A stretch of 63,717 bases of DNA, filler included, from Parasitella parasitica NRRL 2501 (lineage: Eukaryota > Fungi > Mucoromycota), in the NCBI GenBank assembly GCA_025201805.1. It is 7 parts of 7 records of this genome, joined end to end, with 100 filler letters (N's around TTAATTAATTAA, not from the genome) between each part and the next. Parts side by side here need not be neighbours in the genome. Positions count along the whole stretch, not along the records: positions 48,272 to 51,956 come from MU619367.1; positions 52,057 to 58,563 come from MU619479.1; 5 more parts are not named here. The stretch is one strand, 5' to 3'. The notes under the pieces were generated by a model that was not told the DNA's origin, did no database searches, and saw only the letters and a list, made by a program, of their open reading frames with translations. The position numbers and the translations under genes are program-made. Every line of letters begins with the position of its first letter. Position 1 is the stretch's first letter. This document shows, in pieces, positions 1 through 63,717 of the stretch.

Positions 1-187
1 AGTAAATGTCACCCAAAAATTTATTAGCAAACTTCAAGGAAAATGAAATAATGAGCAAGATACCAGCAGAGAATAAAACGAATATATTTGACAATGTCAG
101 TCAAGGTAGCGGTACCTCTGATGTCAAATGAATTGAACAAGAAGATTAACTTTATCCAACTCATCGGCTAAATGCATTATTCTTTTA

Positions 188-2240
188 TCAATAATACAGA
201 GTATCATCAACATTTTTATTACTAGTTTTTGATGTCCATGAAAACCATCTCGACATTATGCCCTCTCTAAAAGTTTTTTGGGGCGTTTCTTTCTTCTCGT
301 GCTGGTCCGAGGACTCTATATCATTATATGAGTGATGGCCGGGATTATCATATTTTACTGATAGATCGACCACTGTTGTATTTAGGGAACTGCCAAGGAT
401 TTCATGATCTGGAGGTTGGATATAGTATATGAAATAAACTGTGATGAAGCAGAGTATGATAAAAATCCATCCTCCAATGATGATGTACATCACCGTTAAT
501 GGTCCCAAACTTTGAGCTGCATTGGTATCGCTTAGTATAGCGACAAGAGCAGATGTCCATAGAATGCAAGTGAAAGAAGCGGTTCTAAAGAAATTAATCT
601 TTTTTTTTTTGCTTAATTTAAGTAAAAGTATCGAATTACTGCGTAGTCATTGCCTACCTTATCAACATAGCATGGCCTAGTTTTAATATTGTAGCAGATC
701 ATTGTCAGAAGAATTGTAATGGACAGCACAGCACGCATGCGGTTCACGTTTGTGGTAGACTCAACCAAAAGGAATACGATGGCAAGCAAGAGACCTACGT
801 TGAGTGTGAGCAAGGTATCAAGCATCTGAAGTGTAATAAAACATACCCATATTTTTGATAAAAGCAACGCCGATCGACTTGTAAGCAATCTCGTTCTTTG
901 TTGGCACACGCTCGTAGCTGGTCAGAAATATAGTCATCAGGAAATAGGCTACAACGTATCCAAACAAGGACAACCAAAGATAGAGCTGGCGAGATATATT
1001 TGGCGCATTGCACCGCAATGTAACGCTAAAGTCGTTTGCTGGAATGTTGAGTGATTGACAAGCAGCTGAACTGACAAACGTTGTCAATATAGGAATATAC
1101 AGTAAAGTCTAAACCAGAACATGTTAATGGGACAAGCTACTGGAAAGCGCTTCAAACACTTACTGCTACTGGAATGCACCATCTAACCCACCTTGTAGGG
1201 AGCTTATAGGGATATTTGTAGTTGACCGCATGAATGATCAAACCCAACACCAAGCTAACACAGGTTGCAGCAAATGCAGTCCACAAAGAGTAGGTGTACC
1301 ATGTTGGGGTCCGCATGTCTGGCATCAACCCGCCTGCATTCAGCACAAAGGAAACTAGCTGAGACGTCTCTTTCTGGCCGGCTGTACCGGAGCCACTGTC
1401 GACTAGTGAAGTGACAGTAATCAGGTCTCTCAATGGAAATGTCATCAGTTGAAAGAACTCAATTATCAAAATAGTAATCTGCACCCAGTTAGACCACATA
1501 GATTTGTCCCAATTGGAAAAACTTGTGTCGTAGATGGCGTTAATATGAGCATCGTTTTCGCCAAACAGCTTCCTTCTCTCCATATAATAGCATCGTTGGC
1601 GGGTGATTAGATACAGATTGATGGACAGGACAGACACAAACAGGGCTGCCTGCAGTAGTAGCGTGGAAGAGCGGCTGTCAGCTGGAGAATTGACCGCACC
1701 GACCAGTATGGACAATGCAATGACAAAACTGACGATGAAAAACAAAGAAAATAAATGATACCATTTCGACCGATACACGCGTTGGTGTTCATGCAGTATT
1801 AAGGGTATTGTAGTAGCAGTCGAGGCGGTAGTGCCAGCTGTTGCGGCAGCATTAGCTGCTATACTGGGATGTATGCTGTCCAAGGCTGCGCCTGTGGCTG
1901 TTGATTCGATGATGGCTGCGGTTTTGCCTGTGTATTTCTTCCATAGTACTATCACCAATGTCAAGATGGGGATTTTAAATGTAGTTTTGATCTGACTCGA
2001 TATGTTGTCGACTAGAAGGTATATTTCTTGCTGCTGTCCAACTGCCTGGTCTCCTCGCTGGGTAATGGGTATTTTATGTCTTTCTGTGTACCAAAAATAC
2101 AAGACAAATGACAATAACAGCAATGCTATGATTGAAAAAAACAACACTATGGATACGGTGTCATTTGTCTGATAAGCTGATGACGATAACGTTGAATTAT
2201 ATTGCTGTTGATATGTCGCATAGCCTATAGTATCATTCAT
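188..2240 (-). CDS. Uncharacterised multi-pass membrane protein (4 exons)
   Basis: ORFs 1152-2240, 818-1087, 613-909 and 188-508 join through GT-AG introns at about 1163-1109, 846-795 and 657-599. The product has many hydrophobic helices. Confidence 0.75.
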
Positions 2241-3259
2241 ATGTGGATAAAATTGCCGGTGAAAAAAAATAAAGAGAGAGCATTAGCATTGAAATTTATA
2301 ATGAATACAGTTCAAATGTTTACATTTAATTTGCCATTAAAGGAAATATGTTTTTTTTTTTTTTTTTTTCATGGCTTTATTTCGGTTGACATATACGGTA
2401 CCTTGGAACTCTGGTAGTAACTGTGGAAGTTGCTTGTCCTCTAAACTGAAGCTCAAGAAGAAAATTAGTCTTGAGGTAAGCAGCATGATTGTTGGTGCGT
2501 TCACAGAGATGTCAGTTTGGCGCCTCCTTATTTGATAAGATGATCTTTTTTTTTTTTTTTTTTTTCTGAAGCAGATCATCGACATCTATGTTTGTATCTA
2601 ATTTTACAAGTACAAGATCTTGTGTATTTGCTTAGCACATTAAGATCCATTCGTTATGTACCTAAAGCGTGAATTTTAGTCACTAATTGTATAATTAACA
2701 AGACATAAGCATGCACATTCAGAAAGTAAGCTATTTTGTATCTAATAAAAGGATAGGCACCTGCAATGTGTGAAGAGGAAGCATATAAACCTCAATGATG
2801 TCAACTACTAGTAGCAATGTCAATTATAAATACTAGCTTTGGTTTTTTCATAAGATCTCTTTAAAGAATGAACAAAAATATTTATAAGAAACTAGGAAAA
2901 AGTACTGACACTGAGCAATCCACATTTCGAATTTGGGCAAATGAAATATCAGCGTAATTCCACCATGCTACGCAAGTAAAAAACAACTTTTAGAGTATAA
3001 ATACATTTTGCAAAATCAGCAATTAACCTAAAGACAACGGGAACTGAAGCCTAGTCATTGTGGATACATATATTCTGTGTTTAATGCTGGATAGGATTGG
3101 CTTGAAGAATTGTCCAATTTCACAGAGGACACGCTGCCGTTGTGACACGCCCAAGTGCGTGTGTGAGCCATCACTGGGAATAACCCGCGTTCACAAAGGA
3201 TAGGGACTCTTTTTATTTTCTTTTTAACTTTTCTCATACACCCAGTTGAATCAAGTGCA

Positions 3260-6083
3260 ATGCAAAGAGGACCACTTTCCAGCAGCAATTCAAGAAGCCA
3301 AACACATGGTCGAGCTTCAAAAAGAAGCTTATCGTCCACCCATTCAGGCTCGACTAGTAATAATAATAGCAGCAGCAGCAACAACAACAGCAACAACAAC
3401 AGCACAGGCACAACTTTATCAGTCCAGCCATCAGTGCCAACTCTCACTCCTGCTCAAATGTATTCAAACTTTGAGGAATGGATCAAAATCTGCACAGACA
3501 ATGTAAGTCCCTTATACGGATGCTGTTGATTTTATATGTTTAAAACGTGCATGAACAGAAAGTAAATGTCTCCAACACTTGGAACTTTGCCTTGATCGAC
3601 TACTTTCATGAAATGACCTTTATCCGTGAGGGGGATTCCATCAACTTTCAAAAAGCCTCCTGTACACTCGATGGCTGTGTCAAGATCTACACCTCTCGTG
3701 TAGATTCTGTTGCTAATGAGACTGGGAAGCTGCTTAGCGGTTTGGCTGATAGCACTCGTATTGTCTCACATTCATTTTAAAGAAAACAACTAGATCACAA
3801 AACTAACATGATTCAACTAGATACGGATGGCGGCGATGACGAAAACAGGCAGGAAAGAAGAGTTCGCAGGAAGGTACAGCTGACGTTGAGAATGTCCAGT
3901 TCACTCGGTACTCAATATATATTACCTTTGCTAGACCATGCGCTCAGATACAACACTATTAAAGGATTTTTCGGCACTTGCTATCAAAAAATTTGATTTG
4001 GATTTCTCTGTTGATCCTCTATTCAAAAAGACATCTGCTGATTTTGATGAAGGCGGTGCGAGAGGGTTGCTGCTAAATCATTTGAGCCTGGACCAAAATT
4101 GCAAAATCATCTTTGATGCTTCTGATGCGACTGTAGAATGCGATGTAGAAGATGCCAATAACGAACAAATAATCATGTCGATTGAGCACATCGAGTCGGA
4201 CGAGCCTGTTGACCCCGATGATGACATGGAAGACGAGCAAGTCAACTGTTCAGAAGATGATGACGAAGATGCGCAAGCTAAGGCAGATTCAGCTGAACAA
4301 GGGCAAGCAAATACACCCACCAGAGAGGAGTTGGACACAATAAAAGAAGATGGGTCGAATACAGCGGATGGAGATAAATCAACAGCAGAAACCATGAACA
4401 CAGAAGATTCTGCGACAGTACAAGAGTCGCCCTCTGTATTAGTTGAAGGAGAAACTGTCAAAGAAAACTCACCGGTTGCACAGGTTAGCGAAGAATCCCG
4501 CGTGGAAATTTATCGGTTGAAAGGTAGACAAAAGAGCATTATTGATAATGATGAGATACTTATGTCATTGCATGCGACAGCAAAATTACCAAGTTTCGAT
4601 GATCTGCCTGGCTTTCATATTGTACCATTTTTGAACGGATTTGATTTCTTTTCAGATGATACAACTTTGGCTATACCAGACTTGGATAACGAAGACGATG
4701 TTGAAGAAGCAATGATGGATATTGCCAGAGAGATGAGTGTAGCTCCAGACGCATTTCAATATGATGACTATGAGATTGATTACGGTATGGATGATGTGGA
4801 TCCGTTTGCTGATCCAATGGATGAGCAACACTACCCTGAAAACGAAGCCGCAACTCCACACGAAATCGAACATGATTCACTAAAGTATCCCGAAAACGAC
4901 TTTTTATCGGCATTAATTCACAACGGAGATCAAGAGATGCTTAATTACTTTGATACGACACTTGTGAAAAATTGGGCGGGCCCTGAGCATTGGAAACTGA
5001 GAAGAACTGTCGAGAAAAAGCCTGCGCCTACAGCTGTTTCCAATGATGCGGATCGAAATGATAAAACCAAAAAATCAGCCGCCAAGAAACCAGTATCAGA
5101 GTTTGTCCTTCCGTTCGATGAAATTTTGAAAAACTACGATGACATTGACGACGATAAAGTTTTTGAACAAGCAGTTCGAAAACCAGCATTGGGCAGGGAC
5201 GCTTTAAACAAGATGCCCGACAACATTTTGCCTGACGATATCCACTTTTCCTCTAAACTGTTATTGCGATACTCACTGAAGCCAATCTTCCCTGTAAGTT
5301 GCCATAGTCATTTGATTTTGAAGACAAGACCCTAAGATTAAATGTGCAATTTTTCTTCTTTTAGATGGGACCACGAAAAATGAAATCAAAGCAGCAAACA
5401 GCCACAATTTCAAATGGAGCGCCACAAGACAATGGCGGCATTCCTGATGCTGATTTCTGGGCAGGACAAAATCAAGGGTTTGATGATGAAATGTTTGATT
5501 ACGGCATGGACTATGGGGACGATATGGATATGCCAACGGATACATACGACGCAAATGACCAAAGTAAGTTGTTCAACGACCAAACTGAATACAATCTAAA
5601 CGGTAAGACACAGCCATTTTAACAGCATTCGAAGATACTACATTCTACAATGATGACAACGATGATAATGAACACTCCACTTTATATGGCGACGAGTTAA
5701 TTACAAACCACCACTTGAAAAAGACCAAGCCATTATATGTCAACTATGCAAGAACAGCCAAAAGAGTCGATGTCAAAAAACTCAAGGACAATTTATGGAA
5801 AGTGCTGACAAACAACGAGCTGCATGAAGAAAAAGTGCATGGACAACTCAAATTTACAGACATTGTTCACGATTTGAAGAAACTGTACTCTCCAAAAACT
5901 ATGCGAGATATTTCTGTGCCGTTTTGCTTTATTTGCTTGCTTCATTTGGCTAACGAAAAGGATTTGTCTATTTCTGGCATGGGCGCACAATATCAAGACG
6001 ATGATGATTTTGTACTGGGTGACGATAACAACTGGATGAGCAATGAGACAATACTGAATGAAGTTACAATCGTCCAAAACTAA
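3260..6083 (+). CDS. BRN1: Condensin complex subunit 2 (kleisin, Barren/CAP-H), multi-exon
   Basis: Motifs FEEWIK..TDNK..NTWNFALIDYF, NFQKASCTLDGCVKIYTSRVDSV, DPLFKKTSADFDEGGARGLLLNHL, WAGPEHWK, YARTAKRVDVKKLK and FICLLHLANE are characteristic of Cnd2/Brn1. Confidence 0.96.
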
Positions 6084-6435
6084 AAATAAACCTTTATACC
6101 AATGATTGACATGATAAAAAAATAAAATACAATGCTTAAACCATGCTATTGATGGAAAATAATACTACACTCTCAAATTTTATTAAAGAGGTTTTGTTAC
6201 GAAAGGTCACGATAAAGGAGATACGTCCGTACCAAGACATGGAAGTACCAGTTTTGAAAGTACTGCGACAAAACAAAAGACATAAAAATGCAGGGAGATG
6301 TTAATCCTACCATGAAATAAGCTCTGGAATTTGCGAATAAGGTACGTACGATGAGTGCCCTTATAAACATAGACATTGTCTCATGAGCAACTAACCACAT
6401 AAAAATCGGGTTCTTTTCTTTTATAATTTTTCAAA

Positions 6436-7059
6436 ATGTCGACTCTTAATAAGATTTCATCTATCCATATGATACCAGCAGAGATTTGGATAAATGCGTT
6501 TCAAAATAGTAATGCGAACGCAAACTTATTTATAAAGGATCAAACTTTTCAGCTGAGCAAGACATGCTCAGAAAACTTTTAAGGATGTCAGCCAAACAAT
6601 TGAAAAGATTACAGAAGCTTTTAAGGATCCACCGAGTAGAGCAAGCTTGATCAAGGAATTATCGATTTACTTACATCACGAAGTTAGCCCTTACTTCAAA
6701 ATTGGAGGCGCTCACAAGACACTACTTTGATAAGGCGCTAATCCGAAAAGATTCAAAACAATGACCTCAAATTCAACTTGAAACGCATTCCTATTCCTGA
6801 TGAGTCTTGCTCCCTATACTATTATGAACATGCAGTAATTTATTCCTGAGAATCATTCAAATGCCAACTTTATTTAACGTTTTGGTGGATTCAAGACATT
6901 GGAAATAATCATTGCCCATGGGTACCTGACCGATTCTTGACTTTAAAATTTGCAGATTTTACGATAGTTGAGGGCGCGAACTGCGATATAGAAAATTGTT
7001 TTATTAGAAGCCGATGTGTTTGGTGATTATCCCTCATTGCCTTGAATACTTGTTGAAGA

Positions 7060-7117
<58 letters not shown>

Positions 7118-7335
7118 AGAAGGCCAATATTTCGATGAATTACGTCGATGATAATAATCGACTGAAGAGAAATATTCCAGAATGTAAATTCAGTTTTTAT
7201 GAAGAATACGAAGAATATGGCAAAGAGCTCGAAAATAAGCTTCTTGGGCATATCCGTTTAGACGAGCACTCTGTCGTGAAGTCTGTCAATACTCTGGGCT
7301 TTACTAACACCATTAAAGTCACCAGGAGATTGTGA
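6436..7335 (+). pseudogene. Possible decayed F-box-like gene
   Basis: ATG near 6436 reads MSTLNKISSIHMIPAEIWINAFQN (F-box-like P-x-E-I-W). It is followed by stops and frameshifts, a ~52-nt A run at 7062-7114 and a residual ORF at 7135-7335. Confidence 0.25.
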
Positions 7336-8113
7336 AAGCTCAACTAGTTCTTTATAGAGTGGCTGTAAACCAAGGTTTATTATGCAAATTATTCTGTCAC
7401 GACATTTATACTTGTGCTCTTCCAAATATGAACACAGTTATGATACAGTACATCGAATTTGCTTATGGTTAAGGCCAACGGCTATCCAAAATGACCATAA
7501 ACGAAACACTGGTATTTGTGCCGTGGAACAAACGGTTGAAAATACACAGCAAATAACTATATTCACAGAGCTTGAAACGGAGACTTCAATGTCATTATAC
7601 GTAAGCTGCTATCAAGTCCAGGCATAGGTAATAAAGCCAGGCATCATGTTTGCTAAAACAATAGCTGTTATTTGCCATTATGGCTTCGAGCAAGACACAT
7701 CAGAATATTACAAAATGTCACCAAAAAGTAAAACAAAGTTTTACTTTGCTAAAATACCTTGTATTTGTAAAGCAAAGCAAGATCTTGATTGCCATGCAAC
7801 CTAAAATGACGCCTTTTCTGATAGCTCCACTATATTTTTTGTTGTGTTTCATGAGAGCATGATGTGATATGAAGAATAATCACAAAACTGGATGAAAACC
7901 CATTCAATAGGTCGATCCCAAAGAATGGTTACATACTGCATCGCAACAAATCGCAAGGATTGCGCCATAAAATAACCTTTGTTTGATCTAGAGTTACACA
8001 TAATAACAAACTGTCTCTGTACCACTGGGATTTTTTTTTTTTTTTATTCATATGCATGTGGAAACAATAGCAATATACTATATAGATTTAACAATACGGG
8101 CAAGGAAAAGGTG

Positions 8114-9403
8114 CTACTTTAGACTAGCCATTTGCCTCTTGATCCTAAACTTGTCACAGATGGGCAGATAGGTTCTGCATGGCTTATCAAGTCGAGGATA
8201 TTGCACGACCACATAAAACAAAATAAACATGCAAAACTGCTTTTGCAGCCACCTCAGAGGACAACGATCTTGCATGTAGGCCTTCATTTGTGCCAAGTCT
8301 AATGCCTGAGCTGGTGCGGCCACAGTCTGTGCTTCCTGAGATGCTTGGACTTGAGCTTGTTTGTCTGGTTTAGCGTTGATGATGGTCTGCCACAAGGCAC
8401 TGTCTGATAGCGCAGCAACGAACTTATCCTCGCTGCGTGGTTGAAATGATACGGCGGCGTGTGAAGGCGAGGTGGGATCCGCAAATTTGGAGTTTGCAAT
8501 GATATCGTCTGTAGTCATTGTCATTGTGTGTTGTATTACAATTGACATGAGAGCAGGAGCTAACAACGGATACTGGCGAATCAAGTCTATAGTGGGCGTC
8601 GCTTCTTTGTGGAATAAACGAGACAAATCCCAACTCGGGACAATAGCCTGAGCCAAATAGATACTAGTATTTGTCGTATTACTGTTATTACTGTTATTAC
8701 TGTTATTGCTGTTATTGCTGTTCATTAATGCTGATGCTATCGAAGACGATGACGGGTATGACGTTGATGATGATGAGAAAATGTTTGGTGTAATAGAAGT
8801 AGTAGCTATGGTTGACGCTGCCGCCGCCGGAAACGAGGGAGGACATGCGATATGCCAATCCAATGGATGAGACGTTGTGGGTGGCGAAATAGCTGGCTGC
8901 TGGATGCCACCTTTGCAAAGTGCAAGTTCAAGTCGAAGCTGGTCGTTCTCAGCCTGGAGCTTGTCCATCATGCCTCTTACCCATTTGACTTCGAGCTTAA
9001 GCTGACTGTTTTCAGCTTGACATTTCTCCAGCTTTTCCTCCAATGTGGCCATATATTCTTTACGTCTATTTCTGAAATTCCTTGCAGATATCTTGTTCCT
9101 CAGCTGCCTGCGCTCTTTTGAAGGCAGCAGCTTCAGCTGATCCTCAGTGGGGTCATCGTTATCATCTTCTTCAGAAGGGGAGCTATGTCCGTTTTTTTCC
9201 TTGCCAGGCTGTTGCAGGTGGTCGTGAGGAGTAGCGCTGCTGTTGGGTAGAATGGGTGTAAATGTGGTGCTTGGCGGTTTTTGATCATTCAACAGGTAGC
9301 TCAAGAGCTCATTTGAAACTGGAGATTGGTTTGCTTCTGCAGTTGTATCACTATTTAATATCCAATCCAAGATAGGATCCAGGTTTTTGTTGTTGTTATC
9401 CAT
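8114..9403 (-). CDS. bZIP transcription factor
   Basis: Single 429-aa ORF with basic region SKERRQLRNKISARNFRNRRKEY and a leucine heptad (LEEKLEKCQAENSQLKLEV..L..L). Confidence 0.92.
   Translation of the reverse strand: MDNNNKNLDPILDWILNSDTTAEANQSPVSNELLSYLLNDQKPPSTTFTPILPNSSATPHDHLQQPGKEKNGHSSPSEEDDNDDPTEDQLKLLPSKERRQLRNKISARNFRNRRKEYMATLEEKLEKCQAENSQLKLEVKWVRGMMDKLQAENDQLRLELALCKGGIQQPAISPPTTSHPLDWHIACPPSFPAAAASTIATTSITPNIFSSSSTSYPSSSSIASALMNSNNSNNSNNSNNSNTTNTSIYLAQAIVPSWDLSRLFHKEATPTIDLIRQYPLLAPALMSIVIQHTMTMTTDDIIANSKFADPTSPSHAAVSFQPRSEDKFVAALSDSALWQTIINAKPDKQAQVQASQEAQTVAAPAQALDLAQMKAYMQDRCPLRWLQKQFCMFILFYVVVQYPRLDKPCRTYLPICDKFRIKRQMASLK
8676..8722. repeat. Coding 9-bp microsatellite encoding (NNS)n in the bZIP protein
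   Basis: Repeats of tattactgt/tgttattgc match NSNNSNNSNNSNNSN in the ORF. Confidence 0.8.
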
Positions 9404-9926
9404 TTTTTTCTTTACAGATGAAAAAAAACAACCAAATTAACAGAGAGAGGGGGGTTGTAAACGGTCTGCGTGTGAATGACTACATTGAAATGAGAGCGTT
9501 TTGAGCCAATAAGAGGAGCTAATTGACATGAAGTTTGGAACATGCACAATCACCTAAGGTAACTCTATTGACATGCTGGATTCAATTGGTCTCGACAAAT
9601 ACGACTAATTGAAATTCGAGGGATGGAGAGACTGACCAAATTGGGAATACCGGCCAAAGAAAAGATATTTTATATACCAGCTTTGTCCTGCCAGGTAAAA
9701 TGTATAAAGATACTTTAATATATCTGTGCTGCAATACGATACACAAATCAAGAAAAAAAACTTTAAGTTTACAAAATAAAAAAAAGATGTGATCACTGAA
9801 AGGGATTGCGCAATAAACGTCGCACTAGAATTAATGCATATTACCACAATATAAATATGGAAGGCAAGACCAGAGATCTTTTATTTTTTTTATTATTATT
9901 TTTTTCCAGCCTACACATCTCAGAAA

Positions 9927-12324
9927 ATGTCTGATCCAGGTCATACTACTGCTGCACGTTCGTCGCAGCATGCAGCAGACATTATCATTGATTACGAACA
10001 AGATGATTATAGAAAGCAGAGCCAGGAATTCTTTCAAAACTTACCTCATTACATTCAAGAGTACTTTATTGGCCTATTCCCAATTGCTTCCTGGATTCAT
10101 CGCTACAATCTTCAATGGCTTATTCGTGATCTGATCGCTGGTGCCACGGTGGGTGTTGTGATTGTTCCTCAGTCCATGGGCTATGCAAAGATCGCCCAGC
10201 TTCCCGCCCAATATGGTCTATATACCGCCTTTGTTGGGTTGTGCGTTTATTGCTTATTTGCCACATCTAAAGACATTAGCATTGGCCCTACAGGTAAGAA
10301 ATAAAATAAAAAATGATTATTGTGTACCCTGACTAACCTGCAATATCCTAGCTGTCATGTCTTTGCTTGTGGGTCAAACTGTTACCAAAATCACTGCTGA
10401 ATATGACACAATTACCGGGCCCCAGATTGCTGTTGCCCTCTCCTTGTTGACAGGTGCTATTGCCATGTTCATAGGCCTCGTTCGCCTGGGCATTCTAGTT
10501 GATTTCATTCCCGGCCCTGCCATTGCTGGTTTTATGACAGGCTCTGCTATCACCATTTCGATCGGCCAATGGCCCAAGCTTTTCGGAATCAAAGGTATCA
10601 ATACCCAAGATTCGTCCTACCTCATCTTTGGCAACTTCTTCAAAAACTTGCCCAACACCAAATTAGATGTCGCCTTTGGTCTTAGTGGTCTGGTATGGCT
10701 GTACGGTGTTCGCTACGGCTGTACCTGGTTAGGGAAGCGCTATCCCAAATATGCCAATCACTTTTTCTTCCTCAGTATCATGCGTAATGGCGTGCTTGTC
10801 ATCTTTGGCACTTTGATTGCCTTCTTGATCAATATCGGTAAATCCACAAGCCCTATTAGTATTCTCAAGACTGTGCCTGCTGGTTTCCAAGCTATGGGCG
10901 TCCCTCATGTTTCCACTGATCTCATTTCTGCAGTCGCCAGCTCTTTGCCGTCTGGCGTCATTATTCTCGTTCTTGAGCATGTTGCTATTGCTAAATCCTT
11001 TGGCCGCATTAACGATTACTCCATTGATCCTAACCAAGAAATCATTGCTATTGGGTTTACAAATATCTGGGCTTCCTTCTTTGGCGCTTATCCCTCCACT
11101 GGCTCCTTTTCTCGCACTGCTATCAAAGCTAGATCTGGCGTAAAGACACCTATTGCTGGTATATTCTCTGGTTTGGTTGTTATCCTCGCCCTGTATGCGC
11201 TTACGCCTGCCTTTTACTTTATTCCTGATGCTACTTTGGCTGCGGTAGTGATCCATGCTGTGTCTGATCTTGTCTCTGGTCCTGCGTATGTCAAGCGTCT
11301 AGCAAAGGTCTCTCTTTGGGAGCTTTTCGTATTTGTTGCTGGTGTCATTATCACATTCTTTACGACTGTAGAATATGGAATCTACGCATCGGTTGGTCTC
11401 TCCATTGTCATTCTTCTATTCCGCATTGCTCGTCCCCGTTTCTGGAGTCTTGGTCGCATTCCTCTGTCCTCGACAACATCTGCCCCTATTTGCGATGGCA
11501 AAGACTCTCACAGCGAGCAGCAATACTTGTACGTTCCTCAAAACCATCCTACGCTTGGTAAGCTTGTGGAAGACCTCCCTCCCGGCATCCTCATGTGCAG
11601 GATTGATGAATCATTTACATACCCCAATTCTGGCTTTATCTCTGACAGAATCATTGCCCACTGCAAAAAACATACCCGCCGTCATCAGCAGTTTGTCTCC
11701 AAGGGTGATCGTGCATGGAATGACGATGCCAATCCTATTCGCGATGCGGAGCGTGCTTCGCTGCCTCGTTTGCATGCTTTGATCATCGATTTTGCTTCTG
11801 TCAATCGCCTGGATTCCAGTGGTTTGCAAGCTATTGTCGACGCACAGAACGCGCTCAATCGCTACGCTGGCCAGCACGTTGAGTTCCACTTTTCCAACAT
11901 CTTGCACCCTGCAATCCGCCGTTCCCTGATTGTCTCTGGTTTTGCTAACCAACCACGCTCTGGCTTTGAAGATGAGCAAGGTGAAAGTCAAGTGAAAGAG
12001 GTCTTGCCTATTGTGCCCGTGTCTAAAGACGGCCCTCTGCAGCGCCAGATTACGGTTGCCACCGAAGCTCCTCTCCAAGAAGATATTGAACAAGCCATCG
12101 AGACTTATGATGCGTATGACAAAAAGCTTGATTTCGACATTGGTTCTGATGAAGAAAGCGTCAAAACTGCTCATTCAATTCCATTGCCCCGTGATCGCTA
12201 TCCCTTCTTCCACTGGAGTGCGGATGAGGCTGTAAGGACTGCTTCAAAAACCTTGGTCTATCGTCCTAGCGGAGATTCTGAGCCGCAAGCTCCTTCTGCT
12301 GGCGTTGCGGAAGCGCATCATTAA
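9927..12324 (+). CDS. SulP/SLC26 sulfate (anion) permease with STAS domain, 2 exons
   Basis: Motifs DLIAGATVGVVIVPQSMGYA, YGLYTAFVG, SKDISIGP, STGSFSRTAIKARSGVKTP and the STAS motif IIDFASVNRLDSSG. Intron at about 10294-10351. Confidence 0.96.
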
Positions 12325-12500
12325 GAAACAAACAATGCCACAACTTTTATATATTCTACTCTACCTTTTACACATGTATATCATTTTCAATAATTACCAC
12401 GTGCAGCACTACAAAAAAAAAAACACACACACAGACACACACTTTAATATATTTTGCATTACTCTACTCGATCTAATAAAACTAGTTTGCATACTTGCTC

Positions 12501-13132
12501 TCATTGAAACATTCTAGTTGGTACACTGCATTTTACAATTGGGCCGTAAACAGACAGCCACACCTTGATGTAGTCCGGTTGATCGAAAGCCATTGTTTCC
12601 ATCAAGCTGCGCGTATCGCAGGGATGGACATACCAATATGGCACACCCAGGATGGGATGGTCGTTTTGAGTTATAACAGCGTCTTGGTAGAGATTGGGAA
12701 CGACATATTGGAATATTTCCTGGTAAGACAATGGGGAGCCGTCCGAAAAGGACGCTGTAAAATAAATGACAGGCACTTGGTAACTAGAGGAGTAGACGAC
12801 ATGATGTTCAAGCTGGACAATCTCGGCAGACTCCTGTGCGATGCAGCCTTCGTCGTCATCTTCAACCGCACCCATAATGGAGATGTTGTCAATATCTACA
12901 TTGGCCGGTCGCTGTGGTACGGGTAGGCATATTCTGCGTCTTGAAAACGACTGCTTCAACTGCATGAAACAGTGAATATCACGATTCATTGCACACTGTT
13001 GGGCATCACACTTACAATAGTCTGTGTTGTTTCAATCTCCCACTTTGCTGCCCCCTTCGAGCACGAGTTGATTTCATTGCAAAATTTATTCAAACAAGAT
13101 TCAAATTCAAGGCGGCTGGATATGATGGACAT
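12501..13132 (-). CDS. ATG10: Ubiquitin-like conjugating enzyme Atg10 (2 exons)
   Basis: HVVYSSSYQVPVIYF and DHPILGVPYWYVHPCDT (catalytic HPC). Exon 1 (MSIISSRLEFESCL...) is spliced via GTAAGT...ATGCAG. Confidence 0.9.
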
Positions 13133-13209
13133 TATTTTTAAAAAATAGATAAATAAAAGAAGAAGGGGGAGGGGAATAAATAGTTTTGTTCAATAACCGT
13201 AAAAAGGAG

Positions 13210-13982
13210 CTACAGGCTTAACGGCAGCGACGATATTTTGGCATCGAATTCGTCGTTTAGAGAGTATTCAACATCCACAAGCCAAGCCCGCAGCCAGGCC
13301 TCGACTGCCTTTGACTCGTTGGATTCGTGGCGAACTGTTTGCGCCCACTGTTGATCCACAAGTAGTTTCCAGATCTTTAGCACTGTACTAGTGGCCTTGC
13401 TTTTCTGGTTTTGGTAGTATACTTTTCGAATGATTCTACGAGACAAATCCTCGGGGTTCAGTATCAAGCCTAGTTGATGGCTTATACGCTGGTTGTATTC
13501 AATAATACCACCATCATAGCTTTCTAAAAGTGGCCGAATCGATGCAATCAAGCTGTCTTTGATGTGATGGCTCAGTTCTTCTTGCAAAGCAGCCATGAAG
13601 CTCTTTAGTGTTATACGGCAGTAATCTAGTCACTAGTTAGACTCCCGCTTGTTATACATATACATGCCTATAAAGTAATTGTACCTCTGCCGGCAAATTG
13701 CAATTCATGAATAGTCAGATAAGTTTCTGGTGCTGTTTCCATAATCTCGGAAACTGTATCATCGATCACCTGGTTGACTATCTTTCTATAGTAGGATTCT
13801 AATGCATTGATGTTGTTGTAAGTGTTTATATACGATGAGGGAATTTTCTTTGCAGAGGGCGTGCGATGGTGATAATCTAAACCGAAATACTGTTGTCCCT
13901 GCTGCTGCTGCTGCTGCTGAACCGGTATAGCAAGAATACAGCTTGTCAGTGCAAAGACGGCATAAATCGAGAAAAAAAGCAT
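13210..13982 (-). CDS. Uncharacterised secreted protein (signal peptide, poly-Q), 2 exons
   Basis: Signal-like N-terminus MLFFSIYAVFALTSCILA followed by poly-Q. ORFs 13668-13982 and 13210-13596 are separated by an intron-sized gap. Confidence 0.7.
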
Positions 13983-16244
13983 AGGTTTGTGGCAAACTTT
14001 GCAAAGGAGAGAAGGAAGAGAAGAAGAATAAGGGGAAAATCAGTTTTATAAGGCACAGTGCTTCTATCATGTAACACATGGCTCACAGTCTCCGCCTGTT
14101 TTGTGCACATTACGCTTCCTATAAAAGACACGGAACCTGCTGCAAGCAAGGCAAATGCTAGTAAAATTCAATACAGTTCAATAATCGAGCCTTAGCAAAA
14201 ATCACTTTGGTTAGAATAAGCTGTTACTATATCAGCTAAGCCTTGGGTTCCTTATTTTTTTTTTGCAAATGTAGGTTTCACCAATTAACAAAGAAATTCT
14301 TGTGGCGAGTTCAATTCTGAAGCTGGCCAGCTGGTGGTGTATCAAGTACACAACTTTCTTTTCGACGTTCAATTCTGTTGTAAAGCCAACACCATATTTG
14401 TTTGTCCATTGACTGAGGATTGAGGGAAAAAAACAAAAAACAAAACCTTTTGGTCTTTTTATTGAGTTGAAAACTAGCAAGCCGATCCCGATTAACAGAC
14501 AAGTCTGGCGCGTGGGGAAAAAGACCATCAAAGCACTGTACTACTTGAAAACGTTATTTTGCGTGTCTTTTTATTTTTACTTTTATCCATATAGGTTTGA
14601 TCAACAGGGGCAGGGTAGTGGATTTGTTCGACATTTTTTTTTCATTGATATCTCTAAAATCTATTTACTTGCAATACAATGCAAGTCCAACAGGTATACA
14701 CATTGTATAACTCTGCATTTAATACCTTTTGTAAACATGGCAAACACATGATTTATTATAGACCTCGAGTAATCCACGTCTAAAAGACCCTAGTTTGCAT
14801 AAATAATACCTAAAATGGTAATTCTGTGTCAAAATCAAGTATCTTCGATTAGTAAATCATTAGTATCTTACTGGAGATATAGTGCCTTTCCGTTCGATTC
14901 TCCCTTATAAAAACTCATGAAAATTGTCAAGAAGCAAAGACTTGGCGTGTGCAAAAAATGAATTTTTGTCAAAGATCTAGTAATTTGAGGTGTATAATAT
15001 TTTCTTGCATAACAACATTATGTTGGAATTTTCAACCCAATAATTGATTATCGCACATTCGGTCAGCTGTCATTTACAGTGATTCAGGTTTAGCCCAAAC
15101 AGAAAAGGTAGATTATTTATGCTTGATACTATAATTGAAAAAAATCTCTCAAAAAGATGGGTAGAATAAGCCATGTAATCAGGCGAAGGGATCACATTTT
15201 CATTACAACAGACTTTGAGCCAAAACTGTGTAGTGCTGACTGAAAAATTGAGATCTCATGTAAATCCCAACACGCTTTAAAGCAAACAGCCATCCCAACA
15301 AGCGATACTTACCCGGAAGTCATCACCAATTTTCTGACGAAATGTCCCAACATTTGCGGATCGGTGCATTATCCTTGACTACATGGTAGCATATCATATC
15401 TCGAGAAACAACTGCAATAACCTATAACAATTTCCTGAAACTATGTAGCCATCAATCTATCTTTTCTTGGTAGGTTTCGGTTCTCTAACACCAACTGTGA
15501 ATAAACCAGAGGCATAGATAGCACCTGCAATAGAGGTTGTTTTGCCCCACCCATAACAATGGCGTGCGTTCCATTTTGGGGACCAAGCCCAGAGAGTTTC
15601 ATAGTGATGTCAAAAACAGACTCGCCAAGGAAACATACGCAATTCGTCAAGGGAGCTATGTTCCGAGTTTGTGAACATATCCTGTTGCAATACATATGGA
15701 CAACCAACTATTAAACTCATTGGCTGGTAGATGGACTTGATGAATTTTTTTTTTTTTTTTGAAAGACAAGGTTTTAGAATATCGCTGACAGCTAATCGTA
15801 TAGGAATCACTAGGCCATCATGAGATTTCAGAGCAGAATGCATTCCATGGCAATAAGCTTTGCAGCAAATTACCAAGTCAATCATCAGTCTATAAGGCAA
15901 CATACCAGGCTCTGTTTATGCCAAATGCAGTAGTATTACAAAAAACCTTGATTGTTTACAGGTTGCGCACAAGTAATAGCGTGAGAAAAATACTGTTAAT
16001 GGTGGAATAAAAACAAACCAGCAAAAAGACTCTAAAGGAGAGAATCGACCTTTATGAAAGACTATTGCCATACACTGCTATATTTGTAGGATCTTGCCAT
16101 TGAAGAGTGAGTGAGAAATTTTAGTCACAATTGACAATACATCCACTCTAATAAATCCCGCTGTATCCCGTCAAGTTTCTCTTCTCTCTTTCTTTTTGCA
16201 TTTCTTCCCTCCATTGCAACCTCTATTTCCCCTCATTTCAAGAG

Positions 16245-17532
16245 ATGTCTCCACTCAGCACCAGCCGCAACACTGATAAGCCTTTTATTTTTGATTTAAC
16301 CAGTGATACTGCAACCATCCCAACCGATGAGATGTTTGACATCATGAGGGCTGCCAGCCGTGGCGATGATGTCTATCAAGTAAGCCGTTGCTCTTTCTCT
16401 GACACTCATTGATTCATTCTAAAATGCATTGCTGGTATATCTATAGACTGATGATGACTGCCAGGCCCTTGAGGACTATGTCGCTCAGCAGATGGGCCAT
16501 GAAGCCGCTCTGTTCTGTACCAGCGGCACTCTTTCCAATCAGCTTGGATTGAGATGTCTTTTGTTCCAGCCTCCTCATTCGGTATTGTGTGATTCTCGTT
16601 CTCATGTATTCAACTATGAGTGCGGCGGTATTGCATATCATTCGCAGGCCAGCGTCGTCCCTGTTGTCGCAAAGGGTACGTACATGACAGCTGCTGAAGT
16701 AGAAGCTCGTATCAATAAGGATACTCTATGTGGTGCCGTCACCAAAGGTGAGTCGTGAATTGGCCTCGCTAATGACATACATTGTGCTCTGACCACGAAA
16801 TCGATGGACATAGTTGTTTCTCTCGAAAACACCATGAATGGCACAATTATGCCCATTGAGGAGATTAAGAAGATCCATGACGTTGCCCGCGCCAACAATC
16901 TCAAGATGCATATGGACGGTGCTCGTCTGTGGAATGCTAGTCAAGCCAGTGGCACTCCATTGAGTGAATACGGCCAATACTTTGATACCGTTTCCATCTG
17001 CCTATCAAAAGGCGCAGGTGCCCCCATCGGGTCCATGCTGACTGGTACGAAAGAACTGATAGCTCGTGCTCGCCATATCCGTAAGATGATGGGCGGTGGT
17101 TGGAGACAAGCGGGCATGTTGGCAGTGGCAGCTCGTCATTGCATCAATACCGTAGTCCCTACTATGCCCGAAACACACGAGCTTACTCGTAAGCTTGCAG
17201 ACCATCTGGAGTCTCTTGGTGTCAAGCTTCTTTTGCCTGTCGATACAAATATGATATTCATAGATGTTTCCCGCACTGGACTCACTATTGCAGATCTAGC
17301 AGAGGCTCTCAAGACCAAGCATATCAAGATCTTTAGCAACACGGGCACAACAACCCGTCTTGTATTTCACTACCAAATCACGTCTCAAGCAGTGGACGAT
17401 TTCATGCAGGTTGCCAGTGACTTGGTTCAAACAAAGAAGAAGTCTGGATTTGTTCCACCTGCGCTTGGCGACTCTGGCGTAGAGACAATCGAACAAACAG
17501 CCGAATCTGCCTATCCTACTGCAACTGCTTAA
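16245..17532 (+). CDS. GLY1: Low-specificity L-threonine aldolase (PLP-dependent), 3 exons
   Basis: Motifs DLTSDTAT.PT.EM, GDDVY, SGTLSNQLGL, LENT, HMDGARLWNA, CLSKGAGAPIGS (PLP lysine) and RKMMGGGWRQAG. Confidence 0.96.
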
Positions 17533-17681
17533 AACAAAACACTTTGTATACATTGATGCCTTTGGGAAATAGAGACACTTCTTGATGTATATAATGTCCA
17601 TTCTCTTATTTTTTTTTCCTTTCATCTTGGAACAAATATAGTATAAACGTATTAAATAAAATTGGTGTCGTTTTTTTTTTA

Positions 17682-19760
17682 TCACCTCGTAGTTAAATTA
17701 ATGTTGTTTTGCACTACATTGACTTCCGAGAGGCCAGTGCTTGGCAGTGATTTTGATCTTGACCTGGACGATGGTTGCCGCTGCTCTGATAGCAACAGCA
17801 TCTTTTTGCTGAGACGGACTGAATGCAGAGCGCTTTTGTTGTCGTGCGTTACATTTAAATGCTGATGTGCACAACTAATCGTAGTAGCCTGCACCGCGGA
17901 AGATTTATTTTGGCGGCACAGTAATTGTTGCGAGGCATTCAGAGAGTCAATTGAATGGTCTACGTTAGCAGCGAGTAACTGTTGCCGGTTATCGGCCTTT
18001 GTTTGCCTGTTGCTTGACGCAATGATGGTTGATTTCCCACGTTTTTTAGCTCTGGTGTGGGGGTGCTGATTAGATGTGATGACAGACTTCAGTGTCTGCT
18101 GCGACAGTGAATCTGACTCTATGATTTCGTTGCGATTTTCTGCTATTGTCACTTGCTCGTGAGTAGTTGCAGTCGTAGATAAGTTGGTGCTTCTTTTAAA
18201 CCATCTTTTTTTCATTGGGATTATCGCAGTCGACGACACACTAGTGCTGAGCGGCGGAAATGGATCTGCTGTAACCACCAGATCAGATGGCGACGAATAC
18301 AATTCAGGCAAAGAGTGGTAGGACAAGTTTGTTACACCCGAGTTCAAGGCTTTATTGACAGTTTCATCCTTGCCGAATATGCCACCAGCACCGCCCTCTG
18401 TTTGGAAGAACACCATGTCATCCATGTTTGGTAAAACCATGGTCTCTGTGAATATCTCCTCGATTTTGGTTTTGATGGCTTTACTGACGAGGGAGTAGCC
18501 TATTCTCTTCTCCCAAACAACAGGCTCTACCACCCATTCCATTTTAGGCTTCTTGTAAAACCCCATCCACGCACGGTTTGTAGGCGGCTCCTTGATTTTT
18601 ATCATCATTTTACCTTCGATTGACTTTAGCGTAATAGCCAGCACAAGGTCAATGCGGATAGGTGGCAATCGGTCAGAATACTTCCACTTTAACACTGTCT
18701 CTAATTCGACTCTGAAATGGCCGTCGTAGAATAGCTGAACGTCGCCAGTGTATTCTCCCTGAGGACTCAAGTGGATAAAGCGTGGCTTTGTGATTTGTGG
18801 TGCTGCGTGGCCTCCGTCGACTGATCTCAAAGAGATCTCTTCGAGAAATGGCGGCCTGCGAGCGTTCAATTTTTCGATTTTCTTCAAGATTTTGTTGTAA
18901 AAGAACGATTTAGTCCTGTCTGTTTTGTAAATGCCTAGAAAAATGCGTCCTAGTAGAGCATTGAACCATTGCAGTTCAAAATGGCTGGGATCACTATGGA
19001 TTGTTGATATCAAATGATTCATCGCATCTTGGTCAAACTGAGTTGAATTTTCAAGCGATCGTTGTAGGTCTTTTGTAGGCGGTTCTCCGTGCTGCGAAGA
19101 AGTGAGCTCAAGTTTGCTGGCCCTCAACAGAGCAATAAACCAATCTTCCTTGTCCACGCATCGATTGCAATGCAAGTAGTATTCCTGTTGTTGGTTTTCT
19201 TGGTACATATTGCTCATCTTTTTCTTTAATTGGATGCGGCTTGATTTCGAAAATAATTCATGGTCTTTGAGGCCATGAGGGTATACCTGAATCTGGTGAT
19301 TACTGACATTGATAACGCCTTTGCAGTCAAGCTGCAGCTCAGAATCATATAAATAAAGCGTGTTGAATTTCAGTACGGCAAAGTAGTAAAAGCTGTTGCT
19401 GCTATTATCTGCTGTCATTGACAGGTTATTGGAGCTATATTCTTCGTTTATTGTGGCAGTAGCTGTCTTGCCTCCACTTCCAGACAAGTAAGATTTGACA
19501 ATTCCTCCAATAGATGAGCCTTTGCTTGTAGCTTGAGCGTCTCTAATAACATGTAGCCATCCTACTTTATAGAATTGACTGTGTTCTACTAAATGATCTT
19601 TATGGAACTGCTGTTCAAGCGTGTCAGATGGTTGCTGTGCTGGATTGATTGCTGTGCTGCCAATATATTTGCTCAAGATATAGCAAATAATCAATATTAT
19701 GGGTATGAATGTGATTCCACCGACAACATAAGCAATACCCAGTGAAATATAATAGTTCAT
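17682..19760 (-). CDS. N-anchored PH- and SMP-domain lipid-transfer protein (Nvj2/TEX2-like)
   Basis: N-terminal TM helix, a PH-like segment (FAVLKFNTLYLYDSE...KEDWFIAL) and SMP motifs WFNALLGRIF, IKEPPTNRAWMGF and TMVLPNMDD. Confidence 0.88.
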   Translation of the reverse strand: MNYYISLGIAYVVGGITFIPIILIICYILSKYIGSTAINPAQQPSDTLEQQFHKDHLVEHSQFYKVGWLHVIRDAQATSKGSSIGGIVKSYLSGSGGKTATATINEEYSSNNLSMTADNSSNSFYYFAVLKFNTLYLYDSELQLDCKGVINVSNHQIQVYPHGLKDHELFSKSSRIQLKKKMSNMYQENQQQEYYLHCNRCVDKEDWFIALLRASKLELTSSQHGEPPTKDLQRSLENSTQFDQDAMNHLISTIHSDPSHFELQWFNALLGRIFLGIYKTDRTKSFFYNKILKKIEKLNARRPPFLEEISLRSVDGGHAAPQITKPRFIHLSPQGEYTGDVQLFYDGHFRVELETVLKWKYSDRLPPIRIDLVLAITLKSIEGKMMIKIKEPPTNRAWMGFYKKPKMEWVVEPVVWEKRIGYSLVSKAIKTKIEEIFTETMVLPNMDDMVFFQTEGGAGGIFGKDETVNKALNSGVTNLSYHSLPELYSSPSDLVVTADPFPPLSTSVSSTAIIPMKKRWFKRSTNLSTTATTHEQVTIAENRNEIIESDSLSQQTLKSVITSNQHPHTRAKKRGKSTIIASSNRQTKADNRQQLLAANVDHSIDSLNASQQLLCRQNKSSAVQATTISCAHQHLNVTHDNKSALHSVRLSKKMLLLSEQRQPSSRSRSKSLPSTGLSEVNVVQNNINLTTR

Positions 19761-20371
19761 GGGGTGTGTGTTTGTGTGTGTGTGTTTTTTTTTTATTGAT
19801 CAACTACATGAAACAAACGATACTATAAACGGAGAAGATATAAACCTTCCCTCCTGATTGCTGTTTGCATCATTAATGTAACACGATTATCTACGCCTTT
19901 TGGAAGTTATCAATAAATGAAAAATTTGTCCATTAAACTTGGACGGCGTCTTTGTTACTTTACATAATATGCATTTCATGTTACCATTGCTATAGCAACG
20001 AATTTTTGTAGACCTTGGTCATGTCTCATATCAATCAAAAATATCGGGCAATTTACCATAAAAAACTCTGTATAAGCTATCATCGATCTGATGCCATTGA
20101 TGCATTTTTTTTCCCATGATTATTGTTATAAAAGTATATTGTTTGTTTCAAATAGAGGTTTGTTCTGCCATTAAGAGGATCATTCTGTGGTGAATTTCCA
20201 ATCAGTGCTCAATCTACTACAGCCTGGACTGCCAAAGGAGACGTCATTTTGCAACATTGCCTTATATTTTTTTTTTTTTTTTCTTTTCGTTTTCTTCTCT
20301 TTGCAATTCAAATCTTTTGTATTTAACAAACTTTTCAACACATTAAAGTCAAATTTGATAAGAAATACAAG

Positions 20372-21301
20372 ATGGATAGCCAACAACCACATGATGATCA
20401 GCACCACCATGATATTAACCCCCCACAACTTCCTCAACAGCAAGTTTCGACGCAGGCATATCAGCAATTGCAAACCTCCACAGCCCCCGGTGGGCAGCCT
20501 GCATTTGATTTAGGCAAATTTTGGTTGGAAGAAATGCATAATGCGGAAGTCTTTGATTCTGATTTCAAGAACCACCCTCTTCCTTTGGCTCGGATAAAAA
20601 AAGTGATGAAGACTGATCAAGACGTCAAGGTAATAAATTTGGAGAATCTCCAAGTGGTTTTGAGTGGACCAAAATTGACCATCATTTTTTTTTTTTTTTT
20701 TTTTNNNNNNNNNNNNNNNNNNNNNNNNNNNNNNNNNNNNNNNNNNNNNNNNNNNNNNNNNNNNNNNNNNNNNNNNNNNNNNNNNNNNNNNNNNNNNNNN
20801 NNNNNNNNNNNNNNNNNNNNNNNNNNNNNNNNNNNNNNNNNNNNNNNNNNNNNNNNNNNNNNNNNNNNNNNNNNNNNNNNNNNNNNNNNNNNNNNNNNNN
20901 NNNNNNNNNNNNNNNNNNNNNNNNTTTTTTAAAAATCTAAAAGGGTCCATGCAGAGGAAAACAAACGTAGAACACTGCAAAGGTCTGACATTGCTACAGC
21001 AATATCCAAAACCGACATGTGTGATTTCTTGATCGACATTGTGCCTAGAGAAGAAGCAGCAAAGACCAGCGCTCCTGTTTATGAGCAAAACGTATATGCA
21101 CCACCTACTGCAAATACTGCAGGTTATTATCAACCTCAGTATGCCACAAACCAACTAGACCCTCAAACCTATTATCCCCCATTACCTCAATTTACAAGCG
21201 ATCAAGTGCAACAGTATCAAATGCAACTGCAGCAGTTTGCTCAACAGCAGCAACAGCAACAGCAACCAAATTTCGATACAGAACCGAAATCCAAAGAGTA
21301 G
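20372..21301 (+). CDS. HAP5: CCAAT-binding factor subunit C (NF-YC/Hap5); middle exon lost in N gap
   Basis: Histone-fold motifs [34 protein letters not shown] and [11 protein letters not shown], plus a Q-rich tail. Confidence 0.93.
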
Positions 21302-21427
21302 CTTTTTTCCCCTAATAAACTTTATGGTATCTTGGAAATACGTCACTGGAGCAAAAAAAAAAACATCTTAAAAGTGAACGATTTTGAGCGTGGGACCTCA
21401 ATTTCTCTTTATCGAAAAAGAAAAACA

Positions 21428-22624
21428 ATGGGGTTCAAGGTATTAGTTACTCGCATCATACCACCTCAAGCACAAGCGCGTTTGCTTGAGCAGAATTTTG
21501 AATTACTTCAGTGGGATCAGGATTCGGCCATCCCAAGAGATGTCCTTCTGGAAAAAGTAAAGGGCGTAGACGCTTTGTTTTGCTTATTAACAGAAAAGAT
21601 CGATAATGTATTGTTAGACGCAGCAGGTTGGCATTGACCGTTTGAACATTTTTGTTTTACATGTGCCTAAATAGAATTTTTTGTTGCAAAAGGTCCTCAA
21701 TTAAAAGTGATTGCCACTATGAGCGTTGGATATGACCATATCGATGTTCCTGCAGTCAAAGCGAGAAATATTAAACTAGGCTATACACCTGATGTGTTGA
21801 CAGACGCTACTGCTGATTTGACAGTTCTCTTAGCCTTGGGTGCATCTCGTCGAATCAAGGAGAGTATTCGAGCAGCTGAAGATGGATTGGTAAGTCCACA
21901 ATGCATGTAGATTGCTACGAGTATTAAAAATGATACAAACAAAGTGGGGAAAATGGGGCCCCACCTGGCTGTGTGGCTCCCAATTTACAAACAAAACATG
22001 TGGTATTGTTGGTCTAGGTCGCATTGGTGAGGCTGTTGGGCATCGCTTGAAGGCATTTGGCATTTCAAGGTTTGTTTATAGCGGTCGCAGTAAAAAGGCT
22101 GAAGCAGAAGCTGGTCTAAACGCAGACTTTGTGTCTTTTGATGATCTTTTACAGCAATCTGATATTATCGTTATCTGCTGTGCTCTGACCAAAGAAACCC
22201 AAAACATGTTTAATTATGAAGCATTCACTAAAATGAAGACTACAGCTGTGAGCTTCAATTTTGCTTTGATTGTGTAGATAATATTGCTAACATACACCTT
22301 GTAGGTGCTCGTCAATTCAGCTCGTGGTGGCATTGTTCATCAAGATGATCTCGGTGAGTGCACCGCTCATTTTAATACAACGTTTGCTCACGCATTTTGT
22401 ACACAGTTCGTGCTCTTGATGATAATTTAATTGGTGCTGTTGGCCTAGACGTAACTACTCCCGAGCCTCTTCCTCCATCTCATAAGCTGTATAGTTTTCC
22501 AAACTGTCTGATCCTTCCTCATGTTGGCAGTGCAACCATGGAGACTAGAGAAAACATGGCAAATATGACGCTTGAGAATATCATAGCTGGCCTCACCGAT
22601 AAACCTCTTCCATATTCAATTTAA
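21428..22624 (+). CDS. Glyoxylate reductase/hydroxypyruvate reductase (D-2-hydroxyacid dehydrogenase), multi-exon
   Basis: Motifs TMSVGYDHID, GYTPDVLTDATADL, GIVGLGRIG (Rossmann), VNSARGGIV, GLDVTTPEPLP and LPHVGSAT. Confidence 0.94.
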
Positions 22625-23159
22625 GCTATTATTATATAAGTAGTGTAAATGAAGATCTTCTTTTTTTTTTAAAAAAAAAAAAAATGCACAAGTGGAAATC
22701 ACAACAAGGCATTAACAAATATTTTACTGACAATAGCGTTTACAAATAAAGCCATGTTATCCGCAAAACAAAATGTCAGAGCCCTTTTATTTCCTCTTCT
22801 GAATAGGAGGAGTGAGGGAGAGGAGGATTTGGTGTGGTGATGGCAGCAGGGAGTGACAACTATTATTCTTTTATTATCTTCTGTGATAATATTTTAAGCT
22901 GTTTGCCACTTTAAAAGCTGCTAGGAAGCTATACTCTTTCCCTTCATGATCGATGTATGCTAAAGATTTGGGATCATCTAATTATACCATCATACCAGGA
23001 GCTTTTCTTTCTAACCTTTACTATAAACTGACAAAGCAGGGGTTTAGTAATTTCTTGTATTGTGGATTTCTTTATTAGCTACTACTACTGAGTTTCTTGA
23101 GCATTTGCAATTGGTATGGTTATCTTGGTATCAAATTTCTCTGCAGCTTTAACTCTCTT

Positions 23160-23470
23160 TGATCTATCAGAATGAGAAATTATTCAAATAAAAATGGTTG
23201 TAAATAAATCAGGTAAACATCTCGTTTTTACATGGAAAATATGATAGTTTATATACTAGTAAATCTAAGTGGACAGATGGGGGGGGGATAAGGTAAAAGT
23301 GTGAGACATGGTGTGGTGATATAGAGAATGGGACGATAGATTGTATCTTTTGTCCATGAACATGTCATGTTGAGTTATAAATAGGGGACATGATTTTATT
23401 GGGATATGTTCCTGGATTGTGTTCAGGATTGAGTTTGCTTGAGTTTGACTTCTGGTTGGGGAACTGACAC
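23160..23470 (+). mobile_element. Truncated LTR-like repeat, family A (5' part)
   Basis: Starts TGATCTATCAGAATGAG and contains TATAAATAGGG. It is a diverged reverse complement of 29320-29619. Confidence 0.6.
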
Positions 23471-23661
23471 ATCACTCTTCACTCTCGTTGTCGGCTTGTA
23501 CAATAATATAGCTTTTTTTTGCTTTGGATCTTGGAACTTCTTTTTTGAATGTATCTTCAATGAGCCTCGGAAAATGTATATTTCTAACTAACAGTGCAGG
23601 GACCAAGCATAATACCGTCATCATTTTTTGAAATCTTGATGGAATATGCATTAAAAAAAGA

Positions 23662-23705
23662 CTGCTCCGTATTCACTCAAAAGCTGCTCCGTATTCACTC
23701 AAAAG
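23662..23705 (+). repeat. Perfect 22-bp tandem duplication
   Basis: CTGCTCCGTATTCACTCAAAAG occurs twice in tandem. Confidence 0.9.
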
Positions 23706-23789
23706 AGTAATGCACTGCTGCGTTGAATCACCTCACTTACCAAAGGTTCAATTCTGATTAATACAGTTACTTGCAATCATCATACGGAT

Positions 23790-24100
23790 ACAATAAACAC
23801 TGTTTTATTAACCATCAAATCAGGCATGATCATCGCTATATATGAGCATAACTTGATTTCCCTTGGGCGACCTGTCTATCAAAAGTTATCTGCAAAACCA
23901 GTTTTATTTTTCAATATTTATCATAAATATCAGATATTTGCTCATAACTTGTGCTAAAATCACCCTAGAACCGAGATCTGACTTGGAAAACTTAGCATTG
24001 ACTTGGCGCTATCAGGCAACAACATTGATGTCCATGTTTTTATTGATATCTATAAAGTTATCACATGATATCACAAATTTACATATCAAAATTACGTCCA
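23790..24100 (-). repeat. Copy of the ~335-bp tandem-repeat unit (inverted relative to the 28827 and 39868 copies)
   Basis: Reverse-complement similarity to 28827-29187 and 39868-40213, e.g. cttggaaaacttagcattgacttggcgcta. Confidence 0.85.
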
Positions 24101-25337
24101 ATCGCTGAACATCGGCCGCCCAAATTGCCAGTGGCAAATTTTTTGAGCTATCGGAGTTTTAAATTTGAAAACCCGCTTTTGTGAATACAGTGTTTCTACT
24201 TTAAATTTAGACGATGTTAATTTTTTTCTGGACGAATTGAAATTAATATTTAGACAAATAGCTTACCTATTTTGGAAAACAAAATAATTATTTGCAGATA
24301 AAAAAGAAACTATTTTAGAGAAATCAGAGTTGATTATTGGATCATTATTTTACCTATTGTGGAAAAAGTAAAAATTATTTTCAGATAAAAAGGAAATTAG
24401 TTTGGACAAATCAAAAGCTAATTCTTTATATCAATGGATATTTTCATCCATAATCATTGTAAATTATTAAACTTAATTCGTGGGTTATCCGAAGCAAAAT
24501 TAGTAAATATTCATATGCTGTTTCATACGTGCTCCAACTAATAGTTGGATCCAAACTCTATTCTACTGTTGAGATAGATATATAATAAATAAATAAAACA
24601 AAACGAAATGAAAAGCCAGTAAATTCCAATAATCTTGTTCAATTACAAAAGCTTCTATTCAAATAGTCTGATGCACTAGACATTGTTGTTTTCGAGATGT
24701 TTAATAAAAGACAAGCTGCTTCTTTGCTTAAGATAAACTAATATTGAAAACTGCCTTTATGAGCCCACGTGGTATGTAGACGAAGCCTTTTCTACTTCGG
24801 TGATGAGGATATTCAATAGTAAATTGTTTTGATTTTGTCAATAAATCAGTCTTTGTAGTTTGAACTAAACTTTCATCGGTCCGTCGAATTTCTAAAAGAA
24901 GACCTAAAATATCTTTCAACATTTCTTTTCTCATCTACATTAATAAAAGTTATGAAACGCAAACACGAAGACGAACAATCTGATGATCCAAAAAAAAAAA
25001 GATTTTAAAGAGTAAGTATCGAACTCGTACCTAACAAAAGAGTGTGTTTCTTACATTGTTTAGGTGCAGACTTGTTTGTTATGCGCAGAGGATATATAAA
25101 TATGATCTGCTCAAAAAAAATGTATAACTTTATAAAAATAAAATCAGACACAAAAACTAATGACTTTATTGATAAGAAAATGCCATCTTTTTATACTAGA
25201 TTATATCTATTGTAACACTATTTGTCATCATGGTTAAACATTGAACTTGGTATGTAATACTAAGCTTATTACATGTTCTACTGTACATTAATAGCTTATT
25301 CCTTGTCATTGTATACAAAGAATTACCAATCTAATAA

Positions 25338-26098
25338 TTGCTTAATCTCATGCCTTTATGGCACAACATGGTTAACCAAGAAATATCTACTTTAACATCA
25401 TTTACTCCTTCTTCTCATCATATCGCTTCTACTCATACTGATTCTATTGATATTGCTTCTATTCATATTACTTCTACTGATCTTAATCCTACTCATATTG
25501 TTTCATCTCATACCGGCACCAATTCACCTAATGATATGGCATCTTCTTCCAGTACCACTCCTATCATATCAAAGAAAATTCAAAACAAAATTGATAAGAG
25601 TCGTGCCTTACAAGAGTTCAGGCTGCAACAAAAATCGGACAAACCAAAGCTGTGCCCCTCCTGCAAACAAGATACACACGCACGGTCCACGAGCAATTTA
25701 TGCCCCAATAAAAGAAGAAAGAGACCAAGTTTGAAGCGGATGAGTTCACAAAACAATTTGTATTCAAAACTTCACTTAAAAACACTTGCAAGAATCAACT
25801 ATTCCCAAAAAAATCTGGCTCAAGTAGTAGAATATACTAATATGATTATTCATGTTGGTTCTCTTTTGTAAACTTTGTGTTCCTGAAACTGCTTGGTAAT
25901 GGCCAAGCGATATCTGTAATAGAGCAAAATCTATTCGCTTCCATGTTCGCCCTCATTACTGGTAATGGTAAAAAAGTGCCAAAATACTTGGAAGAATATT
26001 TTAATGACTTTTGCGATTTGACATCATTGGATCGTGAAAAATTAAAGGGATTGGGTACTCCAGTCTCCTCAATACTGCGGCTAAACAATATGAAATAA
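25338..26098 (+). pseudogene. Frameshifted, 3'-truncated Fanzor1-like (TnpB-derived) N-terminal fragment with zinc knuckle
   Basis: A Cys/His knuckle CPSCKQDTHARSTSNLCP, then across about 3 frameshifts: FVFKTSLKNTCK..LAQVVEYTNMIIHVGSLFVNFVFLKLLGNGQAISVIEQNLFASMFALITGNGKK. From memory this resembles N-termini of mucoralean Fanzor-type proteins. No RuvC domain is present. Confidence 0.45.
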
Positions 26099-26252
26099 AC
26101 CTTAACCAGAAATTATTCGCACAAGCTGAGGAAAAAATTGCTCTTATTTTATTTTACTTTCTGCACGCTTTTTATTTTATTTTTTGCACACTTTTAAAGA
26201 TAATATTTGCACACTTGTAAAAGTAGTTTTTGCACACAGTGTGCAAATTATA

Positions 26253-26900
26253 TTATAGAGGTTCTTTATTGAAGCAGGTTTCAAATTTTGAAGCAGAATA
26301 GCGACAGAAGAATCCTTCCAAGTCGCTAAAGAGAACATTATGACAAGCTTCAGCGATTCTCATATTAAGAGTTTTGCTCTGCAAGAGCTTTTCCTTTTTT
26401 AATTTACTCTTTACAATTGACCAGAATTGCTCAATTGGATTGAGCTCAGGCGAATAAGGGGGAACATAAACACATCCGTACCCACGGCTCTCAATGAATC
26501 TTCTGATGCTATCTGATGTATGGATAGGGGCATTATCCATGATAAGATAATTCCCTTTAAATTGTTCGTGACGATCCACGACATCTAAGGTGCTAGAAAT
26601 AAAATTCATATAATGCCCAGTAACAGTTCCAGCAGTCTTCTGCGACTTACTACCTCCTGTCACTTTTCGTTTCTTAGAAGCTTCAGCATATGGTACTCTA
26701 ACTTTGACATTGATGACACCGAAGGGGAAAATGGCTCCCAATATAGTTGTCGTCTTAGCTCTGGTTAAAGGTTGGACTACTTCAGCTCGAGTTCCCTTTT
26801 TTGACCAAGCCATTCTCCTTTTTAAATTGATATGAAACGCAGATTCGTCGATAAACACACAGTTGCTGTTAAAATCCATATTGTGAAATACATTCACTAT
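26253..26900 (-). mobile_element. Tc1/IS630-family DD34E transposase, catalytic domain only (5' truncated)
   Basis: Motifs FIDESAFH, IMDNAPIH and PPYSPELNPIEQFWS, with 34 residues between the second D and the E. Confidence 0.93.
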
Positions 26901-27796
26901 GATGATCTGCATTCCACTTCTAGATTCATCCAGTTACCTTAAATTGATATAAACTACATATGCGCACAGATAATANNNNNNNNNNNNNNNNNNNNNNNNN
27001 NNNNNNNNNNNNNNNNNNNNNNNNNNNNNNNNNNNNNNNNNNNNNNNNNNNNNNNNNNNNNNNNNNNNNNNNNNNNNNNNNNNNNNNNNNNNNNNNNNNN
27101 NNNNNNNNNNNNNNNNNNNNNNNNNNNNNNNNNNNNNNNNNNNNNNNNNNNNNNNNNNNNNNNNNNNNNNNNNNNNNNNNNNNNNNNNNNNNNNNNNNNN
27201 NNNNNNNNNNNNNNNNNNNNNNNNNNNNNNNNNNNNNNNNNNNNNNNNNNNNNNNNNNNNNNNNNNNNNNNNNNNNNNNNNNNNNNNNNNNNNNNNNNNN
27301 NNNNNNNNNNNNNNNNNNNNNNNNNNNNNNNNNNNNNNNNNNNNNNNNNNNNNNNNNNNNNNNNNNNNNNNNNNNNNNNNNNNNNNNNNNNNNNNNNNNN
27401 NNNNNNNNNNNNNNNNNNNNNNNNNNNNNNNNNNNNNNNNNNNNNNNNNNNNNNNNNNNNNNNNNNNNNNNNNNNNNNNNNNNNNNNNNNNNNNNNNNNN
27501 NNNNNNNNNNNNNNNNNNNNNNNNNNNNNNNNNNNNNNNNNNNNNNNNNNNNNNNNNNNNNNNNNNNNNNNNNNNNNNNNNNNNNNNNNNNNNNNNNNNN
27601 NNNNNNNNNNNNNNNNNNNNNNNNNNNNNNNNNNNNNNNNNNNNNNNNNNNNNNNNNNNNNNNNNNNNNNNNNNNNNNNNNNNNNNNNNNNNNNNNNNNN
27701 NNNNNNNNNNNNNNNNNNNNNNNNNNNNNNNNNNNNNNNNNNNNNNNNNNNNNNNNNNNNNNNNNNNNNNNNNNNNNNNNNNNNNNNNNNNNNNNC

Positions 27797-28007
27797 TGTT
27801 AAGGATATGATGTTGCTTGCAAATTATTCTTATCGATTAGTATCGACTAGTATTTTAAATAAGTCACCAAAAATTTATGTTGTTGTAAAAAGTATAAATA
27901 GCAGATGCAAAGTTGAATCTTTAAAAAAGTAATCACAAGTTTTCGTATCTCGTTAATTCAACGTTTTACATTATACTTTTCTTATTTCGATCTTGCAGAT
28001 CTCAACA
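27797..28007 (+). mobile_element. 3' half of LTR-like repeat, family B
   Basis: Similar to 40449-40629 and 40929-41055. Contains TATAAATAGCAG and ends ...AGATCTCAACA. Confidence 0.6.
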
Positions 28008-28726
28008 TCCTTGTAAAACTAACCCTTCGAAAATTGCGCGAGGCAGTGTTTGTTCAACGCAAACATCCGGCGAAGAGCTCCCCTACTAACTGAGTAGCCG
28101 TATGCTCCCAATTTTTGATCATAGGGTTTAGGGGAAGATCTACCGCTCGTGTTCTGTCTGCTGGCTGAAAAAACTCCCGGAAAATGTTTGTAGGCTTTGC
28201 CAGGAAACTTGTGGCTCGCAGATAGAACTGATGTTAGTAAATGCACTTAAGTAAACGGACACCACTATTACTAGTTGGGGTTTACTACAAAGAACAATTC
28301 AACTTGTTCCACTCCTGGCGTTAGCTAGATAGCGCGTTTGGTCCTCCATGTTGGCAAATGTGGGCGTAAAGTACCCTTTGCAGCTGGTGCCTTGAGAGTT
28401 CTGGGGGCCGCAATCAGATTTGCACTCACCTTCTCGCGGTTGATTGTGTTAGTATTGTGGTACATGTACTATAAGAACCAAGAGGTGCATAGTTTTGTAA
28501 CTTTATTTTGTTGTATGTACATTAATAAATAATGTATTTTTTTTACTCTAAAAACATATCGATATGAATAGCCCAAAAAACAAACTCTACTTATTGTCTA
28601 TGTGTAGACCTGCTTGATTTGTTCAAAGCTTTCACTATTGCGGCCTCTTTTATTCTTTTCTCCGCAGCTCCTTTTATCCTGTCTTCTTCATTTACGAACA
28701 ACGTCTTTTTTTTTTTTTTTTTTTTT

Positions 28727-28826
28727 NNNNNNNNNNNNNNNNNNNNNNNNNNNNNNNNNNNNNNNNNNNNTTAATTAATTAANNNNNNNNNNNNNNNNNN
28801 NNNNNNNNNNNNNNNNNNNNNNNNNN
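28727..28826. other. Artificial contig spacer (also 39768-39867, 48172-48271, 51957-52056, 58564-58663, 61853-61952)
   Basis: N44-TTAATTAATTAA-N44 is a six-frame stop linker totalling 100 bp. Confidence 0.95.
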
Positions 28827-29187
28827 TGTTGCCAAATAGCGCCAAGTCAATGCTAAGTTTTCCAAGTTAGAACTCGGTTCTACTGTCATTTTAGCAGAAG
28901 TTATGAGAAAATATCTGATATTTCTGATAAATATTGAAAAATAAAACTGGGTTTGCAGATAACTTTTGATAGAGACATTGCCCAGTGGAACCCAAGTGAT
29001 GCTCATATAGCGATGATCATGCCTGTTCTTATGGCGCATGAGGCAGTGTTTATTTGGCTCTTTATCTAAGCCTATCATCGATTATATGCAATTCTGATAT
29101 GAAAATTTGTGATATCATCTGATAACTTTATAGATAGCAATGGAAACATGGATGTCAATGTTGTTGCCAAATAGCGCCAAGTCAATG
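28827..29187 (+). repeat. ~335-bp tandem repeat (more than one unit, running into a contig gap)
   Basis: TGTTGCCAAATAGCGCCAAGTCAATG occurs at 28827 and again at about 29162. Confidence 0.85.
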
Positions 29188-29619
29188 TGTTGTATCCATA
29201 TAAAAGCTACCTATTTCATATCTAACTTAATCATAATGCACGGATCACGATATTAATTGTTGATAATTTTTTTACAAATAAGGAATAAGCTACAAGTTCT
29301 AATAGGACTGATTTGTCAATTTCCCAACCGGAAGTCAAACTCAAGTAAACTCATTCTTGAAAACAATTCAGGAACATATCCCAATGGATCATGTTCCTTA
29401 TTTATAACTCAACATAACAATGTTCATGGACAATAGATACGATCTGTCGTTCCATTCTCTAGATCACACCATGTCTCACACTTGTATCTTATCCTCAAAT
29501 CAGTCCACTTAGATTCAGTAGTATATAAACCATCATTTTTTTCATGTAATAAACGAGATCTTTATCTCTGATTAATTCACAACTGTTTTATTTGAATAAT
29601 TTCTCATTCTGATAAATCA
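29188..29619 (-). mobile_element. Full-length solo LTR-like element, family A (432 bp)
   Basis: On the minus strand it starts TGATTTATCAG and ends GGATACAACA (TG...CA), with an internal TATA-like box. Partial copies lie at 23160, 30381 and 58664. Confidence 0.65.
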
Positions 29620-30380
29620 TGGACCTCTTGCAAGGTTCCAGGCTTATTCAATGAATACATCTAGATCAGATCGCGGGATGTCGGGAAGACATCCTACCCA
29701 ATCTTCTCTTTAATGTAAAATAGAAAGATAGGTCTGTCCTGGAAATGCTGTGATTTAATAAGGTTTGACACTTCTTGTCAAACATCAGATGTTATGTGGA
29801 TAAACATTGATTGGGATATATTTTAGTATAAATAGAGATCATATCTTGTGTCAATAAAAGTCTTCAGTTTTGTATCTGGTTTTATTCAGAAAAGTCTTAT
29901 TACTTTATACAAATCATATTTTACATAACATTACGCTGCGCCCTTTGACACTGGCACAACAAGTACTTCCCACAAAAAAGTAATTGAATGCCATCTCTTA
30001 CGGAGCTACCTTAGAGATTCAAAATCAAGCTAATATGTTGTGCCAGTGTCAAAGGGCGCAGCGTAATGTTATGTAAATTATGATTTGTATAAAGTAATAA
30101 GACTTTTTCTGAATAAAAACAGATACAAAACTGCAGACTTTTATTGAGACATAAGATATGATCTTTATTTATACTAAAATATATCCCAATCAATGTTTAT
30201 CCACATAACATCTGATGTTTGACAAGAAGTGTCAAACCTTATTAAATCACAGCATTTCCAGGACAGACCTATCTTTCTATTTTACATTAAAGAGAAGATT
30301 GGGTAGAATGTCTTCCCGACATCCCGCGATCTGATCTAGATGTATTCTTTGAATAAGCCTGGAACCTTGCAAGAGGTCCA
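29620..30380. mobile_element. Foldback MITE with ~342-bp near-perfect terminal inverted repeats (MULE-like ends GGACC...GGTCC)
   Basis: 29620-29961 is the reverse complement of 30036-30380 with few mismatches. The spacer is about 74 bp and there is no coding capacity. Confidence 0.9.
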
Positions 30381-30496
30381 ATTACAACTCGTAGCTTACT
30401 CCTTATTTGTAAAAGAATTACCAAAAATTAATATCATGCTCCGTGCATTATGACTAAGTTAGATATGACATATGTAGCCTTTATATGGATACAACA
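30381..30496 (+). mobile_element. 3' end of LTR-like family A
   Basis: Diverged reverse complement of 29188-29303; ends GGATACAACA. Confidence 0.65.
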
Positions 30497-31744
30497 TAAT
30501 AAACAGATTATCTAAATATCTAATCGTGAAACCGCGAAGCATTTATAATCGATTGAGAACCAACTAAAAGAAATCGAACCACGAACCACATTTGGAACGC
30601 ATAGACCAATGTAAGGACTGGTCCATGCATGTCATTTACAAATGTGTCAGAAACATCGATATTAGAATACCGTACTTGATCATGTAAAATCGAATACAGA
30701 AAAACTTGACAGACAATTACGGCGTAACTGACAGACAGACCGTTTACAACAACGAATATAAATAGAGTAGAAATGTCTAACCTTTGCACGATATCCTATT
30801 TCAAAGTAAAGAAGGAATTAAATTGTATCTATTGATGTTTTTACACTTTTCTACACCACGTAAATAGAGTTTGGGGTGTAATCAAGCGGCGGGCGCAATC
30901 ACCAATTATATGTATAAGGATAGAAGAATAACATATGAAGAATAAAGTATAAAATGGATAAAAGATAATATAAAATAGAAGAAAAACTATGCGAAAAGAA
31001 AGTATTCAGAGAGAGAGCCTATAAAAAAGCATGAACTTGATCTTCGTCGATCATCTAGGAGATGTCGGGTCGGATACTGTTCATTACGGCAGCGGTTTCA
31101 AAAGCCTTAAAGACAAACCGATAGTGAGCCCTCCAAATGTAAGCCAGAGTAATCATGACTATGAGATGAGAGGGTGCCCAGGATTTTTGACTATATCGGA
31201 TGTTGTAAAAGTTATTAGAATGATGAATCTCTTCTATGAAAACTGCAAAATTGAAAAACAGTAAGTGAAATAACTTGCACTCTTTCGAGTCGGTACATTG
31301 TTCTCCAATTATTTTTAAATGAACTGCTAAGCAACTATGCTATATGTCATATGATATGGTCATTATACATTACTGAATATTACGAAGTATATTCCATGTC
31401 CTTTAACCGATATATCTACATGCCCGAATCTATATACATTATCATACCCGTCTCTTATAATTATCAGGGTCAATTAATATAAATATCCATTCTCATCATA
31501 TCAATAAATCTTTATCCTATTTACAATAATTCTTCTATAGTAAACCCTCAAAGTGTTACAGCAACTTTTTTGCGATGCAGCTGTTAACATTGATCTGATA
31601 GTAAATCGACTTAAACTAACTTGCAAGTTGAAAATTTTTATGTAAACAATAATTTTTCTTTTTTAGCCCAAAGACTGTAGAATAAGTAACTGATCATTTT
31701 AAAAAGTGAGCAGTGTAATGTAATAAAATATCCGGAGAATAACT

Positions 31745-32976
31745 CTAGCTTGCAAATATTTTACGAAGAGCTTTGGTTGTCATGTCAATAACTATCAAAG
31801 TTTCTTCAGAATGAAGCATGGGAATAGACATAAATCCATGAATTACACCGTTAATGCGCACCGAGGTAACAGGGACATTTGCTTGCAGCAATTTGACGCC
31901 ATACGATTCACCCTCTATTATATTTTCTTTGAATTGAGCAATATTGATCTGAACTATAAGCATTTGTAATCAACTCACCATCACGAAGAACATCAGCCTC
32001 ACCAGTAACAAGCAAAGCAGGAGGTACGCCTGCAACCTCTTTCACAGTGGCTTTACCAGGGCAAAGAAGAATGTTATCCTTATCTTCTTCAGTCTTATAA
32101 TTGTTATAGAACAATCTGATGAGACTATTTGACAAGTAATAACCTTCTCCAAACTTTTTGTACGACTCTGTTGCAAAATTATCATTTGTTGCAGGATAAT
32201 ATAGGATCTGGTACTTGATACTGTTTACTAGATTGTTTCTTTTTTTGGCAAGGACTGATAAAATGATGCCATTTGAATATATATTCTTAAAGTACAGCAA
32301 TAATAAGAAAAACTTACTAGTGATAGCAGCCGTTAGATTACCACCTGCACTGTCTCCTCCCACAGCAACACGAGTAGGATCAACTTTAAGTTTTGCAGCA
32401 AGGTCTGGAGTAGTGGCATGAGACACAACGGTATAACATTCTTCTAAAGCAACAGGAAACCTGACCTCAGGACTGAGAGAATAGTTTACTAAAAGTACAG
32501 CGCAGTTTGCTTCACCAGCCAACTAGATTATTAAAAGTGTATCATTGTTAGTAGGTTTTTAATATTCATTACTTATGCAATAGATACATACATACCTTTT
32601 TAGCTAAATAAGGATGAGCACCTTGAGCAGCAACACCCCAGCCACCACCAGGCCTTCAAATGTTGAATAACGTTAGATAACATGACTTATTCGTTACTAT
32701 TCCAAGAACTTACAAATAAATCAATGCAGGCAATACGGCATCTCTAGCCTGTCTAGGTCTGTAAACGTCGACTGAAATGGGATGGCCATCAGTGTCAAGA
32801 GGAATCTTGATATTTTCAACAATGACATCTGGTCTTGGAATGTCATCGCTTAAAGGAGCCTTAGGACTATTACGAACATCCTCGATGGTAAGCTTGCTGT
32901 AATCAATATCAGGAGGCACATAAGACAAAAAGACTTTGGAACTGTGATTCAAGAAGCTTGTATCGGCAGGAGACAT
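31745..32976 (-). CDS. Alpha/beta hydrolase fold-3 (HSL-family) esterase/lipase, 5 exons
   Basis: Spliced LIYLPGGGW, NYSLSPEVRFP, nucleophile motif GDSAGGNL, EADVLRD and HGF. Confidence 0.93.
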
Positions 32977-33905
32977 GGTGAGAGAATAATTCTTTGTTAA
33001 CGAGAAAATAAAAAAATGTAATGCAAAAAGTCTATTGCTTTTTATACTTTATCCTACCGCGTGTACAACATCGTGTATACAAATTGAATGTATACGACTC
33101 AGTTAGCTGTTCATTGCAGTATATTTTACATGTGCTTCATTTACGTATATATTTCCTAAATAATAATATATAACAGTATTGGATATGTTAACCATCGATA
33201 GTAAATGTGTTCAATTAAAAGAAATCTACGTTTATGATAGCGTAATAATGTCTAGTATTTATGTTTTTTCTCAAGGTGTGTAACAGCCCATTGAATTAGC
33301 ATAATCACAAATTGAATTGTTATAGGTTGCTTTTCACACGTATAGGTAGTAATGGCAAGGCAACGGAAAATAATCAGGAACAATGTAGATTCACGGAGAT
33401 ATATTCTACCAGCATTAACTCTTGCTAATCTTGGCGGAAAAGCCTATTTGAAATCAATGATGCTGTAGTAGAAGAAAGCAAATCAACCTCAATCGCACAA
33501 TATCTCGGTGATGGCTGCAAGTTACATCTCGATCAAATCAAATTACTCGTCAGTTATACGAGATTCAAATGTGATTGGACAAATGTGGGCTAATATAGGC
33601 TGCGAAACCCAAGGTGCTAGTTCAGATTCAACATCTACGTCACTCTGTTGTTGTGTATCATTGGTCAAGTTTTTATGGCAGTTGTAAAAAAAAATAACGA
33701 AGGGGTCTCTCTCTCTCTTTCTATTTCTTCCTTTTTTTTTCATTATATCAAGAGCGGAAAAAGTTTTTTATTTGATCCTCCTACAATATTTTTTTTTTCA
33801 AGTAAAAATTTTTTTCAAATTTTCAAATACAAAACCAGCCTTTTTCAATCTACTATATCTTGCAAAAGAGTTGCTTTAAAGAAACAAGAAAAGAATTAAC
33901 ATCCC

Positions 33906-35320
33906 ATGGAGAACACGCATATTAAAACTGAAGAACCCTCCGTGACTTCCTCAGATGAGACTGCCACTGTTGCTGCTACTTCATCCATCGACAATACCAT
34001 AGCCGTGACTAGTAGTAGTCCCACATCAACATCGTCAGCCTTTCAACCATATCAACAACTTCATGAAGCAGTGTTGGCAGCAGTGAACAGCAACACAACT
34101 CTTTCGAGCAGTCTTTTTTCCGCCGCTGTGGTCGCCGCAGCCACCAATAACAATGTCCCTATTCATTCTCACACACCCGAACTGCAGCAACTTGAGCAAC
34201 ATTCGCAGATGACCATGTCAAACCCTCCTACGGTTCGCCGCGCCCCTCAAGAGATGGATCAAGCTAAAAGGGAGAGTATCCGTGCCTCGAACAGAGAGAG
34301 GAAGAAGAAATGGCGTATCCATAATGAAGAGAGAAGTAAGTATCTGAGAAACAATTTTTTTTTTTTTTGGTCACAGGTAATATTGACCGAACCCCCTTCA
34401 TTCTTCTTGTATTAGACAAGGACAATGATTTGAGATGCAGAGTTAATAAAAGGGCCCACAAGTTGTATGGTCTTCAGGAATCAGCAGCCAAGCAGCAATG
34501 GGTTCAGGAAGAATTTGAAAAGCGCCGCCAGAAGCGTATGGATAAGGAAAGAAGGAAACATCTTGTTAATAATGTTTTGAGTGTACCAGGCGCATCTAAT
34601 ACTGAAGGGCACCATGCCGCATCCAACGATGATAGCCACAGCGCAGATGGAAGCAACCATAATGACGCAAGCACTGTCTCCATGTTGAATAGTGTAAATG
34701 CCAATCAGATACAAAACTTTTACACACCGTTACCACAAATTGATACTGCCACGGCTGCCAAATTACTGGATTTCCCAACCGATTTGCAACGCCAATTATT
34801 AGAGCAATTAAATAATAGTATGATGGTAAGGAATTGGTATTTGTCTAATTGGGATAAGTTATTCATGCTTAGGTTGATTGGAGTATAGGCTCTTACAAAT
34901 GGTATCCAACCTCCTGAAGCCGCTGCTGATCAAGGGAATGATGACAACAATAATGATGAAGCTTCTGGGTCATCAGACATGGTGTACGATAGCCAGCAAG
35001 CAGCAGCTGTAGCAGCAGCCAATGAAGCCCTCCAGCAAGTCATTGCTCAGGGCCTCTCCACCAACACCACCAGTGCAACGAGCAGCGGCCACAATTCACC
35101 ATTGCAATACACAGCAACAACATCTACCGCAAATGACACGATAGAAAACGAAGAAGCCAAAGCTGACCCCATGGATATTTCAGCAGAAGGAGCTGAGGTC
35201 AAGGCAGAAGGAACTGAGGATGAAAATGCCCAAGAGGAGAGTGGTGAAGAAAAGAAACCCGAATATCCTATGGATGCTGTCCTTACATTGATGCAGTTAA
35301 ACGCAGGATGGAGACAGTAA
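33906..35320 (+). CDS. DUF3020-domain protein (putative nuclear regulator), 3 exons
   Basis: NRERKKKWR..NEERNKDNDLRCRVNKRAHKLYG..KQQWVQEEFEKRR matches the fungal DUF3020 pattern. Confidence 0.82.
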
Positions 35321-35757
35321 TTCAGTTGATTCTCGCGTTTATCCCTGTTCTCCCCTCTTTCATATATTTTTTCCTCATATTTCTATAATTCACATATAAA
35401 AAACAACAATATAATTTTGCCTTCTTTCTTATCATTTACAATTTTACAATAAAAAAATCTACATGGAAAAGAAGAAAATAGGCTCATTTATCGTTTTAAA
35501 GGATTTACACTAAGCTTTTTATCAACGCAACTCTATTTCTTTTTACAATGGTCTTGTTCCTTTATCATTTGTGACCATATAACAATTTTTGATTTGAAAA
35601 ACACCTTACTTTTGAAAGGATGCTTACCTATTGACATTCGGGACTGATTGGCGGGCAGCCGTTCTCTCTCGATGTCACAAACACTTTTAAGAAATTATAA
35701 CGACTAAACACCGTTCCTCTATTTCTTTCGTTGCAAACATCTTTTGGGCTGAAGAAT

Positions 35758-36414
35758 ATGAGGACAACGCTTTACGTCTCTGGTTTTAATCCAAAAACTC
35801 GCGCAAGAAATCTAGCTTATGAATTTGAAAGGTTTAAACTTGTAAATTATTCCATATTGAAAACTAGCTAAAAAAATAAAAAATAAAAAAACCACTAGGT
35901 ATGGCCGCCTTGTTCGATTAGATATACCTGCACCAAAAACCTACAGCTCCAAACCGTAATACATTTTCTTCTCCTTCATGCAACAAAAACAAGATATATT
36001 GACATGATAAATATTTATTTAGCTACGCTTTTGTTGAATTTGAAGAAAACCGAGATGCCGATGATGCCTATCAGGAATTAAACGGTAGAGCAATTGACGG
36101 TTATACCTTGAGCATACAAGTAAAAAAGTAGATGATTTACATGTCTGCTCATTAAATAACTTTCTGTTTTCGTTTAGTGGGCCAGATCAAATTTAGCGAA
36201 TCCCCACAGATCTCAACATCCTCCTCCCCATCACCACCAAAAATCATACAGCAGAGCCAGTCGATCTCGGAGCCCATACCGACGAGAGCGATCTGCCTCA
36301 CCTTTGCCCCCAAGATACAACAATATTGATCCTCCTCGTCGACTACGTTCAAGATCTCGTTCGCCAGCAAATTATCAAAGACGTCGTTCGTTTTCTCGTA
36401 GTCCTCCCATTTGA
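35758..36414 (+). CDS. SR-family splicing factor (one RRM plus RS domain), 4 exons; not in ORF track
   Basis: Spliced translation MRTTLYVSGF..LAYEFERYGRLVRLDIPAP..KPYAFVEFE..RDADDAY..IQWAR...RSRSPYRR..RSRSRSP..SRSPPI*. Confidence 0.9.
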
Positions 36415-36712
36415 GATTAGGGTTTATACGTGTCTGCTACAAAACAAATAATTTTTTAAAAAAAAAGAAAAAAAAAAGCATGTTTATTAAGTAATAAGAA
36501 GAAGCCTACAAAAGAATAGTGTAAAAAGGGCCTTTATTATATAATATAGTACAAAATTGTGAATGAATAAAACGCAATGATTGAAAAATGTTTAGGTGCT
36601 GTATGTTGTGTATTGCAAATGCCAAATAAAAAAAAAACAAAAACAAAAAAATCAAGCATTATTATCCATTCGCAATCAGGGTTGCATTTCTGCTTTTGTC
36701 TAATCCATTTTA

Positions 36713-36995
36713 TTACAATTGTTTGCTTAAACGAGCCAAATGATAATTGATCGTGTTGGTGTGCTTGGTTTTTTGTATCTATAATGAGAATGTTAGTACA
36801 ACATCTCACAAATGAAAATTTAATAGCATTTACAGGCTTGCCCATGCATCCAGTCAAAGATTTGGCAATGGCTGTACATCGCTTGTCATCGACACCAGCA
36901 GTAGCCCAACATTCAAATAATGCCCCCATTTCTGCAATGCAAGGGCTTGCTTCAATAATCTTCTTGGGTCTAACTTTGAGTTGCTTCAACTTCAT
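36713..36995 (-). CDS. MRP10: Mitochondrial small ribosomal subunit protein mS37 (twin CX9C), 2 exons
   Basis: MKLKQLKVRPKK..SPCIAEMGALFECW..RCTAIAKSLTGCM|..NTINYHLARL. Confidence 0.88.
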
Positions 36996-37567
36996 GTCGA
37001 TTGATAAAAACAATAAACAACAAAAATGTTGTCTAGTGAACAGGGCCAAACGCTTTGAGGGCCGGGATGTCTATTTGAAAACGGTCACTGGCACCACTGT
37101 TGCTAACGATCGCTCAATAGATCCTTACCATCGCCATTGACTTGAATACCTCTGGGAATCGAAGCTTGTATTGTTAATTAGTATTGCATTCTTTGTTAAT
37201 CTAGTAGCCCAAATATTCATTTGTAACCTAGATTATCATCAAACTTTTGAAGTATACAAATCACGGATTATTTTTTAAAATCTGGTTAAAAACCAATCCA
37301 AACAAGAGCTTCCCACTTGATATGTTTTTGTCCAAGAATATATAGTTGTCCATAGTATAAGCAAGTAAAAAATATAAGACTGAAAAGATGCTTACTAGAT
37401 TTTATTACAAAACACAACTAGAGATCAACAACAATTAATTGTCATTTCCTTCATTTTGTTCCAATCTCCCCTAAAGAAAAAGGAGTTTTCGGCATAATGA
37501 AAGGAAAAGATTATAAATAAAGGCTTCTATCATTTTCTAATTCATTTTCATTTTCAATAATTATAAA

Positions 37568-37780
37568 ATGAGGTTATTAAGCTCGATTATATCTCTTTCT
37601 GTCATGGTTTTGGCTATCCATTTAATATCGGTGAACGCTACTTATTGTTTCGAAGCACAAAGCGGCTGTGATAGAAGCGGTTCGATACCTTGTTGTAAAG
37701 GACTTCAATGTCACCGTGACAAACGAATATGTGTGCCGTATGATCAAGTTGTTCCCCCAAGCTCTTACTCCAAACATTAA
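37568..37780 (+). CDS. Small secreted cysteine-knot (ICK/knottin-like) peptide
   Basis: Signal peptide of about 24 aa ending VNA, then C-x6-C-x7-CC-x4-C-x6-C. TATAAATA lies about 55 bp upstream and the start context is AAAATG. Confidence 0.8.
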   Translation: MRLLSSIISLSVMVLAIHLISVNATYCFEAQSGCDRSGSIPCCKGLQCHRDKRICVPYDQVVPPSSYSKH

Positions 37781-37899
37781 AGGTGGACTTCAAGTATAAT
37801 GTTAACGGCGCTGCAGTACAGCTAATAAATTTTGTTTGTTTTGAAAAAATAAATGGCAATTTGGGCTCTAGGTTAATATATTTTTTCGAAATTTGCTTG

Positions 37900-39250
37900 C
37901 TCCGGAAGTCAGGCACTGTGAAGCAACAGATAAATGAAGAGATATTGGGACGAGAGGTGCTGGGGCAGGAATAGCCACATGAATAATAACAAGCATTTGA
38001 ATTGTAGCAGGAGGCGTAAATATAGCGGCAGCAAATTGCAGTACTAGCGTTGGCGCTGTCGTTTTTGCTGTTGTTGCTGCTGGTGCTCGCTGCAAGCACT
38101 TGTGTTTGAGACGTTAACAATTGCTGCTTTGCCGCCAAAAGATGCTGGCTTTCTGCTAGTTGAGTTAAGATAAAGCGCAGGTAATTATCAGGCGCCGAGG
38201 AAGCAGGCAGTTGTTGGTTTTTTGTAATAAAATGTTGCAGAAATGGGAATTAAGTGTTCAAGTATTGCTGCACGCGCAAGGTTTATCCATAAAGAGATCC
38301 TGGTTGGATGGGCATGTCGCTTTGAGCACTAACAATGTGGGCACAAGAGGTTTGTAGTCCTTCAACCTGTTAGACTGTGGTTGGTTGACAACAGTGTAGG
38401 CTCTTCTTTAAACGATTTGAAATTGGCACTGATAAACGGATTGCCAACCTGTATCTTCTTGGCTTAACGAGGTAGTGTCTTCCCTGTATTGAATAAAAAT
38501 TGCTGCATCTTGCAATAGCACTCGTCGCGAACGTACCAAAAAAATCAAGAACCGAAGTGTCCTCCGAGTTATGAGTTATTCCCCTGGGGGATCCCTCGCT
38601 CTTTTCCTTAAGGACTGTGTTGGTTATCTTGCAGATCTTCATAACATTATTATAAGTCCTGGTACACTCCATGCTGTTTGGCCCCTAAATTCTGAAGCAA
38701 AAACTCACATTGCATTGATAACCGTGGCAAACTCGATTCCCTCTGGCTCTCTGTATTATGACTCTAGGCAAGACAATATTATTATCAAACGTTAAAGTAG
38801 CAGTGTGATTAAGCGTAATCGGTCCCTAATTAGGGTTGGAGGCGGCCTCTCATTGAGCAATGCTGGCGATAGCAAGATCATTTATGCTCAAATTGGACCG
38901 GAAACAGCCAAAGAGTATAGAAAAGGCCAGCTAAGATTTCATAAATACCAGCTTAACTCGTGACAATGAGTGGCCTTCGCCCAAAGATATCAATGGTCTT
39001 TGGGCGACTATCCAAGATTAAGGTTATCGTATTCTTTATGAACAGATGCTCGCGAATCCCGGTAGGGCTGCTCATTGTATCATAAGAGATTCAAGCAAGC
39101 CAGAAAGGCCGCTCAAGATACGGAAGTCTCCTTAGTTATCTAACTGAAAGGCCAGTATTCTAGAGCTAGACTTCATTTATCTTCGACACATATGTTTCTT
39201 CCTTCAGTGAGACACTATTGATCCATCTTCAGATCGCTCTATCTTCCTTT
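37900..39250 (-). pseudogene. Possible decayed Crypton-like (tyrosine-recombinase/NDC10-II) element
   Basis: Stop-interrupted frames give LAFSILFGCFRSNLSINDL, TFDNN..RGNRVCHG..FCFR, NFYSIQGRHYLVKPR and QDLFM..FPFLQHF, then a Q/A/P-rich linker. Weak, ordered resemblance to Crypton motifs. Confidence 0.3.
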
Positions 39251-39867
39251 AAATTATTAGGCAAAATCTGTTTTGGAATGGAGCAATGCAAAGCTCGATT
39301 TCTATCTTTGGTATTGCAGAATTTACAGACGTCTCTGTACCGCACCACCAAGCCCAGAACAAAGTATAACAACATATAATGAAGTCGTGTCTTGGCTTTT
39401 GAAGAGGCTGATGCCTCGGTATTCCTACAAATATTCACCTCTTTTCGGGTACGAGGAACATCACGCTTTCTTCGGTAGCTACGAATTGGTCAGTATTGGA
39501 TGGATTGAATGCGCAAAAGCAGCATTACAAAGATTGAAAGGTGTATTGGAGTTAATATCCTGCATGAGTCACCATTAAATTGCTTTTAGGTGCTGTGCAA
39601 CGGCTTTTATAAATGCAAATATTTCTACTATCAAGTTTATGAAATGTACGTTACTACAGTTGACGAAACTAGGTTGGGCCAATGAAAATAAATTTTGGTC
39701 ATTTCCAAATTGAGTTGGGACACGATTACAAAAATGGGTCACCAATACGAAAATGGGACAACAAGATNNNNNNNNNNNNNNNNNNNNNNNNNNNNNNNNN
39801 NNNNNNNNNNNTTAATTAATTAANNNNNNNNNNNNNNNNNNNNNNNNNNNNNNNNNNNNNNNNNNNN

Positions 39868-40213
39868 CAAGTTAGATCTCGGTTCTAAGGTCATTTTAGC
39901 ACAAGTTATGAGCAAATATGCGATGTTTATGATAAATATTGAAAAATAAAATTGTTTTTGCATATAACTTTTGATAGAGACATTGCCCAGTGGAAATCAA
40001 GTTATGCTCAAATAGCGATGATTATTCCAGTACTTATGGCGCATAAGAAAGGCTTTGATTTGCTTTTTACCGCAGCCTATCATTGATTATACGTAATTTT
40101 GACATGTAAATATGTGATATCATGTGATAACTTTATAGATATCGATGAAAACATGGATGCCAATGTTGCTGCTAGATAGCGCCAAGTCAATGCTAAGTTT
40201 TCCAAGTTAGATC
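39868..40213 (+). repeat. ~335-bp tandem repeat (starts at contig edge; continues at 40635-40715 after an LTR insertion)
   Basis: CAAGTTAGATC occurs at 39868 and 40203, and the stretch is homologous to 28827-29187. Confidence 0.85.
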
Positions 40214-40218
40214 GCAGT

Positions 40219-40629
40219 TGATCTGCCATAATTATAGATAAGAGATCATGGCAATGTACTTCAATTGAATATCGAAGATTGTCCAATGATATGATGTGGT
40301 ACGCTTGTGCAAATTGGAGAATAAAGTTTCTGTTTCAAACCAAGAAGAATATTCCTGTAAGTAACACAGATCTGAGCACCTGGATAAAGGTTAAGGCACT
40401 GTCAGATCAAAGACGTGTAGCCCTTGCTGTATAATCTCATATCGTACCCTGTCAAGTAGATTGTCACTGTGAGTTAGTCTTGTCAATTAGTAATCTAAAT
40501 AAGTCACCATAAATTTATGTAGCTGTAAAAATTATAAATAGCAGATGCAATTTCGATCTTAATTAAAGTATCTTTAGTTTTCGTATCTCGTTAACCTTTG
40601 GTTTTTATTTTATCTTTTTTGATCCAACA
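40219..40629 (+). mobile_element. Solo LTR, family B (411 bp) with 5-bp target-site duplication
   Basis: TG...CA ends, GCAGT on both flanks (40214-40218 and 40630-40634) and internal TATAAATAGCAG. It interrupts the 335-bp unit. Confidence 0.8.
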
Positions 40630-40739
40630 GCAGTTCTACGGTTATTTTAGCAAAAGTTATGAACAAATGTCTGATATATTCATGATAAATATTGAAAAAT
40701 AAAGCTGTTTTTGCAAAAATGCTCGGCCATAAGCTAAAA

Positions 40740-41057
40740 TAAGAATCTACCTCGATTGAAGTTTGGAGATTGTCAAATTATGTGGTTTTATACGTGGAAG
40801 CAGGAGAGAAAAGTCTCTGTTTCAAATCGAGAGCATTATCTTTAACATAGATCTGTATGATTGACAAACATTAAAGTACTGTTAGATCAAAAGTCAATAG
40901 CCTTGTAGTATAGTAAATACATCTTACCCTGTTTAGGATATGATGTTGCTTGCAAAATAATCCTATCGATTAGTATCGACTAGTATTTTAACTTAGTTAC
41001 CAAAAATTTATGTAGTTGTAAAAATGTATAAATAGCAGATACTCAAGTTGAATCTTC
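40740..41057 (+). mobile_element. Second, truncated family B LTR
   Basis: Diverged direct repeat of 40260-40560; closely similar to 27797-27925. Confidence 0.6.
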
Positions 41058-41865
41058 AATCATCTTTCTTTCAGCAGATTAGATTTATATTAGCCATACA
41101 AGGGCTCTTGAATTACATCAAACGATTTCCACACGGTCAAAGTAGCATACTGATATGATCTTAAAGCGTTTATTTTTTAATCAAATTTTGATCATGAGGG
41201 GAGTCCAGGGAGATAATGCTAATTTCAGTTAGTGAAAAATGAAATTTCAGTTTTTGAAAATTTGTTGAATAACTCAAAAAAAAAAATAGCATATTACGTA
41301 GTAATTACGATATAAAACGTTTATATGCTAACTATAGTTTGTTCTGAAGGTGAAGGTGAAAAGGATTGTTTTTTTTAAAAAGAAAAAAAAAAATTGGCAA
41401 AAAATAGACCAGCATCAACTTGCTGCAAATATAAAATTTAAATTTTGCCATCTGGTTGTTTATTATGCAATTATTCTTTGCCAAATGCTTCGGTGCCGTT
41501 GAAGTAAGTTGGAGGAAACTATGTTTAATAGTATCTAAGCTCTACGATATTAGAGAAAATATTGCTGCATTCAGACTGTGTCGGGCAACGAGATATGTAG
41601 AGGTGCTTATTGATAAATATGCAAAAATTACCAAGCTATAGAATGCTTGTATGGCTTAAAACATATTCTACCTCGAAGCCTTGTCTCAGCAAGGCGTAAA
41701 TCAAAGCGGATATTTCCGACCTGAGAGCTTACAATAAAAGTGAGCCCATCTTAAAAGAACCAATGAGCGCATTTTTCATGCAAATGTCTTGATGATTAAT
41801 TGGTATATCCAAGTTTCAGTCTTAGCTTTTTTCTCTTTTCTTTTCTCTCAGTTAATATTCAAAAT

Positions 41866-43332
41866 ATGGCACACAGAGAAGGTATTACGACAAGCACAAC
41901 AGACTGGACAATGGTTCGGGCATCCAGCTTGATTCATGACCAAAAAATGATTGAAATGTAAAGACATCTGACGAATATGACATGATGAAGGGGTTCCATA
42001 TCTGATATTTGCACTTTAGCAATGGAAGCGTATCTGTCGAGGAAGCATGTCAAGTCCTTGTCGAGAACAATATTTCTTCTGCTCCAGTGTTTGTTGATAG
42101 TGAAAAGGGACATTATATTGGCATGTTTGATTACGGAGATGTTATCGCGTATATCTTGCTAGTTCTTCATCGCAAGCCGGATCAAAAAGAGAGCAATGAT
42201 ACTATTGATCTTGAATCGTTAGAAATCAAGGATATTATTCAAAGAGCATTACAAGGTCAAAAAGTGCCTGTTGGCATGGCTAGTGGTATGTAATATTAAA
42301 CTATTTTTTATCTCGTGTTAGGAAAGGAATTATGTTGTGATAACCTGAATCATATACACACACAGATCTATCAAGAAAAAATCCGTTTTATTCCATTCTT
42401 GAGGAAGCAACTTTGCTATCAGCAGTAGAAATATTTGCTAGTGGAACTCATAGAGGTAAATATTGCGACATGTTTACCATTTCTGTATCCTTAATCTTCT
42501 GGGCATATTTGGGCAGTAAGCATATTAGAACCTGATGGTTCAGTCAAGGGTATTTTGTCACAATCCACAGTTGTCAAGTATCTATTTGAGAATAGAAAAC
42601 GATTTCCTGAAATTGACAGCGTTTTAGACAAGACGGTAAGTATTTATTGGGGATCCTTTATATGGGGCTTCTAATACTGGTTGAAAGATCCGTGAATTGA
42701 ACCTTGGGAACGAACCTGTCATAGGTGTAAACGCTGACGCAACGGTATTAGATGCTATTTCATTAATGAGTAAGTTGACGTTGTGGTGTTAAATAATGAA
42801 ATCACGAATTTCTATCGTTGTAGGCAAGCATGGTGTTTCATCAGTTGCAGTGTTGCGTGGGAAGGCTGTAGCAGGTAACATCAGCATGACAGATGTCAAA
42901 GTAAGTGTGGAAGTAGTTGAGTGTCGTGTAAGCAAAGATAGCTGAAGAAACGCGTTCAATAGCATGTCATGAAAGGAAACTCACATCGATTATTATGGAA
43001 AACATGCTTCCAATTTGTCAGCCATGTCAGAACGCAACAAGGCATTATTGATGGACAGGTAAGCATTGCGTCTAGTCGAGTATATAAAACAGGCAGTATC
43101 AACAAATGTGTAACAGGACCGTTTGCCTGTATTTGATGTTCGTCAAGAGACATCCCTAGGATTCACAGTTGCCAAATTACTCGCTACAAAAGCACATCGT
43201 GTGTGGGTTGTAGATGAACATAGTCAAGCTACAGGGGTTGTTTCTCTAACAGATGTTATTTGCGTGATCGCTTCGCTCGTAGACGTTCAAGTGAATGAGC
43301 GTCGTGCTAGTATGGCCACTTCCAATTGCTGA
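41866..43332 (+). CDS. CBS-domain protein, Sds23/Sds24-like, multi-exon
   Basis: DWT..ASSLI, SVEEACQVLVENNISSAPV, GMFDYGDV, DLSRKNPFY, GTHRV, GILSQS, GNISMTDVK and TVAKLLATKAHRVWVV..GVVSLTDV. Confidence 0.9.
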
Positions 43333-44624
43333 TTCTTTTTTCTTTCAATAAATCGTATATGCTTAAATTTGCAGTTTATGACTTCTGATCAGTGAATATT
43401 GCGCTATCTGGTGCTTGCACATTGTAAATTACTAACTATTTCTGATAGTAAGCTGTTTCACGACAGTTTAACAAGAGCAAACCAATTATGCCTTGTTTTT
43501 ACAGACAGGCAAAACGTAAGCTTACCAGAGAAGAAAGTAGCGAGCTTCCTAACTTGAGTTTTATAAGCTTGCAAGACGGGCGAAGATAAAAGGAGGGGGC
43601 AAACAAAGTTGGCAAAATAAATTTATCTTCAAGAATGCAAGCAAGAGTAAGTTTATTTGCCAAGTTGCAGTATTACGCTGGCCAAATATATATCTAGTGG
43701 AATTACAAAAGCAAGGTGTTGGGATACGAATAATATCCCATTTATGAGGTCATTATGTATACCTTCGGTAAAATGAGGACAGATTTGAAGGCCCTTGAAT
43801 CGGTACCAAAGCCTGGAGGATGCGATTGCAAAGAACGCAAATTAGGAATCTTGGATGATTTTATAGTTAGAAGTATATATCTACAAACAACATTCTGAAA
43901 AAATGCCCAACATAGTCTGTTATCGTTTTACTGATCTCTACAAGGCTTACTATCAGTTGTGCCGCCTTACTTGATTTTCTTAATAAAATTGCAAAAGGTT
44001 AAATATTATCCTATGCCCGCTTTCACGATAAAGAATCGTTGCATCTGCAGCATCAAATCCTGCAGTTTTGGGCCGTACTGGGGTTTTGACTGAAAGAAGC
44101 GTATATACATTCTTTCCAAAGTCTATTTATAATAGACAATTGACTATGCATTTGATACGTCTTTTTGCTTGTAAAAATGTAAAAGCCTCCAACAATATAT
44201 ATGTCTGTTTCTCTCATCAGGTTTTGAAGAATCAGAGGTTAATAGTTACTTGTTTATCTAGATCAAGGTATATATGGCTTTAGTTGTTGGATAATTTCTG
44301 TTTAAGTATGATAAGGTATCATCTTGAATTAGCCCAAGACAAAATTGTCAAGGCTGAACGCAAATTTGCACATAAACATCCATATGTTTGATTAAAGAAA
44401 TTTTTTTTTGGTGTATGTATAATAGAAATCGTGTATGATATGTATGACCATTATTTTGGCCACAAGCCTTGATTGGTAAAACTTAAAATGTTTAATTATC
44501 CACAGAAGAAGTAGTCTGTTACTTTTTACACAAGAAAGCAGGATAATCTAATGTTTCCTTTCATTTGATNNNNNNNNNNNNNNNNNNNNNNNNNNNNNNN
44601 NNNNNNNNNNNNNNNNNNNNNNNN

Positions 44625-44663
<39 letters not shown>

Positions 44664-45512
44664 AGAGAAAGATTAAAACAAGAATTGGCAGAATATTTTT
44701 CATCAAGAACATTAATAAAAGCATGTGTAATAGAATTGGATAACTTGGGCATGTTCAATGCGAAGAAGAGATCATCAGCTAAGGGTGGAGAGGATAGTAC
44801 TGTATTATGCTTTGAATCCCAGATTTCAAGCATGAATTAAGATATAAGGAATCAAGAATAGTACCTTGAAATTACTTTGAATTCGACAAACACTTGAAGA
44901 AATTCAAGTTCTACGGATTGAGCCATATGAATACCGCTCCTTTCATTGTCTCCTTAAATCTTGTCATCAGATAATAAGTGGATAAGGCCTTGCTCCGCAG
45001 ATGAAAGTTAGTAAAGAACTCCATTTTAATATCAGGGATTAATATACAGGAGAAATGAGCGCGCTCCTGTACTAAACTCCCATGTATCTATTTGCACCAC
45101 CTAATTCAAATAATACGGTCTATTTGATTGACTCATCAAATATGTATGAAAAAAAAATTTTTTTCGCTGCATATGATAGTTCAATCTGCAGGTAATGTTG
45201 ACTTGACGGATTCTTTTAATTTCCCGTTGTAAATGTAATTATTACAATTCACCTCTATAATACCTAGAGTGGCGTCATGTGTCACAGTGATGTTTCCGGT
45301 TTCTACAGCTATTGTTCTGTTCAGGAATTTAGAATTTTTAGTATCAACAGCATCTAGAACAATAGTGGTAATCAAGATTTCCTAAAACTAGTTACAAGCT
45401 TTATTTAAATAAAGAATGTATGTAGCGGATAGTTGCAGTATTGATGTCTAATATAAGCATCGATATAAATTAAATTTGAGCTGATTGATGCCGTTTTTAT
45501 TAGTCGTGTACA

Positions 45513-45719
45513 TTAATTCTTCATTCGAGCAATTGCGTAGATGCGATTTTCATGTAACATAGTCATATAGTCAATATCCAAGTAGACAGGGCCTTGCAAT
45601 ACTGTATTTGATTCGATCCAACCCGATTTATTTGCTTGCCAATATCTTTCAATTTCAGAGGATGTAGTGCTGTCCAAGGTCTGCCACGTTGAGTCAAATG
45701 CGATTTTCCAAACCGCCAT
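45513..45719 (-). CDS. Small WWE-like protein (68 aa)
   Basis: W-x7-W..LD..TS..IE..W..VYLDIDYMTM..YAIAR pattern. Start context AAAAATGG with an upstream TA-rich box. Confidence 0.6.
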   Translation of the reverse strand: MAVWKIAFDSTWQTLDSTTSSEIERYWQANKSGWIESNTVLQGPVYLDIDYMTMLHENRIYAIARMKN

Positions 45720-48271
45720 TTTTTTTTACAGAATTAGAAAATAAAATAAAAAAGAGATGGAAAGGGGATAAAGAAAAAGAGATAGAAGGAGTTTCTTTTT
45801 TTAAATACACTGCACATACGGGAATATTAACATTTGTAGCAACTTCTATCAACAAATTTTGCACAGATACGATAAAAAAAAGTATGACCAAGTTACCCAT
45901 TATTAAGGGAGTTTGATTGCGTACATTTGAATATATTGTGTAACTATACCTGCTTATTAAATGCCTGTTTGGTTTTGACATTTCGAGTAGTAATCTTTAG
46001 CAATGAGGGTTTATGTCAATCAACACATATAGATGATAGGATCGATATCAAAGTTGTAAATATCCTGTATTTTTATCTATGGATCTTTTAGCTCATGTGA
46101 TAACGTTGTCTGTTCCTTAAATGAATCCAACAGCCGCAAATAAATTTATAGCATAAATTTATCCACATGTCAAGTTTGTTACTTATTAAAAATATTCTTC
46201 GCTTATATGTAACTAAAATTGGACAGTAACAATAGCTCATTGATTCTCGGATGAAGCATTTCAATTCGATAGACCATCGGGCAATCCGAAGGATTTAGGT
46301 TGCTTAGATTTGAGTTTCTCCCACATCATAAAACACTGATGAGCTGAACATAGTGTATATTGGTTAGATAAATCTTGCATAAAAAAGTATAATATACAAT
46401 GTTGTAGTCATTCATTAAGCTCAATTGCTTGTTTTCGAACTATTATTTTTCAGGATCTTGACCAAGTTCCGTGTTTTGTCGTTCCTAATGTTTATCCATA
46501 AAAAGCAATCACGATGAAATCGGAGATATTTCTATATCTGGTAGTATGGCGATCTCACCCCCCCCTCGACTCTAAATCATTGAAAAGGCATAAATTGTAT
46601 ACAAACCGCAACTAATGCTATGTGATTCGCGTTTTATTTTCAGTTTCATACTTTTTATATTTTAAATATATGCTCTGATAAGCTCTTGTATGAATTCCGT
46701 GGATTCTCTTTTTAAAATTAAGGTTTGTGTATCATATCTGCAATTTAAAGCTGGAGAGCTGGACACAATCGCTTGGCTAACTGGAGAAGAGGTTAATTAA
46801 TTTGCCTGTAGTTCGGATCAGTCGTTCTATTATATGTGTAGCTCGAATATATAGATGTATTCTGCGTGGGCCATAGTAGCAAATGTCAATTGGTGAAAAT
46901 ATATCATCACCAAGAGGATTTTCAGTTGCGCACGCTTCATTGGCAGTAAAAGCAATACATAAAAACAAGAGAAAGCGCACATTGCATTGTATTATCTACT
47001 AGAACATGTTTCCAGACCGAAAAGTTGCCATATTTGATATTGAAGCACGGCTTTTTCAATGCTTGCTAGGCGTAAATATGATGCCTGCGTCTATCATTTT
47101 AGTTTTAGGTACAATATATTTAAGCTAAATATTATAGTATAGAGAGTTAAAACTGTTTTTTTAAAGCTATTGGAGTCATCATCTAATCGATTGCTCCCGA
47201 TTTCACAACACCACCTCAAATCTATTCATGTGAGGGACCTGGACTTTGCCAATGAAGTGATTTAATGTATGTAAATGTGTAAACCTTTTAGTTTGTAGAT
47301 AGAATTTAATTTACTAAAATAAATAAAAAGTAGGGCAGTTCGTCAAAGCAAAAGCTATAGAAGCATAATTTTAAGAGTCTGTATGCTTAATCCTGTGATA
47401 ATGATGCCTTTTTTTGCAATGAATTCATTATTTTAACCCCTTAAAAATACGTCCACATACAATGTCTTTTTTACTACATCTGATGGTATAGTTCAAAAAA
47501 GTATTTTACTGCAAAAGTTTCGTGATTAACTTCTTTGAATAAAAAATGGGTTCATGTCCACAAGTAAATAGTTTCAAAATACTTTTTTGAATTCATGTAT
47601 TTAGAGTCATGGAGGAAGGCCACATTCTTTTCTCTCTCCACATTATTGTGTATGTTATGGTCGTTTCGCAAACAAAAATAAAAACGATATCATCTAGTTT
47701 GGGACGGGAGGCTCTCATTAATACTGACATAATATCCTCCTAACGAATGTTATACTAACATCCGTTCGATATCTTCATAAAAACGATTCTAGTACTTGTT
47801 TGTGTGAAAAATCATTCTATGCAGTATATAACTAAAAAAAATATTTTTAGAAATAAAAATATTTTATTTCCTTCAATAAAAAATGCAAAAAAGTCGAAAA
47901 CCTTCCTAATTCAGAAGGAAATAACTGAATATTTCCCTACATTTGAGACAGTAAAATTAAATCCTGACTTGCCACGAAATCTCGTTATTATTAGAGCCCT
48001 GAAGTTAGAAATCATGTATAAACCTTCAGATTTTCAATTTATTCTATTAAAAAACAATACATATCAACCATTATTTTGCTTGTTAATAATGTGTCAACTA
48101 TGTCATTCGCTTTTAATGGTCGCAAAAGACGCCTTATTGCTATTAATGATGAAGAAGAACAAATCTCAGATNNNNNNNNNNNNNNNNNNNNNNNNNNNNN
48201 NNNNNNNNNNNNNNNTTAATTAATTAANNNNNNNNNNNNNNNNNNNNNNNNNNNNNNNNNNNNNNNNNNNN

Positions 48272-50674
48272 GTGTATACTCTGGTTTAGTCTTATGAATT
48301 GATGTCAAGTTGGATAGCTATTACCTGACGTCATGGATGTTACAAAAGGCATATACATTCAGAATATTCACATAAGTTGGTAGTAGAAACAGGTATTGAG
48401 AGAAACTTGTAGCCATATGCCAAGGATCAAGGTAAAGCGCACTTGCTATAACGTATAAGCCGTATGTAGCCAGTAAAGAAATGACCACATTTCTAAATCC
48501 AGGTTGGCTTAGCAGTAGACTGAAGTTACCAAGCGCATTGTTCGGATCCCATCCAGCTGTATTCATGCCTTGTTGGAAGCTCTTATAAGCCAACCAGCCG
48601 CCTGCGAACGAAGTATACACCATGATTAACCCATAGGCAACCACTGATATAATAAACATCCATTTTGACCTACCCGCGTAGATAAAATTAGTCAATGTCA
48701 TCATTACTACAAATGTATATTACCCCTGTGGTCTATTTCCCATAGAGCATATAAACGAAGTGATAAACAGGAATATATAGAGGTATCTCAGCGACAAGAA
48801 TATATGATCGCCCCAACCATTTCCAAAAGGATCCATCTCGGGCGAAGCTAGTGATTTTGTTACAAAATAAAATGTCAAGTAGAAGTTTGCCTATATTCGT
48901 TATTGAGTAAAAAAACAAAATAAAACAAAACGCCCTTTTTCATCGATGGTTACTTGCCATTCCTAGCCAACTGAACAAAAGGTTTAAAAAATTAAAGAAA
49001 AACTCGATAGACAAAGTAATCTTTCTTCCTGCCGAATGATTTGTACTCCATATGCGAGAGAAATGCCATTGAGAGTAGACGGCAGCAAAAAAACTCCCAT
49101 TGAGCCATCGGCGACGTTGAGATATAAATTCTGGTAGCTGATCTGGACAATCTGTCTCGCCAAAGGCTGTTTGCACGTATTTCAATACCCATCTCTGGTG
49201 TTTTTTAGCTATTAATTCAAAGCATAATATTCGATCCTCGGCCAGATACATGTTTGCAGTAAATATATCAGCATTGTCCGTCTCATCATGCTTTTCACCC
49301 AGAAAGTATTTTTGCAATGGACCTACGCCATTGGCATCATTCTGCAATGCTGCATATCTGTACGCTGAAAAGGCTCCAGGTAAAACTGAAATATACCCAA
49401 AGACTGATTCTAATGGCTTATCCAGAATATTGGACATTTTGTATTCAAAGTTTTGTGCTGCTACCAATGGATTAAGTAAATCCACACATGCTGTACCCTT
49501 CATGACGCATATTTCACCACAAGCACCGCCTACATTTTCATTTGTATCAAACGCCTTCCATAAATGATAGATGGACGAATTTCCAGGCCTCGTACCAACA
49601 TCTAGTAAAACGCAGATATTGGGCTGGAGAATTGGCCCAAAGGCATTAAAAAACCAACGGTGAGAGTTGATCTTTTTGGCATTCTGTTCCTTTAGACAAA
49701 ATAGTATCTGCACTGGCACGATTCCTTTTTCTGCACCTCTGACTCTCATATCTGAATCGACTGACACTTGCGTTGTGTACTGTAATTGCGGTTAATATAC
49801 ATGTCAAAAAGCTCAAAGCTCAAAGCTTACTTGCCTCAAACAGGTGCGCTTGAACTGGCTTGTCATTTACAATGTTCTTGGCGATACCTTTCTGATATAC
49901 ACCCATTGTAGTCAAAACATCCATCACTCGAGGATCGCATTTCTTACGACCATCTGCTACAACGCAAACCACTACCTTTTTCCAGCCTTCAGTATCCCAC
50001 ACTCTTGACCGAGACCTTGAGCATAAATGTGCAATGTTCTTCATCACACCATGCATTGTACGGCAAAACAATACCTCGTCTTCCTGCATATGAAGGATCA
50101 GTTTTTGATAACTATACTTGAGCCAAAGACTTACATTATACATTGTCATGACAATAAAAAGCTCTGTCTCTCGGTTCATTAATTGCGATCGTAATGTGTA
50201 CTTGTTTGCTGCGAAATCATTTGGGTCGCAAGTAACTGCGGAATACCTCATCATGCTGAATTCTTTCTCTTTTCGGGCGCTGGCTTCCATAAGTCTGGTT
50301 GGTACAGGACAATCAAGAACAAGGTTGCCCTGAAACAATGCTACTTTTTTTTTGTGTGTATTTGACCTTTTCACAGGTTTTCGCTGATAAGTGTTGTTGA
50401 TAAATCCAGGAGAAGGAAACGCTCCTGGAATGGATGGACTACCACGCATTATCATTGGACTTGGTGCAACTGACCGAAGTCCTGGCTGATAAGGTCTGCA
50501 TAAATAACTTGGCAATGTTGGTCCACTGTGGTGATCCATGCTGGGATTAGTATGTAAGAAGTTTGCATGTGAATTGAACCCTGGGTCTCTGTATCTTCCA
50601 GGTGTCATATTTTGCAGATTTGGTGCAGAATATCTGGATGAGTCGCTTTCATTTGGATTGTTATTTGGCTGCAT
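48272..50674 (-). CDS. Chitin synthase (class I/II type), multi-exon, 3' end cut by gap
   Basis: Motifs [77 protein letters not shown] and QRRRW. Confidence 0.97.
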
Positions 50675-51539
50675 TTTTGATGGAAAGAAAGAAAGGAAAA
50701 ATTGTATATTGTTGATTTAATTGCTTTTGTAAATAATCCCCGAGTATGCATTTTGCCACTATCCCACTGGAATATCTTGGATATACAAATTGAGAATATA
50801 ACCGCATACATGTCAATTTAATGGATTTTATGCCATTGTTTAGATGTAACATCAACAGCTAATCGTTTAAGCAACAGCACGAAACTGTATAGCTATACAT
50901 TTAAGTCGATCATGTATACGTCGAGGGTTAGAGTTTAGGTCATCTTGAGCATCAATCAATGTCGTCTTATACAATACAACTGCTAAAACTTTGGGTTTAC
51001 CATTTGGTATAACAATCGAATTGAGGTACGACCAAGTTTTATCTGATACATATAACAAATAATATTCCGTACAAGCTTGTAAATTTCAGGGCAGAAACAA
51101 AATCAAAAACAAGAAATATGTTTTTTCATTCGAAATATGTATTGCACGCATTATCCTCTATAGTCGAGCTGGTAACTTTTGTCGGTTTGAAAAAAGCAGA
51201 ATTCGTCTAGTACTTTTCGTCTAGCCTTTTCATGGGTAAAATAAATGGTCAAAGAAAAAAGTGTCGATAAGAATTATGTTTTATTTATTCGTGCATTTCT
51301 GCATTAGTATCTCATGATATACTATTTATTTGCCATTTATTAGCTGCACTGTATTGTATTGTCGTGACAAATATGAGAATTATAAGAACAATTTATATAA
51401 GAGATAAAAGTCAACCTTCATTTATTTGACAAGTAATTTTCTATTTATACGGTATGAAGATAATGTTTAAGATCAACATGAGTGTAAATTGACAAAAATA
51501 CTGTCTACACACACTACTTCCAAAAATATTTGCAAAAAA

Positions 51540-51613
51540 TGCTCATTACAAGGGTCGAACTTGTGACCTTGGCGTTATTAGCACCACGCTCTAACCAACT
51601 GAGCTAAATGAGC
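51540..51613 (-). tRNA. tRNA-Ile (anticodon AAT)
   Basis: Reverse complement GCTCATTTAGCTCAGTTGGTTAGAGCGTGGTGCTAATAACGCCAAGGTCACAAGTTCGACCCTTGTAATGAGCA: acceptor stem GCTCATT/AATGAGC, anticodon loop CTAATAA and T-loop TTCGA. Confidence 0.96.
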
Positions 51614-52252
51614 ACTTTTCTTTCTCCTAACCAATTTTTTACCTAATTTGGAACATTCACTTTTTGTAAGAAATTGTATAACACTTCATCCATCCATCTC
51701 GATAAAAGCTTCATCATTGCATCCTTCGAGAAAATTAGCTCACCTACTTCGTTGCCTTCAGATTCTCTTTTTTCTGGCTTGAAACGGCCTATTTCGTCTC
51801 GATCTCCACCTTTATTTGCGTTTGATCTCGTACAACAAATAAAGTCCAAAAGATCCTCAACAACATTTGGAGATCCCAAGCCCGCTCCTCCTGCCCAAAT
51901 GAATCTATCAACACCAGATATGATTGATTTCGGTGTTACTGCCCTCCCGTCTGCCTNNNNNNNNNNNNNNNNNNNNNNNNNNNNNNNNNNNNNNNNNNNN
52001 TTAATTAATTAANNNNNNNNNNNNNNNNNNNNNNNNNNNNNNNNNNNNNNNNNNNNAATTCTTTCAAATTTCAAGTATTCCTTATTTTTTTTAGTTTTTT
52101 TTTTTTTTCCATCCATCGTATCAAGGTGTTCATACAAAATAAATAAAAAGCTAAAGTTTTCAATCAAATATTGTCTTTTTTCTCTTGTTTCCATTTTATT
52201 TTTTAAACTTATCTACTTTTTTCCTTTTAGCATGAATTTCGCTTTCTTCAGA

Positions 52253-53116
52253 ATGAACAACAATGAAGACGAAGTCTTTCAATTGACTCATAATAGAAGA
52301 ATGCAAATTCAAACTTATAGAAATTTCAGCGAGCAAACCGCATTGCACTATTGGTGTTGTGTTTGCTTGAAAAACCTCTATCCCGAAGAGGTTCACTACA
52401 ATAAAAATTTGAGGATAGACAACAACCTCCCAGCATATAGATGGGGGTATACTGCACAAACTAACGCAAAAGGGCATGCCGTTACATGCAGATCGCACAA
52501 GGAGACGAGCATTATCAAAGATACTGAATTCATTTTTCCTGGAAAAGAATTGGAGATAACAAAGCAACTAAACTATAGAGAATTATCCATGTTATCGCCC
52601 ATCAAGTTAATGTCAAAAATGACAAGAAAAAAATCTGGCTTTCATGGAAGACTTGGCCACTATGAACTTTCTGGAGACGTTTATATTAAATTCAACTACG
52701 AATTTGCGTCGATGCTTTATCAAGGATCATCAAGCTTATTCTTTATAGACAACGCGAACCGTTTAGGTGGGTGCATTTTCTTTTTTAAAAAAAAAAAAAA
52801 AAAAAAAAGTTTATTTCCTTGAAACAACTAACTTGCATTAAAAGCTATAAACATGCAAGTTGTACGAGCAGCCTGGAAAGAACTTACTGATCAGAACCCC
52901 TTACTCAAACAATACAGACTGCCACACATCGAGTCTGCCCTTGTGAAACATCACGTATCAACATATCCAGAACGGGTCGGGCTTAGAGATAATACACATG
53001 GAGAGTATTCTGATTACATCAACCGCGACAATAATTGGGAAAATAAAATGGCTCGCCCATTAGCTGATGGAACAGCAGGAATTGCTGAAGATGGAGAAGA
53101 GTAATGAGACGTTTTA

Positions 53117-53149
<33 letters not shown>

Positions 53150-53732
53150 CTTTTGTTAGTAACGAAGCTGCTAGGTTTTTAAGGCTACTGATTGGATCAG
53201 ACACCAACAATATAAAAGTAACCTACAGCCACCCCTTGTTGCTATGTTTATTATTTCCATACTTGTTCACGAATGGAAAAGGGTTCTACTCTTTAAAAAA
53301 GCGTAGCGAAAAACTATTCCAACATTCCTACATACCAAAAGAAACGGATTTGGCAAGTTACAACAATATAACACTGAGAGAATTTTCAAAGATGTTGCTA
53401 TTAGGCAAAGACAGACGTTTTGCAAAAGATCCTTCTTTTATTTTTATTCTTCTAGACATTATCGAAAAGCAAACGATATTTTCATATAACCGTAGAGTAA
53501 TACAACTATATGGAACCACCAACTACAAGGCCAAAGATATCCGTGTATTCGATGTGAATAGAGGTAAGACAGTGATCAATACAAGAAAAACATCTGTAGT
53601 TCCTTTAACATTACGATCGTCAACATCGTACAAAAAAAAAATGTATCTCGATTTGGCCACAATGTTTGACAATTACGGAGAACCAACTGTAAGTTTTCGT
53701 AAAAACAACATTGCTGTATAAACATGACATGA

Positions 53733-53812
<80 letters not shown>

Positions 53813-55685
53813 TATTCCTTACCATTACCTGCGCTGATTTCAGTTCTGAATACAAAGCTGCCACTAATTGCGAAAAACCTTGGGAAGATCCTGTTCTTTT
53901 TTCCCTTCACTTTAAACGAAAATTCCAACATTTTTTCCACAGGAGCATCTTAAAGGTAATTCACAACAACGATCTTAAAATTACTGCATTATAACCTTAT
54001 TATATACTTTAGAACTTTCCAACTATTGTGGGACCAATTAAGCATTACGCTTGGGTACTTGAAGTGCAAGATAGAGGTTCCCCACATATCCATGCCATTT
54101 TATGGACTGAGCGAAAAGCGGAAACATTGCTAGCTGATAACGTTGTAATTGCAACGTTACCTTCAATACACGACCCTTACTACGAAACAGTTGCTCGTTT
54201 ACAAACACATACCTGTTCAAATTACTGTCTCAGAGGTAATATCAGTAGCCAACACAGTAAAAAATCATGTCGATTCGGTTTTCCTTTTGACGAATGTGAT
54301 ACACCTCACAAAGAAGGTAATCGTTTCAAATATAAACGTGGTAGAAACGCAGCATTTATTAACAGCTATAATCCACTCCTTTTGCGTATACTGGAGGTAA
54401 TTGCAACTATAATGTAACTCTATTCATTATTCTCATATATTTATCCCAGACACATATGGACATGCAATTAAACGCTGGCAGACAAGCTCTTTATTATCTC
54501 TGCAAATACATGACAAAACTAGACAATCAAACAAAAGTCTTTATGAACACAGCCAACAACAATATGGATCTTATAGATGTTCATTTAAAAACTAGAGTTA
54601 TTGGAGCAGTGGAAGCAGTATACCATATAATGGGATGGCATATTAAAAGGTTTTCAACAAAAGTCATTTATATCAATACAAACATGCCGAATTATGATCG
54701 CCGCCAACTGATTGACACAATAATGGAAGTAGACGATGAAGAGGAAAACATATTTGTGCCTTCACAAATCGAGAAATATGAAAAACGAAACAAATGTCTT
54801 GACTTTTTAACACTTCCACAATACTACACATACTATAGAATAATTTATAAAAAACCACCATCTTGGGAAGAAGGATACGAAGAGTTTGATTATGTGTCTG
54901 AAGATGATGATGATGCAGATGAAGAAGAAGAATCTCAAGGTGAGTTTTTAGTCACAAGACATTTATTCATTTCCCTGCGACTAATACTATTCAAGACTCG
55001 AATGCACAGCAAAGTAGATACAGACAACGAAATGCTACAGTTAGTATTGCTTCACTTGAAGATGCTATGGGAGATACAGTCCAACGCCGATTACCAGTAA
55101 CAATCAGAGACGGCTATGGCAAAACATGGACACTTCGCAAAAGCAAAGCAATCCCACTTTACCGCACAAGAAAACTTACAGTATCACATGGCGAAGCATT
55201 TTTTTATCAACAAATAGTGCTATACTACCCATCTACCAAATTTGATGACCTCAAAGCAATCAATGAAAACTGGCTAGGTAAATGCTAAAATCTTACAATT
55301 TATAATGTCATTACAAAAATTATATAATGACACTTTAACATATATATATATATAGATGTGTATAAACGCTTAGTCGCAACAAATAATATGCAACCAAGAA
55401 TACCAGAAAGTTTTTATTCAGGGGATCTCTCAACAAATGAAGATGATGCGCTAGTTAACGATTTAGATATACAACATATGCTTGAATCATTGAATATAAT
55501 ACAATACGAAATCTTTTCTAATTTGCTAATCAATATAAGGCATGGAACACCGTCAATAGTCCTCGGAGGAGCTGGAACAGGAAAATCATATCTGTTGAAA
55601 CTTTTATATTTACATTTTAAAAAAGAAGGATACAAGGTAAACACTTTTGAACAAACAAAAAAAAAAAAAACTAACNNNNNNNNNN

Positions 55686-55777
<92 letters not shown>

Positions 55778-56231
55778 TAAAGAAATTAGCTCCAACTGGT
55801 ATTGCAGCATACAACATTGGTGGTGCAACCTATCACTCTTTTTTTGGAATAGATACAGCTACTTCCTCTGTAAACTTGACAAAACTCGATATGGAAGTTA
55901 AAGACCCTAGGCCACTGTTATTATTAATTGATGAATGCTCAATGATATCGGAGCACATGGTGAATACCATTGATATCTCGTTAAGGACAGCTACTAATTG
56001 TTCAAACATATTCGGTAACATCCCTGTTGTGTTTTTTGGAGACTTTGGACAATTAAGACCAATAGAATCAAATGCCACTTCATTTTTTAAAAGCTTCCTA
56101 TACTCCAATTGTTTTACATACAAACTCTTAGTAAACCAAAGACAGGTAGATGAGCAGTACATCAAAATTTTGAACAAAGTCAGAGAAAACAACATTGACA
56201 AAGAAGTTTACAAGTATGTCCACCATCATAG

Positions 56232-56321
<90 letters not shown>

Positions 56322-57011
56322 AAATCTCCCAATTACAAGAACTGATCCAATTTTTCCAACAGCTTTATAAAATCAAAAACTGTCAAAATTGAATCTATTC
56401 CTGTAACATCTCTTAAACTATTTATGACTAACGAGGAAGTAAAAAGGGAAAATTTTGTCATGCTTCGAAGAATATTTATACAACAAAATATTACAATTCG
56501 CTTATTCCAATCAATGGACTACGTCTCTGGTGAAGAAAAAAGAAAAGCAAAAACGCTCCTTGACAAAACACTCCTTGTAGAAAAACTAGAAATTGGCATT
56601 GGTTGTAGAGTAATGCTTTTACAAAATCTCAATATTCAAAACGGCTGGGTAAACGGTACATTAGCTGAAATAACCAACATCAGGGGAGACTACATAGAAA
56701 TTAAGCGTAATGAGGATGGTATGACTTGCAAAGTCGAGAGAATAACTAGAACTATACCAGATACATCATACTCAAGAACACAATTCCCCTTGAGACTCGC
56801 TTTTGCTTCAACTATTGCAAAAGTACAAAGCTTAACACTACAATCTGTTGCTATCTCTGCTAAATCATTTGATACCCATGGTACGTTATACGTAGCAATG
56901 TCAAGAGTAAAAACTGCAAACGATGTCCAATTTTTTGGTTACGATCCCGCACGCCACACAATCTCAATTACAGCAGATAAAGAATGCTTAGATTTTATCA
57001 AAGATCAATAG
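52253..57011 (+). mobile_element. Helentron/Helitron2-type Rep-helicase (HUH Y2 endonuclease plus Pif1 helicase), about 9 introns
   Basis: Rep motifs PT|IFLTITCAD, EVQDRGSPHIHAILW (GSPH, Helentron-type) and YLCKYMTK. Pif1 motifs GGAGTGKS, LAPTGIAAYNIGGATYHS, IDECSM, FGDFGQLRP, RTQFPLRLAFASTI and LYVAMSRV. Confidence 0.95.
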
Positions 57012-57086
57012 CAACAGAAATTCACAATCAATATTCATTTTTATTTTTACAACTCAAACATTTTCTCGCTACAGCGCAATACAAAT

Positions 57087-57929
57087 TTATACCAAAGAAA
57101 GAGCAAAATGACTAAAACCGCTATTAAAAAGGATAATTGACGTTAGTAAAAAACAAAAACCCAAAACTTTGCTTGAAATAAACATACCTTTCCACCATTT
57201 CTTCCGTATACCAATGTGCATTGTCTGGCAACATATAAACAGCCGCACCGTGAAAGTAAATCTCTTCCAAATTAATACAATCTTTTGCTTTCTTTATACC
57301 GACGGGAACAAAAAGGCGCAGCGTGTTGAAGCCAAGAAAGACCACCTTTTTTGGCTTTTTCAGAGTTATCTCTATCTCGACAGCCGTTGCACAATCCTTC
57401 TGGTACTGAGCAGAAGTGTTTCGGAAACTCCTATCAGGGATTACTGTTGTAAATCCCCAATTTTTGTATTCCATTACCTCCATGAAATTATCTTTTGTAG
57501 GAACAAAATCCAACAAACCTACACCATCAAATATTACATAAATAAATTAAATTACAATACACAGTTTTTCATACCGGCTTCAACCAAATTCCTCCAAAAT
57601 TCGGTTCTTTGCTGGAAATAATACGTAGAATATCGTTTTGATGGATGCGACATTTGGACAAATAGCACATCCAAATTATCAGGAAAGAAGCCTTCCATTG
57701 TTGCATTTCCGATTTCCTTCAACACTCTGGAGCATTCCCTGCTACTTTCATTTATCCTAGGCTTTGATAATGATTGTTTCACAGTAACACATAAAGACTT
57801 CATTCCTTCCAGCATCTTGTTCACACCGTCTTCAATGTTAATCAATCTTCCATAAACATCTGGTGTTTCCTCGACCTTAACGGCGTCGGCGGAATGTTTG
57901 CTTTCATTATCACTATCTCGATCTGACAT
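57087..57929 (-). CDS. Divergent MUG/TDG-family (UDG superfamily) DNA-glycosylase-fold protein, about 239 aa, 3 exons
   Basis: Exons 57929-57575, 57518-57188 and 57120-57087 (GT-AG introns, 720 nt in frame). NLDVLFV, FWRNLVEAGL, WGFTTVIPDR, KPKKVVFLG and VYMLP appear in the same order as TDG/MUG NLDIVIIG, FWKCLFMSGL, IGFTNMVER, QPRIAVFNG and CYVMP. Confidence 0.72.
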
Positions 57930-58120
57930 TTCAGTATAATTTTCTTCCTCCTCTATCCTTCAACCCCTCAATTATATATACAGAAAACACATTTGAAATT
58001 TTTAATGACCACAATTAAAAGACAATTAACCAACTTTTTTTTCTTTTCTTTATTTTTCCTTCTTATTCTCTGTTCTTCTGTCGCATTGAATAAAAAGTAC
58101 AAAGTTTTTTTTTTAAAAAT

Positions 58121-58563
58121 ATGGCATCCATACATGAAATAACAACAGGTGTCATACATTCATCTGAGATCCAACGAATACTTGATCAGCCTACAATCCA
58201 TGAAAACTTTCAAGTTGTCGTCTTTGTACAAAGCGAGTAAAGAAAATAAGACCAATATTTATCACATGCATAGACAACATTTAACAATGGTAAATTTTCT
58301 ATAGAGTAAGACTTTTTACCATCACGCAAACAACTTGCGTTGAAAGAGTAATTCAGCCAATAACCAGTACATGGTATTGGGCAACCATAGTGACCATCTT
58401 ACGCAACAAATATGATCATACATCATATTCCTTGTCGATTTCAATCAGCAATCTTGAACCTACACCCCCCCTTATGTGCCGCTTACGTACAATCGTTCCC
58501 AAAAAGGAATTAGTCGTCGACATCAATGATCCCAAACTATTAAAACGTCTACATAACATGGAA
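58121..58563 (+). CDS. Hypothetical protein divergent from the glycosylase-like gene, cut by gap
   Basis: Start context AAAATATGG. Exon MASIHEITT..VFVQS joins through a putative intron 58237-58304 (GTAAAG...CTATAG) to a frame that stays open to the gap. Confidence 0.45.
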
Positions 58564-58663
58564 NNNNNNNNNNNNNNNNNNNNNNNNNNNNNNNNNNNNN
58601 NNNNNNNTTAATTAATTAANNNNNNNNNNNNNNNNNNNNNNNNNNNNNNNNNNNNNNNNNNNN

Positions 58664-58683
58664 TTTCTCATTCTGATAAATCA
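58664..58683 (-). mobile_element. 5' tip of LTR-like family A at contig edge
   Basis: TTTCTCATTCTGATAAATCA is identical to 29600-29619. Confidence 0.6.
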
Positions 58684-58921
58684 ATCAGAGTTTGCGCTTT
58701 TTCTTTTTTTTTTTTGTGTGGAAACATCTTTTCCTTCAAAGAGATTTGAAATAACGAACGTGATACTGCCACTTGGGCTATTGTTTTAGAAGTAAGTCTG
58801 CTAAAAAATGGTGGCCCTAATTACAGAGAAACAGATGCCAACTATTTACACTCATGAAAATAGTCAGAAAGAAATTCAAGCCGATTTTCAAATTTAAAGG
58901 GAAAGTTATGTATATTTTATA

Positions 58922-61466
58922 CTATAAATTACTAATCAAACCTGCTGTTGAAGCTAGGCTCTCTTTGAATGGCTTTGATGATGTTACTTTGTATCGATTT
59001 ACTTGTGTGGATTTTAAGAGACTGACGCTGGAAGTGATATCACCAATTCGAAGGATCGCACATTTCTTTGGCATATTGGAAAACTTCACAAAAGGGATTG
59101 TTGGGTCATAGTTAGCGACTTTGTTTTCCTCAGCCATTTTAATGGCGACCAAAAGATGAGGGATATCATTGAGAGAGTGTGTGAAAAAAAAACAAGATGG
59201 ATCCCACATACAGGCTTACCAATGGTTCACCGCGCTTGCTATGCATAAAAAAAAGGTAAGTACACGTATACCTTTTTTTTACATTGCATATTACTTACTT
59301 GGTTCTATGTGTAGCTTTAAATATGATGAACGTGTTGTTGCCACGGTGTTCATTGATTTTATTGGCATACAATTGGGATTTCCATATTGTTTTATCGTTC
59401 TCCCAGACTCTACATCCCAGCATCATCATCCCATGGCTTTCCACATCCGGATCAACACAGCCATCCACCAGCATCTGATCGTTACAGGATACATTGATGG
59501 CACGAAGATAGAAATTACGAAGAGCAGATAAAAACTTTGATTTTCCTATTTCGAGTGGAAGATGATAAAAATCTGAACAATATATTGGTTCCCACAGCTG
59601 CAGCATTTGTTCTTTATCTGGACAGAATACATCCCGAAATGATTTGGCACAGTAGGAACGAGGAGCAAGCATATCAAGCGTGCCAAAGAATGAATCATCG
59701 AGCAAGTTGGCAATATACGAACGAACAGCAAGTCGTTCCAGCACCTTTGTTGCATTTTCCCCAACATTGCTCTTACTTTTGATCAGCTTCTTGTATCTGC
59801 CGATAGCTCGCTCTTGGGAGTAGCAACTGTATGCGGGCATGCAGCCATTCATTTGGATTGATTCGTGGACGTGAAGCAGATAGTGTTGTGTACGCCTCAT
59901 CACACCAGGCTTGATATGCTTTGATGCCGCGACCAATTTTCCAGCCTCAATAAGGGCCTTTCTGTCAATCCAAAATGGAAAAGCCTCGTGTGACATGTAC
60001 TCAAGATTGTTCATGGTAAACATAAACTTTGGTGCCTTGTTTGTGTCCTTGTTGAGTGAAACAGTGATCAAATCGTATACAGCCTTAGAAATGTTATGTT
60101 CAATCAAATGCATCGAGTCAAGCAACACAAAATAAGGGGAGTTCAATGTTACAAGGTCAGAAAACACTGCTTTTGATTAGATACCTAAATGCTACATATT
60201 GGAATGATTTAATAGAAAATTAGCCATTTTTTCATAACTTTACTCATTATTCATACTTACGTTTGCAGGATCTGGATGTTTAGAATCGTTGATATGCCTA
60301 TCAGCTGCGGTACGCTCAAGAAAACATGTGTGGTGATTGACGTTTGTAGTTTCCGTTCGACAGATGCGACATTCATATTTAGAGTTGAAGCCAAAATGAT
60401 TACAGAGCTATATAAGGTGTGTTAGTTTTTCATGAACTCACAACACATTGAGTAATAGTTATACAATAAACTTACGTCCACAGCGGCAGGCAAATCACCA
60501 CCAGCAATTAAAATACACACATGACTCAAGCAGACTCTCATGTCGTTCTTCATTATAACCAGGCCGTGTTGTGCCAATTTGTCGGCTTCCTTCATTATGG
60601 GCTCTAGAAAGGTTTCAATCATAGGATTGTTTGGCCCAGGAATTATACCAATCTGGCGAGTGTATTCATCCTTTTATCGAATTTGCGGATCCAAGTGGTA
60701 ATTGATCAGATGAAGGATGCACATCTTTGCAGATTGATTCAACTTTGTTGCCGTGAACCCATCAATGAAAAGCCCAAACGCAACGTCAGTAGAATTGGTG
60801 AAGCAGCCACCTTCAAGAAAAGTCTTGTAGCGTTCACCATTATATATATATCAGAATAGCCATCCGGGTTGTATTCATACTGATGTCGGTAATTCATCAG
60901 CTCTCTTGTTGCGTCATTAGCCAGTATCAATGAAACGACCTTGGTCAATGTAAACATCTTCATCTGTCTAACTGGGGTAATTCCATCAGCTTTATATTGC
61001 GGCTCTTTGCAATCTTGATTGGCGCAAAAAAGATCAGCAAGTGCCATAAAATATACATACAAACAGCTCATCTATTAGGGCTTACCTTGATGGCGGTGTT
61101 TAACGGTGTTATGCTTCAATAGAGATCTAAAGAGATACAGACTCTCTCTAACTGCTTCTCTGAAAATCCCATATGTGTCTGTTATATTGGCATACTTGGT
61201 TGAAAACAGCTCGGTTTGAGTGTAACTTCGTCAGATGGCACCTGGCATACAATGGCTTGTGATTGTTGATTTTGATCTGCTTTTTAAGAGAGGGAAGTTA
61301 GAAAATTAGTTATTTTACAAGCATTATACATAATTACTGACTTTTGGGACTTAGCACGATGCTTGGCTTTTTCTTGGTGGATTTCGTCGGTAATGATTCT
61401 TTCGATTTTGCTTACATGGAAAGTACGGTTACAGCCTCTTTGGTAAGGATACGATACAGGGGGCAT
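58922..61466 (-). pseudogene. Decayed CACTA/EnSpm-like (CMC superfamily) transposase
   Basis: SDIY.GERY, GLFIDGF, GIIPGP, FLEPI, GDLPA, CRIC, LDSMHL and HYLLH..NG...YSCYSQERAIG..K. It has a frameshift near 60840, an in-frame stop near 60675 and an apparent internal deletion near 59910. Confidence 0.82.
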
Positions 61467-63717
61467 AGTTAAAATAAGAGAGTATTTTGATAGAATAAAA
61501 TGAAAGAAAGTGATGCAAAACTAAAGTCGCTCTACTTACATGTGTATGTTTTGTGATTTGTTTTTTATGCAAATGTTTTGAGAGAAAATGTATTTTTTTT
61601 TTTTGATCTGGCCATCAAAATTTCTATATAGTTGGATAGAAAATAATCATACAAAACAAATCTACGGCTTTATAAAAATTGAGTATCGGTTAGAAATCAG
61701 CTTAGACATATTTTCTATACACAAATACTGTTAATAATACATTCAAGATGACTAGCAGAAGAGTAAATCACGCCAACGCCATGTCTCATAAGACTAATTT
61801 GGAAAAGTTAATGGAGGAGCACAAGAAGACTCAATGTCTGCTCAGGGATGTTNNNNNNNNNNNNNNNNNNNNNNNNNNNNNNNNNNNNNNNNNNNNTTAA
61901 TTAATTAANNNNNNNNNNNNNNNNNNNNNNNNNNNNNNNNNNNNNNNNNNNNTAATGTACTCTTGATCCATCATTTACATATTATTTTACTTTATCCCTT
62001 CATCCAATATTGCCATCTTCGTTTTCCTACTCTTAAAATCAGCATTTCCCAACAAAAAATTGAGTCCAACATGATGTTTTTACCCACATACCTTGTCCAT
62101 CTTTTTTTTTTTTACGATTTGCAATAAATCCACAATCTACTCACAGATGTTGAATTTTAGCGGCTAAAGCTTTCGGATGATTAGATGTTGCATAAATTTG
62201 CTGTAATTGATATGCCTTTATAGCTTTTTTTTTGTTGAATTTTGGTTGCAAACAGGTTACGAATACCGTTAAAATGCCCCGCGTGAGAAATGATTTTGTT
62301 GTTTATCGCGATAATAACCTACCAATAAATCGACAACTAAAATTGAATTCGCGTTTATAATTTGAATTGATTGATTTTCATCTGCTTTTGTTGTTGCATC
62401 AGTAATTAGTAGTAGTATTGGGTTTGATATAAAAAGAAGAGAACAAAAGAGAAACGTAAACTGATAAAAAGTTTTTTTTCACTGTTTATATTGAGCTGTG
62501 TCACATACCAAAACCAGTGCAACGGAACATTTGCCGTATCTGTAGTGCCTAACTTTAGCTGAACAACAAGAAAAACGAAATGCATTGTATCAACAATGAA
62601 AACCTTAATGCTTTTCTTTTCAAAATGCATATACATTTCATCTTTTCTTTAAAGAAAGTATACGTTCTACTTTTATTCCATTTAAATGCTCCAAATGTAA
62701 ATTAAATATTGTCTTTCTTGTAGTTTTTTTGCTCACACATTACCCTTGTTTTTAATATGTTTTTGATGTTATTTTTTTACCCTGTATGTTGGGATATAGA
62801 GAAACAACTGCTACCTAAAACTAACAAATGCACAAATGAATTCGTATCATTCAATATTAATTCGATGAATAAATTGATGCTTCACTTTTTATCTCCAAAT
62901 AGCAATTCGTGTATGCTCGAAGTGTGTATTTGATTAAAGAAATCGTTTTAACGCATATTGACAAAAGATATTGAGTTACAAGTCTTTTGTACATACAACA
63001 TATTCACGTTTGTCTCAATATATATTTCTTGATTTTGAATTCAAATAGCCATATTTTCTCAAAGATTTTTTATTTCTTCACGCAAATGCTGAAATACACA
63101 ACATGCGTAACAAAACAGCACAGCATATCAAGTACAGTTCACAAGCACAACAATTTTCGGCATGTTTTTTATTTCTCTTTCTTTTCAACATATTTTAAAG
63201 ACAATAAATGTAACTCCAAAGATAAATAAATTAGTGGCTACATGCTATGGACCATGTATGAATGGTCCAAGAAGGTATAATGTTATGAAAGGCACTTTTT
63301 AGCGCCATTAACAATCTAGTCAGTATTTTTTATATGGCCATGTTGCAAAAGTGCTTAATTCATCATCAGGCATTCAAGACAATCACTGAAAATTAAAAAA
63401 GTGATCGCTTTATCACAGCTTACTCAAAGCTATCACCGAAAACAAATGTGCATCTTAGATTAGCTTTTGAGATTAGCACGCGGCGTCTATAAATACTGCA
63501 CTCTTTGCTTTTCCTTTTTTTTTTCTCTTTACTGATATCAAATCTGGTTAGTGTTTTGTATATCATAGCATGTTATGTTCCGTTGTTTTTATTCAAAAGG
63601 TGCTATTTCCATTGTAGATTTCGCTAATTTGTATACTTTTAATGATGGTAAGCCGCTTTCTTTTTTTTAATAATGTAATCGAGGCTAAATTTTGCTTTCT
63701 GAATACAGTATCAAAGT

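Follow-up and report, generated by a model that had tools for sequence, protein, structure and literature searches.

Analyses of the window, a 63,717-nt stretch of Parasitella parasitica NRRL 2501 DNA (assembly GCA_025201805.1), revealed an intact and transcribed RepHel gene on the 6.5-kb piece derived from MU619479.1 (positions 52057-58563). A small lineage-restricted orphan gene converges on it from the opposite strand, and residues ~80-239 of the orphan's product probably constitute a very divergent domain of the uracil-DNA glycosylase (UDG) superfamily, nearest to family 2. RepHel proteins carry out rolling-circle ("peel-and-paste") transposition, and Helitrons pick up host genes; the original prediction for this piece was a Helentron-type transposon apparently carrying a MUG/TDG-like DNA glycosylase gene. 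The features of the piece are listed in Table 1.

Table 1 Features of the MU619479.1 piece (positions along the window)
Feature	Position	Strand	Description
RepHel gene	52232-57011	+	10 exons, 3987 nt, 1328 codons + stop; phase and stop accounting exon by exon
RepHel exons 1-5	52232-52766, 52845-53100, 53160-53688, 53812-53955, 54013-54396	+	
RepHel exons 6-10	54450-54939, 54996-55277, 55356-55636, 55777-56213, 56363-57011	+	
RepHel intron 8	55637-55776	+	GTAAAC..AAAAAG, phase 0 on both sides; contains gap 55676-55685 and A-run of at least 90
RepHel intron 9	56214-56362	+	149 nt, A-run of 88; spliced out in RNA contigs
RepHel alternative intron, in frame, within exon 10	56707-56760	+	54 nt; GT..AG joint 56706>56761, one X7 contig
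RepHel 3'UTR	57012-57197	+	AATAAA at 57177-57182; X7 contig 56761-57197
Small gene exon 3	57087-57120	-	1 base + 10 codons + TAA; frame read
Small gene intron 2	57187-57121	-	GTATGT..TACTAAC..AG
Small gene exon 2	57188-57518	-	2 bases + 109 codons + 2 bases; aligns to remaining MUG core
Small gene intron 1	57574-57519	-	GT..AG
Small gene exon 1	57575-57929	-	118 codons + 1 base; ORF and splice sites; RNA contig 57607-57875
Divergent intergenic region, small gene/third gene	57930-58120		191 bp; ATG 57929 (minus), ATG 58121 (plus)
Third gene, truncated by piece edge	58121-58563	+	exon 1 58121-58236, intron 58237-58304, exon 2 from 58305

Structure and transcription of the RepHel gene

The exon-by-exon accounting gave a RepHel reading frame with no internal stop codon, and all nine introns have GT..AG borders. 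Pfam searches placed the Rep domain (Helitron_like_N and REP_ORF2-G2P) in the ORFs 53104-53721 and 54028-54417, with Helitron_like_N E values of 1.1e-5 and 1.6e-4, both under the curated cut-off, and a REP_ORF2-G2P score of 27.9 bits, the cut-off for this model being 27.8. The helicase domain was found in the ORFs 55777-56208 and 56424-57011 (PIF1, 61.8 bits; Pif1_2B, 29.8 bits), so that a single open gene encodes Rep followed by a Pif1-like SF1B helicase. The HxH (PHIHAIL) and tyrosine (LYYLCKYMTK) motifs of Rep and the Walker A (GGAGTGKS) and DE box (LLIDECS) motifs of the helicase can all be read in the translation. An intact RepHel of the Helitron type is encoded here, combining an HUH/Y1 nuclease with a Pif1-like SF1B helicase. 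The intact Rep-Pif1 gene with its stop at 57011 was thus correctly foreseen in the original prediction, as judged from the 1328-codon open model, the Pfam domains and the RNA contigs.

The assembly gap at 55676-55685 is located within intron 8, which is itself 82% A, and the PIF1 model runs contiguously over this intron, exon 8 covering model positions 2-52 and exon 9 positions 55-213. Since the gap is intronic, the flanks are in phase 0 and the PIF1 positions are contiguous, the coding sequence is intact however long the gap really is.

Splicing and transcription of RepHel were observed directly. Intron 9 is removed in RNA contigs of X7 and X8, where ...GAAGTTTACAA is joined directly to 56363; the lone "other letter" reported by the aligner at this junction is an ACAA/ACAG ambiguity. 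An RNA-type contig of 3549 nt from run X7 has its end in exon 10. The transcript reaches about 57197, and the depth figure of the X7 contig covering 56761-57197 equals that of the RepHel contigs. The RepHel 3'UTR lies antisense to the small gene, over its exon 3, its intron 2 and the last part of its exon 2. The depth figure of RepHel RNA is ~270x that of the contigs of the small gene and of the third gene, depth being a poor measure here.

The label "Helentron-type" is not supported. Helentrons, known from animals and some protists, are Rep-Hel-APE elements; the Rep and helicase domains are common to both, but the AP-endonuclease domain is absent from the RepHel described here, which ends at 57011, shortly past the helicase core. 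Pfam gave no match to such a domain in any ORF of the piece, and no element ends were visible.

The small gene and its similarity to MUG and TDG

The in-frame gene of three exons expected at 57929-57087 on the minus strand was recovered (720 nt, 239 codons plus stop, canonical splice sites), as was its tail-to-tail arrangement with RepHel, the stop codons at 57011 and 57087 being 75 bp apart. The five motif strings NLDVLFV, FWRNLVEAGL, GFTTVIPDR, KPKKVVFLG and VYMLP are all present in the order given for them. RNA coverage of this gene is limited to 57607-57875 of exon 1, at low depth, and its two introns are without RNA support. A non-coding ORF is unlikely, because two ORFs (125 and 130 codons) in DNA of 33% G+C are joined in frame by canonical splice sites and accompanied by a TACTAAC branch site. 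At its N-terminus the product has some 80 additional residues of acidic character.

Eighteen sequences went into a custom-built HMM of the MUG family; 12 of them were diverse MUGs, taken from plasmid records because a protein search and a genome scan had yielded only relatives of at least 69% identity. Exon 2 scored 8.6 bits over HMM positions 64-140 (i-Evalue 8.7e-5 at Z=1), a score attained by none of 30,000 composition-preserving shuffles (maximum 8.0 bits). Residues 85-118 of exon 1 aligned collinearly to motif 1 and the FW..AG helix (HMM positions 8-43) with a marginal p of 0.016, and the Fisher combined p for the two exons was ~8e-6. The same collinear alignment was obtained with hhalign, where exon 2 matched template positions 83-157 (E 1.9e-4, probability 48%) and exon 1 positions 10-46. 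Seven other coding pieces of the window and both reversed exons scored at most 0.3 bits on the MUG profile, and an eighth piece fell below reporting. A UNG-family HMM gave only -1.9 and -1.8 bits on the small gene, and true UNGs reached only -1.3 bits on the MUG HMM. The small gene product is thus weakly but specifically and collinearly similar to MUG/TDG (UDG family 2) at the level of profiles.

An independent language-model search among 7.7 million clusters returned PF03167 UDG clusters for exon 2 (0.92; 17 of 30 matches), and the top cluster for residues 72-118 of exon 1 was named as a uracil-DNA glycosylase family (0.82); these matches share 165 features, below the tool's mark of 170, and shuffled proteins attain 0.9 in 4-10% of cases.

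The standard searches were blank. Pfam and NCBIfam, run exon by exon with E up to 10 and with each exon being only part of a domain, gave no UDG match, PF03167 included; PHROGs and PDB phmmer searches with the exons and BLASTP against E. coli MUG gave none either, and with a MUG alignment restricted to enterobacteria hhalign produced short, non-collinear matches only. A phmmer search with exon 2 among 1.84 billion representative proteins recovered no relatives, its sole match, a BspA-type leucine-rich-repeat protein, being judged spurious, and scans of metagenome and viral contigs with the small gene recovered none. An AlphaFold single-sequence model of exon 2 alone was unusable (pLDDT 37).

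These blank searches, together with a top profile score of just 8.6 bits, language-model matches under the tool's mark and a glycosylase hypothesis that was picked after reading the sequence, would agree with a chance resemblance, the protein having no glycosylase fold and being an orphan of unknown fold or a non-coding ORF. We consider this improbable: two profile methods produced the same collinear alignment at a score no shuffle attained, UNG and the control ORFs gave no signal, and the unbiased language-model search led to the same superfamily from two separate pieces of the protein. A UDG-type domain at residues ~80-239, nearest to MUG/TDG in sequence, is the most likely interpretation.

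The part of the original prediction that called the product a MUG/TDG-like glycosylase stood as regards specific, collinear profile similarity and did not stand as regards the active site, and no curated model recognises the protein. The column of the catalytic Asn of GINPG holds Ser, the aligned residues (92-97) being Q-M-S-(H)-P-S with Ser94 and His95, and LPNPSG of MUG, the motif 2 loop that inserts into DNA, is aligned as LPDNAH, with Leu-Pro retained and Ser-Gly lost. Because this Asn is replaced (QMSHPS), membership in the canonical glycosylase family is not supported by the alignment. If the product has the UDG fold, as we infer, with an activity and a substrate to match, it would bind duplex DNA in a MUG/TDG-like manner and flip into a pocket a pyrimidine that is damaged or mispaired (U or T across from G, or modified C), where the glycosidic bond would be cut or the lesion just held. 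With the water-positioning Asn replaced by Ser-His, the chemistry may be non-canonical, or the protein may be a lesion-binding pseudo-enzyme.

Element cargo or adjoining gene

The small gene and a third gene, which was overlooked in the earlier reading of the contig, diverge from a common region of 191 bp. The GT..AG joint of the third gene's intron (58237-58304) was confirmed by an RNA contig, the RNA contig of that gene beginning at 58070. No Pfam or PHROG family was found for the third gene, and no homologue was recovered in the searches.

Element ends (5'-TC/CTRR-3', a hairpin or terminal inverted repeats) were searched for in the 6.5-kb piece and none were found; they may lie off the piece, which extends only 175 nt upstream of the RepHel ATG. 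No G+C-rich hairpins were found in it, and its long-range repeats are all homopolymers. At a likeness of at least 85%, 56330-58563, with the 3' third of the element, matched one contig in each of two DNA assemblies, with a depth like that of unrelated contigs, and this stretch is apparently single-copy. Sequencing runs contained either all or none of the words of the stretch, with disagreement between runs from one sample. A search with the C-terminal exon of RepHel recovered one relative (47% identity, on a 928-nt contig), of which the downstream 490 nt contain nothing like the small gene, and metagenome and viral scans found no further relatives of the RepHel element.

A Helitron could enclose the small gene, possibly along with the third, and mobilise it, though we hold this to be rather unlikely. 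With just 75 bp between the two stop codons and a RepHel transcript that terminates within the small gene, there is no room for a separate 3' end of the element with its hairpin, and no such end was detected between 57012 and 57197; both neighbouring genes are orphans and not conserved host genes. Fungal Helitron1 and Helitron2 elements provide a precedent, carrying TET/JBP, whose products are TDG substrates (PMC12730594). Against cargo stand the apparent single copy in two DNA assemblies, with no trace of recent movement, the lack of visible termini or terminal inverted repeats in the piece, the sole recovered RepHel relative without such a gene within 490 nt downstream, and the divergent region common to the small and third genes, the RNA depth of both being far below that of RepHel by this poor measure. 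As cargo, the protein could repair deaminated cytosine in ssDNA intermediates, reverse RIP- or MIP-like C-to-T silencing damage, remove oxidised 5mC, complete TET-type demethylation, or make abasic sites. The fuller proposal is that of a rolling-circle transposon equipped with a MUG/TDG-like protein whose active site has changed and which would protect or reactivate the element; on present evidence it is unlikely.

That the genes are neighbours only comes close to an even chance. In this view the small gene would be a host gene that evolves fast and is paired divergently with the third; the adjoining RepHel would be an old immobile insertion or a domesticated single-copy gene, its 3' end compacted against its neighbour. 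The apparently single-copy RepHel stretch would be expected, and nine introns, abundant spliced RNA and an alternative in-frame isoform are like those of an ordinary cellular gene. The low RNA depth figures are similar in both genes of the divergent pair, and homopolymers of 22 to 90 bases occur in five of the nine RepHel introns, but no intron of either neighbouring gene has one, a difference hinting at separate histories. However, the absence of any detectable relative among 1.84 billion representative proteins indicates that the small gene is not a conserved host gene, the overlap at the 3' ends is difficult to obtain by simple insertion beside a host gene, and RepHel has kept all its catalytic motifs.

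Comparison with known systems and significance

The reading we prefer, a converging RepHel and UDG-like orphan, can be compared with known systems. In E. coli MUG, human TDG and fungal Thp1, the domain is of similar size (~160 residues), and the order and spacing of the blocks are shared with the small protein: a strand with motif 1, the FW....AG helix, a G-[VF]-T strand, a P....LG strand and a (V/Y)-x-LP-[ND] loop. The small protein differs in having QMS(H)PS for GINPG and PDNAH for PNPSG, in the extra acidic N-terminus of ~80 residues, and in lying under every curated threshold without detectable relatives. Helitron1 and Helitron2 likewise have a multi-exon RepHel with HUH and Tyr motifs and a Pif1-like helicase (Kapitonov and Jurka 2001; Bao and Jurka 2013, PMC3627910); unlike them, the piece is without detected 5'-TC/CTRR-3' ends, subterminal hairpin or asymmetric terminal inverted repeats, and its stretch 56330-58563 is apparently single-copy.

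TDG acts on TET products. Some fungal Helitrons and other DNA transposons carry the TET/JBP dioxygenase, a DNA-demethylation enzyme, as cargo that is enclosed by defined ends and present in several copies (PMC12730594). The TET/JBP Helitrons set a precedent for a rolling-circle element with an enzyme of modified cytosine (PMC12730594), but no TET/JBP gene was found on this piece by Pfam. A TDG-like cargo, if true, would be the next step of the TET/JBP pathway. In the literature searched, no paper described a gene of the UDG superfamily within or next to a Helitron.

Were the cargo link true, it would constitute a new class of Helitron cargo, an anti-silencing device derived from a repair enzyme, in which a transposon exploits base-excision chemistry for its own upkeep or for escape from silencing, and enzymology would gain a natural MUG/TDG variant with Ser-His replacing the catalytic Asn. 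Were the link false, the piece would still hold an intact, apparently single-copy and well-transcribed RepHel gene, which may belong to an active element or have been domesticated, beside a UDG-like orphan missed by current domain libraries.

Structure and transcription of the Helitron-type gene

ORF and splice-site reading resolved the contig at 52057-58563 (6.5 kb, 33% G+C) into three genes, whose features are listed in the table. Its plus-strand ORFs matched the Pfam models Helitron_like_N/REP_ORF2-G2P and PIF1/Pif1_2B and could be chained into one Rep/Pif1 gene (RepHel) with no internal stops and GT..AG borders in all nine introns, the chain being verified junction by junction from coordinates alone. 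The ORF translations carry the Rep signatures HxH (PHIHAIL) and tyrosine motif (LYYLCKYMTK), and the helicase signatures Walker A (GGAGTGKS), DE box (LLIDECS) and later helicase motifs. The apparently intact Rep-Pif1 gene of the original prediction was thus confirmed as an open model, but its label 'Helentron' is unsupported because Pfam found no endonuclease domain in the ORFs of this contig. Helitron1 and Helitron2 (defined in PMC3627910) are not separable from a contig with no visible element ends.

Features of the contig (positions in the window)
Feature	Position	Strand	Remarks
RepHel gene	52232-57011	+	ten exons, 3987 nt, 1328 codons plus stop
RepHel homopolymer intron	52767-52844	+	run A22
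RepHel homopolymer intron	53101-53159	+	run A30
RepHel homopolymer intron	53689-53811	+	run T64
RepHel intron 8	55637-55776	+	run A90 or more; 82% A
Assembly gap	55676-55685		within RepHel intron 8
RepHel intron 9	56214-56362	+	run A88; true bounds, ACAA/ACAG junction ambiguity being the aligner's single mismatch
Alternative in-frame intron	56707-56760	+	54 nt, GT..AG; within RepHel exon 10; one minor X7 RNA contig
Small gene exon 3	57120-57087	-	ORF and splice sites
Small gene intron 2	between exons 2 and 3	-	67 nt, GTATGT..TACTAAC..AG
Small gene exon 2	57518-57188	-	ORF and splice sites
Small gene intron 1	between exons 1 and 2	-	56 nt, GT..AG
Small gene exon 1	57929-57575	-	ORF and splice sites
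Third gene	58121 (ATG) to contig edge	+	frame open to edge
Third gene intron	58237-58304	+	68 nt, GT..AG; confirmed by RNA contig

No coding sequence is lost at the assembly gap, since it lies within an intron, exon 8 ends and exon 9 begins in phase 0, and the Pfam PIF1 positions run on from exon 8 (2-52) to exon 9 (55-213); the reading frame is independent of the true gap length. A long homopolymer (22-90 bases) makes up most of five of the nine introns, and public DNA contigs are interrupted there. In the sequencing run X7, contigs skip GT..AG introns, as RNA would. One 3549-nt X7 contig ends in exon 10 with exon 9 joined to it, and as it could not have assembled through runs that break DNA contigs, it suggests that the remaining homopolymer introns are also removed in RNA. 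Another (56761-57197) stops 15 nt past AATAAA (57177-82), giving a 3'UTR of ~186 nt. Use of the alternative intron would yield a minor isoform whose C-terminal helicase part is 18 residues shorter. An RNA-type contig of run X8, labelled as another organism (C), also has exon 9 spliced to exon 10 in this way and is identical over ~190 nt (56363-56556); it comes from a very close relative, unless the sample was mislabelled or contaminated.

Seven runs contained at least half of the words of 56330-58563; six of these contained every word, and the source assembly may be among the six. Among 15 listed runs of organism A, all sampled words occurred in 5, a fraction of 0.63 in X7 and next to none in 9; organism B had one run with all and one with next to none. 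One possible reading is that the three-gene segment as a whole is polymorphic for presence or absence; but as two same-sample run pairs disagree, the difference may be an index artefact.

The convergent small gene and its likeness to MUG/TDG

The small gene totals 720 nt (239 codons plus stop), and its stop lies 75 bp from that of RepHel, so the tail-to-tail, in-frame three-exon gene originally described agrees in coordinates and frame, with splicing predicted. In antisense, the RepHel 3'UTR extends across exon 3 and intron 2 into the final bases of exon 2; this overlap (57087-57197) is ~110 nt or more, and the RepHel AATAAA falls in intron 2. The convergent transcripts could form double-stranded RNA. 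Only 57607-57875 is covered by RNA contigs, whose depth figure is low; expression of the gene is thus probable, its exon joins being predicted.

The small gene is an orphan by sequence comparison: its exons had no match in Pfam or NCBIfam even at E up to 10, nor in PHROGs, PDB phmmer or BLASTP against E. coli MUG, and phmmer, run in full with exon 2 over 1.84 billion representative proteins, found no relative, the sole match being a spurious leucine-rich-repeat protein. Hence no alignment could be built for its product, and AlphaFold on exon 2 alone gave a failed model (pLDDT 37). The MUG hypothesis was then put to a direct test with an HMM built from 18 sequences: E. coli mug, twelve diverse plasmid MUGs (35-58% identical to it) and five enterobacterial proteins. 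With all filters off, exon 2 scored 8.6 bits at HMM positions 64-140 (i-Evalue 8.7e-5 for a single comparison), which none of 30,000 shuffles reached (maximum 8.0). Exon 1 matched collinearly at positions 8-43 (p 0.016; Fisher's combined p ~8e-6), and hhalign with the same alignment placed exon 2 at template 83-157 (E 1.9e-4, probability 48%) and exon 1 at 10-46. The signal is specific to family 2 of the UDG superfamily, since seven other window coding pieces returning a score and both reversed exons gave at most 0.3 bits, a likewise-built UNG (family 1) HMM gave the exons -1.9 and -1.8 bits, matched by a third of shuffles, and genuine UNGs, when scored with the MUG HMM, stayed at -1.3 bits. 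As the MUG hypothesis was picked after viewing the sequence, a language-model search served as the unbiased counterpart: exon 2 returned PF03167 UDG clusters (0.92; 17 of 30 matches), and for exon 1 residues 72-118 the top cluster was named uracil-DNA glycosylase family, at a weak score (0.82).

The product probably has a UDG-type, family-2-like domain. In the HMM and hhalign alignments, however, the MUG motif G-I-N-P-G aligns to Q-M-S-(H)-P-S, so that the Asn positioning the attacking water in MUG is missing, and the loop LPNPSG is LPDNAH. The residue at this position varies among UDG families (Asp, Asn, Glu, or Ala in family 5), and its replacement would be no proof of inactivity. Of the MUG/TDG-like product originally proposed, the collinear family-2 profile similarity stands, whereas the catalytic Asn is replaced and no curated model matches. 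We liken the predicted working of this putative protein to that of MUG/TDG and do not class it as a family member.

Helitron cargo or chromosomal neighbour

The small gene is a possible cargo of the Helitron, with evidence on both sides. Carriage is favoured by the overlapping transcription units and the close stops, which leave no obvious room for a separate element 3' end with hairpin (none was found there when looked for). Both neighbours of RepHel are also orphans: searches with the spliced third gene gave no homologue and no family in Pfam or PHROG. Fungal Helitrons carrying TET/JBP dioxygenases provide a precedent (PMC12730594). Our literature search did not turn up a UDG-superfamily gene described either as Helitron cargo or as the partner of a Helitron.

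Against carriage, the stretch 56330-58563 looks single-copy, and element ends are not visible on the contig. One contig in each of two DNA assemblies compared matches it at 85% or more, with depth figures, which are not copy numbers, of 132 versus 143 and 145 for unrelated contigs in one and 32.8 versus 33.7 in the other. The sole RepHel relative retrieved, 47% identical and on a contig of 928 nt, is followed by no counterpart of the small gene. The small and third genes share a divergent region of 191 bp, their introns have none of the homopolymers of the RepHel introns, and their RNA contig depth figures, though a poor measure, are far below that of RepHel. A domesticated or immobile RepHel beside fast-evolving host genes fits about as well as carriage of the small gene by a Helitron.
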